Source of the DNA: Planctomycetota bacterium
GTDB lineage: Bacteria > Planctomycetota > PLA2 > JAEUHO01
DNA length: 64,000 nt
NCBI GenBank assembly: GCA_965222115.1
Contig: CBDCTJ010000007.1
Span: 2,080,001-2,144,000 of the forward strand
Direction of reading: 5' to 3'
Shown: in pieces, positions 1 through 64,000 of the stretch
Layout of the letters: every line of letters begins with the position of its first letter
Numbering within the stretch: position 1 is the first letter of the stretch
Program-made: the position numbers and the translations under genes
The notes under the pieces: generated by a model
What the model saw: the letters and a program-made list of their open reading frames with translations, nothing else
Told to the model about the DNA's origin: nothing
Databases searched by the model: none

Positions 1-486
1 GCCGGTGGCCGCTTTGGATGTGTCTCCGATGCGCTCCTTGCTGTGGAAGGGGTAGACGACGAGGGCAATCCCTTTGATGTTGCTGTGGACGGATCCGCAT
101 TTGGCTATCGCACGAGCCCGTTTCTCGGCTGTTTCATTACGGGTGCAACATTTCGACGCCTGCCTAGTTTCGATGAATCCGAAGCGAGAGCTCGCTTTCA
201 GGAAGCGATGGCTTGGAAGCGCGTGACGCAGCCCCTGAACGTCGCAAGCGCTGGTTGCATGTTCAAAAATCCTGCGCCGAGCCTCTCGGCGGGTCGGTTG
301 ATCGAGGCCGCTGGACTCAAAGGCGAACGCGTGGGCGGTGCGCAAGTTTCCGATCTACATGCCAACTTCATCGTGAACCGCGGAAACGCTACGGCGGAAG
401 ATGTATGGCGACTTGTTCGGCGCATACAAGAACGCGTCGAAGAAACCTCGTCCATTGCACTCGAACTCGAAGTGCGAACGTGGTAA
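1..486 (+). CDS. murB: UDP-N-acetylenolpyruvoylglucosamine reductase, C-terminal part (5' end outside window)
   Basis: Frame open from position 1 (AGGRFG...); motifs FGYRTS, QPLNVASAGCMFKNP, AGRLIEAAGLKG, VSDLHANFIVN, LELEV. Confidence 0.95.
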   Translation, partial: AGGRFGCVSDALLAVEGVDDEGNPFDVAVDGSAFGYRTSPFLGCFITGATFRRLPSFDESEARARFQEAMAWKRVTQPLNVASAGCMFKNPAPSLSAGRLIEAAGLKGERVGGAQVSDLHANFIVNRGNATAEDVWRLVRRIQERVEETSSIALELEVRTW

Positions 487-529
487 CGCTCGACAAACCG
501 GGCTAACACGCCGTAGGAGGGGCACCCTC

Positions 530-1984
530 TTGTCCATCTCGAGTCAGTTTGCGCGAACGAAAATCGTTGCCACCGTTGGGCCTGCGTGCGACTCAATTGC
601 CAAGCTTGAGGGACTCATGCGCGCGGGCGCCGACGTCTTTCGCATCAATGGCGCCCACATCGAGACCGAGGAGATCGAGGGATGGGTCAAGCTCATTCGC
701 ACCGCCTCCAAGCGCTGCAAAACGCACGCTGCGGTCATGATGGACTTGCCGGGTACAAAAACGCGCGTCGGCGAACTGCTCCCCGACGGCGTGCGCGATC
801 TCCGAAACGGTGAAACCGTGCGTCTTGTGGATCGCGACGCCTCTTCCGAACAATCAGAGATTCCGGTCGAACCTGGCGCGTTTCTCGAAACGGTCAAGCG
901 GGGCCACAAGCTCCTGTTGGCCGACGGTCGCATAGAACTCAAGGCCACCCATCGCCGCGGGCGTGTCGTAACCGCCGTCGTCACGCACGGCGAAGTGCTC
1001 ATGAGTCGAAAGGGTGTACACGCCCCCGATTCGCAGGCCGGTCCATCGGTGCCAACGGCACGTGACCGCGCGCTTGCCGCAGCAGCGCTTGCCGCCGATG
1101 TTGACATGCTTGCCCTGTCGTTTGTGAGTGGCTCGGAGGATGTTGTTCGTTTGCGTCGATTGATGAAGCGCGAAGGGCGTCCCCTTGTACCTGTCGTTGT
1201 CAAGATCGAGCGTCGTTCGGCGCTTGAAGTGATTGACGAAATCATGGTGGTGGCAAGTTGTGTGATGGTGGCGCGGGGCGACTTGGGCGTCGAGATTGGC
1301 CCCGAGGCTGTCCCCACGGCCCAGCGAACTATTCTTGCCTCAGCACGGCGTGCCGGACGTCCCGCCGTTGTTGCCACGGAAATGCTCGACTCCATGATCT
1401 CGCGGCCGCGTCCCACACGCGCAGAAGCGCAGGACGTTGCCACCGCCGTTGCGCAACACGCCGATGCGGTCATGTTGTCTGCTGAAACAGCGGTCGGTGA
1501 GAACCCCAAGCGTGCGGTTGCCACTATGAATCACATCTTGTTGGCGGCCGAGCGAGAAGCCGACGAGCCCACCGCGCATCGCCGGTTGCGTAGCGACGAC
1601 AGCGGCCCCGTTATTGTCCCCACGCGACCTGATCAACACGTGGTTCGAGCCGCCGTGGACCTCGCCACCTACACCGGTGCCAGCGCCATGCTCGTGCTCA
1701 CTCGCGCCGGTGCATCTGCATTTCGACTTTCCAAAGAACGTCCGCGCGCACCCATCTTCGCACTCACCTATGACGACGAAGTATGTCGCCGCGTGTCCCT
1801 TTGTTGGGGCGTGCGCGCGCAGACCATTTCACATAAGAAGGACACCAAGGCGGCCGTCGAAGGCGTCCTGGAGTCGTTCCGACGCGCCCGCATCCTCAAG
1901 AAGGGCGACCGCATTGTGCTCGTCAAAGGCGGCGAAAGTGACCCGGCCGGCACCACGACGATGATTCGGTTTGTCACGGTCTAA
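530..1984 (+). CDS. pyk: Pyruvate kinase
   Basis: RTKIVATVGPA, KIER, MVARGDLGVE, ATEMLDSM, RPTRAEAQDV, DAVMLSAET; start placed at TTG 530 behind AGGAGG (515-520). Confidence 0.93.
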   Translation: MSISSQFARTKIVATVGPACDSIAKLEGLMRAGADVFRINGAHIETEEIEGWVKLIRTASKRCKTHAAVMMDLPGTKTRVGELLPDGVRDLRNGETVRLVDRDASSEQSEIPVEPGAFLETVKRGHKLLLADGRIELKATHRRGRVVTAVVTHGEVLMSRKGVHAPDSQAGPSVPTARDRALAAAALAADVDMLALSFVSGSEDVVRLRRLMKREGRPLVPVVVKIERRSALEVIDEIMVVASCVMVARGDLGVEIGPEAVPTAQRTILASARRAGRPAVVATEMLDSMISRPRPTRAEAQDVATAVAQHADAVMLSAETAVGENPKRAVATMNHILLAAEREADEPTAHRRLRSDDSGPVIVPTRPDQHVVRAAVDLATYTGASAMLVLTRAGASAFRLSKERPRAPIFALTYDDEVCRRVSLCWGVRAQTISHKKDTKAAVEGVLESFRRARILKKGDRIVLVKGGESDPAGTTTMIRFVTV

Positions 1985-4068
1985 CGAGTCAGCGACACGT
2001 TCACGTCTTCCCCGGGTCGGAGCATGATGCGAGCCTCGATCGCCTCGGTTTCGCTCTTCAACCAGGCCTTGAGCGTGAATTCGCCTGACCATTCAGGAGT
2101 AAGTCCGACGACTTCGATGCCCCCCGATTCTATCCAGCCCAACCGCTTGCGGTTGCTGTCATCATAGAGTTCGATTCGCACAAGTTCGCAGCCTTCCGGT
2201 GCCCGCACGTTTAGGGCGCCCGGGTTCCGGAGCAGCGTCACGGTGGGATTGTTCACCAGCTCATCCATGGCAAATGCAAAAAACTGATGACCCGGCACAT
2301 GAAACTCAAGACCACTCATGGCCGGATCGAGCCCTTTCAGAGTGAGCCGACCCGCGACGTCAAGTACAAGGGGCATTCCACGAAGTGCGCCGAGTGTACG
2401 TGGGGGGCCGTTTTTGCCTATTACCGAGACATCCACGGATCGATTCACAATCGCCTCTCTCCGGTCATCAATAAACTGAAGATGGAGCGGCGAGATGGAG
2501 CGAATGAGTCGCACGACAGTCGCCTCGTCTTTTAGCGCATCGTCATCCGGATCCAAGCTGAACTCACCGGAACGTGCTTGTGCGAAACCCTCCGCGTAAA
2601 CGTGCCAGTGTTTATGGCCCTCGTTTGAGAGCGGGTAGAAATCCTTGAAGGACGCAACGCGTATCGTCGCGATGCCATCCACATTGGTCTTCGCCTTGAC
2701 CATCGTTCCATCGGGATGAAGGAACGGAGTGTTGTCGCAAAGAACGCACGTGGCGCCGGCAATCGGCTGGCCTTGATCATCGACCACGCTACAGGTAACA
2801 AGCACCGGTTCACGCTCCGGAAAACGTACAGGATGTTCCAGTGACTCGGGTTGATGCTGATCGTCATCACGGCTTAGTCCTACATTGACAGCAGCACCGA
2901 CGATTGGTCCGAGGGTGTCGCAAAGCACAACAAGCACTTGGGTTGGCTCGTTGTCGCGATTGGCAACGTCGCGTATCGCGTCGTCGAATTCACGATCCAG
3001 GTCTACGGCGAAGGAGCCGTCAACCTTCACAGCCGAGGCGGCGAGGATTTGCGGGACGTGTGGCGACACGCGCCGGCTCGTACGTTCGCGATCGAATGCG
3101 TGATAAACGTGTATCGTGAGCCCATCATCCCGTTCGGCGGCCCATTGAGGAATCTCGCCACGGATTCGAAATGGTCTCGATTTGCTTGATTTGTTGTTGG
3201 AGGCCGAGGATTGATCTCGATCTGATGGCAGCGCCTCGGTTCTACGTGCATACAACGGGTTGTTTCCGGTCGCTTGTTTTGAGCCACGCAACAATCCAGG
3301 TGACGGACTCGAACCGTTGGACGATTTATCGGTCGTTGCGTCGAATCGAGTTTCCGCATCCTTCGCGTCACCCCACTTCGAGGTCAACGGAATGACGCCG
3401 ATAGCAAGACCGAGCACACCGAGGCCGGTCGCGATCTTTGCGATTGGAGGGCGCATGGGGGTCCGGAGGTTTGACAAGGATCCCGATCTCGCTGTGCGCG
3501 CCGCAGGCGTCGAGTTGTGAGTTGATGAGCCGTGGAGCAGGGGCGCGACCAGCGAGCGCCATACGTGGGTGCCACCTTGCGTCCTATCGACTCGCTTGCG
3601 CAACTGGCGAAGCGCACGCTTGAGACGCGTTTTAACTGTGCTCCTGTGCGCTCCTACGAGTTCCGATATCTCTAGCAGGCCAAGTCCCGCGAAGTAGCGC
3701 AGGTACACCACCATCCTGTACTTCGGAGAGAGACGGCCGATTGCGTTCGTGAGTATCTCAACGTCTTCTCGTTCGCCAAAAGATGGCGGGCAAGGATCGT
3801 CCGGCGTTGCACACGTGGGCGGCACGCCTCGCTCCCGAATCGCGTTGCGACGATGCCCTGACCGCAGACGATTGCGGATCGCGGCATATAGGTAGGCGTG
3901 TGCGTTTCCCCTAAGCCGACCGGGCTTGCGCAGTAGCGCGAGCAACACGTCCTGTGAGGCGTCCTCAGCGTCGTGCACACTCGATGCCATCGTGCGTGCC
4001 ACGCGGTTCGCGTAGGACTGTATGTCGTTGCCTTGGGTGTCGTTATCGATAGGGGAATTTTGTGTCAT
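1981..4068 (-). CDS. ECF sigma-70 factor fused to a TM helix and an extracytoplasmic carboxypeptidase-regulatory-like domain
   Basis: Sigma region 2 (DAEDASQDVLL) and region 4 (LSPKYRMVVYLRY, EISELVG, TVKTRLKRA); hydrophobic GLGVLGLAIGVIPL; VVDDQGQPIAGATC. Start ATG 4068 preferred over 4161. Confidence 0.85.
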   Translation of the reverse strand: MTQNSPIDNDTQGNDIQSYANRVARTMASSVHDAEDASQDVLLALLRKPGRLRGNAHAYLYAAIRNRLRSGHRRNAIRERGVPPTCATPDDPCPPSFGEREDVEILTNAIGRLSPKYRMVVYLRYFAGLGLLEISELVGAHRSTVKTRLKRALRQLRKRVDRTQGGTHVWRSLVAPLLHGSSTHNSTPAARTARSGSLSNLRTPMRPPIAKIATGLGVLGLAIGVIPLTSKWGDAKDAETRFDATTDKSSNGSSPSPGLLRGSKQATGNNPLYARRTEALPSDRDQSSASNNKSSKSRPFRIRGEIPQWAAERDDGLTIHVYHAFDRERTSRRVSPHVPQILAASAVKVDGSFAVDLDREFDDAIRDVANRDNEPTQVLVVLCDTLGPIVGAAVNVGLSRDDDQHQPESLEHPVRFPEREPVLVTCSVVDDQGQPIAGATCVLCDNTPFLHPDGTMVKAKTNVDGIATIRVASFKDFYPLSNEGHKHWHVYAEGFAQARSGEFSLDPDDDALKDEATVVRLIRSISPLHLQFIDDRREAIVNRSVDVSVIGKNGPPRTLGALRGMPLVLDVAGRLTLKGLDPAMSGLEFHVPGHQFFAFAMDELVNNPTVTLLRNPGALNVRAPEGCELVRIELYDDSNRKRLGWIESGGIEVVGLTPEWSGEFTLKAWLKSETEAIEARIMLRPGEDVNVSLTR

Positions 4069-4271
4069 GGAGGAAAGGTCTGTCCCGAGCGCGTCATTGC
4101 TACTACTATCACGCGTGAGCCCGCCCGTGGGGGTCAACGAAATCAGAATTCTTGCACTCATCTGATGGCGACGAGGTGGGTCTCTACAAGTCGATTTTCT
4201 GAGCCCTACGCGCCCGCAGGCTCAAGGAGGCCGCCCGGCTTTTTCCAGCTGTTGCGTATAAAGAATCGGAT

Positions 4272-4757
4272 TTGATGGCTCGCGGCTTGCCAAGAAATCG
4301 GATTCTCCTTCGCTCCAGCGAGCTCCACGAACGCTCAGAGTGGAGGCAGTGGCGGTACCTGCTTCCGGCGTCCGCGATCGTTGACATTCCTCAACACGGA
4401 GTATCGTCAACTGAGTTGAGGTTTGAGCGTGGAGGCATCCTTGAACTCTCATTTCTTGCGCCGTTAAACAAGCGAGGAAACTGGTATGGGGATGACTATC
4501 TGCTAGAGGCCAACCTACGAAATGAGCAAGGCAAGTCCATGCCCGTCAAGTGGTACGACCCGGATCCTAGTGGAGTACGGTACGCGCAATCGGTGCTTAC
4601 TTCTGCAGATGGCTGGACAAGCACGGCTTTGCCTACGGGTCGCTATCAGCTCTTGCTGAAGTCGAGTTTCGAATCCGTTCCGTTGTCGCCCGTGTCGCTA
4701 CGCTTCGAGATCGTGCCTGGGGAGACCACGACAGCGAGCGTTCTGCTTCGAAATTGA
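4272..4757 (+). CDS. Hypothetical beta-sandwich protein, possibly a fragment of a carboxypeptidase-regulatory-like protein
   Basis: 161-aa ORF ending LPTGRYQLLL...FEIVPGETTTASV, like the C-termini of the other beta-sandwich proteins in the window; no clear RBS. Confidence 0.45.
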   Translation: MMARGLPRNRILLRSSELHERSEWRQWRYLLPASAIVDIPQHGVSSTELRFERGGILELSFLAPLNKRGNWYGDDYLLEANLRNEQGKSMPVKWYDPDPSGVRYAQSVLTSADGWTSTALPTGRYQLLLKSSFESVPLSPVSLRFEIVPGETTTASVLLRN

Positions 4758-4997
4758 CGAACCTTGCAGCAATTGGCTTCGCAAGATCTCGGTCTGGATT
4801 CCGGAGCCCGAAGCGAGTTCGAGTTGCATCATGCGAGGCTCTCGGATTCAGTCACGCTTTCCACGCGCGCGACCCTGATGCCTCGCTAAGGTCCACGCCT
4901 CAGTTTCGATTCAGCCACATCGAATCCGTTCGATTCGTCGACTCGTCTTCGACCTGGACCCAAGAACAGTGACCCCCTAGTTTCCCGAGGAGCGTTT

Positions 4998-5735
4998 ATG
5001 CCTGATCACGTAGCACTTGTCACCGGCGGAAGCACCGGCATCGGTCGCGCTATCGCGAAACAGCTTGCCGAAGACGGATACAAGGTAGTTATCACCGGAA
5101 GAAATGAGAAAACGCTGAGCGAGGCGGCAGCCGAGCACACCAACATCGAGTTCATCGTCGCGGATGTTTCCAAACCCGAAGACAACGAGCGTGTGTTTGG
5201 GCATATTCAGGCCCAGCACGGGCGCCTGGACGCGCTTGTAAACAATGCGGGCATCGGTACGCCTGCGCCATTTGCGGAGGCGCCGATCGATCTCTACGAC
5301 AAGATATTCTCGATCAACGTGCGTGGGCTCATCGACACGACCAAACACGCATTGCCATTGCTGACAGAAAGCAAAGGAAGCATTGTGAACATATCTTCGG
5401 TGGTGGGAAATCGACCCATGCCTGGATTCTCATTTTATTCGGCGAGCAAGGCGGCCGTTTCAAGCCTCAGCCGTGCGTGGGCCAAGGAGTTGGCACCGAC
5501 CGGCGTGCGGGTGAACATTGTGAGCCCCGGCCCTATCGAGACACCGATCTTTGACAAAATGGGTATGAGCGATGAAGAGAAGCAGGGCATGGCCGGTCAG
5601 ATCGGCGAGATGGTGCCCATGGCGCGCTTCGGGACCCCGCAGGAAGTCGCCAACGCCGTGTCGTTCCTCACATCCGAAAAGTCGAGCTACGTCACGGGCG
5701 CCAACTACGCTGTGGACGGCGGGTTCGACGCCTAA
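4998..5735 (+). CDS. SDR family NAD(P)-dependent oxidoreductase
   Basis: TGGSTGIG, NNAG, YSASK, VSPGPIET; RBS GAGGAG. Confidence 0.95.
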   Translation: MPDHVALVTGGSTGIGRAIAKQLAEDGYKVVITGRNEKTLSEAAAEHTNIEFIVADVSKPEDNERVFGHIQAQHGRLDALVNNAGIGTPAPFAEAPIDLYDKIFSINVRGLIDTTKHALPLLTESKGSIVNISSVVGNRPMPGFSFYSASKAAVSSLSRAWAKELAPTGVRVNIVSPGPIETPIFDKMGMSDEEKQGMAGQIGEMVPMARFGTPQEVANAVSFLTSEKSSYVTGANYAVDGGFDA

Positions 5736-5790
5736 CTACGGCGTGGCGTTGCCGTAGGGGCGACGTCAAGCAACAGCGCACGTCGTGAGT

Positions 5791-7305
5791 ATGACAAAGA
5801 CAGTCGTGATTACCGGCGCGAGCGACGGCATTGGCCGGGCGCTTCTTGATCAGTATGCGCGGGAAGGGGCGCGCGTCGTTGGGATCGCGAGGCGTCAGGA
5901 GAGCAATCTCACGTCTGAGCTACCGCCGGGATGTCACTACGTTTCCGTGGATCTCACGGCACCGGACGCGATGCATCGAGTTCGGAATGCCTTTGAGACC
6001 CTTGGGATCTCCGCCGTTGATGTCCTGATTCACAACGCCGGCATTGCGCGCTTTGGCGATCACAGCGTTGAGACTGCAGCTTCGATTCGGGAACAGGTTG
6101 CCGTCAATATTGCGGCTCCGGTTGCGTTCACGCACGCGTTCTTTGGCCATGTTGAACGAGCGAAGGGCGTGATCGCGTTCGTAAGTTCTGTTGTCGAGGC
6201 GTTGCCGTGCGCCGAGTTCGCCACGTATGCAGCAACCAAAGCTGCGCTGACGGGATTCGCTCGAAGCGTTGCAATCGAGAACGAGGACCGCGACGTATCG
6301 ATCGTCTGTGTTCATCCCGGCGCGACGCGCACGGGCATGCACAAGAAGGCAGGCGTTCCCGAGGGGACGTATCGGACCGACAAGTTTTGGGCGGCCGCGT
6401 CCGTGGCTGCTCGCATCCGCCGTGTGATCGCGCGCCGCCGCCGTGCAGCATCCATTGGATTCGGAAACAAAGTAATCCGCGCGCTGGGTCGTCATGCGGA
6501 AGTGCCGTTCGATCGCATCGCTCGCAAGAAGGGACGGCCCGGTGGGGGAGGCAGAGAAGCCAAGCGTTGTCTGATCACGGGGTCGTCGAAAGGAATCGGT
6601 GAGGCGCTGGCCCGTCACTGTCGCGACGCTGGGTACGACGTGCAGGGTGTCGATATCGAGGAACACGCCTCGACATCGACTTGGATTCATGACTTGTCAC
6701 GCGCTGAGGATGTCGACGCACTTGTTAATCGATTGAAAAGCGAGCCTCCGTTTGATCTTGTGATTCACAATGCGGGCATCAGTTGCGTGGGTCGCTTTCC
6801 CTCGACCGACATCGACGCTCAGCTCGATGTACTGCGCGTAAACCTAGAAGCGCCCATTGTGCTCTCTCAAGCCATGCTCGCCAGCGATAAGATTGCTTCC
6901 GGTGGAAGCCTGGTCTATCTGTCGTCATTGGCTCACTTCGTTGGGTATCCGTCGGCCTCTGTTTATGCGGCCACCAAAGATGGGCTCACCAGCTACGCGC
7001 GCAGCCTGCGTGTAGCACTTGCGCCCAAGAACATTCACGTGCTGAGCGTGTTTCCCGGTCCTGTGCGAACCGAGCATGCACGTCGCTACGCACCGCCCGG
7101 CAGCGACGAATCCAGGCGCGCGGATCCCGACGACATTGCACGCGCGACGGTTCGCGCCATTTCGCGTCGTAGGCAGCGTCTTGTTCCTGGGATCGGAACC
7201 AAAGTTTTCGCCAAGGCAGGTCGATGGCTTCCTGGTCCTACGGGGCGCGCCCTTAAGAAGGCGCTGTTGGATAAGTTTGACGACACTACATCGATCACGA
7301 GTTAG
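5791..7305 (+). CDS. Tandem two-domain SDR oxidoreductase
   Basis: Two full motif sets: TGASDGIG/HNAG/YAATK/HPGATRT and TGSSKGIG/HNAG/YAATK/FPGPVRT, joined by KKGRPGGGG. Confidence 0.9.
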   Translation: MTKTVVITGASDGIGRALLDQYAREGARVVGIARRQESNLTSELPPGCHYVSVDLTAPDAMHRVRNAFETLGISAVDVLIHNAGIARFGDHSVETAASIREQVAVNIAAPVAFTHAFFGHVERAKGVIAFVSSVVEALPCAEFATYAATKAALTGFARSVAIENEDRDVSIVCVHPGATRTGMHKKAGVPEGTYRTDKFWAAASVAARIRRVIARRRRAASIGFGNKVIRALGRHAEVPFDRIARKKGRPGGGGREAKRCLITGSSKGIGEALARHCRDAGYDVQGVDIEEHASTSTWIHDLSRAEDVDALVNRLKSEPPFDLVIHNAGISCVGRFPSTDIDAQLDVLRVNLEAPIVLSQAMLASDKIASGGSLVYLSSLAHFVGYPSASVYAATKDGLTSYARSLRVALAPKNIHVLSVFPGPVRTEHARRYAPPGSDESRRADPDDIARATVRAISRRRQRLVPGIGTKVFAKAGRWLPGPTGRALKKALLDKFDDTTSITS

Positions 7306-7323
7306 CGTTCAGCGCAGAATTAC

Positions 7324-7623
7324 ATGCTTTCGTGGATTACAATTGCGCTGGTGCACTTGATGTTCATTCCGTTTCTCCTATCGATGATCCTCGCCCCGTT
7401 ACTCGTCTTCTGCGTAATGATGTCGAAATCCAAGGGGGCGAGATGCCAGCGTGCACTGGAGTGGGGCCTGGCATTTGGCGTGACAGGCGTCGTGCTGTGG
7501 TTTCTATATGCGGTGATCTTTGAGTCCGGCAACAACCTCGCGCCCGCAATGAGTATCTTAGTTTCCGGCCCCATTGGGTTTCTGATTGGTGTGGCGATTG
7601 GAATCAACCGTGGGGACGATTGA
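7324..7623 (+). CDS. Small integral membrane protein (about 3 TM)
   Basis: 99 aa with three hydrophobic segments; C-terminus paralogous to 12698-12808. Confidence 0.65.
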   Translation: MLSWITIALVHLMFIPFLLSMILAPLLVFCVMMSKSKGARCQRALEWGLAFGVTGVVLWFLYAVIFESGNNLAPAMSILVSGPIGFLIGVAIGINRGDD

Positions 7624-7749
7624 AGACGTTTACGCGACGCAGATGAGCACTTGTTCGCTAGTCGACAGCGACGTTCGATTGTCGCATGACCTTTCTGTGC
7701 ATTGTTGCCCCGTAGAGCAGCATTCACTCGGTGTGAGAAAATTCACAAG

Positions 7750-8832
7750 CTATGCAAGCGTATTGACGTTGTTGAGCTCGTTGAAGGCACGTTTCAGTCG
7801 CTCGATGAATTGTTGCTCGCCTGCGCGGAGCCACGCGCGGGGGTCGTACTTCTTCTTGTTGGGCTTATCGTCGCCTTCGGGATTACCGATTTGACCCTGC
7901 AAATAGTCACGGTTCGTGGCCTCATAGCATCGCACGCCATTCCAGAAGGCCCATTGCAAGTCGGTATCGATGTTCATCTTGACGACGCCGTAGGAAATGG
8001 CCTCGGCAATATCTTCGGCGCTTGAGCCGGATCCACCGTGGAAGACGAAACTGACCGGTCTGTCGCCCTTCGTCCTGAACTTCTTTGCAACATGCATCTG
8101 GGCATCGCGAAGAATGGTGGGGGTGAGCCTGACGTTGCCGGGCTTGTATACGCCGTGCACGTTGCCAAAGGCGGCGGCCACGGTGAAGCGCGGACTGACC
8201 TGAGAGAGGCGCTCGTAGGCGTAGGCGATCTCTTCCGGCTTGGAGTATAGGTCTTCGACGTTGGCCGACTCGTTGTCGACGCCATCTTCTTCACCCCCCG
8301 TGATCCCAAGTTCGATTTCGAGTGTCATGTCGAGCTTGTGCATCCGTTCGAGATAGCGACAGCAGATGTCGATGTTCTCTTCAATGGACTCTTCCGAGAG
8401 ATCAAGCATGTGGGAGCTAAAGAGGGGGACGCCGTGCGCCTTGTAGTGCGCCTCGCCCGCATCCAGCATGCCGTCGATCCACGGAAGCAGCTTCTTTGCT
8501 GCGTGGTCGGTGTGCAGAATCACGCGTGCCCCGTAGTGGGGCGCGAGGCTGTGGACATGGAGCGCGCCGGCCACACTGCCCGCGACCGACGCTTGAATTG
8601 AGCTCGTGCCAAGGCCCTGGCCCGCATTGAAGGCTCCGCCGCCGCTGGAGTATTGAAGGATCACCGGCGCATTCATCGCCACGGCTGCTTCCATGACGCA
8701 ATTTGCGCTGTTGCTCCCCACGCAATTGGCGGCCGGCAACGCAAAGCCTCTTGCTTTGGCGAGGTCAAAGAGGTCGGTAACCGCCTGGCCGGTAAGGACA
8801 CCGGCAGGGAACCCTTGCTTCTTGTATTCCAT
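7750..8832 (-). CDS. fbaA: Class II fructose-bisphosphate aldolase
   Basis: HTDHAAKKLLPW, SSHMLDLSEE, EIELGITGGEEDG, FGNVHGVYKPGNV, VFHGGSGS, KMNIDTD, PNKKKYDPR. Confidence 0.97.
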   Translation of the reverse strand: MEYKKQGFPAGVLTGQAVTDLFDLAKARGFALPAANCVGSNSANCVMEAAVAMNAPVILQYSSGGGAFNAGQGLGTSSIQASVAGSVAGALHVHSLAPHYGARVILHTDHAAKKLLPWIDGMLDAGEAHYKAHGVPLFSSHMLDLSEESIEENIDICCRYLERMHKLDMTLEIELGITGGEEDGVDNESANVEDLYSKPEEIAYAYERLSQVSPRFTVAAAFGNVHGVYKPGNVRLTPTILRDAQMHVAKKFRTKGDRPVSFVFHGGSGSSAEDIAEAISYGVVKMNIDTDLQWAFWNGVRCYEATNRDYLQGQIGNPEGDDKPNKKKYDPRAWLRAGEQQFIERLKRAFNELNNVNTLA

Positions 8833-9044
8833 ACGCGGAGTTTACGACAATCACGCATCCCTGACGTCCCTACGCGCTGACACCGTATCTCCGGCAAGTT
8901 TTTGCCATGGGCCTTGCCAACAGTTGCCGGCGGGGTCGCCAGCCAGCTTCCCGATGGCGATCAATGCGGCTCGTAGCGAAGGGCATACGAATTGCGGCGC
9001 CTTGTGCAGAACCCAATTCCCGTCTGAAGACTGAAGGAGGCCAT

Positions 9045-10520
9045 ATGAACAACGGCATGCGCAGATCCTATCGATATTCTCGTATGCGAATTGCCATCGT
9101 TGGTGCCGCGATCGCGTTTCTGAGTGCGTGTGGCTCGGGATCCGGCACGCCTTCAGCTGCTGGTGGCGGTGCGCTGGCCCAGAGCGCGAAGGTGATGGCG
9201 TCTGATTTGAATGGCGATGGTGCGTCGGAGATTGTGATATCGGCGAATCGGGATGCATCGCTGCAGGTATTTAGTGCGGATATTGAGGCGACCTACTTCG
9301 ACGCATCGGACGCGCTTGCCAGTTTCGCCATGGCGCTCGTGAACGCTGCGCCTTCCTTCGGTGACGGCGACGCACTCCCCTTTGAGGGTGCTGGTGGCAA
9401 GGGCTCGCTCCTGATTTTCGAGGGCGAGATTGTCGAGGAAACCGATCAGGCTCCTCAGATCACCTCCATTACGCCAACGACTTGTGAAGCCGGTGAAGTG
9501 CTGTGGATTGAAGGCAGCGGATTCCGTACTTCGTCTCACAAGGCTGACGTGCTGGTGGGCAGCGACGCCGTTGAGCCGCTTTTCGTCTTGGCGCGACTGT
9601 TGGTCGTGCAAGTGCCACTGGACACAGTGGAAGGCAACTATGAGGTCGTTGTCCGTCGAGACGGCTTGACGTCCGCTGCCGCGTCAATCGAAGTACGCGC
9701 GACGGCCAAGCCCGTCATCGATCGTGTCTCACCCGATCCGCTCATCCGTGGACGATTCGCGTTGGTGGAAGGCTCGCATCTTGGACTCATGGGCGAGGAC
9801 GTGACTGTAACGGTAGATGGCGTCGAATCTTCATCGGTGTTTGCCTTTCGCGATGCGCTCTTTTTTGTGGTTCCGGAAGATGCGGAAGGCGGCAATCTTG
9901 TCATCACGCGCGCTGAGACGGCCTCGGATCCCTACCCTGTCACGATAGCCGACATGCCTGCATTGGCCATTACCAAGCTGGTGCCCAGCTCGGCACCCAT
10001 TGGCGCCGTGGTGATCATTGAAGCAACAGGAATAGACTTTCACGCGGAATCCGTTCCCACGGCGAAGATTGGGAGTGTAGCGCTGCCGGTCATTGGTGTT
10101 GCTCCCGATCGAATTGAAGTGATTGTCCCGGAGGGGGCATTGTCTGGTGACGTCACGATTGCGCAGGGCGATGACACAAGCAATGCGGTCGCTTTTCGTG
10201 TCCGGGATCGACAAGCGCCTCAAATCACTTCTGTGAATCCTGATCCAATCGAGCCCGGTGGTGTCATGGAAGTGGCCGGCGTAGACCTCATAGATCTAAG
10301 TGACGCCGCGTCGAACGGCGGAGGTGGCCCACCCGATATGTTAGGCACAACGACCGTAACTGTTGGTGGCGTCGATGCCCCCTTCGCGTTTCCCGCCAGC
10401 GGGAATCTCGTTGTGTTGTTGCCATTTGAACTTACGTCCGGCACTGACGTCGCGGTAGTTGTAACGGTGGGCGAGCAGTCATCGGAGCCGTTCACCGTTT
10501 CGGTAGCCGACTCAGGCTGA
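9045..10520 (+). CDS. Lipoprotein with about four IPT/TIG Ig-like repeats
   Basis: RBS AAGGAGG; lipobox FLSA-C; repeats PQITSITP, PVIDRVSP, AITKLVPS, PQITSVNP; DLNGDG Ca-binding-like loop. Confidence 0.8.
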   Translation: MNNGMRRSYRYSRMRIAIVGAAIAFLSACGSGSGTPSAAGGGALAQSAKVMASDLNGDGASEIVISANRDASLQVFSADIEATYFDASDALASFAMALVNAAPSFGDGDALPFEGAGGKGSLLIFEGEIVEETDQAPQITSITPTTCEAGEVLWIEGSGFRTSSHKADVLVGSDAVEPLFVLARLLVVQVPLDTVEGNYEVVVRRDGLTSAAASIEVRATAKPVIDRVSPDPLIRGRFALVEGSHLGLMGEDVTVTVDGVESSSVFAFRDALFFVVPEDAEGGNLVITRAETASDPYPVTIADMPALAITKLVPSSAPIGAVVIIEATGIDFHAESVPTAKIGSVALPVIGVAPDRIEVIVPEGALSGDVTIAQGDDTSNAVAFRVRDRQAPQITSVNPDPIEPGGVMEVAGVDLIDLSDAASNGGGGPPDMLGTTTVTVGGVDAPFAFPASGNLVVLLPFELTSGTDVAVVVTVGEQSSEPFTVSVADSG

Positions 10521-10670
10521 TATCGCATCGATCGGCCCCGGAATCCTCACATCAGTGGGATGGCGCCACGGAATCGACTTGCGAAGGTAAACGCCTTCGT
10601 GTCCGTTTCTTCCAGTGTGTTCGCCCTGTTTCTCCCTCGCGCACCTCCAACGTGCCTACATCATGCAGCC

Positions 10671-11948
10671 ATGAACGAACGCGACCGTCAGCAGGTCATA
10701 GCATCTGTGTTCATGCGCGAATCAGTGAGGCTGACGGGCATGTTGACGCGCCTGCTCGGGCCGCAGAATGTTGAGCTTGCGGAAGATGTGGTGCAGGAAG
10801 CGTTTCTAGCGGCGTCGAAGCGGTGGTCGGTGACTGGGGTTCCGCAAAATCCAGCGGGATGGCTCATGCGTACGGCGCGTAATCGAGCCATCGACGCGAT
10901 CCGGCGCGAACGGAAGCGACGGCACTTTCCGGAAGACGTCGCATCACTTCTCGGCGAGGAAGCAGCGCGCTCGTCGTTTGACAACTATGCGCTTGACGAG
11001 GATCCGCTACACGACGACACGCTTACGATGATCTTCCTTTGCTGCGGCATCGACGTCAGCGCGGATCAACGCATTACGCTCATTTTAAAATCGCTTTGCG
11101 GCATGCGGGTGTCGGCGATTGCTCGCGCACTGCTCACGACCGAGGCCACCGTGAAGAAGAGGCTGGTACGTGTTCGCAGGCATGTTCGCGGAAAGTCCTT
11201 TGCGCTACCTGCGCATGAAGACGTGCCTCACGCCCTGCGCACTGTACACATGGCGTTGTATTTGCTGTTCAATGAAGGCTACCTGTCCACGTCGGGAGAT
11301 CCCATTCAGCATGATGTGTGCCGGCATGCGATGTTTCTTACCCGCCATTTGACGGATGCGGCTGACTATTCGGACGCGAGCACCCATGCACTGCTTGCTC
11401 TTATGTGTTTTCACGCGGCGCGTTATGTGTCTCGGATGGGCGACGACGGTGCGCTGATTCCCATCGATCAACAGGATCGTGCTTCGTGGGACCGGGCGTT
11501 GCTTGTCGCGGGCTTCAACAGCTTGCAGCGTGCCCGCAACATGGATTCTGGCCATAGCACACGCTACATGCTGGAAGCCGCCATCGCCGCGCAGCACTGC
11601 GCCGCGCGCTCCTTTGAAGAGACCAACTGGACGATGGTGTGTCGTCTCTACGATCGACTGATGCACGTTCAAGGCTCGCCGATCACTGCGCTCAATCGTG
11701 CGGTTGCGATGTCGTACCGCGATGGCCCGGCTGAAGCCATCAAACTGGTGTCGTCCATTCGTGCCGCGTCAAAGAATGGCTATAACGGCCGGGCTGATGC
11801 GGTCTTGGCACATCTTTACGCACGCCTGGGCGACGGTACGAACGCCGAAAGGCACCTCGCAGCCGCTCTTTCCGAAACGAATGCCGAGCACGAGCGCAAC
11901 CTGCTCAAGCGTCAGATCGCGCGCGCTCTCTCGACAACGACGAGCTAG
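10671..11948 (+). CDS. ECF42-type sigma factor with C-terminal DUF6596/TPR extension
   Basis: AEDVVQEAF, PQNPAGWL..ARNRAIDAIRR, DDTLTMIFLCC, LYLLFNEGY, DQQDRASWD, LEAAIAAQH, LNRAVA. Confidence 0.9.
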   Translation: MNERDRQQVIASVFMRESVRLTGMLTRLLGPQNVELAEDVVQEAFLAASKRWSVTGVPQNPAGWLMRTARNRAIDAIRRERKRRHFPEDVASLLGEEAARSSFDNYALDEDPLHDDTLTMIFLCCGIDVSADQRITLILKSLCGMRVSAIARALLTTEATVKKRLVRVRRHVRGKSFALPAHEDVPHALRTVHMALYLLFNEGYLSTSGDPIQHDVCRHAMFLTRHLTDAADYSDASTHALLALMCFHAARYVSRMGDDGALIPIDQQDRASWDRALLVAGFNSLQRARNMDSGHSTRYMLEAAIAAQHCAARSFEETNWTMVCRLYDRLMHVQGSPITALNRAVAMSYRDGPAEAIKLVSSIRAASKNGYNGRADAVLAHLYARLGDGTNAERHLAAALSETNAEHERNLLKRQIARALSTTTS

Positions 11949-11968
11949 GTTGGGATCGTCACACCGCG

Positions 11969-12322
11969 CTAACCGTAGCACTCCCGCACCATGACGGTGC
12001 CACCGGGATTGTTCTTCAGGAACGGTGTGCCCGCGGCGAGCTTGTTGGCCTCTTCGAGGTCTTTTGCGATGACAACTGAGTAGCCGCCAACCAACTCTTT
12101 GAGCTCGATCATGGCTGCGTCGGTGTTTACGTTGGCTCCATCCTTGGTTACCAGCGAACCATTGGGCGCGAGGCCAGATCCAACGCTTCGAAGCCGATCC
12201 GCCGCGGCCATCTCCTGGCCCCATGTGGACCACGATTCCATCACCGCCTTCATTTCGTCCGGCGTCAGGTTCTGCGCCCAGTTGGGATCTCCACCAAGAT
12301 AGATCAGCATGAAGTCTTTCAT
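11969..12322 (-). CDS. YCII-related (DGPF-like) protein
   Basis: FMLIY, W..W..EM, TDAAMIELKELVGGYSVV, LEEA; the usual ECF42 neighbour. Confidence 0.88.
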   Translation of the reverse strand: MKDFMLIYLGGDPNWAQNLTPDEMKAVMESWSTWGQEMAAADRLRSVGSGLAPNGSLVTKDGANVNTDAAMIELKELVGGYSVVIAKDLEEANKLAAGTPFLKNNPGGTVMVRECYG

Positions 12323-12697
12323 TGTGTCGTCCTTCTGTGCCTGTTGTCTGCGGTATCTGCGAGCCCTGACGCCGTCAACAGGCTAGCCGGCGTCGCGCTT
12401 CTACCCCAATGACGAGTGGGGATGGGGAAGGGAGACACAATTCGCCCGAGAATCAAACAATTGAGGAAGGAGCCTGGATCTAAGCGGCAGTCAGGTGACG
12501 GCCGGCATCTCGGAAGCGATTCGATCCGCGAGGACAAAGTGGCGCAGACGGACAAGGCAGACAAATTACGCGACCGCCGTGCCTATCGTGAACAGGTCGC
12601 AGTGAATTCGAGTCTCGACGATTACAGAGAGCTAGTTGGGTTGCATACCTCCCCAACCATCTGCCGTGCCACCGAATTCTCTGGCGAGAGCTTCAAG

Positions 12698-12808
12698 ATC
12701 TTTTTCGATCCAGAGAACAACCTTTCGCCCGTCCTGAGCTTCGTTTTGTGCGGCCCACTCGGGTTTTTGTTGGGCGTGTTGATTGGGATCAATCGACGTG
12801 AAGATTGA
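12698..12808 (+). pseudogene. 3' fragment paralogous to the 7324-7623 membrane protein
   Basis: IFFDPENNLSPVLSFVLCGPLGFLLGVLIGINRRED* versus VIFESGNNLAPAMSILVSGPIGFLIGVAIGINRGDD*; N-terminal TMs absent. Confidence 0.65.
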
Positions 12809-12869
12809 CGATGTTTGTTCCGTGAAGCCAAGCCATGTTGGGTTTAACCTGTACTTGGCTCTGACACTG

Positions 12870-12983
12870 GTAGTCGTTCGTCACCGCCGCCCTGTCAGGG
12901 GAAGTCCAATGGGGGATGGCCGCCCAGGGCTCTGCGCCTCTGTAGCTAGGTGCCACTGCGCGAGGTAAATGGCGTACGACTAC
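12870..12983. repeat. GTAG...CTAC inverted-repeat element (REPIN/MITE-like)
   Basis: GTAGTCGTTCGTCA (12870-12883) is near-complementary to TGGCGTACGACTAC (12970-12983); internal GCCCTG/CAGGGC stem. Confidence 0.45.
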
Positions 12984-13110
12984 AACTGAGCGATCACATT
13001 CCACGAAAAGTGTGGTTTTTCCACCACACCGTATCCCTCGCGAAACATGTAGTTTTGGTCCCGAATTCGTGTTTGTCGTATCCTGGCACGTTCGGAATCT
13101 GAGGTGTCTC

Positions 13111-14343
13111 ATGCGAACGGCTCTCCCCTGGATCCTCGTCGCTCTGTTCGCCGGCTTGTGGATCGGATCGATCGTATTGGTGGAGAAGGAACCGATGCCT
13201 CGATCGAGTCAAGGCGTTCCCGATGTAAGCGCCGACGGCTCGGATGAGCTCGCCGAACTTCGTTCCGCCGTGAACGAGCTACGGAAAGAAGTAAGATCGC
13301 TTCGCGAAGAACACGTAGACCGACGAATGCCCGTGCTACAGGCGTCAAACACGAAGCGAGCGTCTGCATCGCATTCGGCCACGCCGAGAAGCGAGTCCTT
13401 CAAGAAGCGCGAAGAAAAGGCTCGAGTGAACCGAGCGAGGCGGCAGCGAGACGTAGAGGCTGCGGCGATCCGTAAGAAGTGGAATGATGACATCCGCTCG
13501 CTCAAGGACGCGTCCGCGCGGGAATTCGCCCTGCGTGAGATGCGCGCTGCCTTCGACGGCGAGAATGATGTGCGCAGACTCGCTGCACTTCGGCTCGCGC
13601 GGTGGATCGGCAACGTTGAGTTCGATCGTGCCGATTGGCGCGGTGCCATTCTTCCTCATGCAAGAAATGGGGATCCTGAGGTTCAGATTGCCGCGCTCAT
13701 CGCATTAGCCTACGTGCAACCCGAGCACGCCGACTTGGATCTTTGGTCCGAGGTTATCAAGCATGCCGATAGAGAGAACGGGGAAGAGGTTGCCCATGCG
13801 ATTGTACGCGCGTCTGGAGGAATCATCCGGGGCACGACAGCTGACGCCGTATTACATCTGTTGCGCGACGGAACCAACACCAAGAAGGCGTTCGTCATCC
13901 GCGGACTTCAGGGCGGCAGAGAGTGGGACGAAGCTGTCGAGGCACGCTTGATAGAGATCGCCCGAAATGCGCCGGCGCGCGATTACGATTCCGTATACTA
14001 CTTTCACTTCATCACGTCGCGTCTTGATCCCAAATCGGATGAAGTGATCGAACTCATGCTAGAGAAGATCGAAGAAGGCAAGTCCGAGATGGCCGCGATC
14101 ATGCGAGGATTCCGCATCGGCCTGGATGACCGACAAGCGGAGCTTGTTGCCGACAAGCTGCTCGGTTACGCGGAGAACGCTGGTACGTCCCACAAACTGA
14201 AGGCGATCGCTGACGGACTGAAGAACGTCGTACGTCCGCAGCACATTCCGCGACTCGAAGCGCTTGCCAAAGGCGACAATGTCAGCGTATACGCCCAACG
14301 AGCCCTAAATGGTGCCATCGATGCGGCTCAGCGGCGGCGCTGA
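13111..14343 (+). CDS. Membrane-anchored coiled-coil plus HEAT-like alpha-helical protein
   Basis: RBS GAGG; N-terminal TM; LAELRSAVNELRKEVRSLRE coiled coil; DPEVQIAALIALA-type HEAT motifs. Confidence 0.75.
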   Translation: MRTALPWILVALFAGLWIGSIVLVEKEPMPRSSQGVPDVSADGSDELAELRSAVNELRKEVRSLREEHVDRRMPVLQASNTKRASASHSATPRSESFKKREEKARVNRARRQRDVEAAAIRKKWNDDIRSLKDASAREFALREMRAAFDGENDVRRLAALRLARWIGNVEFDRADWRGAILPHARNGDPEVQIAALIALAYVQPEHADLDLWSEVIKHADRENGEEVAHAIVRASGGIIRGTTADAVLHLLRDGTNTKKAFVIRGLQGGREWDEAVEARLIEIARNAPARDYDSVYYFHFITSRLDPKSDEVIELMLEKIEEGKSEMAAIMRGFRIGLDDRQAELVADKLLGYAENAGTSHKLKAIADGLKNVVRPQHIPRLEALAKGDNVSVYAQRALNGAIDAAQRRR

Positions 14344-14445
14344 CGAAGCGGTCGCCGGTCCGGACGCGATTTCACGCACGCCAATTCGCGTGAACCTTGG
14401 TTCGGTCTTTCGATGCGCACCGCGCGAATCAGAGATTCGCTTGAA

Positions 14446-14496
14446 CAGGGTTCGCTTCGCTCACCCTTAGCTATCGGCTTTGGCTCCTTCGGAGCC
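14446..14496. repeat. REP-like double hairpin
   Basis: AGGGT..ACCCT stem followed by GGCTCC-TTC-GGAGCC between convergent genes. Confidence 0.45.
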
Positions 14497-14548
14497 TCTT
14501 CCTCCTGAACCACTCCCATTGACAGCCGCAACCGAACATGGGGCTGCG

Positions 14549-14903
14549 CTTGGTGACCTTGGTGTCCTTGGCGAGAGCCTCTTCTTCAAACTGCGTCCCA
14601 CCACCGAAAGCTCACGTCCCAGCCAAGACGCGCTTCCCGACGCTTGCGCTTCGTTTCTTTGAGTTCTTTGTGTGAGCCTCTTCTTCTTCAAGCTGCGTCC
14701 CGCCACCGAATGCGCACGACCCCGCCAAGACGCGCTCCCTGACGCTTGCTCCCCTTGATCGTAGTCATGGAACGCAGTTTCCGCATGCCGGGTGGCGCTT
14801 GGTGCCCTTGGCCTTTCCTTGGTGAGAGCCTCTTCTTCTTCAAGCTGCGTACCACTACCGAATGCTTCCGACCCCCCCCCAAGATGCGCTCCCCAACGCT
14901 TGC
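14549..14903 (-). repeat. Tandem array of three composite repeats with about 75-bp cores
   Basis: Cores at 14573-14647, 14674-14749 and 14824-14903 (GAGCCTCTTCTTC..CTGCGT..ACCGAA..CCAAGA.GCGCT.CC..ACGCTTGC), each next to a 9-nt-period triplet. Confidence 0.9.
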
Positions 14904-14935
14904 ACCATTACGAACTCTGGGTTTTTGCGCGCGTC

Positions 14936-16777
14936 TCACGCGTCCGGCATAATCCCCTGTTCAACGCCAACGTAACGACCTTCCATCACCCGTTGTGCAA
15001 GTCGGCGCGAGTGGGCGTCTACGCTGTACTTATGGCGACGATTGTCTTTGATGCGGGCGCGGGCGTAGCGGCAGTAGAGATCGGCGAGTTCAATGGAGGG
15101 CTCGTCGCCGCGTGATGCAGCGCGCGAAATGGTGGCGGCCATGGCCGTGAGCTCGGTGCCTTCGTCCACGATGCGGCCAACAAGGGCCTGCCGATGTTCG
15201 AGCTTGGGACCAAAGCGAACCATGGCGTGGAATATGCGACGTGCAAGACGACGCGAGCCGCTGCGAACATATCGCCAGTGTTTCTTGAGCGCGGGTGGCA
15301 TGTCCGATGGCGTGCCGAATGTGGGCAGCCAGCGTTTGAGATACCACCACGGATACGTCGCGGCACACTTGAGAAACGCCTTGGCGCGTGCTCCGAAGGG
15401 TGCTGAGGGTTTAGCGAATGCGCCGGCCTTACGAAGGTGGGGGTCGAGCGCTTCGCGCGCCAGAAAGAGGCGCATGACTTCGCTCGTTCCTTCCACGATG
15501 CGGTTAAGGCGCGCCTCGCGGAAGATGCGCTCGACCGGTGCATCGGACTCGCCGCGTGCGCGCAAAGACTCTGCAGTTTCGTATCCACGACCACCGCGAA
15601 TCTGAACAGTGCGGTCTGCAATGGCGAATACGTGTTCCGAGCAAAAGAGCTTCGCCATGGCGGCTTCAATACGAATGTCGGACTCGCCATCGTCGGCAAG
15701 CGCCGCGGCGTAGTCGCTAAACGATTCCATCGCAAACGTGTGCGCCGCGATCCATCCCACTTGCACGGCTACTGCCTCGAGTTCGCCAATCTTCTCGCCC
15801 CACTGTTCGCGTTCGTCGATCCATGTGCGGACAATGCGCAGGCACGTCTTTGCAACCGCCGTATTCGTGGCAGGTAACGTCAAACGTCCCGTGTTGAGCG
15901 TAATGAGTGCGAGCTTGAGTCCATTGCCCTCTTCCCACAACAGATTCTCTTTGGGGACGCGCACATTGTTGAATCGCAGGAGGCCGCTGTGAATCCCACC
16001 GTAGCCCATGAAGTCGCAGCGATGCACGACCTCAAAGCCCGGTACATCCGTGTCCACGATAAATGCGGAAATCTGTGGACGCGGCTTTCCGCGAATCACC
16101 TTCTCGGGTGTGCGCGCCATTACGATGATCGTGTCGGCCTTTGGCCCGTTGGTGCACCAGAGTTTCTCGCCACTGAGGATCCATGCTTCACCGTCCTCCG
16201 TGGGCGTGGCTCGCGTCTGCATACGCGCCGGGTCGCTTCCTGCTTCTGGCTCGGTCAGCGCAAACGCGCTCAATTTGTCGCCTGCCATGGCGGGCAAGTA
16301 CTTGTCCTTCTGTTCTTTCGTACCAAACAACTTGAGCGGCGTACTCACGCCAATGCTCTGGTGGCCACTCATCCATATGGCCGTGCTGCCGCACCATGAA
16401 CCCACAAGTCCAACCGTGCGATTGTAGTTGGTCTGACTGAAGCCCAGGCCACCGTACTGCTTGGGGATCTTCAATCGAAACGCGCCAAGCTCCCGCAGGC
16501 GCTTCATAGCCTTCTCGGGAATCTCGCGATCGCGATCGACCGCGTCGGGATCAATCTCTTCGCGCAAGGCCGCTTCGAGTTTTTGAAGCAGCGGGTCGGC
16601 GGCGGCGCGATCGGCGGCGTCCTGTTCGGGAAACGGATGTACCAACTCGGACCTAAGCGACCCCAGAAAGAGCCCCGCTGCGAACGATGGATGACTCTGC
16701 TCGCTTTCGCGTGCGTCTTCAACCACTTCCATGGCCTCCGCCCGTGCATCGGATGGCTTGGGCGTGGACGACTTCAT
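14936..16777 (-). CDS. Acyl-CoA dehydrogenase (long, ACAD9/VLCAD-like)
   Basis: AFALTEPEAGSD, GEKLWCTNG, LNTGRL, REQWG, EAAMAKLF, QIRGGRGYE, RIVEGTSEV. Confidence 0.95.
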   Translation of the reverse strand: MKSSTPKPSDARAEAMEVVEDARESEQSHPSFAAGLFLGSLRSELVHPFPEQDAADRAAADPLLQKLEAALREEIDPDAVDRDREIPEKAMKRLRELGAFRLKIPKQYGGLGFSQTNYNRTVGLVGSWCGSTAIWMSGHQSIGVSTPLKLFGTKEQKDKYLPAMAGDKLSAFALTEPEAGSDPARMQTRATPTEDGEAWILSGEKLWCTNGPKADTIIVMARTPEKVIRGKPRPQISAFIVDTDVPGFEVVHRCDFMGYGGIHSGLLRFNNVRVPKENLLWEEGNGLKLALITLNTGRLTLPATNTAVAKTCLRIVRTWIDEREQWGEKIGELEAVAVQVGWIAAHTFAMESFSDYAAALADDGESDIRIEAAMAKLFCSEHVFAIADRTVQIRGGRGYETAESLRARGESDAPVERIFREARLNRIVEGTSEVMRLFLAREALDPHLRKAGAFAKPSAPFGARAKAFLKCAATYPWWYLKRWLPTFGTPSDMPPALKKHWRYVRSGSRRLARRIFHAMVRFGPKLEHRQALVGRIVDEGTELTAMAATISRAASRGDEPSIELADLYCRYARARIKDNRRHKYSVDAHSRRLAQRVMEGRYVGVEQGIMPDA

Positions 16778-16942
16778 GGGGATCGTGGTCTCCGAACGTT
16801 TGGAAGCGAGCTTGAATCTTCGCTTGGGATGCACATGCCGCAGTCAAAATTTGGTCCTGTTGCCGCTACGGAATTGACCGCTCTGAACAGATGTACACGA
16901 GGGCGAGCGTCGATTCGGGCGCACTTCATGTAGGTTGTGTGT

Positions 16943-18490
16943 ATGTCGCTGCGCACGAAATTGCTTGCCGCCGTCATCGGACTCCCGGTGGCCGTTGTGC
17001 TGCTCGCTTTGATCGTTTTGATGCGCTCTGAATCGACGGAACATACGCCCGCCAGCGCGATCGAGCACTCGGTTCGCGAACTCATGCGTGAGTGGGAAGC
17101 CGCGCGCGAGTCGGCGCCAGAGGGAGTGGAGGGAGCTGCATCGCGGCGTCGACACCAGCAGGCCCTGCGTCGCTTCTTGAAGCGTGTTCGGGAGCTTGAG
17201 CAACAGGGGCAATTCACGGAAAGCTTTATCGTGCTCATGCCACGTCCGGCTTCTGAACAGGCGACGTTCGATATCTGGACACTTAGCGGCTACTTGGACA
17301 CGAAAATCCGCGGCGGTGATGACGACGAACCCGATGTGCGGGATCCGGAGTTGAAACGTCAGCTTACAGAGTGGGCACAGGGTGCGTTTCGCGGTGGATT
17401 TCGATTTCGTGACTCGCATGTCGCGCTGGCCGGTCGCCTTAAAGTGGACGATCGCCACTACGTAGTCGTTGCCCGATCGCACGATCATCGCGCAGCCATG
17501 CGCCGCGTCTATTGGTTGTTGATTGCCGGCGCGTTGCTGCTGGCTGCCATTGCCTATTGGTTAGTGTCGCGGTGGGTCACTCAGCCGCTTAGACAACTCG
17601 GCGACGCGGCGAATCGCATTGCGCATGGAGACTATGAACTGGGCATCGATCCCCAAGGTCGAACCGACGAGTTTGGCCAAGCGCTGCGTGCACTCAATCA
17701 TATGTCCGGAGAGATTGCCGAGTATCAAGGCCACTTAGAAGACCGCGTGATGTCGGCCCTCGGTCGCATGAAAAGCGCCGAGAAGCACTTGACCGTGGCG
17801 CAACGACTCGCCGCAACCGGAAAGCTCGCGGCCGGACTCGCACACGAGATCAACAACCCCCTGGGCGGCATGCAAAATGCCGTTCGCGCGCTACGACGGG
17901 GTGATATGGACGCTGAGAAGACCGAAGTGTATCTGGGCCTTATTGGTGATGGGCTCAGTCGCGTTGAGCAAACGGTCAAGCGCTTTCTTGCATTCTCACC
18001 TCGCCGCATGGACGCACGCGCGTGTGACTTGTCTACGGTGGTTCGCAAGGGACTGGCCCTAGCCGAGCACCGTGCTGAGCGCTCCCACATCGTCGTCAAA
18101 GAGGAACTCGCGCCGGAAGGCGAGGCCATGGTCTATGGGGATTCCAATGAGTTGCAGCAAGTGGCGTTGAATCTCTTTCTCAATGCTGTTGATGCCGTTG
18201 CCGCGCAAAAGGAGCCCTTCATTCACATTCGCGTTGCGGCCCAGGGCGAAGAAGTCGTGTTGCGCGTGGACGACAATGGCGTGGGCATGACGGAAGAGGA
18301 TCAAGAGCGCTGCTTCGATATGTTCTTCACCTCCAAGTCGGTGGGGGAAGGAACCGGGATGGGACTGGCCGTGGTGCACACCATCATTACAAATCACGGC
18401 GGGCGCCTGGAGTTGCGGAGTCAGCCGGGTGAGGGCACGAGCTTTCAGGTGATCCTGCCCAGAGAACATACGGAGCAGGGATCGAGGTGA
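16943..18490 (+). CDS. HAMP-domain sensor histidine kinase
   Basis: Two TMs, HAMP (DEFGQ), H-box AHEINNPL, N-box QVALNLFLNAVDA, G1 DNGVG, F/G2 FFTSKSVGEGTGMGL. Confidence 0.95.
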   Translation: MSLRTKLLAAVIGLPVAVVLLALIVLMRSESTEHTPASAIEHSVRELMREWEAARESAPEGVEGAASRRRHQQALRRFLKRVRELEQQGQFTESFIVLMPRPASEQATFDIWTLSGYLDTKIRGGDDDEPDVRDPELKRQLTEWAQGAFRGGFRFRDSHVALAGRLKVDDRHYVVVARSHDHRAAMRRVYWLLIAGALLLAAIAYWLVSRWVTQPLRQLGDAANRIAHGDYELGIDPQGRTDEFGQALRALNHMSGEIAEYQGHLEDRVMSALGRMKSAEKHLTVAQRLAATGKLAAGLAHEINNPLGGMQNAVRALRRGDMDAEKTEVYLGLIGDGLSRVEQTVKRFLAFSPRRMDARACDLSTVVRKGLALAEHRAERSHIVVKEELAPEGEAMVYGDSNELQQVALNLFLNAVDAVAAQKEPFIHIRVAAQGEEVVLRVDDNGVGMTEEDQERCFDMFFTSKSVGEGTGMGLAVVHTIITNHGGRLELRSQPGEGTSFQVILPREHTEQGSR

Positions 18491-18607
18491 CCTGTTGGTG
18501 TTTGTTCAGGCACCTGAATAGCCTGATTGGCAGCAATTTGTCCTCGAATCAACGCATCTCAAGGTGCCCTCAGGTAAAACAGGGGGACTGTCTATAGGAG
18601 GGATGCC

Positions 18608-19264
18608 ATGTCCCGTCGCGATTCGAATTCAATTGGCCACGATTCCAGATCAGACAGCCAAGATGCCGGTAGCCGCAGCATCGGGCCCAAAGCCGCGCTT
18701 TGGATTGGCTTTCTGGCTGGTGGATGGTTGGCCACGCTCGCCTTCGTCTTCCTACCTGGATCGCTTGGCCAGGGTAACGCCTCGATCTTCCCCGCGGCCC
18801 ATGCGGAAGACCCGCCGCTTGGTGGCGAGAATCCCGGCAAGAATCCTGGATTGGGTGGGCTACTTCCGGGTGGCACAACCGATTCGCGCCCGCGGGGCAT
18901 TCCAAATCCCGGCGGTGGCACATCCGATTCGAATCGGCGTGCGATAGCGCTGTCGGCCTCGGTGGGCGGCGGCGAAAGTGCCGTGTACTACTTCGATACA
19001 GTGGCCCAGCGCCTGCTCGTCTATCAATACCGGGGCCGCCTCGTGAGTGGGGATCGCCCGCTCGGGAAGAATGACCGCGGCGGCCTGCGCTTGCTGGCGG
19101 CACGGCACATCGACCTAGATCTCAAGCTCAGCGCCTATCGCGATCTCTCCGAGCGCACACGGCGCGAGCTCAAAATCATGATGGACGCTGAGAAGGAGGG
19201 GAAGAAGCCCCCCAAGAAGTTCAAGCGCCCTCCCACCAAGGAAATCGAGATCGGCGACGATTAG
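18608..19264 (+). CDS. Hypothetical exported or membrane-anchored protein
   Basis: RBS AGGAGG; N-terminal hydrophobic helix, Gly/Pro linker, globular core YYFDTVAQRLLVYQY...LRLLAARHIDLDL. Confidence 0.7.
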   Translation: MSRRDSNSIGHDSRSDSQDAGSRSIGPKAALWIGFLAGGWLATLAFVFLPGSLGQGNASIFPAAHAEDPPLGGENPGKNPGLGGLLPGGTTDSRPRGIPNPGGGTSDSNRRAIALSASVGGGESAVYYFDTVAQRLLVYQYRGRLVSGDRPLGKNDRGGLRLLAARHIDLDLKLSAYRDLSERTRRELKIMMDAEKEGKKPPKKFKRPPTKEIEIGDD

Positions 19265-19508
19265 AATCTGTCGGAAGAGGCAGCGCCCGTTTGGCCTCCG
19301 TCAGGTGCTCGCCCTGGGACGCCCTCAGATCCTTCCGTTCTGATGCGATTTCGACTACGCTCTGGCCCAGGAGGCGGGTTGTCACGGTTCGGTCTCGAGC
19401 GGTGGTAACGTTAAGGAGGGCCGCGAGTGCGCGGTCCATGGCGGTTGTCGCATGACGGCGAACGCCGGTAGTTAATCTGCCCCGAGTTTTTTCCCTTGGG
19501 AGTTCAGC

Positions 19509-20195
19509 GTGGCCAAGTCCAAGAGCGGTGAGTTTTACAGCTTCGACGAAGTCCTTCGACAGCTCAACATTGATGAGAATCGGCTTAAGCGCCTCGTATC
19601 GGAGGGCGAAGTTCGCGCCTTCCGCGAGGGCGGTCAGATGAAGTTCAAGCGCGGCGATATCGACACGCTTGCCGGTCGCTCCGGTCGCGGCAGCCACACA
19701 TCGGAAACGTCGCTCACCGAAATCAGCCTTGAGGATGACAATGCCTCCACGCGCCACGTAGGCGCATCGGTCGGCGAGACGTTGGCCGACGATCTTTTGG
19801 AAGAGCCCGATATCTCAGCCACGGGTGGCTTGCGCACCGCCGAGATTTCCAGCCAAGACACCTTCATCGATCAAGAAGGTGTGGGTATGTCCACTGAGCC
19901 CATCGATTTCACCGGCGACGACATGCTCGACGACGATGATGACATCGACATTGGCGTGGACCGCCCCTCGTCGCGTCGTTCTGCAGAACGTCGTCCTCAA
20001 CAGCGTCGCGTCTACGTCGAAGAGGATGAGCGCACGCACCCCATGTTGTTGCTCTGCATGCTTCTTGCCGCACTGCTCGGCCTCTATGCTTGGCTCACCA
20101 CCATTTCCATTGGTCGCGGCCAGTCCAACTCCATGACCGAGTTCGGTGCCAAGACGTTCGGGCCCAAAGAGCACCCGGCCAATCTCAAGAAGTAG
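19509..20195 (+). CDS. Excisionase/MerR-like HTH protein with acidic linker and C-terminal TM
   Basis: FYSFDEVLRQL..DENRLKRLVSEGEVRAFREGGQMKFKRGDI; D/E-rich linker; TM LLLCMLLAALLGLYAWL. Confidence 0.8.
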   Translation: MAKSKSGEFYSFDEVLRQLNIDENRLKRLVSEGEVRAFREGGQMKFKRGDIDTLAGRSGRGSHTSETSLTEISLEDDNASTRHVGASVGETLADDLLEEPDISATGGLRTAEISSQDTFIDQEGVGMSTEPIDFTGDDMLDDDDDIDIGVDRPSSRRSAERRPQQRRVYVEEDERTHPMLLLCMLLAALLGLYAWLTTISIGRGQSNSMTEFGAKTFGPKEHPANLKK

Positions 20196-20235
20196 CGCTC
20201 GTACCAACCGGTTGCCCTGTCCTACGGTCTAGGCT

Positions 20236-21510
20236 GTGGTCGTGTCGATCTCGGTACGCCATGGCTTGACTTGCCTACTTTGCCCGATGTTGCTTATCGG
20301 AGCCATCGTTTCGGTTGCGGCGGCCGAAGATCCCAAGGCGGTTCGAGCCGTATCAGCGCTTCGCAAGCTTGTCTTGAGCGATGATCTCAATGGCGCTGAG
20401 CAGACCGCGCACGATGTGATGTCGCAATGGCCGGCAAGCCGCCATGCGAAGTGGAATGCCGCCTATGTGCACGCACGTCGCGCCAGTCGCGCACTGCATG
20501 AGCGCCGTGGATCGGACGCGCTGGACGAAGCCCACAAGGCACTCGAGCTTCATCCGGGTCGTGTGCGCTACCTCACGCTGCTGGCCCGCGCGCAATTCAT
20601 GGAGGGCGAGCAGATCGCCGCCGACAAGAGCGTTCAAAACATCTTGGATCGTGCGCCGCGTTATGCGCCTGCTCTGCTGCTGGCTGCCGACGTTGCTGAA
20701 CGTGCGGGTGATTTCGAACGTGCGATCGCTTCCATTTCTGATTACGCCGCGCTGAGACCTGATGATGCCGAGCGCCTTGCGAGTCGTATGGCGGAACTTG
20801 AGCGACGCAAGACCACGGAAGCCACGTACTTGTCTCACTCAAGTGGCAACTTTGACGTTCGCTATAGCGAAGAGGCGGACGCTGAAACGGTGCGACTTGC
20901 GATTACGTTGTTGGAGAATGCCTACAGTCAAGTGACGGCCGACTTGGGGATGCAGCCCAAGACGCAAGCCACGGTCATCCTCTATGCGGATCGAGAGTTT
21001 CAAACGGTCACGCAGGCCCACGGTTGGGTGGCCGGACTGTATCGCGGCGGCACGCTCAAATTGCCACTGAAGAATCTCACGGCGCATCGCGACCGTGCGG
21101 CACGCATTCTCACGCATGAGTTTGTGCACCATGTGTTGCGCGAGCAATCGCCCAAGCTCCCCAGTTGGCTTCATGAGGGCATTGCGCAGTATCTCGAGCA
21201 ACCGCCAAACAACCGCCACGCGCGTTGGCAGGAAGTCACGGCGCGCTTGCGTCCGCTGAAAAAACACGTGCTCAGCGCCAAACAGCTTTCGGGCGTGCGC
21301 ATTAGTGCCACCAAGAGTGGTGCCACCGCCAATCTTCTGTACGCCCAGTCTCATGCGATTGTCGGATGGTTGATTGATATGCGTGGACTTACGAGTTTCC
21401 CCGACTTTGCACGTGAGCTCGCGCGCGGACCCAACCTCGATGATGCGGCCAAGAAGATCTATGGCGGCACGTGGTCGGAGCTTGTGGCGGCCTGGAAGGA
21501 ACAGCTCTAA
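20236..21510 (+). CDS. Exported TPR protein with MA-clan zinc metallopeptidase domain
   Basis: Signal peptide, TPR helices, LTHEFVHH (HEXXH), PSWLHEGIAQY, YAQS. Confidence 0.85.
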   Translation: MVVSISVRHGLTCLLCPMLLIGAIVSVAAAEDPKAVRAVSALRKLVLSDDLNGAEQTAHDVMSQWPASRHAKWNAAYVHARRASRALHERRGSDALDEAHKALELHPGRVRYLTLLARAQFMEGEQIAADKSVQNILDRAPRYAPALLLAADVAERAGDFERAIASISDYAALRPDDAERLASRMAELERRKTTEATYLSHSSGNFDVRYSEEADAETVRLAITLLENAYSQVTADLGMQPKTQATVILYADREFQTVTQAHGWVAGLYRGGTLKLPLKNLTAHRDRAARILTHEFVHHVLREQSPKLPSWLHEGIAQYLEQPPNNRHARWQEVTARLRPLKKHVLSAKQLSGVRISATKSGATANLLYAQSHAIVGWLIDMRGLTSFPDFARELARGPNLDDAAKKIYGGTWSELVAAWKEQL

Positions 21511-21587
21511 CGTCGGTTGAATGCCACCGAGTGTGTTCGACGAACTTTTGGACTGTTACCGAATCGAGTCGTATGCGTAGAAGGGGT

Positions 21588-22391
21588 ATGAACCAGCCCA
21601 AAGTCACGCCGCCCCAACCTGCTTACGCCAAGCGTCCCGCGAAGTCCGCTCCGAGCGGATCACATTCCGTGGCGCCTCCAGACGCGCCGAAAACTCCCGC
21701 AAACACCTTGGCGGTCGATGACGCGACGGATTCTGCAACGACGTTGCCGCAAGCGGTGCTGGAACGCGGCGCGAAGGACCTCTCGCACACTGAGCTTCTG
21801 GAGATCCTCGTCTACTCGCGCGGTGGCCCCAAGGCGGCGCGTCAGTGCGCGCGGGGCCTCATGTCGATCTTCGAGTCCCCCGCGGGCATCGCTTCGGCAA
21901 CTCAGGAAGAGCTCACGTCGGTTGCGGGCGTTGGGCCGGTGATCGCCGGTCGCCTCATGGCAGCGTTTGAGTTGGCACGACGTGCACGTGAAGAACCCAT
22001 CGCCCGTGGATCTCCCCTTCGTGCGAGTTCCGAGATCTTTGGTGCCTTTCACGAACGCATGCGTGAGCTTAAGAAGGAGCGCTTCTTGATCGTCATGCTC
22101 GATGGAAAGAACCGCGTGATCCGTGAAGACCTCGTGTCGGAAGGCATCCTCACGGCCAGCCTCGTGCATCCCCGAGAGGTATTCTCCCCGGCCATTCGCG
22201 CCTGCGCCGCAGGCATTGTACTGGTCCACAACCATCCCAGCGGAGACCCCGAACCCAGTCCCGAGGACATTGAGATCACCAAACGCCTCTCCACGGTCGG
22301 GGAACTCATCGGCATCCGTGTGCTCGACCACGTCATCATTGGCGACGGGAGATACGTGTCGTTCTTAGAACGGGGACTGATTAGTGTGTAG
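21588..22391 (+). CDS. radC: RadC family JAB-domain protein
   Basis: GAKDLSHTELL, HhH GVGPVIA, KERF, LVHPREVF, HNHPSGDPEPSPED, VLDHVIIG. Confidence 0.93.
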   Translation: MNQPKVTPPQPAYAKRPAKSAPSGSHSVAPPDAPKTPANTLAVDDATDSATTLPQAVLERGAKDLSHTELLEILVYSRGGPKAARQCARGLMSIFESPAGIASATQEELTSVAGVGPVIAGRLMAAFELARRAREEPIARGSPLRASSEIFGAFHERMRELKKERFLIVMLDGKNRVIREDLVSEGILTASLVHPREVFSPAIRACAAGIVLVHNHPSGDPEPSPEDIEITKRLSTVGELIGIRVLDHVIIGDGRYVSFLERGLISV

Positions 22392-22453
22392 ACACGCGCG
22401 AGGCATGGCGTGTCCCAACGCGTGCGAACCACTGGCAGCACGCGCATGCAAAC

Positions 22454-23329
22454 TCAATGTCTACGCAGTCGCTGAGATACCGCATCGCACCAATTGTCGA
22501 TCGCGCCATCGGGATCGCCGCATTCTGCGACGTAGAGATAGGGCTCAATGAGCTCAAGCTCAACGAGTGCTGGACCGGATTCCATGGGCACGAGATCGAC
22601 TCTTGCATAGAGCAACGGAGGAATCTCAAGGAGGTTGCGTGTGATCCGGAGTACTTGCTCCGCCACGTCGCGTTCGGTTTGTGAAGGCTCGTAGGAGCGC
22701 GTCATGCCTCCGAGATGTTCTTGCACGCGAAAGTCCCCCGGCGCCGGCGTCTTGACCACCGCATGCGAAAACGAACCGCCAAAGAACATGAGCGATCGCT
22801 CGCCTTCCGCTTCGATCTGTGCCACATACGGTTGGACCAGGACGGGGCCGCTTTCTAGCAACGCGTGGAGATGAGACGTTGCTTCTGGCGCAGTCGAACT
22901 CAAGTGACGCTGCGTGCCTCGCGCCCCAGCCGACATGGCAGGCTTGATAACGATCGGACCACGTACTGTGAGCGGCGTGTCAACGTGTGTAACAAGTTGC
23001 GTCGGCACGATGGGCACGCCCTTGCTTTCAAGTTCGAGCAGGTACGCCTTGTTCATGTTCCACGCCACCGTCTTGGCGTCGTTGAGCAATTGGCACACTT
23101 CGTCTGTACGGCAAGTCCAAGCGAGAAACTGCTCGATATGGTCAAGGTAATTCCATGTCGAGCGTACGATGACTATGTCGACGTCATGCCAAGGCAGATT
23201 AGGTTCGTCCCAGCCCCAAACGGCGGTTGCGAAACCTCTGCGGTTCATGGCCGCGGCGAGCGCATCCGTTTCGGATTCTGGATGCGGCAACGAGCTGGCC
23301 GTCGCTAACACGACCCGCGGCGAGTTCAT
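22454..23329 (-). CDS. RimK/glutathione synthetase-like ATP-grasp protein
   Basis: RSTWNY, WNMNKAYL, IKPAMSAGA, VQPY, GERSL, DFRVQ, YARVD, ELELIEP. Confidence 0.88.
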   Translation of the reverse strand: MNSPRVVLATASSLPHPESETDALAAAMNRRGFATAVWGWDEPNLPWHDVDIVIVRSTWNYLDHIEQFLAWTCRTDEVCQLLNDAKTVAWNMNKAYLLELESKGVPIVPTQLVTHVDTPLTVRGPIVIKPAMSAGARGTQRHLSSTAPEATSHLHALLESGPVLVQPYVAQIEAEGERSLMFFGGSFSHAVVKTPAPGDFRVQEHLGGMTRSYEPSQTERDVAEQVLRITRNLLEIPPLLYARVDLVPMESGPALVELELIEPYLYVAECGDPDGAIDNWCDAVSQRLRRH

Positions 23330-23341
23330 GGGAATGGGCCC

Positions 23342-25372
23342 CTACGCCTTTGCGGGAAATGCGCTGAGATCTCCTTCGTCGGCCTCATCCGCTTCGTCTT
23401 TGGCTCGAACGATTTTGCTCTCAATGATGGCGAATGCAGAGCTCATCACCATATAGAGCGCCAACGCGGCCGTGTAGTTGTAGAGAATCACGGCGAAGAT
23501 GATGGGTAGCCACTTCATCATCTTCATTTGTTGGGCCTGTTGCTCGTCGGCCGGTTTGGGCATGCTGCGCGTGTGCCAGATGGACAGCGCCACCATGATG
23601 AGCGGCAAGATATTGAGGGATCGAATGTCGAGAATACCCAAGTTGAGAACGCTGCCGCCGAAATCGATCAACTTGTCGGGTCCCGACAGGTCATCGATCC
23701 AAAGGAAGGGCGCGCCACGCAGGGTGTATTCCACGCGCAACGCCGAGAAGAGCGCAAAGAAGATGGGAATCTGAATGAGCATCATGAGACAGCCGGTGGG
23801 GAAGCCCACGCCGTTCTCGCGATAGAGCTTCATCTGCTCGTCGCGCAACTTCTTGGGATTCTTGGCGTAGCGTTCTTGGAGTGCGGCCACTTTGGGCTTG
23901 AGCTTGGCCACCCGCTTGCCGTAGCGACGCATGGAGAGCTGGTTCTTGATTGAGATGGGCATCATGGCGCCACGCACGCAGAGCGTCATCAGAATCACAC
24001 CCACGCCCGCGCTTCCAAACAGATTGCGCCAGAAGTCGTAAAGCCACAGCAGAAACTTGGCTACGAAGTCGAACGCGCTCGGATAGGTAATGACCGAGTT
24101 CAAGGGCTTGTAGGCGTCTTGACCCAGCACGTCGCGCGCAAGGGGACCGGCGAAAATGTTTAGCTCAACGGGTGCGGCGCTGGCATCTTGCTCTAGAATT
24201 GGAAGTTGAAGTGTGATCCACGAAAATAGCGCGCTTTCCGCACCGGGTTTTACGCGCTTGGCGGCATAGTTGTCTTTGCCAACGATGTCACGGCCGCGTT
24301 CGTCCTTCATGTACTTGATGATGGCTTCTTCCATCAATCCACGCTTGGCGGCTTCTTCTCCCGTGGCCCAGAATGCCGTGATGGGGGGTTCATTGGCGCC
24401 GCGCTCTGCGCCGTAATACAGCAATGCGAAATAGTGTGAGCGTGATCCCAATACCCGCAGCCGCTTGGGCTGTGTGCCGCGCAAGTCCAGTTCGTGGTAT
24501 TCGAGTCCAAACTGGTGCGTATCTTCTACATCTTCCGTATCGGATGTGCGTTTGACGATAGCGCTGGGTGTTGCAAACGCGCCTTTGAAAATCTCGCGAT
24601 ACTGCGATGCGGATACGAGCATGTGCAGAGGCAGCACCGCGTCGGGCGCCCCGTCCTGCTTTTCACCGGCGCGGCGCGCCTCCATGCGCAACGTAATATC
24701 GAATCGCTTATCCCCTTGGCCCAACACCCATTGCTTGCGAAGCGTTATGCCGTTGCCCATGTCAAAGGTGTAGACCACGTCGCTGGCGCCCGTCTTGGCT
24801 TCAGTGGCCGAGTCGCGCGTCCAGTGGAGCCTACGCAGGGGTCCCGGCAAGACATCGCGTCGACTGGCTTCACCCGGCGCGATCCGTCCACCCACATCGA
24901 TGTCGTCCAGCTGACCGATTTGCATCGTGGGATCCTTCGGAACCACGAGATCGATGGGTGTCTCTTGATCAGCCTCGTCGGCACGCAGCAGCCGAATGTG
25001 AGAGATCGCGCCGCCCAAACTCGTAAATCCGACTTCCAGCTCGGTGCTCTTCAGGACGGCGTCCGATGCGGTTACGGCATGTTGTGGATGCCTTGAATCG
25101 TCGACCACCGGTCCCTTCGTAGACGCACCACCATTGGGCTTGTCGTTCGTGGGGGGCGTGTTCGGGTCACGTGGCGTGGACGGGTCGTCCCCCGACGGGT
25201 TGGATACCGACGTGTCGTTGCCTGCTTCCCCGTTGACAGGTTTCCCATTGGAGGTGTTCTCTGCGCTCGCGTCCTGCTTCTTTGGCGGCGGACGCAAATG
25301 ATTCATAAGCGCCGAGTACCCGGAGATCGCGAGAAACGAGAGCACGATGGCCAGCAACATCCGGCGTTCCAT
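23342..25372 (-). CDS. yidC: Membrane protein insertase YidC
   Basis: MERRMLLAIVLS, large periplasmic domain, GVILMTLCVR, LKPK..LQERY, GCLMMLIQIPIFFAL, FLWIDDLSGPD, LNILP. Confidence 0.95.
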   Translation of the reverse strand: MERRMLLAIVLSFLAISGYSALMNHLRPPPKKQDASAENTSNGKPVNGEAGNDTSVSNPSGDDPSTPRDPNTPPTNDKPNGGASTKGPVVDDSRHPQHAVTASDAVLKSTELEVGFTSLGGAISHIRLLRADEADQETPIDLVVPKDPTMQIGQLDDIDVGGRIAPGEASRRDVLPGPLRRLHWTRDSATEAKTGASDVVYTFDMGNGITLRKQWVLGQGDKRFDITLRMEARRAGEKQDGAPDAVLPLHMLVSASQYREIFKGAFATPSAIVKRTSDTEDVEDTHQFGLEYHELDLRGTQPKRLRVLGSRSHYFALLYYGAERGANEPPITAFWATGEEAAKRGLMEEAIIKYMKDERGRDIVGKDNYAAKRVKPGAESALFSWITLQLPILEQDASAAPVELNIFAGPLARDVLGQDAYKPLNSVITYPSAFDFVAKFLLWLYDFWRNLFGSAGVGVILMTLCVRGAMMPISIKNQLSMRRYGKRVAKLKPKVAALQERYAKNPKKLRDEQMKLYRENGVGFPTGCLMMLIQIPIFFALFSALRVEYTLRGAPFLWIDDLSGPDKLIDFGGSVLNLGILDIRSLNILPLIMVALSIWHTRSMPKPADEQQAQQMKMMKWLPIIFAVILYNYTAALALYMVMSSAFAIIESKIVRAKDEADEADEGDLSAFPAKA

Positions 25373-25493
25373 CGTTTGACTCCTTTAGGTTGGTTGCGGC
25401 GCTGTACCCGCGATGGCGCCAGAGTGTACGTCTCACCGAGAGGGTGGTTTCAGATTGCCCGAGCGGTATCGATTCCCGCGTTTGCGTGTCGAT

Positions 25494-26252
25494 TTATCGC
25501 CCTACTAACAGCCGATCAGCCAGGAAATTGGGAATGCGCTCCTCGGCGTAGATCTTGTCCACCGTGGCTTGGATGTCGTACTCAATGCGGTGAAAGCGCA
25601 CAATGTTGCCATCGAAGGTCACGTATGAGGCGCGTGAGTCACCGTCTCGAGGCTGCCCCACACTGCCCGTATTGATCAGAATCTTGCGATCCCCAAGCTT
25701 GCGTATGTCGATGGCACCACCGACCTGTTCGGGCGAAGCGTGTTTCATATCCGATGTGTAGATGTGCGGCACATGACTGTGGCCAATGAAACAGACCTTT
25801 TTGATCAACTCGAAGATGCCTTGAATCTTCTCCTTGTTGCGAATGTCGGCCGGCATGACGTATTCGCGGGTGGGCGTGCGCGGGCTGCCATGCGTGTACA
25901 TCACATCTTCGTCTTCGACAATCTGTTGCATCGTGCCGAGAAAGTTCCAGAGATCGTAGTTCTCGGTGCGCTCAAACTCGGTGCTATTGAGCTGATCTTT
26001 GGTCCACTCAAGCGACGCGCGCGCTTTGGGGTTGAAGTCTTCGCCGTAAAACATGACGGCCTCTTCATGGTTTCCCATGATGGCGACTTCACTTTGAAAG
26101 AGCATTTGCAGGCACTCACGGGGATTGGGCCCGTAGCCAATAATGTCCCCAAGGCAGATAATTCTGTGCGCACCCCTACTCGAGGCGTCGTCGAGTACTC
26201 GTGTTAGCGCCTCGGTATTGGAGTGGATGTCGGCCAGAATCGCAATCGTCAC
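25494..26252 (-). CDS. Calcineurin-like metallophosphoesterase
   Basis: DIHSN, GDIIGYG, GNHE, HGSP, GHSH, NTGSVGQPRDGD; GTG start at 26252 with AGGAG RBS. Confidence 0.92.
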   Translation of the reverse strand: MTIAILADIHSNTEALTRVLDDASSRGAHRIICLGDIIGYGPNPRECLQMLFQSEVAIMGNHEEAVMFYGEDFNPKARASLEWTKDQLNSTEFERTENYDLWNFLGTMQQIVEDEDVMYTHGSPRTPTREYVMPADIRNKEKIQGIFELIKKVCFIGHSHVPHIYTSDMKHASPEQVGGAIDIRKLGDRKILINTGSVGQPRDGDSRASYVTFDGNIVRFHRIEYDIQATVDKIYAEERIPNFLADRLLVGR

Positions 26253-26523
26253 GAACGTCTCCTGAACATCGGCAGCGAGCCGGAGAAAATCGCCCAAGAC
26301 GATGTCCGTTCCACCAATGTGGGCCCAAGCCGGTGGGCGCTCGGGGCGCATGATCTTAGCCGGGAGGCAGCCGGGCCACCCTCCCAAGAGGGAGGCATTT
26401 GACGTTGTTCCGACGCCCACCCCGCGTTGGCTGCTTCCTCAGCCCACCCCGCCGTTCGGTTTGGCCTGCGTGGCACGCGCGCCGATTGTCTCGGGAGAGG
26501 CCTATGACGTGCAGTCCCACCAA

Positions 26524-26574
26524 TTGCAACAACAGGTGGGGGTGGTAGGCTTTTGTCACCACGACAGGTAGTGG
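26524..26574 (+). promoter_or_regulatory. Sigma70-type promoter overlapped by tandem NrdR boxes
   Basis: -35 TTGCAA (26524), extended -10 TGgTAGGCT (26543-26551); boxes caaCAACAGGTGGggg (26527) and ccaCGACAGGTAGtgg (26559) lie 32 bp apart. Confidence 0.7.
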
Positions 26575-26701
26575 TCCCGGAAATCCGCGGTTGCGCGCCT
26601 CGCAGGGAGCCGCCGACCGTCTGCCCGGGCTGCTTCCATACCGCCTGGCGGTGAGTTCGTGCCCACGAGGGTAGACGCGGAAGTTCCGTGTCGCGGGAGG
26701 C

Positions 26702-27199
26702 ATGATGCGCTGTCCTTTCTGCAAAGAGGACGACGACAAGGTCATTGACTCGCGCGCAAGTGGCGATGGCTTTGCCATTCGTCGCCGGCGTCATTGCCAG
26801 GGCTGCGACCGTCGCTTCACCACCTATGAGCGGATTGAGGAAAGTCCGCTGCGGGTGGTCAAGAAGGACCAACGACGCGAACCGTTTGAACGACGCAAGG
26901 TCCTTATGGGCTTGCTTCGGGCGGGCGAAAAGCGCGCGTTGTCCATCCAAACGCTCGAAGACATCACCGAGCGCGTGGAAAACCGAATTCTCGAAAACTA
27001 CGACGCGGAAGTACCCGCCGAATACATCGGGGAGTTGGTTATGGAAGAGCTCAAGAAGGTGGACCAAGTCGCCTACGTCCGATTCGCATCCGTGTACCGA
27101 GACTTTCAAGACATTAGCGAGTTCATGGAGGAACTCAAATCCATGCTTGCAAAGAAGGGAATACGAACGCGTCCGTCCAATCGGACACGCGATTCGTAG
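26702..27199 (+). CDS. nrdR: Transcriptional repressor NrdR
   Basis: RCPFC, VIDSR, IRRRRHC..C..RFTTYER, ATP-cone, VAYVRFASVYRDF. Confidence 0.98.
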   Translation: MMRCPFCKEDDDKVIDSRASGDGFAIRRRRHCQGCDRRFTTYERIEESPLRVVKKDQRREPFERRKVLMGLLRAGEKRALSIQTLEDITERVENRILENYDAEVPAEYIGELVMEELKKVDQVAYVRFASVYRDFQDISEFMEELKSMLAKKGIRTRPSNRTRDS

Positions 27200-27410
27200 C
27201 TAGGCAATCCGTCCCACCAGTCAGTCCCACCAATCCATGTCCATCCATTCCATGCGCCGAGACGGAAGGGTCTGGTGCGTCCCACACAAATCACATCGCG
27301 AACATGACGAAACCATTGAGGGAGAACGATCGCTTGATCGACCGCCACGCCCACTCCGATAACGTCCTTCCAATTGGTGGACGTGCGATGGGCCCATGGG
27401 ATGCCCACGC

Positions 27411-29819
27411 GTGAAGTACGAACACGGGCGACAAGTTCGTAAGCGCGACGGCCGGTTGGTCCTCTTTGAGCGCGGCAAGATTGCCGACGCGATCTTTCGG
27501 GCTGCCAAGTCTGTGGGCGGGGAAGACCGCTTTCTTGCCGAACAACTCGCGGGCATCGTGGCGCATCGGGTCATTACCACTGTCCGATCGGTGCCCACCA
27601 TCGAAGACATCCAAGACGCGGTGGAAAAGGTCCTCATTGAGGCCGGACACGCGCAAACGGCCAAGGCATACATTCTCTATCGCGATCGCCGTGCCCAAGC
27701 GCGAGCAACGCGGTGCGTCATTGACGATGCCGAGGGCGCTGCCATTGGCGCCACGTTCGTGGGAGGTGACGACGCGTCGCTACGGCGTTTCTCAAAGTCC
27801 GAGATTGCGAACGAAGTGGCGGGGGCGGACGGACTCGACAATCGCACGGCGGAAGACGTTGCGCGCTCCGTGGAAGATCGCATCCTGCGCTCACCGTTCA
27901 AACGCATCTCGCAACAGACCTTGGTGTCGCTGGTGCGCGCCGAATTATTCGACCGCGGCCATCTCACGCGGTACGGCGAAGCCGCGGTGCTCCACGATGC
28001 ACGTTTTGCCGCGCGTCATGTCCTGGCGTTTGGCGATGAAACGCGTGCACCGCGTGCATCCTCAATCGATGTCGATGGTGCGACGGCGACGCACGGATTC
28101 GCACGCGAACCTTCGCCGTTGGCCGTGCGTTCCAATCCCGGCGCGCGACTTGAATGGCTTGGTGAGCACGTGCTTGGCACACACGTTCTTTCTCGCGAAC
28201 TGTCGCCTGCAGCTATGGAGGCGCATCGACTCGGCGATATCCATTTTTATGACGTCGGAAGTCCGTTTCGACTCACAGCGTTGAGTCTGGATGCCGTTAC
28301 GGCGTGCGCGCCGCTTCTTTCGGGCAACGAGTTCTCTCGTGACCATGCCCCTTTGCGGGCATTTCATGCCCTGTCATCGGCCGTACTTGCCTTCGCTCCC
28401 CTCACGTCACGAGGCCTGTCACTTGAGCACGTGAATGTGTTTCTTGCTCCCTTTGTCGATCATCTCGATAGTAGCGTCTTGGCCGAGTCGATTCGTGCGT
28501 TCTACCTGTCCCCCGCATTGATTGCACCGCGCTTTGGCGCCTCGGCAGGGCGAGCGTCGAGCGCCACAGTGGAATTGCTGCTAAGTGAGTCAGTTCCCTC
28601 TTGGCTCCGCGACGTGAAAACACCGGGCCCTGCTGCGCCGGGACGCACCTTCGGCGACTTTGACGACGTCGCCGAGCGCGTGGGGACGATGATGTTACGC
28701 GAGCTCGATGCGCTGCGACAACGTCGTCATCCTCCCGCGGTACGCGTGGCGGTGGTTGCCACGCGCGACTCGGGCGAAGTCAGCTCTTCAAACGGGTCGT
28801 CACGTGAGTCCCTCAGGAATGAAGCGCTCCGACACGCAGCTCGGGGCTGTGAACTTGCCGTTGCCATCGACGAGGTCCGGATGCCGCGACGTGGCCCCCT
28901 GTGGTTTCGCGTTGCCGAGCACGAAGTGGGGGATCCGTTTCGGTTCGCTCGCGGCGATGTGACCATTGGAAGTCTTGCGGCAGTCAATATTCGCGCCGTT
29001 GTCAAGCGCGTTGGCCGTGCAGGTGTAGACGACGTTCTGCGCGAGTCGAAGCGGTTGATGACGTTGGCACTCGAAGCTGCGGTGTTTCGCAAGCAAGTAC
29101 AACGCGCATCCAGCGCTCAACCGGGAGGGGCACTTTACGGCGTGCGCCGCGAACGTGATCCATTGGCAGATATCGACGACGCGTTTCATGTCATCGAGTT
29201 GGTTGGGTTGGATGCCTGTGCTCGGGTAGAACCTGGTATCGATCCCATCGAGGCAGTGGAATGCGTGCGAAATGCACTTACCGCGGCGCTTGCGCACGAA
29301 GCGGCAGCACGCGAGCTGCGCGCCGTCTTGATCGAGAACGCTCACGATGAATCGCGCACACGATTCGCCGCGCTCGAGTTGGTGCGCTTTGATCGCGCGG
29401 CCCATGCCACCGTGCGTGAGCCTGTTCGCGCGGCCAATCGAAGTAGCACAGACCCAAGTTCTCCTATGTATTCATTCGCCTCGGGATCATCAAAGCCAGT
29501 GTCCTCAAAGTCAGTGCCATTAGAGCAAGGGTCGCCTAAAATTGAGCGCACCTACACCGGGTTCGAGTCCAATGCATCGCCCACACTTGGCTTGTCCTCG
29601 TCCGTCGCTCGTTTAGACACCTTCATGCCTGCCGGACGACTGGTTGGCTACGAATTGCGCATGAATGCCGAGTCACCACCCCATACGACCGAGTTGCGTG
29701 CCCAACTGGAGCGTGCGTTCGGTGATCCATCGGCCTTCGCATTTCGTGTGACACCGTGGCCACGACGCTCGATTCTTCGCTCGCGTTCCGGGTCCTACGG
29801 TGCTGACGGGGAGGCCTAA
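27411..29819 (+). CDS. Degenerate class III ribonucleotide reductase (NrdD)-like protein with two ATP-cones
   Basis: VRKRDG..F...KIADAI, IEDIQDAVEKVL, TAKAYILYR; second cone; AHRLGDIHFYD, VNVFLAPF; catalytic Cys motifs and C-terminal Zn/glycyl-radical domain not found. Confidence 0.8.
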   Translation: MKYEHGRQVRKRDGRLVLFERGKIADAIFRAAKSVGGEDRFLAEQLAGIVAHRVITTVRSVPTIEDIQDAVEKVLIEAGHAQTAKAYILYRDRRAQARATRCVIDDAEGAAIGATFVGGDDASLRRFSKSEIANEVAGADGLDNRTAEDVARSVEDRILRSPFKRISQQTLVSLVRAELFDRGHLTRYGEAAVLHDARFAARHVLAFGDETRAPRASSIDVDGATATHGFAREPSPLAVRSNPGARLEWLGEHVLGTHVLSRELSPAAMEAHRLGDIHFYDVGSPFRLTALSLDAVTACAPLLSGNEFSRDHAPLRAFHALSSAVLAFAPLTSRGLSLEHVNVFLAPFVDHLDSSVLAESIRAFYLSPALIAPRFGASAGRASSATVELLLSESVPSWLRDVKTPGPAAPGRTFGDFDDVAERVGTMMLRELDALRQRRHPPAVRVAVVATRDSGEVSSSNGSSRESLRNEALRHAARGCELAVAIDEVRMPRRGPLWFRVAEHEVGDPFRFARGDVTIGSLAAVNIRAVVKRVGRAGVDDVLRESKRLMTLALEAAVFRKQVQRASSAQPGGALYGVRRERDPLADIDDAFHVIELVGLDACARVEPGIDPIEAVECVRNALTAALAHEAAARELRAVLIENAHDESRTRFAALELVRFDRAAHATVREPVRAANRSSTDPSSPMYSFASGSSKPVSSKSVPLEQGSPKIERTYTGFESNASPTLGLSSSVARLDTFMPAGRLVGYELRMNAESPPHTTELRAQLERAFGDPSAFAFRVTPWPRRSILRSRSGSYGADGEA

Positions 29820-29929
29820 GTGCGGTCTGCTTTTTGCACAATTTTCGCCCGTCAAAGCTGGCCCGTGGATGCTCTACCGAGTGGATCTGGATTAGACTGT
29901 TCGGGCGGAGCTGATTGCGCGGCGACGTG

Positions 29930-30004
29930 CCTGTTCAAATTCAACCTGTTCAAATTCAATCTGCTCAATTTCAAAAGACTCGTTTTCAACAGACTCGTCT
30001 TCCG
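29930..30004. repeat. 15-bp tandem repeat, five degenerating copies
   Basis: CCTGTTCAAATTCAA x2, TCTGCTCAATTTCAA, AAGACTCGTTTTCAA, CAGACTCGTCTTCCG. Confidence 0.85.
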
Positions 30005-30063
30005 GGTTCTGCGTACACGCCGTTTTGATGGGCCGCGTACTTGTGTGCTGAAGAGGGCAAGCA

Positions 30064-33000
30064 ATGAAGATTAAGCGCCTCGAGATTCACGGCTTTAAGT
30101 CCTTTGCCGACCGGCAGGTCTTTGAGTTCGACGACGGTATCTCGGCCATTGTGGGTCCCAACGGCTGCGGCAAGAGCAACGTAGTGGACGCCATCAAGTG
30201 GGTCTTGGGCGATATGAGTCCACGCAGCCTGCGTGGCAAGCGCATGGAAGACGTGATCTTCGCGGGGAGTCGCACGCGCAAGGCGCTGCCACGGGCCGAA
30301 GTCACGCTGATCCTCGATAACGAATCGGGCCTCTTGCCCACCGAACACACGGAAGTGGCTGTTACGCGTCGCCTGCACCGTTCCGGCGATAGCGAGTATC
30401 TGCTAAATCGTGCGACGTGCCGCTTGCGTGATATCCGTGAACTCTTCCTCGACACTGGGCTTGGGCAAGAAGGCAACAGCATTATGGAACAGGGTCAAAT
30501 CGACGCCCTGCTGGCTGCCAATCCCGCCGATCGACGAGGCATTTTCGAAGAGGCCGCGGGCGTGAGCCGCTACAAGCAGCGCCGCAAGGAGGCCGCTAGT
30601 CGCTTGCAGCGCACGGGCGATAATCTTGAGCGTCTGCGCGATGTTCTTGAGCTTGAAGAAAAGCGCCTGCGGTCACTCAAGAATCAGGCCGCCAAGGCGC
30701 GTCGTTTTCAAAGTCTTCGCGAAGAGCTCGCAAAGAAGCGCGTATTGCGAGCCGTTGTTCGCTACCGCGATTTGAGCGCGCAACGTGAGATTGTTGCGAA
30801 GGAGGTTCAGGCGCTTACGGATCGCGAGTCCGAGGCCGCGGGTGAACTGGCCTCTATCGAAGACGCCGCCAAGCAGACCGCCGAGAAGCGTGAAGCGGCA
30901 CAGCAAGCGGTGTTTCAACTGGAGTCGACCATTGCCGGCGCCGCCGCCGACGTTCGATCCGCCAAAGATCGCGCCGAATATGCCACGCGCGACATTGCCG
31001 ATTTGCGCGAACGCATTTCCACGCTGGAAGAGCAAGCAACCGCATCTCGCACACGGGCCGAGGCCTTGCGCACCGAGATCGCAACACTTGAGGCTGTTTC
31101 CTTGACGGCGGCAGAGCGCACGGAAGCTGAGGCCGCGCGCATGAGCGCGGTGGAGTCCGAACTCGCCGGCATCGATCGTGAAGTGAGTCGTATTCGTGAT
31201 GCGCATGACGGCGCAAAACGCGATGCGCTGAATGCACTGAGTGGGCTGGGCGAGTCGCGCAATCTCGAGACCGAGTTGCGCACGGAGCTCAAGCAGGCCG
31301 ATGCGCGTTTGGGGCGATTGTCGGAAAATCGCGCCGAGTTGCGCGTACGAGAAGAGCAGATTCAAAGCGAGATGCGGGAACTCCACACTCTCGCCGCAAG
31401 TTTGGAAGAAGACACCCGCGCACGCGCCGAGGCCCTCGAAGCCGCCGAGCACGAGCGTGCCCGGCTGGTGGCCCAGTTGGAAGCCAAGACCGAGGCGCGC
31501 AACCGCGCGGTGGAAGAACGCGCGACGAAACGTGCGCGTTTGGAAGTACTCGAACGCCTGGCCGCATCGCGCGAGGGGATGGATGCCGGTGCCAAGTTGA
31601 TCATCGATGCGGTTGCCAACCAATCCGTGGATCAGCACGGCGCGCGCGATGGCGTGTTGGGCATACTTGCCGATTTGATTGAGCCATCCCCCGAAATCGC
31701 GGCCGAACTCGATTTGCGCATCGGGCATGCCGGCGGCGCGGTCGTGGTTCGCTCGGCCGAGGACGCGCTGCGCTGGATTCGTTGGTTGCGCGAACATGGC
31801 GATGGTCAACGTGCGCGCTTTCTTTGTCTCGATCTCTTGCGTCGCGCCATTCATCCAAACGAGTCAGAGAGTTCGGATGGGTTGCAAGTGGCCGCACCTC
31901 GAGCGCTGCGAGATGTGGTTCGCTCTGTAGTTGCGAGCACGCGCGTGGTAGAGAATCTAGAAGCCGGGATTCGTTCCTTTCGCGACCACGGCGGCAACGC
32001 GGTTACGCCCCACGGCGATCGCGTTACGTCGTCCGGCGCCATTTTGGGCGGACGTGATCGACCGGCGCTCGGCCTGGTTGGACGTACCGCCGAGTTGCGC
32101 CAACTTCATGATGAAGCCGAACGTCTGACGATCTCAGTGTCGCAGGCCCAAGATGCCATGCGCACGGCGGGCGAAGCGGTGCGTGCGAGCGAAGAACAGA
32201 TTCGACGCATTCGCAAGGAACTCGTCGAAAAGAGCGAGGATCGCACGCGACGTGGCGAGGCGCTCACGCGCGTCGAACGTGAGCAAAAACAAGTCGTCGA
32301 TGCCATGAAGTTGATCGACCTCGAGGTCGATGAGTTCACATCGATGCGCACGGAAACGCTCGCACGCATTGAGACCGTGACGGCCGAAGTTCAGGCTCAC
32401 GAACGCCGTCGTGAGGCGCTGGAAGAGCGCGCCGAGGAAGCCGCGCGCGGCTACGTCGCGATGGAAGCGTCGCGCAAAGAAGCGGCGGAACGTCGCATGC
32501 AAATGATGTTGGCCCTTGCCGAGGCGAAAGCGAAGGCCGAGAGCGCCGAACGTCGCGTGACGCGTGCTCGTGACGAAGCCGCAGCACTGGATGCCCGCGC
32601 CGAAGAGGCCGCTGCAGAATCAAAGGCGCTTGGGGACCGGTTGTCGCGCGCCGAGATCACCGTTACTGAAGCGAACGCCGCGGCTGAGCAGGGCGAGGCG
32701 CTCAAATCGGGTAAAGGAACCGAGTTGCTCGAGGCCCGCAACGTGCTTGCCGCGTGTGACGAGGGGGCGACCGCGGCCGACAAGCGACGCCGCGAAGTCC
32801 AGCGTCTACACGATACGTTGCGCGAAGAACTCGCGGCATGTCGTCTGCGCGAAGGAGAATTCCGCACGCGCCTCGATGCGCTCCTCGAACAGGTCACACA
32901 AGACACCGGCGTAGATCTTGAGCGCGTGGAGGCCGAGGCGGAAGCCACTGAAGATCTCGACCTCGAAGCCATCGACGCCGAAGTGGAGACCATGCGTCGC

Positions 33001-33645
33001 AAACTCGATTCCATCGGTAACGTCAATCTCAACGCCATGGCCGAGCTCGAAGAAGTCGAAACCCATGTGCGCGAGCTTCAGACACAAGAGAAGGATCTAA
33101 TCGAAGCGCGCGTGGGGCTCGAGACGGCCATCAAAGAACTTGACGACATATCGCGCAAGCGTTTCGAGAAAACGTTCTTCGAAGTTCGTGAGAATTTCCG
33201 AACCACGTTCCGGCGGCTCTTTGGTGGTGGTCGTGCCGATGTCCTGCTGGAAGACGCCTCAGACGTTTTGGAGTCGGGCATTGAGATCGTGGCGCGCCCA
33301 CCCGGCAAGGAACAACGCACGATTAGCCTCTTGAGTGGTGGGGAGCGCACACTCACAGCCACGGCACTGTTGTTCGCCGTATTCCAGGCAAAGCCCAGCC
33401 CATTCGCCATTCTCGACGAGGTCGACGCCGCGCTCGACGAAGCCAATGTGCGTCGCTTGATTTCGTTGTTGCGCGAGTTCACCAATCGCACGCAGTTCGT
33501 GGTGATCACTCACGCTAAGTCCACGATGGAAGCTGCGGACTTGCTTTACGGCGTCACCATGGAAGAACCCGGCGTAAGTCGCCGCGTCGCCGTGCGCCTC
33601 ACCGATTGCAATAGCGCCACCCCGGAGCCTGCGGCGGCAGGTTGA
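30064..33645 (+). CDS. smc: Chromosome segregation protein SMC
   Basis: GFKSFAD, Walker A GPNGCGKSN, long coiled coils with hinge, LSGGE signature, Walker B LDEVDAALD, ITH. Confidence 0.97.
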   Translation: MKIKRLEIHGFKSFADRQVFEFDDGISAIVGPNGCGKSNVVDAIKWVLGDMSPRSLRGKRMEDVIFAGSRTRKALPRAEVTLILDNESGLLPTEHTEVAVTRRLHRSGDSEYLLNRATCRLRDIRELFLDTGLGQEGNSIMEQGQIDALLAANPADRRGIFEEAAGVSRYKQRRKEAASRLQRTGDNLERLRDVLELEEKRLRSLKNQAAKARRFQSLREELAKKRVLRAVVRYRDLSAQREIVAKEVQALTDRESEAAGELASIEDAAKQTAEKREAAQQAVFQLESTIAGAAADVRSAKDRAEYATRDIADLRERISTLEEQATASRTRAEALRTEIATLEAVSLTAAERTEAEAARMSAVESELAGIDREVSRIRDAHDGAKRDALNALSGLGESRNLETELRTELKQADARLGRLSENRAELRVREEQIQSEMRELHTLAASLEEDTRARAEALEAAEHERARLVAQLEAKTEARNRAVEERATKRARLEVLERLAASREGMDAGAKLIIDAVANQSVDQHGARDGVLGILADLIEPSPEIAAELDLRIGHAGGAVVVRSAEDALRWIRWLREHGDGQRARFLCLDLLRRAIHPNESESSDGLQVAAPRALRDVVRSVVASTRVVENLEAGIRSFRDHGGNAVTPHGDRVTSSGAILGGRDRPALGLVGRTAELRQLHDEAERLTISVSQAQDAMRTAGEAVRASEEQIRRIRKELVEKSEDRTRRGEALTRVEREQKQVVDAMKLIDLEVDEFTSMRTETLARIETVTAEVQAHERRREALEERAEEAARGYVAMEASRKEAAERRMQMMLALAEAKAKAESAERRVTRARDEAAALDARAEEAAAESKALGDRLSRAEITVTEANAAAEQGEALKSGKGTELLEARNVLAACDEGATAADKRRREVQRLHDTLREELAACRLREGEFRTRLDALLEQVTQDTGVDLERVEAEAEATEDLDLEAIDAEVETMRRKLDSIGNVNLNAMAELEEVETHVRELQTQEKDLIEARVGLETAIKELDDISRKRFEKTFFEVRENFRTTFRRLFGGGRADVLLEDASDVLESGIEIVARPPGKEQRTISLLSGGERTLTATALLFAVFQAKPSPFAILDEVDAALDEANVRRLISLLREFTNRTQFVVITHAKSTMEAADLLYGVTMEEPGVSRRVAVRLTDCNSATPEPAAAG

Positions 33646-33713
33646 GTTGAGGCGTGAGGTAAACGCACAATTCGTGCCGGGAACAAGGGAGGGAGTTCCG
33701 CTACCATTGAGGC

Positions 33714-34652
33714 GTGATTGACCGACCGGAACAGCAGAACGGCGATGGGCGCGAGAAGGACGAGGATACATTTCGCCTTGCGCCGGATGACACACCGCCA
33801 CCGGTACCTGCACGATCAATAGAGGCGGCGCCTGCTGCCCGGATTCTAGCACCCGCGATCGATGTGGATGTGGTGGGGGGTGAGCCTGAGATTGATGACC
33901 GCACCCTGGCAGAGAAACAGGGCAAAGAACGCGCAAGCGCACTCGACGTCTTGCCGAAGCCCGATGGCTGGCCTGGCGAAAGTCTGGTGTTCCCGTTTCG
34001 AAAGCCAGGGCCCGCCCTGCTTGGGGCTCTCACAGTTGTAATGATACTCTTGGATGTGCTGGGTGCATTCGAGGGTGTGCGCTTCTTATCGTGGTTGTTC
34101 AAAGTGCTGGCGTATGCATTTGTGCTGGGGACGCAACTCGCTGTGATTTCGTCGTCCGCCTCGGGCGACGACGTCCCCCGTGTATCCAATCGCGCGTCGG
34201 AAAAGACCGACGCATCGTCAATGCGCCGGTACGGATTCTTTATTGGGTGCTGCGTGATTCCCTTGATTGCCTTTGCCTATCTCATGCAGCGCTTTGATTG
34301 GATGCTATGGAGCGGTTTGGCAGCCGTTGTATTCCTTTGTCTTTACCAATCGGCGTGGGCATTGGGAGCCGCGCTGAACGACCATCGCATCAAGTATCCG
34401 TGGCACGCAATTCCTATGATCTTCAAGGCACCCCTCACTTGCATCGTTGGCGCGCTCGGACTTGTTGGTTGCCTCGTAGCAGAATGGGTTCATTTGTCGG
34501 TCAATGGGAACGGCCTCGGTCAAGTGCTCGCGGCGAGTATTCCGCTACGTTTCGTAGCGGCGTATCTGCTTGTGTTCTCCGCCCGCTGGTTGGGTGTGCT
34601 GGGGCGTTCGTGGGCGGCCGGAACGATGGCTGCCGGCTATGGGGAGGCGTGA
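33714..34652 (+). CDS. Integral membrane protein (about 6 TM) with acidic N-terminus
   Basis: Multiple hydrophobic helices after a D/E/P-rich N-terminus; RBS GAGG. Confidence 0.7.
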   Translation: MIDRPEQQNGDGREKDEDTFRLAPDDTPPPVPARSIEAAPAARILAPAIDVDVVGGEPEIDDRTLAEKQGKERASALDVLPKPDGWPGESLVFPFRKPGPALLGALTVVMILLDVLGAFEGVRFLSWLFKVLAYAFVLGTQLAVISSSASGDDVPRVSNRASEKTDASSMRRYGFFIGCCVIPLIAFAYLMQRFDWMLWSGLAAVVFLCLYQSAWALGAALNDHRIKYPWHAIPMIFKAPLTCIVGALGLVGCLVAEWVHLSVNGNGLGQVLAASIPLRFVAAYLLVFSARWLGVLGRSWAAGTMAAGYGEA

Positions 34653-34657
34653 GGTCC

Positions 34658-34999
34658 CTATTCGGTTGTCACCTTCTCCAGCAAGATGAACCACGAGCCA
34701 CCGAGGTTGGTTACGGAGACCGCGTCACTGGTGCGCACGATGCGAAACCCCTGTTCGGCCATGGTGTCCAGCGCACTTTGAAGTAGGACGCCGCCGGGCG
34801 GGGCGCCGTCGTACCAAGCCTTGGCCGTGGAGCCGATGCCGGCCACGCTGATGTGCCGCATTTCAACCGTCTGTTTCTTCGAATCGGCATGGCTGGCTCG
34901 TGGACCAATGAAATAGAGGCCCGCAAATACAACGGCAGCCAGTGCGAAGACCCACGTGCTGTTGCGGCGTGCAGAATGGCGAATCTGAGCTGGAGACAT
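34658..34999 (-). CDS. Small exported hypothetical protein
   Basis: Signal-like RRNSTWVFALAAVVFAGLYF..SHA; RBS AAGGA. Confidence 0.6.
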   Translation of the reverse strand: MSPAQIRHSARRNSTWVFALAAVVFAGLYFIGPRASHADSKKQTVEMRHISVAGIGSTAKAWYDGAPPGGVLLQSALDTMAEQGFRIVRTSDAVSVTNLGGSWFILLEKVTTE

Positions 35000-35114
35000 G
35001 ACGATTCCTTTTGGGCTTGTAGAACTCTTGGCGAGGCGTCGCGTTCGATCCACGTAGGATCACGTACCCGATTGTCGCATACCTACCGCCAAATCCCTCG
35101 GGAGCCATTCGCCC

Positions 35115-35516
35115 ATGTCCGAGTCGCCACACGTCACCATTACGCGCCTGGTTATGCCAGGCCAGGCCAACTTCCACGGCAGCCTCTTTGGCGGCGTGGT
35201 ACTGAGTTTGATGGACGAGGCCGCCGCGGTACTCGCAACGCGTGTTGCCAAAGGCGCGTGCGTAACAGCTCACATCGCCTCGGTCGATTTTCAGGCGCCC
35301 ATTTGGGTGGGCGAGGCGGTCCAAGTGACAGCGCGACTCATCAAGATCGGCAATACGTCCATGCGATTGCGTGTGAGTGCGGTGGGTGAGAACCTGGCGA
35401 CAGGCACGCATCGACAATGTACCGAGGCGGAGTTCGTCATGGTGGCAACCGACAAAGAAGGCCGTCCGCGGCCGGTTCCTAAACTCGAGACCCACGACGA
35501 ACGCAATGGCGGGTAA
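35115..35516 (+). CDS. Acyl-CoA thioesterase (hotdog fold, YciA-like)
   Basis: VMPGQANFHGSLFGG..LSLMDEAA, VTAHI..VDF..P, GNTSM, FVMVA. Confidence 0.92.
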   Translation: MSESPHVTITRLVMPGQANFHGSLFGGVVLSLMDEAAAVLATRVAKGACVTAHIASVDFQAPIWVGEAVQVTARLIKIGNTSMRLRVSAVGENLATGTHRQCTEAEFVMVATDKEGRPRPVPKLETHDERNGG

Positions 35517-35561
35517 GATTGGGGTGCATCCAAACGGCTCCACGGCTAATTGGGAGGTCCT

Positions 35562-35792
35562 ATGGTTGACGCAAAGAAGGTCAAGGCCTGGCTCGACGAG
35601 AAAGTCGGTACCGTGCGCTGCACGCTCTGCAGGAGCACCGACATCAACATCAGCCGCGACCTGCTCACGCTACCGCTCGACGATCCCAATCCTCAGAAGG
35701 GGAAGACCACGCCGGTCGTGGTTGTACGCCTCCGATGTGGCCACTGCGCACACATCATGCTGCTCCACGCACGAAGCATAGGCGTGTTTTAG
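35562..35792 (+). CDS. Small zinc-ribbon protein
   Basis: CTLC and CGHC pairs; RBS GGAGG. Confidence 0.7.
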   Translation: MVDAKKVKAWLDEKVGTVRCTLCRSTDINISRDLLTLPLDDPNPQKGKTTPVVVVRLRCGHCAHIMLLHARSIGVF

Positions 35793-35802
35793 GCTCAGAC
35801 GG

Positions 35803-36336
35803 GTGTCGAATCACTCACGTCGTCTATTCCACTACAGTGAAGATCCGAGCATCCGGCGTTTTGTGCCCCATGTCCCAAAGACGAATCCAAATCAGCTACC
35901 CGCGGTATGGGCGATAGACGAAACGCATGCGCCGCTCTATTGGTTTCCTCGCGATTGTCCACGTGGCACGGTGTGGGGGCGTGACCAACGCGAGGTCTCA
36001 CTGTTGCAGTCATTGTTTCACACCTCGTCCCACAGACTTCATGTTACCGAGTCAACCTGGCGCGATCGTATCTGGCGTTGTGAGCTGTATCGATACTCGT
36101 TTTCGGCCGAGACGTTTCTCCCCTGGCCAGATGCCTTTGGCACCTACGTATCTCATTCGACGGTTTCGCCGTTACATGTAGAGCCAATCCATGCACTGAT
36201 TCAACGCCATGAGGACGCAGGAATCGAACTTCGATTCGTCAACAACGTTTGGCCGTTTTGGGACGCAGTCGTCGCAAGCGGGCTTCCTTTTAGTGGTGTA
36301 CGACTCTCGCTCGCAAAACGTCGTGCGGCCGACTAA
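35803..36336 (+). CDS. DUF6886-like protein
   Basis: LFHYSEDPSI..FVP, VWAIDE.H..LYWFPRDCPR, LYRYSF, GIELR (family recalled from memory). Confidence 0.7.
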   Translation: MSNHSRRLFHYSEDPSIRRFVPHVPKTNPNQLPAVWAIDETHAPLYWFPRDCPRGTVWGRDQREVSLLQSLFHTSSHRLHVTESTWRDRIWRCELYRYSFSAETFLPWPDAFGTYVSHSTVSPLHVEPIHALIQRHEDAGIELRFVNNVWPFWDAVVASGLPFSGVRLSLAKRRAAD

Positions 36337-37334
36337 CAAACAAATAGAAGATTTTCCGGTTCACGCAGTCCAGCCGCGCGCGTCACGGCGCGAATGTCCT
36401 CGCGCCCTTGGCCGCCAAGCGTGGAAACGGAGAAGTGGCTCGAGTTTAGCTCTGACGGTGCAAAGGCCTTGAGTGTGTGACCGTGAATCGTGGCGCCTAC
36501 GCGGCTTTCGCGGTAGGCGTAGATGTTCGCGATATTGATGCCAGCGGTCGTAAACGCGTTGCACCACTTCTTGCCTTCTCGGCCATAGCCGATGACGTCA
36601 ATGGGACGCGTGCACGCACGCAGCATTGGAATGAGGTGCTTGAGTTTTAGATCGCGAAACTGGCGCTGGGCGTAACGTCCGTCGAGGCGCGAATGACGCG
36701 CGTCATGGTCCCGCCAATCGAGCAAGACGTCGGGGAGTTTTTGGAATCGGGCGCCATGGCCGGCGGCTCGAAGAAAGAACTCGTAGTCTTCCGGGAAAGG
36801 ACTATCGACGTAACCGCCAAGCGCATCGGCAAGCGTTCGGCGAAATGCGCATGCGGGATTGGGCATGACACACTCAATGAAGCGGCTGGCCATAATGGCG
36901 TCGTGGGTGTGGAGCCCATTGATCCACCCTTCGTAGGCTTCCATACCTTCGCTCAATCGATCCCGCGGTATGTAGCGAATGCCATGCGCAAAGTAATCAA
37001 TGTCGGGTGACGCGTCTGCGGCGTGAACCAGTGCTTCAACGCGGCTCGGATGGGCAACGTCATCGCCGTCCATCCGAATGAGCAGGTCCCCCTGCGCGCG
37101 TACGAGCAGCCGATTCGCCGTAGCGATAATGTCCTTGTGCTCCCCGGAATCGATCGATATTCGTGCATCGTGAGCCGCATACGAATTGGCAATCGCCAAC
37201 GACTCATCCGTTGATCCATCGTCTTGAATCAGCAATTCAAACTCGGGGTGGGTCTGAGCTAGGATGCTCTCAATGGCTGCCCGCAAGAAGGGCGCTTCGT
37301 TGTAGACGGGCATCATGACCGACACGCGCGTCAT
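36333..37334 (-). CDS. GT2 glycosyltransferase with C-terminal Rossmann-like domain (QTGAL/B3GNTL1-like)
   Basis: VSVMMPVYN, DDGSTD, RMDGDD, YEGWINGL, PEDYEFF, LLDWRDH, IGYGREGK; start overlaps the queG stop (ATGA). Confidence 0.9.
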   Translation of the reverse strand: MTRVSVMMPVYNEAPFLRAAIESILAQTHPEFELLIQDDGSTDESLAIANSYAAHDARISIDSGEHKDIIATANRLLVRAQGDLLIRMDGDDVAHPSRVEALVHAADASPDIDYFAHGIRYIPRDRLSEGMEAYEGWINGLHTHDAIMASRFIECVMPNPACAFRRTLADALGGYVDSPFPEDYEFFLRAAGHGARFQKLPDVLLDWRDHDARHSRLDGRYAQRQFRDLKLKHLIPMLRACTRPIDVIGYGREGKKWCNAFTTAGINIANIYAYRESRVGATIHGHTLKAFAPSELNSSHFSVSTLGGQGREDIRAVTRAAGLREPENLLFVC

Positions 37335-38470
37335 TCGTGAGTCCCCGTAGAAAGAACAGCCGCGGCTTCTTTGCGCACCCACTCATGCGAATCACCTGCG
37401 ACGAGTTCATTCGCTTTGCCATGCGCCGAGTTCGGTGCGAGATGCTCCAACGCCCACAACGCGTGCGTTCGTACGAGCGCTTCGGGATCCTTCAGGCATG
37501 CCTCCAACGCAGGCACGCAGTCCATACAGTCGATATTGCGCGCGACCACGGCGGCGTTTCTCAGGAGCCCCGCGCGTCCTGGCCGTTGGAGCGGCGTGCC
37601 CCGAAAGCGTTCGTCAAACTCGGCGTCGGTGCGCATGGAAAGCACATCCGCGAGATCGACGTGCATTCCTACACCCCGATCCGGGGCAAATTCGGGCCAC
37701 GCAGGCGGTGCATCGAACCGATTGAATGGACACACGTCTTGGCACACATCGCAACCGAAGATCCATGCGCCCATGGCGGTTCGGAGTGAACGTGGAATGG
37801 GCTCTTGGCTTTCAATCGTGAGATACGAAATGCACTTTCGGGCGTCCAATACATAGGGCTCGGGAAACGCATCGGTGGGGCAGGCCGGGATGCAGTCATT
37901 GCACGTTCCACAATGACCGTCGCTCGGCGTGTTCATCCGCTCAAGTTCGGCTTCCACAATCAGTTCGGCTAAGAAGAACCATGACCCTCGCCGCGGCAGC
38001 AGGAGGCAGGTGTTCTTACCGAAGAATCCAAGTCCGGCTCGGGCTGCAAAAGCGCGTTCTAGGATCGGCGAGTAGTCGCTAGCTACCTTTGTTCGTCCAA
38101 GATTGGCGTTATCTGCGGCGAGTGCAGTCGCAAGCTCGCGCAGGCGCGGAATGATTACGTCGTGGTAATCCAGGCCCCAGGCATAGCGCGCTACGCGACC
38201 GAAGCGCTGCTCATGCTGAAACGCCGGTGCCGGGTGCCAATACGGCACGGCAAAGCAGAGCACACTACCTGCGGTCTTGTGAATCGTCTTTGGCGTCGCG
38301 CGTTGCGGCGGGTCGCGGTCCATATAATGCATGGAGCCCGCAAAGCCGCGTTCACACCATGACTCCAGGCGCACCAACGCGTCGGAAACCGGCTTACCCG
38401 ATGTAACGCCAACCAAGTCAAAGCCGAACGACCGTGCCGTAGCCTTGATGCGGGCTTGAAGATCGTTCAC
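37331..38470 (-). CDS. queG: tRNA epoxyqueuosine reductase
   Basis: VARYAWGLDYH, PILERAFA..AGLG..GKN, GSWFFL, CGTCNDCIPACPT, CISYLTIE, FGCDVCQDVCPFN, LRNAAV. Confidence 0.97.
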   Translation of the reverse strand: MNDLQARIKATARSFGFDLVGVTSGKPVSDALVRLESWCERGFAGSMHYMDRDPPQRATPKTIHKTAGSVLCFAVPYWHPAPAFQHEQRFGRVARYAWGLDYHDVIIPRLRELATALAADNANLGRTKVASDYSPILERAFAARAGLGFFGKNTCLLLPRRGSWFFLAELIVEAELERMNTPSDGHCGTCNDCIPACPTDAFPEPYVLDARKCISYLTIESQEPIPRSLRTAMGAWIFGCDVCQDVCPFNRFDAPPAWPEFAPDRGVGMHVDLADVLSMRTDAEFDERFRGTPLQRPGRAGLLRNAAVVARNIDCMDCVPALEACLKDPEALVRTHALWALEHLAPNSAHGKANELVAGDSHEWVRKEAAAVLSTGTHE

Positions 38471-39525
38471 GCGTCTTCTCGAGCGCGAGACGAGAGCAAC
38501 ATCGCATCGCCATAGGAGTAGAAGCGGTAACGCTCACTGACCGCATGCTTATAGGCGCGCATGATTGTTTCATGTCCGGCGAATGCTGAGACGAGGGCCA
38601 AAAGCGTGGAGCGCGGCAGATGAAAGTTGGTGAATAGCGCATCTACGATATTGAATCGATACCCCGGTTGAATCAGAAGATTCGTTGATTGCTCGCCACG
38701 ATCTATCGTGCCATCGGACTTTGTAGCAGCTTCAAGTGCGCGCACCGTCGTCGTTCCCACTGCAACGATGCGACGCTTCTCCTTGCGAGCCCGTTCTAAC
38801 GCTGTAGCACACGCGTCGCTAATGGAGTAGCGCTCCGTGTGCATATCGTGATCATCCAAATCATCGGTGCGGACGGCGGCAAACGTGCCGCGCCCCACGT
38901 GCAGCGTAACGAACTGAATCTCGATGCCCTTGGCCTGTAGCGCAGCGAAGAGTTCCTGAGTGAAATGCAGACCGGCTGTGGGTGCTGCAATCGCCCCTTC
39001 TGCTTCAGCAAATGTTGTTTGATAGCGCGATTTGTCCATGGGCGCGCGCGCGTCGTTGGCCACGCGCCGTATGTAGGGCGGAAGTGGCATGGATCCGTTC
39101 ATTCTCATGAACTCAGTGAGCGACGTGGTTGCCGGCGTAACGGTCCACTCGCCGCCACCGTGAGACGCCACCAGGACAACGGTATCCTGATCATCAAACC
39201 GAAGTCGATCGCCCGTCTTTAGCCGTTTGCTGCCTCGCAACAAGACGCGCCATGCATCCTCACCCGCATCCGCATCGCGCTCCAAGAACAGGGCATCGAC
39301 GGCGCCTCCGGTCGCGCGGTGAAACGTGACTTTGGCGGGCAAGACGCGCGTGTTGTTGAGCACCAAAACGTCGGATGCATCGAGCCACGTGGGGAGTGCG
39401 CGCACCGTCGAATCGATGAACGCGTCGGAATCAACCACCAGCATGCGCCCGCCATCACGTGTCGGCGCCGGTTCTTGGGCGATGAGCTCCGGTGGCAGGT
39501 CGTAGTCAAGTTCATCGAGTCGCAT
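38467..39525 (-). CDS. queA: S-adenosylmethionine:tRNA ribosyltransferase-isomerase
   Basis: DYDLPPELIAQEP, NNTRVLPA, PLPPYIRR, YQT, AAPTAGLHF, TLHVG.GTF, VGTTTVRALE, TNFHLPRSTL, YRFYSYGDAM. Confidence 0.98.
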   Translation of the reverse strand: MRLDELDYDLPPELIAQEPAPTRDGGRMLVVDSDAFIDSTVRALPTWLDASDVLVLNNTRVLPAKVTFHRATGGAVDALFLERDADAGEDAWRVLLRGSKRLKTGDRLRFDDQDTVVLVASHGGGEWTVTPATTSLTEFMRMNGSMPLPPYIRRVANDARAPMDKSRYQTTFAEAEGAIAAPTAGLHFTQELFAALQAKGIEIQFVTLHVGRGTFAAVRTDDLDDHDMHTERYSISDACATALERARKEKRRIVAVGTTTVRALEAATKSDGTIDRGEQSTNLLIQPGYRFNIVDALFTNFHLPRSTLLALVSAFAGHETIMRAYKHAVSERYRFYSYGDAMLLSSRAREDA

Positions 39526-39605
39526 GGCGGCGAATCAGCGTATCGCCGGGATTGGCAATCATGCCAATTCATAGGAGTCGGGCAGGATTGCGCTAAAACG
39601 TTGCC

Positions 39606-39938
39606 ATGATCATCCAGCGCGAAGTCACCAAGTACTCCATTCAGCTCTTCGGAGGCGCCGACGGAAACGCCGACGTGATTGGGGCTATCTCCCTCAGCAT
39701 TGGGGACGCAGGGGCCGTCCTGCGCTTTGTACGGCAGGAAGTCCCGGTGCCGGTCAATACCATCGTGACGCTTCCAACCGGCAAGAAGCACTACTACGTG
39801 AACTACTCTGAACGACAGCTTGCCATCGTGATCGACGTTCTGCGCAATGAGTCACCGGTTTGGTTCCTCTACAACGAGTCCACGAACGCGGGTTACCTCA
39901 CCGCTCGAGAGGAACCCACGGGCGAGGGTGAGGGCTAG
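39606..39938 (+). CDS. Hypothetical protein
   Basis: 110-aa ORF with coding-like codon use; IDVLRNESPV..., ends EEPTGEGEG. Confidence 0.7.
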   Translation: MIIQREVTKYSIQLFGGADGNADVIGAISLSIGDAGAVLRFVRQEVPVPVNTIVTLPTGKKHYYVNYSERQLAIVIDVLRNESPVWFLYNESTNAGYLTAREEPTGEGEG

Positions 39939-40091
39939 CCCCCTGGTATTCCCCCTGGGGTTGCTGCTAGACTTACACACGCTCATCCTCCGTTGACGGT
40001 CGATATGCGCTTGCGCGTCTCACAAGGAGGCGTAGGGCGCGCAGGTTGATGTCATTCTCCTCCGTGAACGTGTCGGCAGAATGGCCGACGG

Positions 40092-43000
40092 ATGGGCGGC
40101 AAAGGAAACGGAGGGGCCGTGGGTCGTACATTGACTTGGATCGGGATGGTGGCCGCCATAGCGCTCGCGGCATGGCTTGCGTTGTCCATCACGGATGAGC
40201 CTTCGATCTCTGTGGAAGACGACCACGGGGAAGTCGTTGAATACGATGATCAAGGCAATCCGATTCTGTCTGGGGTCGTGGGCCCCGATGGGAAGCCCAT
40301 CAAGCCAAGCAAAAGAGATTCCACGGCTACGGCGGAACCAGAAGACGCGGCACCGCTGCTCGATGGCCAACAGCTACTCACCGGCATCGTGTTGGATGAA
40401 TCGCGCCGCCCCGTAGCGGGTGCCGACATTGTTGCCCACCTGCGCGATGCAAAGGACGTTCACACGAAGAGCGACAGCGAAGGCAAGTTTTCTCTTCCCG
40501 TCACAACACCGAGCGACGTGACCAATCCCTGGTACGCACGTGGCACGGTATACGCGCGCACATCCGACGATCGCGTCGGCTTCAGCTCGTTTCGCCCATC
40601 CTTTCGTTTGCCCGCGCCGGGAATCGATGTGGGGAAGATTGTCGTACGCAAAGGTGCACACATTCGGTGTCGTGTAACACGCGAGGGATCCCCGGTCCCT
40701 GGTGCACGGTATTGGGTTGTGGGGCGACGCCGCGCTGCCATCTATGAAACGGGCGTCGCCGACGACGGTGGCATTGTTACAAGTGCAATCTTTCCGCTTT
40801 CGAGTTATGTCGTCATCGCAGCGTCGCCCGAGAAACCCGACGGGTATACAAGTGCACGCACAATGGGTCACGGTCATAAGCGCATACAGATTCCGATTGC
40901 CAAAGGCGCCGACCTCCCTGAACTCGCACTTGGCGATACGCGTACCCTTCGCGTTCAGGTCGTAGACAAGGCGTCGCGCGCACCGATTCCCGCCGCCAAG
41001 ATTCTGGTTGGCGACGATAGTTCACGCCCGCCGCCCCGTGGCGTCGGCACGTTGCCTCCCATTCCAGACACGCTGACCGGCGCGAACGGCGAGGCCGCGG
41101 TAATTGCCGGCGTACCGGCCGACAAGCGCGTGTACGTCAATGCCGAGGTAGAAGGTTATCCAAAGTCTCGTGGCTACAACGGTCGCGGCATGGCAACGGC
41201 TGAGCCCGGCAACGACGATGTCACCATCGAACTTGCCACCTATCGGGAGGTCGCCTTTCCGATCGGCCCCAGTGATGTCGAGACGCCCGGAGAGGGTGAC
41301 GCGCTAACAGCAGAACGCACGTCGTGGTCGGGCGCTCCGGACCCGGATGAACAACTCGCCGCCAAAGTTGAGGGTACGTATGTCGTGATCAGCGGCCTTC
41401 GTCCCGGCTACGACTACGGCACCGTGAGCACCGCCGATGGTCGCATTGCCAACTTTCATGCTCCTCAGGGCAACGCGAAAGCAGCGCCGCTAAAGTTCGT
41501 TCGTGCCAAACCCATCACGTTGCGGCTCATCTCTGAGAGCGGCGAAGTTATGAAGGGCGAGCAATTGAGTTTGGCGGGGGGCAACGGCCGCAGCTACCAA
41601 CCGCCGGAGATTACCAACGAAAACGGAGAAGTGACCTTTGACAAACTCACGTGGAACCAAGTCGTTGTGCGGCATGTTCCGCGAGGGTCCGACAACTGGT
41701 GGCGCGCGCCAATCGTGGACCGCTTCAAGCGCGCCGATGTAGACGGTGTTCGTGAAATCCGTCTCAAATCGGGCGAGCGCGTCACGATCGATGTGTTGAT
41801 CAATGGTGTTCGCAAGCTGCCCACACGCTATTCGATATCGGTAGGGCGGCGCAGCATTCGAAGTGGCGATGTGGAAGAAGATCCGGGTGCGGCCACGCTA
41901 TCATTTGCCGTGCTCGAAAAGGACTGGAACAAGTCCGGCCCAACGAAGTTTGTGATTGGCGCCGAGGGCTGCCTGCCCAGCACATTAGAACTGGAGCGCG
42001 AGGAGGCAAGCGCAGGCCGCCAACGTGTCGATCTAAAGCTTGCGGGCACCTTCGTGTGCCAGGTGACGCCGCCGGAAGACGAGCGGTATTCACTTGCGCT
42101 GCAGCAATACAATGACGGCACTCAAATCTGGGAGGCCACGCGCGCGTCGGGATGGCAGGCGCCGCGTCCGGCCGACGCTGAACGAGAGAAACACACGCGA
42201 CGATTTGGCGGACTCAAGGCCGGCACCTATCGCGCCATCGATAGTTTCTCCCAGGCAACCAGCGGGTCGATTGTGGTCGTACCGGGTGAGCCCGCGAAGA
42301 CAGTCAAGTTGGATCTTTCGGTGGTGACCACGATTGAAGGGCGTGTAGTGGTGCCCGAGGGCGAAAACGTGCGAACGGCTTCGGTCAAGCGCGTGACAAA
42401 GTCAGGGACGAGTTCGAGCAACACCAATTATTTTCCCGGCAGAAGTTTCCCGTCTCCCGGTCGGTGGCGCGGTGGTTCTCATATCCAGATCCAAGAGGAC
42501 GGCTCGTTCTCGCTGCGTGCCGTGCGGGGCGATCCCGTCACGCTTTCGGTGGATCACGCGTACTTATCACCCGTGAATGGAAAACGTACCTTAAGGACCA
42601 AGGGCGGCGCCCGCGGTATTGAGTTCCGACTTGAAGCCACCGGCTACATCTCCTTTCGCCTTCCCGATGTTGCCGCCGGCGCTGAGTCGGTTGCCAACAA
42701 CGGGCCAACCATGCGTCCCGGGACTTCGATTACTGCTGCGTTGCTCGCCGACGACGGGCCCGGTAAACCCAAGAAGGTCGTTCGTTCGTCGGGCCTCATT
42801 CCCAAGAACGGTGTGTATCGAATCGGAGGCGTTGAGCCGGGCACCTATGAACTTCGCATCGACTCCTCCGGGTTTGCCCGCCGAACCATTGCAGAGGTCA
42901 AACTCGGCGAATCGAGTGTAGATTTGGGCGACATTGCGATGTCGCGCGGTGGAACCATCAAGGTGCGTGTACTACCCGAAGCGGATGGAGACACACCGCC

Positions 43001-43241
43001 GTCCGCATGGATCAACTGCGTTCGAATTGATCCGCCCGACAATCACACGCGCAACGGCGTGTACGGTGCGCAAGGCGTTGCGACCGTTACGGGACTCGGA
43101 CCTGGCACGTGGAAGCTGAGCATCTGGATTCACAACATGTTTGTGCCCGGCGGGAGCCAGAAGCCCGCTCATGTTCGCGAAGTGTCCATTTCCGGTAACG
43201 AGGAAGTCGACATTGAACACCGGATGTCGTCGGGGTCGTGA
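40092..43241 (+). CDS. Membrane-anchored multi-repeat carboxypeptidase-regulatory-like protein
   Basis: N-terminal TM; repeats G.VLDE..RPVAGA, GSPVPGA, VVDKASRAPIPAA, GLKAGTY, VEPGTY, GLGPGTW. Confidence 0.85.
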   Translation: MGGKGNGGAVGRTLTWIGMVAAIALAAWLALSITDEPSISVEDDHGEVVEYDDQGNPILSGVVGPDGKPIKPSKRDSTATAEPEDAAPLLDGQQLLTGIVLDESRRPVAGADIVAHLRDAKDVHTKSDSEGKFSLPVTTPSDVTNPWYARGTVYARTSDDRVGFSSFRPSFRLPAPGIDVGKIVVRKGAHIRCRVTREGSPVPGARYWVVGRRRAAIYETGVADDGGIVTSAIFPLSSYVVIAASPEKPDGYTSARTMGHGHKRIQIPIAKGADLPELALGDTRTLRVQVVDKASRAPIPAAKILVGDDSSRPPPRGVGTLPPIPDTLTGANGEAAVIAGVPADKRVYVNAEVEGYPKSRGYNGRGMATAEPGNDDVTIELATYREVAFPIGPSDVETPGEGDALTAERTSWSGAPDPDEQLAAKVEGTYVVISGLRPGYDYGTVSTADGRIANFHAPQGNAKAAPLKFVRAKPITLRLISESGEVMKGEQLSLAGGNGRSYQPPEITNENGEVTFDKLTWNQVVVRHVPRGSDNWWRAPIVDRFKRADVDGVREIRLKSGERVTIDVLINGVRKLPTRYSISVGRRSIRSGDVEEDPGAATLSFAVLEKDWNKSGPTKFVIGAEGCLPSTLELEREEASAGRQRVDLKLAGTFVCQVTPPEDERYSLALQQYNDGTQIWEATRASGWQAPRPADAEREKHTRRFGGLKAGTYRAIDSFSQATSGSIVVVPGEPAKTVKLDLSVVTTIEGRVVVPEGENVRTASVKRVTKSGTSSSNTNYFPGRSFPSPGRWRGGSHIQIQEDGSFSLRAVRGDPVTLSVDHAYLSPVNGKRTLRTKGGARGIEFRLEATGYISFRLPDVAAGAESVANNGPTMRPGTSITAALLADDGPGKPKKVVRSSGLIPKNGVYRIGGVEPGTYELRIDSSGFARRTIAEVKLGESSVDLGDIAMSRGGTIKVRVLPEADGDTPPSAWINCVRIDPPDNHTRNGVYGAQGVATVTGLGPGTWKLSIWIHNMFVPGGSQKPAHVREVSISGNEEVDIEHRMSSGS

Positions 43242-45361
43242 GCGCAAGCGCTAGATTCGCCGCCTTGACGATCGGCGCACTCTTTGCATTCGTTCACGTT
43301 GGGTTCAGTCCGTATGCCCGTGGGGATGTGCTCATTCCGAAGAGGGGCAAGCGCATCGAAGGCGCGATCGTCTCGCAAGCGGGCGGTCGCGTTGTCTTCA
43401 ATCGGTACTGGTCACGCAATCCGGGCGTGACGAATCCCGATCATGTGATCACCCTCGCAGCGTCGGCCATCAAGTCGGCCAGGGTGGCGCCCCATCCCCA
43501 CGTGGAGTTCTTTCGCCGGTTGAAAGTGGCCAAATCGGTCGACGACTTGGTTGCACTCGGTGATTATGCGCGCGAACACAAATTGAAAGCTCACGCGAAG
43601 CGCGCTTATGCCACGGCACTTGCCAAGGATGAGTCCAACGCCGCGGCGCTGGAGGGCATCGGCGGCGCGTCCAAATGGAAAACGGAGCGGGAGGGCAATC
43701 CGTGGCTCGACCACTCGCTTGGCGATCTTCGTAGGAAATACGTCACCGTCAGCGACCCCAAAGAACGCGTCGCGCTGGCGGCAACAATCAAAAAGGCCGG
43801 CGGCCAAGAAAAGCTCCCCACGTTAGAGCGCATGCGACGCAGTGCATCGCAGCCCACGGGCTATCACGTCGATCGTCCGCTGTGCGTGAATGCGCCCGAT
43901 CATCCCCATGGCGTGTACACGCTCTATGTGCCCGATACCTACACACCCACCGAAACCTGGCCGCTCATCATTGGCCTTCACGGAGGGGGCGCGGGTGGGA
44001 AGGCGGGCGACGAAGTGGTAGGAAGCGGCGAGTCGGCGATAAACTTCTATCGACGGCACGCAACCGAGCGTGGATTCATTGTGGCATGTCCAGATGCATT
44101 GTCGCGCGGATGGGGAAGCAAGGACAATGAGCAACTTGTTCGGGATGTCATCACGGAATTGACGCTGCTCTACAACGTTGATCTAGACCGCATCTATTTG
44201 ACGGGGCACTCGATGGGGGGCTTTGGCACATGGTCGTTGGGTCCACGCATGGCCGACCTATTCGCGGCGATTTCGCCCATGGCGGGCGCCGGATCGGGGG
44301 TGTCCAAACTCATCGACACCAACACGCCTATTTTCATCTTTCACTCGGCAGACGATTTCATTGATGTAAGCAGCGACCGCGCGGCGGCCAAGCAACTAAA
44401 AGCGTCGTCGCTGGACTTTGTGTATACGGAGTTTCCAAACGCCGGTCACGGATTCCCCGACTCCGTTCAAGTGGAGTTGTTCGACTTTTTCGAACCGCGT
44501 CGCCTCTATCGCAAGCGGCGCAAGAGCGCATGGCCTCGCTCGTCGTTCTTGGGCAAAGTCACCTCAACCGAGTCGCGCTTTCTTGGCGACCCGTTGGCGG
44601 AAACAAAAGCGGATGCGCCCACGCTGAAGTCATTGATGAAGACGTTCTTGCTCGGCGGTGGGTGTTCGGAAGCGGTGGCACACGTGCTACTCGATCGTGC
44701 GTTTGAGGGTACCGGGGCAGCGGTGTCCACGGTGTTGCATGGGAAGAACAACTCCACGTCGGCGCGCGCCAGTGCAGCTCGGTTACTTGGCAAACTTGAG
44801 GAGCCCGGAATCGGGCTACCCACGCTCCGCCGGGTCTTGAAGGAGAAACCCTCACGCGATCTCTCCCACGTCATTCGTGCTACCGCAAAGTCGGTTGCAC
44901 GATTGGAACAGCTACTTCGTGAGAAGGACAGTGACGACGTGGGGCGCGAGCACTCCATGTTGTCGCTCGAGCTCGCCATCGACTATTGGTGCATGTTTTA
45001 CGAATCAAAACTCTCGGGAGCTACGATTGATGCGCCCGACTGGCAGCGCGTCATTCCCGTCATTGCCGACCTTGTTTCGGCGTGGGCTGCGTGTGCACGA
45101 GAAGGCGATTCGCTCAAGATGATCAAGCGCACGGCCTATGAACTGGTGCTTGAGCCCACGCACAAGGTGGCCACGTCTCCGCGGGTGCGCGAGGATCCAT
45201 CGATTGAACGGGCGCAGTTGGCAGCTGCCATGGGGCGGGCCTATGCCCGCGGGGGCGCCACGGACGACGATTGGGCGGATCTCTTCAAGGCTCTTTCCTC
45301 GGACGAGCGGGCCCTAACGGCGGCCAAAGCTGCCCGCGAGCAGGCGCCCTCAGCCCGCTAG
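43238..45361 (+). CDS. Exported alpha/beta hydrolase (esterase-like) with helical flanking domains
   Basis: [39 protein letters not shown]; HEAT-like C-terminus; 4-bp overlap with upstream gene. Confidence 0.85.
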
Positions 45362-45405
45362 TCGATCCGCTCAGGCGGCGCCGCGAATTGTCGGGCGGCG
45401 CGGTC

Positions 45406-45433
45406 TTGACCGCGTTGGGTCGGTGGGTACGCT
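45406..45433 (+). promoter_or_regulatory. Sigma70-type promoter of the rpmI operon
   Basis: TTGACC-N16-TACGCT upstream of the AAGGAG RBS. Confidence 0.5.
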
Positions 45434-45486
45434 CTGCGGTTCGTGTGACCACGGACCGGAAACCGTTCGGTCCCAAGGAGCGTTCC

Positions 45487-45687
45487 ATGCCCAAACTCAA
45501 GACCCGCAAGTCCATCGCTGGACGCTTTAAGGTCACCAAGTCGGGCAAAGTGCGCAAGCTCGGTTCGGCGAACCACAGTCACATTCTCTCCAAGAAGGAC
45601 TCCAAGCGTAAGCGCCGTATGCGCCAGCCCGACTTCGTCAAAGGTGGCCAGGCCAAGACCATGCGCCGCTACGTCGGCAAGCGCTAA
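45487..45687 (+). CDS. rpmI: 50S ribosomal protein L35
   Basis: [35 protein letters not shown]; RBS AAGGAG. Confidence 0.96.
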
Positions 45688-45743
45688 CACACCGCTGTAC
45701 ACGTCAAACCCGAGCAAAACAATAAAGTTTAGGACGAAACGTC

Positions 45744-46106
45744 ATGTCACGAGTCACTTGCACACCGGCACGCCTTGCCCGCAAGCGCCGCCTCATGAAG
45801 GTCGCCAAGGGGTATTGGGGCGCGCGTAGTCGCCAGTACAAGGTCATGAAGGAAACGGTGCATCGTGGTTGGCAGTACGCCTACATTCACCGCCGCCTTC
45901 GCAAGCGCGACTTTCGACGGCTCTGGATCTTGCGCATCAACGCAGCGTCCAGGGCTCGCGGACTCATGTACAGCCGACTCATTGCCGGATTGAACCGCGC
46001 CGGTGTTGAGCTCAACCGCAAGTCGCTCAGCGAGCTTGCCATACACGATCCGAAGGCGTTCGACGAGGTCGTGGACATCGCCAAAAACGCACTCGACGCC
46101 GCGTAA
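45744..46106 (+). CDS. rplT: 50S ribosomal protein L20
   Basis: AKGYWGARSR, YAY..RR.RKRDFRRLWI.RINA, LNRKSLSELA. Confidence 0.98.
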   Translation: MSRVTCTPARLARKRRLMKVAKGYWGARSRQYKVMKETVHRGWQYAYIHRRLRKRDFRRLWILRINAASRARGLMYSRLIAGLNRAGVELNRKSLSELAIHDPKAFDEVVDIAKNALDAA

Positions 46107-46196
46107 GCCGCGCCCGAAGCACCCGTGTGGGAAGGGTCGCGCTGTGGCGCACGAATGGTTCTCTTCGGAGAACCCTTTCCATGATCGGGAGACGGC

Positions 46197-47213
46197 ATGG
46201 ATCCGCTCGACGCGCTGCTGAATGATGCACTTGACCGAATTGCTGAGTCCACCGACCCGGATGCCTTGACAGCCATTCGTACGGAGCTGCTTGGCAAACA
46301 CGGAAAGATCCACGAGATCTTGTCCTCCATCGGTTCTTTACCTCGCGAGGAACGCGGTGCGGTGGGCAAGGCGGCTAACGCCGCCAAGGTCAAACTCGAG
46401 TCCGCGCTTCAGGAGAAAGAGGCGACGCTTCACGCCGCAGCCGACGCCGCACTTGGCGAGACCGAGTGGGTGGATCCGACGCTTCCGCCGCCTCATGACG
46501 ATCGTCCCGCAGAACGCATCGGCGGAACGCTACACCCCATCTCGCAGGTGACGCGCGATGTGGAAGACATATTCCTCGGTATGGGCTTTGACCTATTGGA
46601 CGGCCCGTGGGTGGAAGATGACGATCACAACTTCACCGCACTCAATATTCCGCCCGATCACCCGGCGCGCGACATGCAAGATACATTCTGGGTGGGCGAG
46701 CATCACGTACTTCGTACGCACACGAGTCCTGTGCAGATCCGTGCCATGGAAACACGCAAGCCGCCGATTCGTGCGGTGGCCATTGGCCGGGTGTTTCGAA
46801 ACGAGGAACTCGATGCGAGCCACGAAAACACCTTTCACCAAGTGGAAGCGTTCTTCGTCGATCGCGACGTCAACGTGGGGCACATGATCTATGTGCTTCG
46901 GACTCTGCTTTCCCAAGTGCTGGGCGAGCGCGTCGAGGTGCGCCTGCGCCCTTCGTATTTCCCCTTCGTTGAACCCGGATTCGAGATGGACGTTATGTTC
47001 CGCGGCGACTGGATGGAGCTACTGGGCTGTGGCATGGTCCATCCCGATGTGCTTTCGCGGGGCGGTATCGATCCAGCGATCTACTCAGGTTTCGCATTCG
47101 GCTTGGGGATCGATCGCTTGGTCATGATGCGCTATGGCATTGAGGACATTCGCCATTTCATGAGCGGTGATCTGCGCTTCCTGCGTCAGTTCTCCCACGG
47201 AGTGCAGGGATGA
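46197..47213 (+). CDS. pheS: Phenylalanyl-tRNA synthetase alpha subunit
   Basis: LHPI, NFTALNIP.DHPARDMQDTF, LRTHTSPVQ, FHQVE, RPSYFPFVEP, GFAFGLGIDRL. Confidence 0.98.
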   Translation: MDPLDALLNDALDRIAESTDPDALTAIRTELLGKHGKIHEILSSIGSLPREERGAVGKAANAAKVKLESALQEKEATLHAAADAALGETEWVDPTLPPPHDDRPAERIGGTLHPISQVTRDVEDIFLGMGFDLLDGPWVEDDDHNFTALNIPPDHPARDMQDTFWVGEHHVLRTHTSPVQIRAMETRKPPIRAVAIGRVFRNEELDASHENTFHQVEAFFVDRDVNVGHMIYVLRTLLSQVLGERVEVRLRPSYFPFVEPGFEMDVMFRGDWMELLGCGMVHPDVLSRGGIDPAIYSGFAFGLGIDRLVMMRYGIEDIRHFMSGDLRFLRQFSHGVQG

Positions 47214-49669
47214 AGCTCTCCTATCGTTGGCTGCAAGAACTCGTGGTTCTCGACGGCATAGCGGCCGCTGAGGTGGCGCATGCACTCACCTTTCACACGT
47301 CGGAAATCGAAGACACCATTTCGCTCGGCGACACAATCGATGAGGTTGTAACCGCGCGCGTGAAATCCGTTGCGCCGCATCCCGATGCCGATCGACTACG
47401 CATTTGCCAAGTCGAGCTTGCCGATGGCGCCGTAAAGGAAGTCGTGTGTGGCGCGCCTAATGTGGCCGCCGATCAAGTGATTTGCTACGCACCGCTCGGC
47501 ATCACGTTGCCCGGCTCCGGTGAAGGGCCCATCAAACTTAAGCCCCGCAAGATTCGCGGCGTGCTCAGTGACGGCATGATCTGCGCCGAAGACGAACTAG
47601 GACTCGGTGACGATCATGACGGCATCGTTGTACTTCCAAGCGACACGCCGCTTGGGGTCCCCGTGGCCGACGCGCTTGGCGTACGCGACACTGTGCTCGA
47701 GATCGACAATATCGCCATTACCCATCGCCCCGACCTGTGGGGACACGTTGGGTTCGCACGGGAAGTCGCTGCATTGACGCGTCGCGACTTTCGCGAACCA
47801 TCAGTACCCAAACAGAGCGAACTCGATGCCGAAGCGAAGAGCCAGGACGCCTATCCTGTAACGGTGGACGACGGCAAGGACTGTCGTCGCTACGTGGCGA
47901 TTGAGTTGGCGGGTCTTGCAAACGGTCCGTCGCCGTCCCACCTCAAGCGTCGATTGGCTGTCGTCGGTGTACGAAGCATTGATCTGCTGGTCGATCTCAC
48001 CAACTACGTGTTGTTGGAACAGGGCCAACCCGTCCACGCGTTTGATACGCGAACAATCGAAGGGGACGCGATCCGTGTTCGCCGGGCAGCCAAAGGCGAG
48101 TCGATGGTCACGCTCGACGGCGAGAAACGTGCGCTCACACCAAACGACTTGGTGATCGCCGACACGAAGAAGCCCATTGCCATCGCCGGCGTGATGGGCA
48201 GTGAGGGCTCGGGCATTCAGGCCGACACCACATCACTTGTACTTGAATCGGCAACGTTTGATCCGACGCTCGTTCGCAAAACGGCGGCGCGCTTAGGTCT
48301 CAGGACTGATGCTAGCAGTCGCTTTGAGAAGAGCCTCGATCCTGAGGGTGCCATGCGGACAGCACTCAGGTTCGTTGCGCTGGCGAAAGAATACTGCCCG
48401 AGTGCCCATGTAACTCGCGTCATCACCGACGTGTATCCGAATCCCTACCCGTCCATTGAGATCGACGTGCCTTATTCGCTCGTGCGTCGCAGGCTGGGTG
48501 TTCGCGTGGGGGACAGCGCCGCTCGACGGCGACTCAAGTCTGTGGGCTTCGGCGTTGGGGACGCGGGCGATTCTATGCACATCAAGGTACCCAGTTGGCG
48601 CGCGACCAAAGATGTGCACATCGCCGAGGACATTGTGGAGGAGGTGGGCCGCCTCGGTGGGTACGACAAGCTTGAAGAAATCGCGCCCATTGCACCGATG
48701 GTGCCCCACCATCCGCCGCCGGATCGCCGAACGGAGCGTTTGCTCACGCCTATCTTGACGCTCGACCGCGGCTACGCCGAGACCAACCACTACGCGTTCT
48801 ACGGTTCGGATGACGTAAAGGCACTTGGCATCGAAGATTCGCTCCACGTGGTCATGACGAACCCGCGTTCCGATCAACAGGATCGTCTCATTCAAACGAC
48901 TGCGGCGGGGTTGCTCCGCTCCGTGGCGCGCAACGCCTCGCGTGAACGTGAAATTCGAATTGCAGAGCGCGCGCGACTCTTCGCGCCTCGTGCAGGCGCA
49001 TTGCCTCACGAAGTGAAGGTTCTCGGCGCCGTGAACTGGCGCGGCGATGCCGAGCAAGATCCGAAGGGTCGTGTCTTTCGGTCGCTCTTGGCGGATCTTC
49101 ATGCCGTGCTCTATCGCGCGTGCGTTGGAACGACATCGGTTGCTGAGCACAACGGCGAGTCGTTGGTGGTGGGGCTGCCGGCCTATCCATGGCTCCATCC
49201 CGGGCGCCGCGCGGTGGTTCGTGACAGCGCGAAGAACGTGTTGGCGATTGCTGGAGAGATCGCGCCATGGGTTATGCGCACGTATGACCTTCCCGGTCGG
49301 GCGGCCATGTTCGAAGTTGATCTCTCGGCCGTCACTCAGGCTTGCACTGCCGCTGACGGTGAGTACCACGCGTTGCTGCGCTATCCCGTAGTGCCATTCG
49401 ACGTGGCCGTGCTGATACCTCGCAAGACACTGTCTTCGGAAATCGCAGACGCGATGCGGGGCGCGGTAAAGGGCAACATTCGCGACGTCCATGTGTTTGA
49501 CGTGTATGAGGGCGAAGGTGTACCCGACGGTCAGCGAAGCATTGCATTGCGTTGCGAACTCTTTGATGTCAACAAGACGCTTTCAAGCAAAGCGGCCGAC
49601 GCATTGCGTGGCAAGATCCTCAAGGCACTGAAGAAACGGGGCTGGACCGTGCGCGGACCGGAAGCCTAG
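47210..49669 (+). CDS. pheT: Phenylalanyl-tRNA synthetase beta subunit
   Basis: MKLSYRWL, HPDADRL, VCGAPN, RPDLWGH, TNYVLLE.GQPVHAFD, RFEK, PSWR, DIVEEVGR, FDVYEG. Confidence 0.98.
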   Translation: MKLSYRWLQELVVLDGIAAAEVAHALTFHTSEIEDTISLGDTIDEVVTARVKSVAPHPDADRLRICQVELADGAVKEVVCGAPNVAADQVICYAPLGITLPGSGEGPIKLKPRKIRGVLSDGMICAEDELGLGDDHDGIVVLPSDTPLGVPVADALGVRDTVLEIDNIAITHRPDLWGHVGFAREVAALTRRDFREPSVPKQSELDAEAKSQDAYPVTVDDGKDCRRYVAIELAGLANGPSPSHLKRRLAVVGVRSIDLLVDLTNYVLLEQGQPVHAFDTRTIEGDAIRVRRAAKGESMVTLDGEKRALTPNDLVIADTKKPIAIAGVMGSEGSGIQADTTSLVLESATFDPTLVRKTAARLGLRTDASSRFEKSLDPEGAMRTALRFVALAKEYCPSAHVTRVITDVYPNPYPSIEIDVPYSLVRRRLGVRVGDSAARRRLKSVGFGVGDAGDSMHIKVPSWRATKDVHIAEDIVEEVGRLGGYDKLEEIAPIAPMVPHHPPPDRRTERLLTPILTLDRGYAETNHYAFYGSDDVKALGIEDSLHVVMTNPRSDQQDRLIQTTAAGLLRSVARNASREREIRIAERARLFAPRAGALPHEVKVLGAVNWRGDAEQDPKGRVFRSLLADLHAVLYRACVGTTSVAEHNGESLVVGLPAYPWLHPGRRAVVRDSAKNVLAIAGEIAPWVMRTYDLPGRAAMFEVDLSAVTQACTAADGEYHALLRYPVVPFDVAVLIPRKTLSSEIADAMRGAVKGNIRDVHVFDVYEGEGVPDGQRSIALRCELFDVNKTLSSKAADALRGKILKALKKRGWTVRGPEA

Positions 49670-49896
49670 CCCAGGCCATTCATGATACACGTAGCACACG
49701 ACTTGCCAATCGTGCGTTCCAATCTCTAGAGCTTTGCGATCGGTTTAGATTCACGTGTGCTTTAGTCGTCACACGTGTGCGAGTGTGCACGTGAATGAGC
49801 GTTTTTCCGGGGCGACCTGATCTGACAAGGCGACGCATGTGTATCGTCGATCACGCGAGCTTCATGACATTTTTGCGTTTCCAACCGTGCGTAAAA

Positions 49897-49905
49897 TGCT
49901 AGGAT
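49897..49905 (+). promoter_or_regulatory. Extended -10 element for 6S RNA
   Basis: TGcTAGGAT ending about 8 nt before the 5' stem of the RNA. Confidence 0.55.
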
Positions 49906-49913
49906 TCATGTAC

Positions 49914-50104
49914 GCAACGGAGCAGGGTTGTTGTGAACCCTGAGCCTATAGATCGTTTTTCATCGGATTCCCTTGTGCAGAAGGGCTAGGGTCCGCTTCG
50001 ATCACGAGCCTTTGGACTTGTGATCGCTTGTAGAGCCGAATTCTTCGCCGGCGAGCCCTCTTAGATGCAGGGCTCAGTTGGATCCGACGCCCTGCCTCCG
50101 TTGC
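49914..50104 (+). ncRNA. ssrS: 6S RNA
   Basis: About 190-nt rod: 5' GCAACGGAG-CAGGG..CCCTGAGCC pairs with 3' GGCTCAG..CCCTG-CTCCGTTGC; central bubble; downstream of pheT; T-run after it. Confidence 0.85.
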
Positions 50105-50117
50105 AGTTTTTGGGGGC

Positions 50118-50273
50118 GCAAGTGTTGGGGAACGCCACTTGGCGGGGGCGTGTGCATTCGGTGGCGGGACGCTGCTGGGGAAGAGGTTCTCACCAAGGGC
50201 GCCAAGGCCACCAAGCGCGGCCCGTTGTACGGAAGCTGCGTTCCATGGCGATGATCAAGGGGCGCAAGCGTTG
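50118..50273 (+). repeat. Dispersed copy of the 14549-14903 composite repeat
   Basis: Matches the reverse complement of about 14740-14903: core, CACCAAGGGCGCCAAGGCCACCAAG and GGAAGCTGCGTTCCATG..GATCAAGGGG. Confidence 0.9.
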
Positions 50274-50295
50274 CAGAATGCGGGTAGTGAAGATG

Positions 50296-50387
50296 GGATA
50301 CGGTGTCATTTCAGGATACGGTGTCAGGAACGATTTCACACTTTTCCGAGTTCGCAAGTGTGACAAGTGAAGTGGCGCACCGGCACC
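50296..50387. repeat. REP-like GGTGTCAGG element with 13-bp direct duplication
   Basis: GGATACGGTGTCA twice (50296, 50314); inner hairpin TCACACTT/AAGTGTGA; degenerate inverted end CCGGCACC. Confidence 0.55.
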
Positions 50388-50573
50388 TCAACGTAGACCG
50401 ATGCGGGTTCGCGTTGCGCAATTCAGTACCCGAGTGCGTTTGACGTCACGAACCAACGTGACGCCATCTACAGCATGACGGCTATGGTGGATGCGGCGGC
50501 ACCGGCCAATATCGCGATTTAGGTTGGAATAACGCGGGACGCTCTCATGAAGCACGCGGGCTAGAATCTCAGA

Positions 50574-51092
50574 ATGAACAAGCGAAAGTTCCGAGAACTC
50601 AGTGAACTCCCCTACATGACGGCCGACGCAGAGGGACTCAACGTCTATTTCGATGGGGAAAGTGTCGAGGTGACGTTTATTGATATTTATGAGCGGCCCA
50701 TCCGGCATCGGTTTCACGATGTTCTCGGTGTGCGATGGAATCGAGAACTGTCGTCGAGCAAAATGCGCGATGACACGCCTTATGAGATTCTCGATTCTAA
50801 GTGGCTTCGAAAGCAGGCTGGGCTTTGGGCGGTTGATGAGGGCGTGTATGCCCACATTCGTCTTTGTCTGAGCAGTAGCTGTGGTGTGGTTGACGTACTT
50901 GCCAAGCGAGAAGACATTACGCGTGCCGAGGCGCCTTCCAATGACGTCTATCTCAACAAAGATGGCACCGCTATAGTCGTCCACACGCCGATCGGGCGTT
51001 TCGCAATGGCACCGAAGATGAGTGGGAGGCTGAGGCGCATCGACTGCTCTATTCCGTTGAGGCACTCACCGACAACGAGATCGTTCAGTTGA
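50574..51092 (+). CDS. Hypothetical protein
   Basis: 172-aa ORF, TADAE..F.D..F.DV...RW..RDD..YEI.DS.WL..H..LC...CG.VDVL; looks lower in GC than its neighbours. Confidence 0.6.
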   Translation: MNKRKFRELSELPYMTADAEGLNVYFDGESVEVTFIDIYERPIRHRFHDVLGVRWNRELSSSKMRDDTPYEILDSKWLRKQAGLWAVDEGVYAHIRLCLSSSCGVVDVLAKREDITRAEAPSNDVYLNKDGTAIVVHTPIGRFAMAPKMSGRLRRIDCSIPLRHSPTTRSFS

Positions 51093-51481
51093 TTCATTGG
51101 ACGGCGGACGGCCCTTGCCCAGGAAGTGACGTGGCGGCACATGTGCTTCTCCGAGAAGGAGCGCGCGTAGCGACGCATGTAAAGAACGTGTGGACCAAAC
51201 TCGAGCACCCGCAAGTGGAGCGCCTTATCGACGCACTCGTTGCATATTGGCCAGGCACTGTGATTGGAAAGCTATCCGATGAACTTGTGCGTCTCGCTGA
51301 GACGGTGGGACTCGAAGACGCCACACCCCTAGCCGTGCGAGCTCTTCAGCTTTGTGCCGACGCGCGCCTCATGAATCCAACGAAACTCCGCGAACTAGCT
51401 CAAGCGCTGAAACAGGACTCCACCCATGCACGTTTCCGCGAAGTTGCGCAGGATCTACTCAAGTCGCTTCCCTGGGAATGA
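51089..51481 (+). CDS. Hypothetical helical protein or gene fragment
   Basis: 130-aa ORF with TTG start and no clear RBS; abuts the convergent gene. Confidence 0.4.
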   Translation: MIHWTADGPCPGSDVAAHVLLREGARVATHVKNVWTKLEHPQVERLIDALVAYWPGTVIGKLSDELVRLAETVGLEDATPLAVRALQLCADARLMNPTKLRELAQALKQDSTHARFREVAQDLLKSLPWE

Positions 51482-53263
51482 CTAGTCGTCGTCACTTGAC
51501 GTGGCTCTCTTGGGCTTCGTTGTGACCGTTTGACCTGCACGAATCGTGAAGCGGCCTCTATGGCGCAACCCATGATAGGTGACTTCGTAGTCGTACGTGC
51601 CGGGTCGAATGCGCTTGATAGTGGGCAAATCTCCCTCTTTCTCGATGTAGGCGCTCTTCTCGAACGATCTAATCTTGCTCGTGGCGCCCGATCGAGACGG
51701 CGTACCCATTCGAGTCAGCGAGACGTTTCTCCAGAGTATGCGGGCATGTCCATATCTCTCGTGCAGATGCACGTGCGCGCCTTCAAGGCGAAGTAGATCC
51801 CCGTCGCCACCACCGATGTCGAAGCGTACCTGGCCGGTGCGAGCGAGCTTGACCGTTCGCTTGGGTTCAATCAACTGTTTATCGTCATCGTAAGTGAGTG
51901 AAAGAAACGTATCGGCCCAGCCCGAACGTCCTTTGTCGTAGATCAGGATCAGGTGGTTGCATCCCGAAATGATCGGCACCATGACGCGGCCATCACGAAT
52001 CTCAAGCGTATGCTCGAACTCTGTTCGGTAGCCGTGCCAGTTCCGCGGCAATCGTGCATCGGCATAGTCTTCTCGTACGAATAACACGTTGACGCCCCGC
52101 GGGAGGCCTGCGTTCGCCTCAAACGCGAGCTCTAGCGTGTCTCGTCGTTCTTTCAATGGCTCAAGTGTGACGTTCACTTCGTGACGTCCGTCGGCAGGCG
52201 TAACAATTGTGTGATCCATGCGTTCGTAGCCAGGCGCGATGACACGAATCGGCATGTCAGTCCCTGCCGGAAGATTGATTTCGGCAGTGGGGATCATGCG
52301 GGTTCGGTCGGGCTCCGTCGACTTGAGTATCGCGTTGAGGTTGGTTGCGTGCGTTCTCCGTTGCACACCAGCCGCGTCGGTGTACTCGATCCTTGCTCGC
52401 AGGTCCATTGTGTTTGAAACGCTGCCACGCAAGTGAACTCTGACTAGCACCGAAATGAGGCGCGTACATCGAATCGTGACATCGTGGTCACCGGCGAACA
52501 CCGGCTTATCGACTACGGCCACTTCTTCGTGCCTCGAACCCAACGACAGCCGCACTTGTCCTTCTCGGAGCCCTTGAAACTCGAATCGCCCGTTCTTGTC
52601 GGCGATGGTGAATGTGGTTGTGGGCAAGAGCGCTTTCGTGAGCGCAGATTCGGTGTCGTCCTCGCTCACGGGCTCGATTGACACCGCCGTATTGGGGGCG
52701 GGCGTTACGCCATCGGCTTGAACCACGTGTCCGCGCACGGAGAGCCCAGCTTCCATTGGGATCTGAAGCGACATCACTCTCGATGCAGGAGGCAGGAGTA
52801 GATCACTCGACCACGCGGCATATCCGTTGGCGCGTACAACTAGATAGCCAGTGCCCTTTACAACGATCGATCCATGCCTGGGACCCATGAAGCTGTTGAG
52901 AACGTTCTTTGCGTTGTTCTTGTCTTCCTCCGGAACGAACACTGCACGTGCCCAGTGAGATGGTCCAGAAACACGGAAGCGAATGCGCCAAAGATCATCC
53001 GGCAACGACGACGGCGATAGGTTGTCGTAGAGCGCTATCAACGCTGCGGCACCTTCTGAATGGGCGTCGGCCACGACGTTGGGCTGCAAATGACTCGACG
53101 AGCGAAGACCAGGTGCAACCGCACTCTGTGCTGGTGCTGGTGCCGTGGAGTCCTCGTACCGACTCCGGGGAGCGTCGAAGGGGGATGCGAGCCACGCCAC
53201 ACATCCGATAGCGAGTAGCCCCAGTAAGACCCCCGCAATTCGCGTCTGTTTACGCCCACCCAT
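51482..53263 (-). CDS. Membrane-anchored carboxypeptidase-regulatory-like protein
   Basis: N-terminal TM; VRGHVVQADGVTPAPN, ADKNGRFEFQGL, APGY, IRPGTY. Confidence 0.8.
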   Translation of the reverse strand: MGGRKQTRIAGVLLGLLAIGCVAWLASPFDAPRSRYEDSTAPAPAQSAVAPGLRSSSHLQPNVVADAHSEGAAALIALYDNLSPSSLPDDLWRIRFRVSGPSHWARAVFVPEEDKNNAKNVLNSFMGPRHGSIVVKGTGYLVVRANGYAAWSSDLLLPPASRVMSLQIPMEAGLSVRGHVVQADGVTPAPNTAVSIEPVSEDDTESALTKALLPTTTFTIADKNGRFEFQGLREGQVRLSLGSRHEEVAVVDKPVFAGDHDVTIRCTRLISVLVRVHLRGSVSNTMDLRARIEYTDAAGVQRRTHATNLNAILKSTEPDRTRMIPTAEINLPAGTDMPIRVIAPGYERMDHTIVTPADGRHEVNVTLEPLKERRDTLELAFEANAGLPRGVNVLFVREDYADARLPRNWHGYRTEFEHTLEIRDGRVMVPIISGCNHLILIYDKGRSGWADTFLSLTYDDDKQLIEPKRTVKLARTGQVRFDIGGGDGDLLRLEGAHVHLHERYGHARILWRNVSLTRMGTPSRSGATSKIRSFEKSAYIEKEGDLPTIKRIRPGTYDYEVTYHGLRHRGRFTIRAGQTVTTKPKRATSSDDD

Positions 53264-53442
53264 GCGATCACTCTATCGCATCCATCGGGGCGGCGGGTCT
53301 TCAAACGTCCGCATCCATTGCACACGTATACAACCTGTTGTAGACTTGAATGATTCTTACCCCTACACCTTGAGGTTGGCGCGGGTGGGGGTCCCCCGCC
53401 GCAGGATGGCGGTTTCGAGGGAGTCTCCACGGGAGGACGCAC

Positions 53443-54567
53443 ATGCGTTGGTCTTGGATTGTGCTTGCGGCCGTGGTTGCGGCTGGGCTGATTGCCTTTC
53501 TTTCATCGCGCGATTCCGCGGACGATCACGCGCCGAAGGGCGACGCCACGAACGGGGACGTAGCGCTGAAGCGTGAAATTGCGGTGGAGAAGGCCTCTCC
53601 CACGAGTCGTCCCGATGAAGTTGCTAGGGAGCGAGGCGCCAAGGAACTCATTCAGTCCATTGCATCGGCACGCACCGCGGGCAAAAAAGACAAAGTGGCC
53701 GAGTACGAGGCACGACTTCGCAAGCAATCGTGGAATACGTTTACGGCCCGCCGCTATGCACTTCGCCAGGGCACCAACATGTTGGCTGAAGTGCGTGAAC
53801 TCGACGGCGTCAAGCGCGTTCAGCGAGCCCACGATGCGCGAGTCTTACTGTCACGCGCGGTCTACCTACCTGAGATGTTTGACAAACAGCGAAAGCCCAC
53901 CGCGCGTCGCGCGAATCTCATTCAGCGCATCGAAGAGTTGAACCAAATTGTAATGCGCTATCGTGATGGGCTCCCGGGTGTAACCGTGCCCTATGAAGTG
54001 GCGCCAGGCATGTCGCCGGTGCGCATCGTGTCACGCAAGAAATTACGCTGTGGCCATAACGCGATTCTGAAGTGGGTCATCCCAAGCCTCGACCCGCGCA
54101 AGTTACGCGCGGGTCAACTCTTGCAACTTCCGCAAGAAGAGCTAACGATTGAGGTGCACAAGACGCTCTTTCTCCTTGGTGTGTTCGTTGGCGATTGGTT
54201 TGTTACGGAATACCCCGTTGGCCACGGTCGAAAAGGCAAACCCACGCCCGAGGGCGTATTTACAGTCCACAGCAAAGATCGCAATCCCGATTGGTGGGCG
54301 CCCGATGGCGATGGCGGAACGCGTCGCATTCCGGCGGGTCACCCCGAGAATGAGCTGGGCGCGGTGTGGATCGCGCTTGAGGGCGGTCGGCTCACGCGTT
54401 CCGATGGCATTGGTATTCACGGCACCAACAAGCCCGAAACCGTGGGCACCAAGTGCAGTAACGGCTGCGTGCGCCTCGCCAATTCCGATGCCAAAGAAGT
54501 GTTCTGGTGGGTTCGCACAGGAAGTAAGGGCGGTCAGCCCACGCGGATCAAGATTTCTCGTTGGTAG
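53443..54567 (+). CDS. L,D-transpeptidase (YkuD family) with LysM-like domain
   Basis: N-terminal TM; YEVAPG..LRAGQLLQLP; YPVGHG, TPEG.F, NPDW, GIHGT..VG..CSNGCVRL; RBS GGAGG. Confidence 0.93.
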   Translation: MRWSWIVLAAVVAAGLIAFLSSRDSADDHAPKGDATNGDVALKREIAVEKASPTSRPDEVARERGAKELIQSIASARTAGKKDKVAEYEARLRKQSWNTFTARRYALRQGTNMLAEVRELDGVKRVQRAHDARVLLSRAVYLPEMFDKQRKPTARRANLIQRIEELNQIVMRYRDGLPGVTVPYEVAPGMSPVRIVSRKKLRCGHNAILKWVIPSLDPRKLRAGQLLQLPQEELTIEVHKTLFLLGVFVGDWFVTEYPVGHGRKGKPTPEGVFTVHSKDRNPDWWAPDGDGGTRRIPAGHPENELGAVWIALEGGRLTRSDGIGIHGTNKPETVGTKCSNGCVRLANSDAKEVFWWVRTGSKGGQPTRIKISRW

Positions 54568-54841
54568 AGAGGTCTTGAACGCTTCGGGAAACGCGGAAAA
54601 GTGCTCGCAAGCCTGCAAACAACCCGGCGGTTACCAAAATGCCGGTCACGGTCAGCCCTACCGCATAAGGGCCGATACCGAGCCAAGCCATTAGGTCTCT
54701 GTCCGATTCAAGAACGTATCGACCGAATGGAATCGCCAATAAGACGACGATGCCAATGCCCACCGCTGCAGAGAAGATCAGCAGGGCTAACTCAAGTTTG
54801 GTATCGCGCTTGTCCCTAGAGTATCGAAAGTCGATGAACAT
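54548..54841 (-). CDS. Small two-TM membrane protein
   Basis: Two long hydrophobic segments in a 97-aa ORF. Confidence 0.5.
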   Translation of the reverse strand: MFIDFRYSRDKRDTKLELALLIFSAAVGIGIVVLLAIPFGRYVLESDRDLMAWLGIGPYAVGLTVTGILVTAGLFAGLRALFRVSRSVQDLSTNEKS

Positions 54842-54909
54842 TTGGTTGTCTCTTTGACAGTAGGAAATGTCGGTCTGCTCATGCTACATCGACCTGTACC
54901 ATCGCTTCG

Positions 54910-55260
54910 ATGAGCCCTCGCCTCGTCTATTCCACTGACCGTGGACGTATCTGCCCCAGCTGCAATCGTCTTCAGACCGCGTGCCGCTGTAGGAAGAGCA
55001 AGGCACCACAGATGCCTTCAGGCGGCGTTGTCCGCGTGTCGCGATCCACAAAGGGACGCAAGGGGAAGGGCGTTACGCTCATCACGGGAGTCCCTTTGGT
55101 GGGGAATGAACTGAAGGCGTTCGCGAAGAAGCTCAAGGCGAAGTGCGGCGCGGGCGGGGCCCTGAAGGACGGCGTCATCGAGATTCAGGGCGACCATCGC
55201 GACGCGCTGGTACCACTTCTCGAGGCGAAGGGGTGGGCGGTCAAGCGGGCGGGCGGTTAG
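54910..55260 (+). CDS. yciH: SUI1 family translation initiation factor
   Basis: LVYSTD.G, KGRKGKGVT, LKAKCGAGG, IEIQGDHRD, KRAGG. Confidence 0.95.
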   Translation: MSPRLVYSTDRGRICPSCNRLQTACRCRKSKAPQMPSGGVVRVSRSTKGRKGKGVTLITGVPLVGNELKAFAKKLKAKCGAGGALKDGVIEIQGDHRDALVPLLEAKGWAVKRAGG

Positions 55261-56416
55261 CTGACTCGCGGCGTGCACCGTGACGCTTGCCGATTTCGTA
55301 ACGTAGCCAACGACATTCGATGGGCCCATTCATCACAGGAATGCGGCGACTCGTTCGTAGGCCCAAATGGCGCGTCAAGGATTTGTCGCCACTCAATACC
55401 CACGCCGTCGCACCGGCGCAGGCGCCATGCAAGAAGTTGCCCAGCGAGCGCCACGCGTCCACCACGTCCTCGCCTTCGCCCAGGCGCTTCCCGTAGGGGG
55501 GATTGGTCACCACAACCCGGGGCGAATTGCTCGGCGCGAAGGACCGCGCGTCGCTGTGATCCAAACGAATGAACTCGCCCACGCCAGCGGCATTCATGCT
55601 GTCACGCGCGATGCGAAGGGCGCCTCCATGGATGTCGGCGCCTTCGAGGCACACCGAAGGACTCGGTCGCACACGCGCTTCTGCGTCGTCTCGAACCGTC
55701 TTGACCACGGCGGGTTCGGCGTCGATCCACCGCTCGTAGGCAAACGACCGCGTGAGCCCTGGTGCGCGGTCCATGGCGATCCACGCCGCCTCAATCAAGA
55801 AGGTCGCCGATCCGCACATGGGATCCACAAGGGTGGTGGATGGATCCCACTCAGAGAGCAGAAGCAGCCCGGCCGCTGTGGCTTCGTTGAGTGGGCTCTT
55901 GACTTGCTGTAGTCGATAGCCGCGTTTGTGGAGACTCCGTCCCGCGAGGTCGCGGTAGAGCTGAAGGCGATCCCGAATCAAGACGGCTTTAAGCGGGGCG
56001 TCCGGCGTTCTGGTGTCGATGTTTGGTCGCGCGCCCTTTACATCGCGGATGGCATCCACAACCGCGTCCTTGATGCGCAGCGCAACAAATCCAGAATGAT
56101 TGAGTGACTCGGTATTGCGGGTTGTCGCAAAGACAGCCATCGTTTGCTCGGGCGCGATCCACTCGGCCCACGGCAGTCGCCGAACGGCATCGTAAAGATC
56201 GTCAGTATCGTGAACCTCGGCATCGGTGAGCAACTCTTGAACACGAATGGCACTACGCAGCCACATACATGCTCGATAGCCAAGGGCGCGGTCGCCGCGA
56301 AAGGCCACACCGCCCGGACGCCGGTCGAGGGCATCCGCGCCGAGCGCAACGAGCTCAGATTCAAGCGCCGGTTCGAGGCCCCGTGTGCATGCGGCAAAGT
56401 ACTCGATGTTTACCAT
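55241..56416 (-). CDS. THUMP-domain RNA methyltransferase (RlmL-like, single domain)
   Basis: GLEPAL..EL, SLHKRGYR, PLNE..AAGLL, DPMCGSAT..IEAA, NPPYG.RL, NGPIECR. Confidence 0.92.
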   Translation of the reverse strand: MVNIEYFAACTRGLEPALESELVALGADALDRRPGGVAFRGDRALGYRACMWLRSAIRVQELLTDAEVHDTDDLYDAVRRLPWAEWIAPEQTMAVFATTRNTESLNHSGFVALRIKDAVVDAIRDVKGARPNIDTRTPDAPLKAVLIRDRLQLYRDLAGRSLHKRGYRLQQVKSPLNEATAAGLLLLSEWDPSTTLVDPMCGSATFLIEAAWIAMDRAPGLTRSFAYERWIDAEPAVVKTVRDDAEARVRPSPSVCLEGADIHGGALRIARDSMNAAGVGEFIRLDHSDARSFAPSNSPRVVVTNPPYGKRLGEGEDVVDAWRSLGNFLHGACAGATAWVLSGDKSLTRHLGLRTSRRIPVMNGPIECRWLRYEIGKRHGARRESANRPPA

Positions 56417-56455
56417 AAATGCTGTCAATCGATATTGTGGCCAATACGTGAAGCG

Positions 56456-58390
56456 CTACTCTACACGTCGAATCTCTGCCGACTCTTTACTTTCGACCAC
56501 AATCTCTTCGGGCGTAGACGATCCCTCTACCTCGCGCTCGAAAACGATGTTCACCGTTGAGGAGACGATGGATTTCGTAGGGACGAGCTTGCGTAAATCG
56601 ATTTCCTTCGATTCTGTGCCTGATGAACGAAGATGTTTGAGCGTAGAAATCACCCGCCCCGTTTTTGGATCACGCTGATGTTGGCGGGGCGCCATGAGCT
56701 CGGTCGTTGCCGACAATGTCAATCGGTTCCCTTCGATGCGCTCCAAGGTGTAGGTATTAATGGCACTAAGTCGCATGTTGGCTATCGATTTGTCGTATCG
56801 AACATCCCACACCGCGCCGACACCGATGGGCTCCTTTGGAAAAATCGTACTCAGTTGACGTTCCAGTAGTTCTGCCGAAAACCGACTCGGTCCCGCTCGG
56901 CGATCCCTAGCCGCGCGACGTTTTGAGCGTGATCTCGGCCTCCGCCTTCCCGGTTGTCCATCGTCCTTCGTTCTCGATAGATCGCCGCGGGGCGTGACGT
57001 GATAAGAGACGCGCGTTTTGGCGAGCTGGGCTCGTGCGTGCTTCAGCGATTGCAACTCCACTTCTGTCGCTGACTCAGGTGCGGAAAACACAAGGTCGCG
57101 AAACTTGCAGTCGGCCCGGTATCCTTGACCCTTGTGTGCCCGCCGAATTTGCACGTCCGCTTCCAGTCGCATGGATGGTGATTCTCGGCGATCCGATGGT
57201 TGCTTTGTGTCGAGTTCGGACGATCCGCTTATGTGGGCGTCCTGCTTGAGTTGGAACGACACCCGTTCTTCGCTGGGTGTCGCGATCCGATAGCGCAGCT
57301 TTTGCCGCGGTTCGCGGCCCGCCTGCACAAGCGTCACGCGTTCGGTCGAATCGTTGGATGCTGTGTCGGGATCGGTCGCGGTATCTGACCCTTGGTTTGA
57401 AAGAGTAAGGGCGAGCACCACAAGCCCGGTGATTGCCGCAATCGCGGCAAGGGCAACAAGCATCTTTGAAAAAGATGTTATTGCTGGAGCCGTGGAGCCC
57501 TTGGACTCCTTTGATGGGAGCACTTGTTCTGCGAACTCGGTACACGTTGCGAAGCGGTCAGCGGGATTGCGAGCGATAGCGCGCATGATCGCCTGTGCAG
57601 ACGCATCGTTCAATGACGGTAAGTGCTCTCCAATGTGAACGGGGTCATCGCGCTCCTTCTTGAGAAGAAGTGCGACGAGGGTGTCGGCCTCGTAGGGGGT
57701 CTTCCCCGTAAGAGATTCGTACAGCGTTGAAGCGAGTGCGTATTGGTCGGCGCGACCATCAACCGTATGGCCGATGGCCTGTTCGGGGGCCATGTACTTG
57801 GGCGATCCAACGCCCGCACCATCAAGTGTTAGGGCGAGATCTTCATCATCCAGCGCCTTTACTACGCCGAAGTCAGAAAGAAAGACGTGCCCAGCTTCGT
57901 CGAACAATATGTTGGCGGGTTTCACGTCGCGATGAACCACGCCGCGCGCGTGAACGAAGTCAAGCGTCTGTGCGATCGTGGAGAGCCACCCAAAACTCTC
58001 CGCTTCAGAGAGCCCTGCCTCGGCGTGGGCGAGTCGGTCTTCTAGGCTGCCGCCGCCTAGAAACTGCAGTACAAAGAAGGGGATGTCATCGTGTTCGCCT
58101 TGCGCCAGAATGCGGGCGATGTTGGGGTGCTCCAGCCGTACGAGTTCGTTCACTTCCTTTTGAAACCGCTCGCGGAACCCCGCTTCACCCAGAAAGCGAG
58201 CGTGTGGCACTTTGACCACAACGGGGCGTTTGAGATTCTCGTCCTCCGCCAGGTACACCGAGCCCATCGCGCCATCTGCAAGCTTCTCGCGCACGACGTA
58301 GTTGTCGAGCAAGCGTGTGCCCGTCATGTCCACAACGAATCGACTCGACGCGGACTCCGAGTCCTTTCCGGCATCGTCTGATGGACACAT
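56456..58390 (-). CDS. Transmembrane Ser/Thr protein kinase
   Basis: GAMGSVY, VVVK, HPNI, HRDVKPANIL, DFG, YMAPEQ, DQYAL; TM; extracytoplasmic domain with AGREPRQKLRY and FPKEPIGVGAVW. Confidence 0.93.
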   Translation of the reverse strand: MCPSDDAGKDSESASSRFVVDMTGTRLLDNYVVREKLADGAMGSVYLAEDENLKRPVVVKVPHARFLGEAGFRERFQKEVNELVRLEHPNIARILAQGEHDDIPFFVLQFLGGGSLEDRLAHAEAGLSEAESFGWLSTIAQTLDFVHARGVVHRDVKPANILFDEAGHVFLSDFGVVKALDDEDLALTLDGAGVGSPKYMAPEQAIGHTVDGRADQYALASTLYESLTGKTPYEADTLVALLLKKERDDPVHIGEHLPSLNDASAQAIMRAIARNPADRFATCTEFAEQVLPSKESKGSTAPAITSFSKMLVALAAIAAITGLVVLALTLSNQGSDTATDPDTASNDSTERVTLVQAGREPRQKLRYRIATPSEERVSFQLKQDAHISGSSELDTKQPSDRRESPSMRLEADVQIRRAHKGQGYRADCKFRDLVFSAPESATEVELQSLKHARAQLAKTRVSYHVTPRGDLSRTKDDGQPGRRRPRSRSKRRAARDRRAGPSRFSAELLERQLSTIFPKEPIGVGAVWDVRYDKSIANMRLSAINTYTLERIEGNRLTLSATTELMAPRQHQRDPKTGRVISTLKHLRSSGTESKEIDLRKLVPTKSIVSSTVNIVFEREVEGSSTPEEIVVESKESAEIRRVE

Positions 58391-58551
58391 GGGGGATCGT
58401 ACTCGCGGAGTGGGTGTGACGCCTCGACACCCCAATTGACGCCGAGTCCCGACACGATAGCCGAATGCTCCGGGCGGGAGGTGTGAACTCTCGGACAAGG
58501 CGTCCCGCCGTCCGCAAAGGGAATCGGCTTAGCTGTTGCCGTACGAATTCT

Positions 58552-58580
58552 TGAACCGATTTCTCGATCGACTCCGACTC
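58552..58580 (+). promoter_or_regulatory. ECF-type promoter candidate
   Basis: TGAACC-N17-CGACTC upstream of the 58645 gene. Confidence 0.45.
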
Positions 58581-58644
58581 ATGTATAGCGCTCAGCCGCG
58601 ACGGCGAGCCGTTGACCACGAATCGCAACCAAGGAGATCTGACC

Positions 58645-59442
58645 ATGAACTCAATCTTGACCATCGCCTGCCTTACGGTAGGCGTCGTTGCCGCAGGTGG
58701 CTGGGCTGTGTATGCGGCCACGAGCACTGACGACGAGGCCACGGTCGCACATCGCCTGGACCTGATGGCCAAGGCCGACGAGTCGCTCAAGAAGATCGAA
58801 GCCAAATCCATCGCAATGGGGAAACGCATCGAAGCGCTTGAAGCGCGCGTTGTTCCGACGCTCGAGAGTCGTGCTCCTCGTTCGACGAAGGCATTCGAAG
58901 CGCGGGTTCTCGCGAAGCTAGACGAACAAATCGACGAACGCGTTCGTGCACAGATCGATGAGCGGGTAACCGAGGCCGTTCGCGAGCAGATTAAGGCGCT
59001 TCCTACCGTGCCCATGGGTCCTAACGGTGCTGGTTCGCCGGCCTTCCTTGCTGACGCTTCACCCATGAAGGTGCTACCCCTCTCCGAGATTGCGCGCGAA
59101 CTTGGACTTACGTCTCAGGAAGAGAATCAGTTGCGCGAACTCGAAGAAGATCTAGCAAGCAAGGCGCTAGAACTGTTCGTTGATGAGGGCGAGAGCGTCG
59201 CGTCGTTCAAGGAGAGAATCGCCACCGCGCAGGGGGATCGAACGAAAACGGAAGCGCTCCAAGCGAGTGTAGTGTCGAAGATGGTGACAAACATCCCCAA
59301 GGTCTTTCAGCTCAAGCAGCAACGCTCTCGAAAGGGCGAAGAGCTCCTCGGCAAGGATCGCTGGAACAAGTACGACAATGGGTACCAACCCAGCGACATC
59401 GACGTTGGCGGGCTTGACAAGCTCATGTCGTTCGGTGAGTAG
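58645..59442 (+). CDS. Membrane-anchored coiled-coil hypothetical protein
   Basis: RBS AAGGAG; N-terminal hydrophobic helix; coiled coils; IARELGLTSQEENQL. Confidence 0.75.
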   Translation: MNSILTIACLTVGVVAAGGWAVYAATSTDDEATVAHRLDLMAKADESLKKIEAKSIAMGKRIEALEARVVPTLESRAPRSTKAFEARVLAKLDEQIDERVRAQIDERVTEAVREQIKALPTVPMGPNGAGSPAFLADASPMKVLPLSEIARELGLTSQEENQLRELEEDLASKALELFVDEGESVASFKERIATAQGDRTKTEALQASVVSKMVTNIPKVFQLKQQRSRKGEELLGKDRWNKYDNGYQPSDIDVGGLDKLMSFGE

Positions 59443-59610
59443 TTCGCGAATCACCGGCGGAACGACGCCCCCATGCTTCTCTAATCTACCGGCCGTGCAG
59501 CCCTGGCCGGCTTTGCGCGCTTCTCCTGCACGTAGGGTGAGGCGCGCAGCGCACTTTGTGGAGTCTGCTTGAGCCGGAAAAGCCCACAAGACAATATTCC
59601 CTCGCTTCCC

Positions 59611-62600
59611 ATGGACCATGCCACGGCATCGGACCTTTTGGCGGACCACACCGATTTCGTGCGTGCGGTGGCGCGTGCCATCGTGCGTGATGCACATCTG
59701 GCGGAAGACGTTGCGCAAGAGACGTTTGTGGCTGCGATGCGCAGGGCTCCCAAGCGGCATGACGCGAAGCGATCCTGGCTAGCAAGCATCGCTCGACATC
59801 GGGCCATCGATACACTTCGTGCACGGCGTGCCGCGTTTGATCGCGAACTTCAGGTTGGGTCTCGTGCCAATCGACCCACGTTGCAAGCCAGCCTTCGTCG
59901 AGCAGAAATCGGGCGGCAACTCGCGGAAGCCTTGTTGGCGCTCGAAGCGCGCTATCGCGATGTCATTGTGCTTCGCTACTACGAGGATCTCCCGCCCCGT
60001 GTCATTGCTAAGCGCCTAAACGTGCCGGTCGAAACGGTTCGAACGCGGCATCGACGAGGACTGGATCACTTGCGGACTGAATTCGAGCGCATGCACGGCA
60101 ACGATCGATCACGCGCGATGGGTGCCCTCGCAAGCTTGGGTTGGTTCGCTCGATCGGCCTCGGTCGTGGGGCGTGTAGGGCAATGGGTTGCGTCTCACGC
60201 TAGCGTGGGGGTTGTTGCGACTCTAGTGGTCGTTCCTCTCATTATTGTGGCTGTTCTTTCGAGACCTCAAGATTCTGGCCCAAGGCGTATCACCGTGGAT
60301 AGCGCTAAGGATGGGACCCATATCGTCAACAACGACGCATCCGAAACGCCGACCCGATTGACAACCCAAGGCCATGTCGCGATCGATTCATCCGTCCTCA
60401 AACGACGTTCGTCGCCACTTGTGAGAGACCATCACGTCGGTCGCGTTCTTGAAGGTGTTGTACGAAGTGTGGACGGGGTGCCCCTATCCGGAGCTCACGT
60501 ACGACTTCTCGCTAGCTCGAATGACGGGCCGATGGGCGGTACCATGCCGATCCCGGGGCGCACCGATCGCCATGCAGGCATTCGCGCGGAAGCGAAGACG
60601 AACGTTGCCGGCGAGTACTCACTTCCGGACGTGCCCGCGGGCCACTACTCTCTCGCTGTGACGAAACGCGGGTTCGTCGGTCAACGAGCTCGAATCGGCA
60701 TCGCGCCTACACAACGAATACTACGTCCTATTGATATGGCGCTCGTGCCCTCGCATGCACGTCGTGGCGTGCTTCGAGATGCGGCGGGCAACCCGGTCGA
60801 AGGGGCGCGCGTATCGTGTCGATCGCTCAACGTATTGCCCATGGGCGCTGAGAGCGGCGAAACGGTTGTTCACGAAACCGATGAAGCCGGACACTTCGTG
60901 TTTGAGCAAATTCGCGGCGCGACCAAGGTAGCCCTCTTTGTTGTGGCGCCCGGATTTCCCCCCACATCCTTCCAGGTCAACCACAATACGGAGTTCGTAA
61001 TCAATCGCGGCGTCGAGCGTGTGGTTCGCTTCATCGAACGAGATGGGGGCCAACCTGTAGTCAACGCGGATGTCTACATGACGCTCATGGACACGGTGCT
61101 CGGTCGAGAACGCACGAGGACGATCTATGTTCAGGGTAAAACAAATCTGCGAGGGGAACTCTCGTTTAGGTGCGCCCGATCCGACGTTGTGTCGGTCACG
61201 CTCAATCACGCGCATCGCGGTACGTTCGCCTATGCACCCATGACACCGCTGGGCATCACGTCTGGCGGACTGACGCCTATCTCACCATTGGCGTTGACAC
61301 CCGAGCGCGATGCCGTCACGTTCTCCGTCGCGCCGTCCATCGAGTTGACGGGTCGAGTACTCACACCGAAAGGGTCGTCGACGAAGAATGCACGCGTGTT
61401 CTTCCGCGATGGGCCCTTTCAAGAACGAGTGATTGCCGTCGACGCTGATGGTCGGTTTCGCACGCGGTTCGCATCTTCCACGACGCCGATCGGGACACGG
61501 TTGATCTGGGCAACATCGCCGGGGCAGCGCACTTCTGCGATCAATGTTGACCGCATCGTGGAGGACCGTGCGAAGACGTCACGTCACGTGGATCTACAGC
61601 TAGGGCCCGCATTGTCATTGCGTGGCCGTCTGGTGGACGAGCAATCCACCCCGATCTCGGGCGCAACCATCGAAGTGCGGCAGATTCATGGCGCTGTACA
61701 GATGCTGGGCAGCGCGCCGGGTCGAGGCGTTAGCGATGACAAAGGCGCATTTGTCATACCCGATTTCATGCACAAAGACGCGGCCGTACTTCTGCGCGTT
61801 GATCACTCCGACTATCCGGTCTTGGAAGAATCGTCATTCTTGTCCATGGCTGATGCGCGATCGCGAGTGCAGACCATCGTCCTGCGCCGCGGGGCCCCGT
61901 GTGTCCTTCACGTCGTGGATCATCTGGGAGATCCCGTTCCGTACTGCCACGTCGCTTGGCAACCTCAAGAGTTGGCAGCGTCCGGACATCCCAATCCTCC
62001 ATCGGGCGAGCAAGCTGTCACAGCGAGTCAGTTGGGCACCGTGACGCTTTCCCGCCTTGCGCCTGGCAAACACACGTTCTCGTTGACGCACGAGCGGCAC
62101 GGCACCACTACCGTGCAAGCGATCGTACCGACGTACAGCGACGGTGAAGAACACCATATCCACCTACGAATGAAGCCGGGGCTACGGAGAAGCGGCGTTG
62201 TGATGTCTCGAGGCGAGCCTGTACGTGGTGCGCGTGTGTCCGTTTCGCGAGAGTCAAGCGACATTACAGATATCATCGCGTTGGTGATGGGGCGAGAGCC
62301 GCTCTCCGGCGTCGTGACGGGCGTTGACGGTGTCTTTGATCTTCCCGTAGTTGCCGATGACGCGCGGCTCGTGGTCCGTCACCGAGGCTATTACCACGAG
62401 ACGCTGAACCTTCGAGACGTTCCTGGCGATGTGCGTATTGAACTTCGACCGCTAAGCGATTCCGATCGAGAGCGCGTCGCGGAACTCGAACGCAAGCGAG
62501 CGGCACTCATGAAACAACTTGCTCCCACCCGTCCCAAGGAGAGTGTCAGCTTCGCCACAATGGCGCGCGTGGCGGCGATCACTCGTGACGTATTGAAAAT

Positions 62601-62616
62601 TTATGCTCGCAAGTAA
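59611..62616 (+). CDS. ECF sigma-70 factor fused to a TM helix and repeated carboxypeptidase-regulatory-like domains
   Basis: AEDVAQETF, SWLASIARHRA, RYRDVIVLRYYEDL, ETVRTR.RRGL; TM; repeats DGVPLSGA, GNPVEGA, STPISGA, GEPVRGA. Confidence 0.9.
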   Translation: MDHATASDLLADHTDFVRAVARAIVRDAHLAEDVAQETFVAAMRRAPKRHDAKRSWLASIARHRAIDTLRARRAAFDRELQVGSRANRPTLQASLRRAEIGRQLAEALLALEARYRDVIVLRYYEDLPPRVIAKRLNVPVETVRTRHRRGLDHLRTEFERMHGNDRSRAMGALASLGWFARSASVVGRVGQWVASHASVGVVATLVVVPLIIVAVLSRPQDSGPRRITVDSAKDGTHIVNNDASETPTRLTTQGHVAIDSSVLKRRSSPLVRDHHVGRVLEGVVRSVDGVPLSGAHVRLLASSNDGPMGGTMPIPGRTDRHAGIRAEAKTNVAGEYSLPDVPAGHYSLAVTKRGFVGQRARIGIAPTQRILRPIDMALVPSHARRGVLRDAAGNPVEGARVSCRSLNVLPMGAESGETVVHETDEAGHFVFEQIRGATKVALFVVAPGFPPTSFQVNHNTEFVINRGVERVVRFIERDGGQPVVNADVYMTLMDTVLGRERTRTIYVQGKTNLRGELSFRCARSDVVSVTLNHAHRGTFAYAPMTPLGITSGGLTPISPLALTPERDAVTFSVAPSIELTGRVLTPKGSSTKNARVFFRDGPFQERVIAVDADGRFRTRFASSTTPIGTRLIWATSPGQRTSAINVDRIVEDRAKTSRHVDLQLGPALSLRGRLVDEQSTPISGATIEVRQIHGAVQMLGSAPGRGVSDDKGAFVIPDFMHKDAAVLLRVDHSDYPVLEESSFLSMADARSRVQTIVLRRGAPCVLHVVDHLGDPVPYCHVAWQPQELAASGHPNPPSGEQAVTASQLGTVTLSRLAPGKHTFSLTHERHGTTTVQAIVPTYSDGEEHHIHLRMKPGLRRSGVVMSRGEPVRGARVSVSRESSDITDIIALVMGREPLSGVVTGVDGVFDLPVVADDARLVVRHRGYYHETLNLRDVPGDVRIELRPLSDSDRERVAELERKRAALMKQLAPTRPKESVSFATMARVAAITRDVLKIYARK

Positions 62617-62624
62617 GGCAGGGC

Positions 62625-63374
62625 TTAGGTCACTTGGTCATCGGATTGAACCGCGAGTGGTTCGTGCAATGTGCGCGGCAAACCTATGTCGATTTCAATT
62701 ACCCGGCCGACTGCATTCGGATTCGCCGAAAAGCCCCGTTTAGGCGCAGCCATCGTCGCGGTCACATCTGCGTGGATGCAGCGAGGAACTTCGTGGCCCG
62801 TATCCGCCAGCATGCCCGAAGGGATATCGACCGACACTACAGTCGTTTCGCATGCATTGATCGCGTCGATCCAGTCGATCCACGGCGACGTCAGTTCGCG
62901 ATCGCGCAGTCCTACGCCGAATAGGGCGTCCACGATCAGGGTGGGGGAAACGGAGATGAGCTCTGCTACGCGTTCTGGCCGGTCATGGACGTGCTCGACG
63001 GAGGCTTGTTCGTTGCAGAGTAGAAATTCAGTCAAGGCGTCCCCGGAAGGGGGTGGCTCCTTGGCGAGGCAGAGCACACGAGGTCGCCAGCCCCAGCTCC
63101 GGAGGAATCGAGCGGCTCCATAGCCATCGCCACCATTGTTGCCAGGCCCACAGAGCACCAGAACCGGGTCCCTCGGTCGAGCCAGCATGGAAACGACTTC
63201 GGCAATGCCTCTTGAGGCGTGTTCCATCAGGACCAGGCTGGGAATCCCGTGGATCTCGCTGGCCTGGGCGTCGAGTCTTTGGGCCTCTGCTCGCGAGATG
63301 GCGCGATGGGCTGGGTAGCCCAGTGGGATGCTGCGAGACAATTTGTGTAGGTTTTGGATCGACTTTCCAGCCAT
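62625..63374 (-). CDS. nnrE: NAD(P)H-hydrate epimerase (stand-alone YjeF_N)
   Basis: LMEHAS, CGPGNNGGDG..AAR, VDALFGVG, SVDIPSG, DIGLP. Confidence 0.93.
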   Translation of the reverse strand: MAGKSIQNLHKLSRSIPLGYPAHRAISRAEAQRLDAQASEIHGIPSLVLMEHASRGIAEVVSMLARPRDPVLVLCGPGNNGGDGYGAARFLRSWGWRPRVLCLAKEPPPSGDALTEFLLCNEQASVEHVHDRPERVAELISVSPTLIVDALFGVGLRDRELTSPWIDWIDAINACETTVVSVDIPSGMLADTGHEVPRCIHADVTATMAAPKRGFSANPNAVGRVIEIDIGLPRTLHEPLAVQSDDQVT

Positions 63375-63544
63375 AAACGCTCCCACCCCAACTGGAACCG
63401 GGGCCGTACCAGAGTACGCTTAGGAACGCTTCGCGGGACTCCGCACACGTGCGACCTAACCTTGAGAATGGCCCTCGATTTTTCGGCGATTTTTTCGCTG
63501 GGAAAAGCGTAGGAACCCTCCTCCGGCCCGGTACATTCCCCCGC

Positions 63545-63964
63545 CGCTCCACTGGAGCGCAAGAGCTTTTTTAACGGCCTGTCGATTCCTCTTCTTCGTT
63601 CATTGAAGAGCATGTGGAACGGCAGGTCGCGTACGTTCGGGCACGTCCCGTGCGTTACGTTCTCTGACAGTTTGAGATGGTCCCGAGACGTGGGAAGGCG
63701 AAGGCCTTTTCACGCTCGTATTCCTCGTAACTCTTGTGAGTCCTCATGATCGCCTGTTCGCAGGCAAGCCATGCAGGTTTAGGTTTCTGCGTTTTTCCGT
63801 GCGTTCGCGTGCGGCGAAACTACGGCTTCACCGCCCGATGAGACCGGAGTTACGAGACACGTGAAATAGTCTTGCAAAATCAAAAATTTAGGACACGACC
63901 GTTCATGGGCTTCGGCCGATGACGATTCGCGATTTCGGTCGCGTGACCGCAGCATCTGTTGCGG
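63545..63964 (+). ncRNA. Candidate structured RNA or long 5' leader (unassigned)
   Basis: No convincing ORF; eight or more hairpins, four with TTCG loops; long-range stem CTCGTAACTC/GAGTTACGAG. Confidence 0.4.
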
Positions 63965-64000
63965 AAAAGACCACGTGTCCACCAGTTTCATAACCATGAA

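Follow-up and report, generated by a model that had tools for sequence, protein, structure and literature searches.

A QTGAL-like glycosyltransferase encoded in a planctomycete queA-queG operon as a candidate for queuosine glycosylation of bacterial tRNA

Described queuosine-decorating enzymes and the window protein

QTGAL is the vertebrate queuosine-tRNA galactosyltransferase, a member of CAZy family GT2, and it was named as a writer, together with QTMAN, only in 2023. Glycosylated queuosines have been described as an animal peculiarity; glutamyl-queuosine (glutamyl-Q) is a bacterial modification and, to our knowledge, the one accepted decoration of queuosine (Q) in bacteria. GluQRS (YadB), the glutamyl-queuosine tRNA-Asp synthetase, is likewise the only established enzyme known to us by which bacteria modify the cyclopentenediol of Q34 once Q has been made; it occupies the same pathway position as that proposed below for our protein but is unrelated in fold and chemistry, being aminoacyl-tRNA-synthetase-like and transferring ATP-activated glutamate. 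In the relevant parts of the published reports, QTGAL (B3GNTL1) adds galactose to Q34 of tRNA-Tyr (PMC11755703, PMC12313893), while the vertebrate queuosine-tRNA mannosyltransferase QTMAN (GTDC1), a separate enzyme that differs from QTGAL in its sugar and its tRNA, glycosylates Q34 of tRNA-Asp (PMC11755703), and a passage of another paper places sugar-modified Q in vertebrates and names glutamyl-Q next (PMC10690763). No report of glycosylated Q in bacteria was found in the literature searched.

Here we describe a glycosyltransferase from a Planctomycetota bacterium (GCA_965222115.1, contig CBDCTJ010000007.1, positions 2,080,001-2,144,000 of the forward strand; this whole stretch of 64,000 nt is called the window, and all coordinates below refer to it). 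The window GT2 falls into the same length class as QTGAL, shares with it the combination of a GT-A domain and a basic Rossmann-like C-terminal domain, and has in common the motifs DxD, YxxWxN, ED followed by a hydrophobic residue, [WY]R, GxGxxG[KR] and a C-terminal L-x-E-G/x-x-D. It differs in belonging to a separate bacterial group that is not nested among the eukaryotic proteins (about 21-28% identity), and in that its gene shares an operon with genes that make Q de novo, whereas animals salvage queuine. Since the variable arm of bacterial tRNA-Tyr is long, tRNA recognition would also have to differ from that of QTGAL. Generic GT-A/GT2 enzymes, such as SpsA, WrtF, the heparosan and chondroitin synthases and TarS/TarP, share the N-terminal GT-A fold and the DxD motif (Foldseek with the window GT2 model, E about 1e-14, query-normalised TM 0.5-0.57), but their structures and models align with no more than the N-terminal 100-205 residues, and neither YxxWxN, [WY]R nor the Rossmann-like domain at the C-terminus is present in them. 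The structure and profile searches with the window GT2 matched no PDB chain under the name QTGAL or B3GNTL1.

A three-gene operon of queA, queG and a glycosyltransferase gene

The first two genes are well assigned, with QueA matching NF001140 at 416.6 bits (cut-off 324), TIGR00113 at 358.5 bits and PF02547 with an E value of 7.5e-120, and QueG matching TIGR00276 at 329.7 bits (cut-off 200) as well as the QueG_DUF1730 (PF08331) and Fer4_16 domains. The earlier note had described queA, queG and a GT2 gene as co-directional, in this order and with stop/start overlaps of 4 bp, and the reading frames and overlaps on the minus strand are indeed as it had placed them (Table 1). The GT2 gene starts at the ATG at 37334 and not at the upstream GTG at 37382, as the N-termini of 31 relatives agree. 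It is adjoined by queG and a DUF6886 gene, and because both genes flanking the operon lie on the plus strand, the operon comprises exactly three genes.

Table 1. Features of the queA-queG-GT2 locus in window coordinates
Feature	Position	Strand	Basis
queA, tRNA preQ1(34) S-adenosylmethionine ribosyltransferase-isomerase, 352 aa, operon gene 1	38467..39525	-	NF001140, TIGR00113, PF02547
queG, epoxyqueuosine reductase, 379 aa, GTG start, operon gene 2	37331..38470	-	TIGR00276, PF08331, Fer4_16
QTGAL/B3GNTL1-like glycosyltransferase, 333 aa + stop, operon gene 3 (last)	36333..37334	-	PF00535, hhalign, reverse search, AF2
GTGA overlap, queA stop / queG start	38467..38470	-	read from sequence: GCG-TGA/GTG-AAC
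ATGA overlap, queG stop / GT2 start	37331..37334	-	read from sequence: GAA-TGA/ATG-ACG
Upstream neighbour of queA, divergent	39606-39938	+	ORF call
Downstream neighbour of GT2, convergent	35803-36336	+	ORF call
Acidic GT-A catalytic domain, residues 1-205, pI 4.8	36720..37334	-	Pfam, AF2, alignments
D89-G-D91-D92, DxD-type metal/nucleotide-sugar motif	37059..37070	-	invariant in bacterial and eukaryotic groups
Basic C-terminal part, residues 206-333, pI 9.8, proposed tRNA-binding	36336..36719	-	profile matches, alignment

The arrangement is not a one-off: 11 further genomes of the family show the same gene order, which brings the total to 12 genomes of a single planctomycete family, i.e. to 12 of its 16 carriers, whose GT2 proteins share only 40-46% identity. 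On the tree described below, the 13 que-linked rows (two of them the identical protein) fall into one clade of 17, for which a single gain suffices. The four nested unlinked members of the same family gave no match to QueA or QueG in the 1.5-kb flanks retrieved, and in all four of them queA is found on a different contig from the GT2 gene. Linkage to que genes was seen in 0 of 9 carriers of the sister family, and neither QueA, QueG nor Tgt was present within up to 8 kb of the GT2 gene at any of 79 loci of other species, whose 113 immediate neighbours revealed no recurrent partner and no polysaccharide cluster either. The linkage to que genes, which the earlier note had proposed to examine among homologues, is borne out only in part: it arose once, is confined to 12 genomes of a single family and does not extend to the other carriers examined.

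With regard to the rest of the pathway, tgt is encoded elsewhere in the window's own genome and was detected in 22 of 23 carriers tested, the remaining one (G045) having queA. This co-occurrence does not discriminate, as among the 251 Chloroflexota genomes sampled tgt is present in 202 of 238 non-carriers and in 12 of 13 GT2 carriers. All 40 genomes of the class have queA, while only 26 have a GT2 match. For GluQRS, the window's genome gave no match above the cut-off (best 203.7 versus 276.7 bits).

Domain structure and relationship to QTGAL

The window GT2 matches PF00535 Glycos_transf_2 (E 4e-27), and its AF2 model (pLDDT 95.1) yields GT-A matches. In addition to the DxD motif, the GT-A domain carries Y134-x2-W137-x-N139 and E182-D183-Y184. 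In the C-terminal part, W207-R208 and a long helix are combined with a Rossmann-like domain that contains G249-x-G251-x2-G254-K. This part resembles the PglD/VioB N-terminal domain and the Rossmann domains of Rex and KtrA in profile matches, and it aligns with the C-terminal domain of the eukaryotic homologues in the profile alignment. Across the family, an acidic N domain (median pI 5.3) is paired with a basic C-terminal part, whose median pI is 10.2 in 104 bacterial and 9.5 in 17 eukaryotic rows. The window GT2 has no hydrophobic segment (maximum KD19 1.02). Identity with envelope equivalogs of the EpsE, WcaA, TuaG or PgaC type was rejected, all 23 NCBIfam matches being far below their cut-offs and confined to the N-terminus.

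A profile of 32 bacterial relatives (A1) was compared with one of 19 eukaryotic homologues (A2), which include the Silurus B3GNTL1 (P0562) and proteins under the source-given names (UniRef, NCBI) 'UDP-GlcNAc:betaGal beta-1,3-N-acetylglucosaminyltransferase-like protein 1' and 'queuosine-tRNA galactosyltransferase'. The two profiles align end to end (A1 columns 6-340 of 341, A2 columns 13-356 of 357) with an hhalign probability of 100 and an E value of 2.7e-62 over 322 columns, at a profile identity of 21%. A1 also matches pig B3GNTL1 (P0421; probability 99.8, E 3.3e-29) and P0286 (probability 99.9), and in BLASTP the window GT2 is 26% identical to P0421 over 222 aa (E 2e-14) and 28% identical to P0562 over 232 aa (E 2e-15). 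A reciprocal search, which the earlier note had proposed, was run with P0421 against the genome and retrieved the window GT2 as the best of 13 candidates at 40.9 bits (E 1.7e-10), the runner-up GT2 scoring 15.6 bits (E 0.0125). The nearest named cluster in a language-model comparison is eukaryotic, 'putative UDP-GlcNAc:betaGal beta-1,3-N-acetylglucosaminyltransferase-l...' (score 0.98, 197 of 256 features); clusters with PF13641, PF10111, PF13632 or PF13506, the families of bacterial look-alike clusters, were skipped in that comparison. The window GT2 and a named B3GNTL1 appear in this way as mutual best matches, with the forward direction taken from language-model features and not from an alignment search.

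The likeness is not restricted to the catalytic core. At 29 positions, one and the same residue is found at 80% or more in both groups (104 rows from bacteria, 17 from eukaryotes), and 15 of these, about half, fall outside the generic GT2 core: Y134, W137, N139, P160, G173, E182, D183, G194, L204, R208, G251, G254 and E325, plus two at which the window GT2 departs, L261 (here F) and V306 (here L). Together with the end-to-end profile match, these residues uphold the claim of the earlier note that the protein resembles B3GNTL1 beyond generic GT2 motifs. The five B3GNTL1 motifs that it had given fared unevenly: ERYTRWINQL, PEDLLFF and LLLYRHH are exact in one named protein (P0488, NCBI name B3GNTL1 isoform X6), and the other two are not exact in named proteins, IWNAGKQGRR being exact in relatives without a source name (P0469 and members of its cluster) and present with one change in named B3GNTL1 proteins, and LQEGQDFLHF having only close variants in unnamed relatives. 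All five align with the matching motifs of the window GT2 in the profile alignments. The comparisons support the assignment of the window GT2 to the family containing QTGAL (B3GNTL1).

In a FastTree phylogeny of 105 bacterial and 17 eukaryotic rows, rooted at the midpoint with no outgroup, a single branch with a support of 100 separates the bacterial from the eukaryotic rows, and the branch joining the two groups is long (0.62 + 0.71). A placement of the window GT2 within the clade of characterised animal enzymes was not found in this tree. On sequence grounds, it is thus taken to be a member of the QTGAL family outside the animal subfamily.

Proposed action on Q34 and alternative acceptors

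Because a QTGAL relative is translationally coupled to two queuosine-synthesis genes, bacteria may make sugar-decorated queuosine, and on balance we favour the reading that the product of gene 3 is a soluble cytoplasmic enzyme that glycosylates Q34 of tRNA. Here we propose that Tgt would insert preQ1 into tRNA, QueA would form epoxyqueuosine and QueG would reduce it to queuosine, whereupon the co-translated GT2 would move a hexose onto a cyclopentenediol hydroxyl of Q34 by GT-A catalysis with D89/D91/D92 of the DxD motif, a divalent metal and a nucleotide sugar, while the basic C-terminal helix and the Rossmann-like domain might grip the anticodon arm. What we infer is that the acceptor is tRNA-bound Q34, that the C-terminal part binds RNA and that the reactions proceed in this order; the conserved motifs outside the GT2 core are likely acceptor-side residues. 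An overlap-coupled bacterial relative of QTGAL opens a direct and cheap way of testing Q34 glycosylation in bacteria. If true, the proposal would mean a new bacterial tRNA modification from a translationally coupled QueA-QueG-glycosyltransferase line, offer a tractable bacterial system in which to study how QTGAL is built and recognises its tRNA, and bear on the origin of the eukaryotic enzyme.

The acceptor could, however, differ between the two groups, because the profile identity is only 21%. It is unlikely, though by no means negligible, that the bacterial branch of this true QTGAL relative glycosylates another cytoplasmic acceptor (nucleic-acid, nucleotide-like or small-molecule), only eukaryotes having recruited the fold for queuosine, and that the adjacency to que genes is inherited synteny with no functional meaning. 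Such a reading would be in keeping with a que linkage that represents one evolutionary event and is missing from every other carrier examined, with the separation of two groups only about 21-28% identical, with a tgt co-occurrence at background level, and with the finding that some relatives are fused to a class-I methyltransferase domain of generic type, a hint of varied chemistry. However, the non-core conserved motifs, which are likely on the acceptor side, are identical in both groups, the basic C-terminal part is common to both, the overlap-coupled operon has been retained across proteins only 40-46% identical, and none of the 113 neighbours offers an alternative conserved partner gene. 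Should Q34 glycosylation prove false, the QTGAL fold would serve another cytoplasmic substrate in bacteria.

It seems improbable that the enzyme modifies free queuine, the queuosine nucleoside or a precursor, for example for storage, export or masking of the micronutrient. The queA/queG operon ties the gene to queuosine chemistry and is silent on whether the substrate is free or tRNA-bound, and the Rossmann-like C-terminal domain resembles binders of small nucleotides (PglD/VioB N-terminal domain, Rex). Against this, QueA and QueG act on tRNA-bound intermediates, so that the operon yields tRNA-bound Q, and the strongly basic C-terminal part, with a pI above 8.5 in 97 of 104 bacterial rows, fits a polyanionic partner. 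The eukaryotic relative, moreover, works on tRNA in the parts of the reports cited for it (PMC11755703, PMC12313893).

An ordinary envelope or exopolysaccharide GT2 lying behind queG by chance, a grouping that the earlier note had named as speaking against its reading, is very improbable and already disfavoured: the Pfam and NCBIfam matches are to generic GT2 only and sources label relatives 'glycosyltransferase involved in cell wall biosynthesis', but the best envelope model, EpsE, reaches 79.8 bits against a cut-off of 450 over residues 3-126 only, a membrane segment is absent, there are no glycan-cluster neighbours at the window locus or at 79 other loci, the end-to-end QTGAL homology includes a domain that envelope GT2s lack, and B3GNTL1 picks out the window GT2.

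Extending the proposed action on Q34 from this operon to the family as a whole is a more tentative step. The bacterial family is present in at least 562 species genomes, the best 80 of which span 19 phylum labels. It is conceivable, if somewhat short of probable, that these proteins are the prokaryotic counterpart of QTGAL, possibly its ancestor, and that the tRNA of many bacteria (Planctomycetota, Gemmatimonadota, Myxococcota, Acidobacteriota, Nitrospirota, Chloroflexota and others) contains a glycosylated queuosine that has so far escaped notice. The window GT2 is itself a divergent member of this family, with an end branch of 0.9 in the tree, and it is off consensus at G68D, A72T, Q102L, P156V, L261F and V306L, with VIGYG replacing WGAG.

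The queA-queG-GT2 operon

The gene of a family-2 glycosyltransferase (GT2) follows queA and queG on the minus strand of the window, and both of the 4-bp overlaps that an earlier note had claimed for this operon, spanning 36333-39525, are present in the sequence (table below). The ATG taken as the GT2 start agrees with the N-termini of 31 relatives better than a GTG further upstream. As plus-strand genes flank the three genes on either side and a consensus scan of the minus strand, in itself not functional evidence, found no promoter-like and no terminator-like site separating queA, queG and GT2, we regard them as a three-gene operon with GT2 in last place. The sequencing data listed for the organism, four entries from one study, contain no RNA. 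The convergent gene downstream, for a DUF6886 protein, overlaps the GT2 stop with its end, and upstream of the operon two overlapping ORFs lie on the opposite strand.

Features of the window in and around the operon
Feature	Position	Strand	Evidence or remark
1193-aa ORF	30064-33645	+	By-eye reading: N-terminus like SMC chromosome-condensation ATPases (Walker A GPNGCGKSN)
DUF6886 protein gene	35803-36336	+	PF21820, E 8.4e-55
Overlap DUF6886 gene end/GT2 stop	36333-36336		4 bases
GT2 gene (333 aa from ATG)	36333-37334	-	PF00535, E 4e-27
ATGA overlap queG/GT2	37331-37334	-	Sequence read-out
queG (QueG, 379 aa, GTG start)	37331-38470	-	TIGR00276, 329.7 bits (cut-off 200)
GTGA overlap queA/queG	38467-38470	-	Sequence read-out
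queA (QueA, 352 aa)	38467-39525	-	NF001140, 416.6 bits (cut-off 324)
1049-aa ORF	40092-43241	+	Hydrophobic stretch at N-terminus
707-aa ORF	43238-45361	+	4-bp overlap with the 1049-aa ORF

The GT2 protein and its bacterial family

Curated models recognise the window protein as a generic GT2 only: all 23 NCBIfam matches fall far under their cut-offs and are confined to the N-terminal 100-200 residues, the best being EpsE with 79.8 bits against a cut-off of 450. Sequence, profile and Foldseek searches of the PDB returned no chain named QTGAL or B3GNTL1 (the present and former names of the animal queuosine-tRNA galactosyltransferase), the matches being generic GT-A proteins plus weak Rossmann matches for the C-terminal domain. 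The AlphaFold2 model is confident (pLDDT 95.1, pTM 0.92), and its Foldseek matches in the PDB comprise SpsA, WrtF, heparosan and chondroitin synthases, RmlT and TarS, at E values of about 1e-14 and query-normalised TM scores of 0.5-0.57. At profile level, the final ~90 residues weakly match Rossmann-like nucleotide-binding domains (E 3e-5 to 3e-3), namely the N-terminal domain of the VioB/PerB acetyltransferases, Rex and KtrA. No hydrophobic segment was found in the protein, of which residues 1-205 are acidic (pI 4.8) and residues 206-333 basic (pI 9.8).

Its sequence nevertheless places the protein in a sharply delimited family of ~330-345 aa. A first protein search gave 225 relatives, exclusively bacterial and most at 97-100% query coverage, and when the length window was raised, bacterial members of 349-400 aa still filled the list. 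An alignment of 32 bacterial relatives (A1) has D43, D89, D91, D92, R98, W137, N139, E182, D183, Y184 and G251 invariant, together with the conserved blocks YExWxN, PEDY, LLDWR and GAGxxGK. A scan across GTDB species, each represented by a single genome, found relatives in at least 562 species. Among the best 80, 19 phylum labels occur, and 18 of these are bacterial: Planctomycetota, Gemmatimonadota, Myxococcota, Acidobacteriota, Nitrospirota, Bacteroidota, Chloroflexota, Armatimonadota, Thermodesulfobacteriota, Pseudomonadota, Verrucomicrobiota, Lentisphaerota, Bacillota and the five candidate phyla Hydrogenedentota, Latescibacterota, Rokuibacteriota, Binatota and Margulisiibacteriota. Carriers with a species name include Anaeromyxobacter soli SG29 (L023) and Thiohalomonas denitrificans (L076), the latter name being attached to a metagenome-assembled genome. 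The family is cleanly bimodal among 251 Chloroflexota genomes, with full-length matches at E 1e-113 or better in 13 and the next best match at E 1e-54, over the GT-A part only.

Two proteins, P0136 (631 aa) and P0162 (624 aa), are natural fusions of an N-terminal class-I SAM methyltransferase of ~290 aa with a full-length family member; the methyltransferase part matched the generic domain and no specific family. One locus (L046, contig CAXQPB010000187.1) comes from a record labelled Nitrosopumilus, an archaeon, but its bacterial-type family member groups with Gammaproteobacteria and the fetched 16.9-kb stretch has 66% G+C, and the contig looks mis-binned. At rank 3 of a protein atlas query stands a look-alike cluster of 50 tailed-phage (Uroviricota) proteins of ~418 aa carrying PF00535 (score 0.94).

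Kinship with QTGAL

The atlas query left out clusters carrying PF13641, PF10111, PF13632 or PF13506, and the nearest named cluster after that exclusion is eukaryotic (score 0.98, 197/256 features) and labelled 'putative UDP-GlcNAc:betaGal beta-1,3-N-acetylglucosaminyltransferase-l...'. A search at 409-1304 aa returned mostly generic GT2s, plus one protein, P0286, that formed the bridge to the eukaryotic homologues. This ENA protein of 938 aa, probably eukaryotic, has a 540-residue N-terminal region with a precomputed Myb-type domain (PF00249) followed by 390 QTGAL-like residues, an arrangement that could reflect a fusion or the merging of gene models; in hhalign, these 390 residues match columns 6-294 of A1 (probability 99.9, E 2e-32). 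Run against 1.84 billion representative sequences, P0286 gave many proteins of 340-440 aa, including homologues from Aphanomyces (P0398) and the choanoflagellates Didymoeca (P0405) and Salpingoeca (P0425), source-named B3GNTL1 proteins from pig (P0421) and catfish (P0562), and proteins source-named 'queuosine-tRNA galactosyltransferase' from rabbit (P0555, in the cluster of P0480) and pipefish (P0510). The mammalian isoforms among them are aberrant at the C-terminus.

The window protein is 26% identical to the pig protein over 222 aa (BLASTP, E 2e-14) and 28% identical to the catfish protein over 232 aa (E 2e-15). With hhalign, A1 matches the pig protein over 257 columns (probability 99.8, E 3.3e-29) and an alignment of 19 eukaryotic homologues (A2) over 322 columns (probability 100, E 2.7e-62), from 6-340 of 341 to 13-356 of 357. 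The homology therefore runs through to the final residues and takes in the C-terminal domain, absent from generic GT2s, which bears out the earlier note's claim of a likeness beyond generic GT2 motifs. The reverse search gave the same answer, as the pig protein run against the whole genome found the window GT2 at 40.9 bits (E 1.7e-10) and the next GT2 at 15.6 bits. The B3GNTL1 motifs that the note had quoted stood up unevenly: ERYTRWINQL, PEDLLFF and LLLYRHH are exact in P0488 (NCBI name B3GNTL1 isoform X6) and IWNAGKQGRR is exact in the unnamed P0469 and its cluster members, a single change separating it from the named pig and catfish versions, but LQEGQDFLHF was met in close variants only, in relatives without a source name.

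Aligned together, 104 bacterial and 17 eukaryotic rows share 29 positions at which each group is at least 80% conserved for the same residue, and about half (15 of the 29) lie outside the GT2 core: Y134, W137, N139, P160, G173, E182, D183, G194, L204, R208, G251, G254 and E325, and two at which the window protein deviates, L261 (here F) and V306 (here L). The acidic-N/basic-C pattern recurs in 103 of the 104 bacterial and all 17 eukaryotic rows. A FastTree tree of 122 rows separates 17 eukaryotic from 105 bacterial sequences by one well-supported branch; as the tree has no outgroup, it carries no direction between the two groups. From alignments and tree together, we assign the window protein to the QTGAL/B3GNTL1 family but outside its animal subfamily.

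Linkage to queuosine genes and the likely acceptor

Glutamyl-Q is a bacterial modification of queuosine (Q). In mammals, according to the portions of PMC11755703 and PMC12313893 that treat them, QTGAL is responsible for galactosyl-Q on tRNA-Tyr and QTMAN for mannosyl-Q on tRNA-Asp; a section of PMC11705514 describes QTGAL orthologues as patchy in insects, and the abstract of PMC10690763 places sugar-modified Q in vertebrates and takes up glutamyl-Q next. According to the abstract of PMC7430669, tRNAs with glycosylated Q can be resolved on acid-denaturing gels and APB gels. A full-text literature search that took in a 2026 preprint on Q glycosylation, but not the original study by Zhao et al. 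(2023, Cell) or supplements, turned up no report of a QTGAL homologue in bacteria, of linkage of one to que genes or of bacterial glycosylated Q. We see in the operon an already known enzyme family, in a domain of life and a pathway context that are both new to it.

The best-supported reading, which we hold with moderate confidence, is that the GT2 is a soluble enzyme adding a sugar to Q at tRNA position 34 (Q34) after QueG. The analysis shows the operon, the family membership, the architecture, the motifs common to both groups and the charge pattern; we infer which acceptor is used, that RNA is bound and in what order the reactions run. Acting after QueG in the pathway, the enzyme would move the sugar from a nucleotide sugar onto Q34 of one or more GUN-anticodon tRNAs, with the DxD of the GT-A domain in catalysis, and the basic C-terminal part would bind the anticodon arm.

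The que linkage itself is narrow. Among the best 80 loci of other species (ORFs called with a GC3 filter), QueA and QueG adjoin the GT2 in one, L001, whose protein is the same as that of locus L083 of genome G018. Within the class of the window's genome, 26 of 40 genomes have a GT2 match, of which the partial match of G001 was set aside from the tally. The order queA-queG-GT2 occurs in the window's genome and 11 others, all of its own family (f1), and, as judged by tblastn end-points rather than by start codons, queG and GT2 overlap there or lie at most a few tens of bases apart. Four f1 carriers of the GT2 (G016, G019, G021, G025) have no QueA or QueG match inside the fetched 1.5-kb flanks and have queA on a different contig, and the arrangement was found in none of nine carriers of the sister family (f2). 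The linkage of homologues with que genes, which the earlier note had named as a check on its proposal, was thus seen in 12 f1 genomes and not in four f1 and nine f2 carriers or at 79 other-species loci. The linked genes make up a single clade of the tree, within which the four unlinked ones are nested, indicating one gain and one loss of que linkage. This restriction to one clade, together with the deep split between the bacterial and eukaryotic groups, is the main support for the strongest alternative, namely that the same fold serves a different bacterial acceptor, which we consider rather unlikely.

The window's genome has tgt, away from the operon, and no GluQRS over the cut-off, and all 40 genomes of the class have queA. 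Nine of ten further carriers from diverse phyla have tgt; the tenth, G045, has queA, which makes an assembly gap the probable reason for its missing tgt. In the Chloroflexota sample, which includes four unpublished genomes (G087, G194, G222, G276), none a carrier, tgt is present in 12 of 13 carriers and 202 of 238 non-carriers. Co-occurrence with tgt thus gave no counter-example but did not set carriers apart, and with Q present almost throughout these groups, the comparison has little power; Actinomycetota are among the Q-poor phyla. Action of the GT2 on free queuine or queuosine is a reading that we regard as improbable.

No Tgt was found near the GT2 at any locus, and in relatives of the class without the linkage, the genes preceding the GT2 matched no Pfam family. 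The 113 immediate neighbours at the other 79 loci carry 141 Pfam families, none more than four times, with no glycan-cluster genes and no que genes among them; the t6A enzyme TsaC/Sua5 and methionine aminopeptidase appear twice each. Recurrent neighbour clusters (ABC ATPases, gyrA within Gemmatimonadota, kinases, type II secretion genes) were rejected as a functional clue, as they reflect within-phylum synteny. Thus, the family appears as a 'lone' cytoplasmic GT2 in housekeeping surroundings, whose sole operonic partner in the loci examined is the queA-queG pair of one planctomycete family. The evidence disfavours an envelope GT2, the least probable of the readings.

The two planctomycete families belong to the same order, but their GT2 genes (L097-L105 and L081-L096) do not fall together on the tree, where the que-linked clade stands apart from the 88 remaining bacterial rows. 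Different copies of the GT2 may therefore have been acquired or retained in the two families. In addition, genome G018 has tRNA-Tyr(GTA) and tRNA-Gly(GCC) genes ~375-530 bp downstream of the GT2 (L083:961-1120, also L001:3131-3290). tRNA-Tyr is the substrate of animal QTGAL, and its proximity, seen in only one of the 12 linked genomes, may be due to chance.
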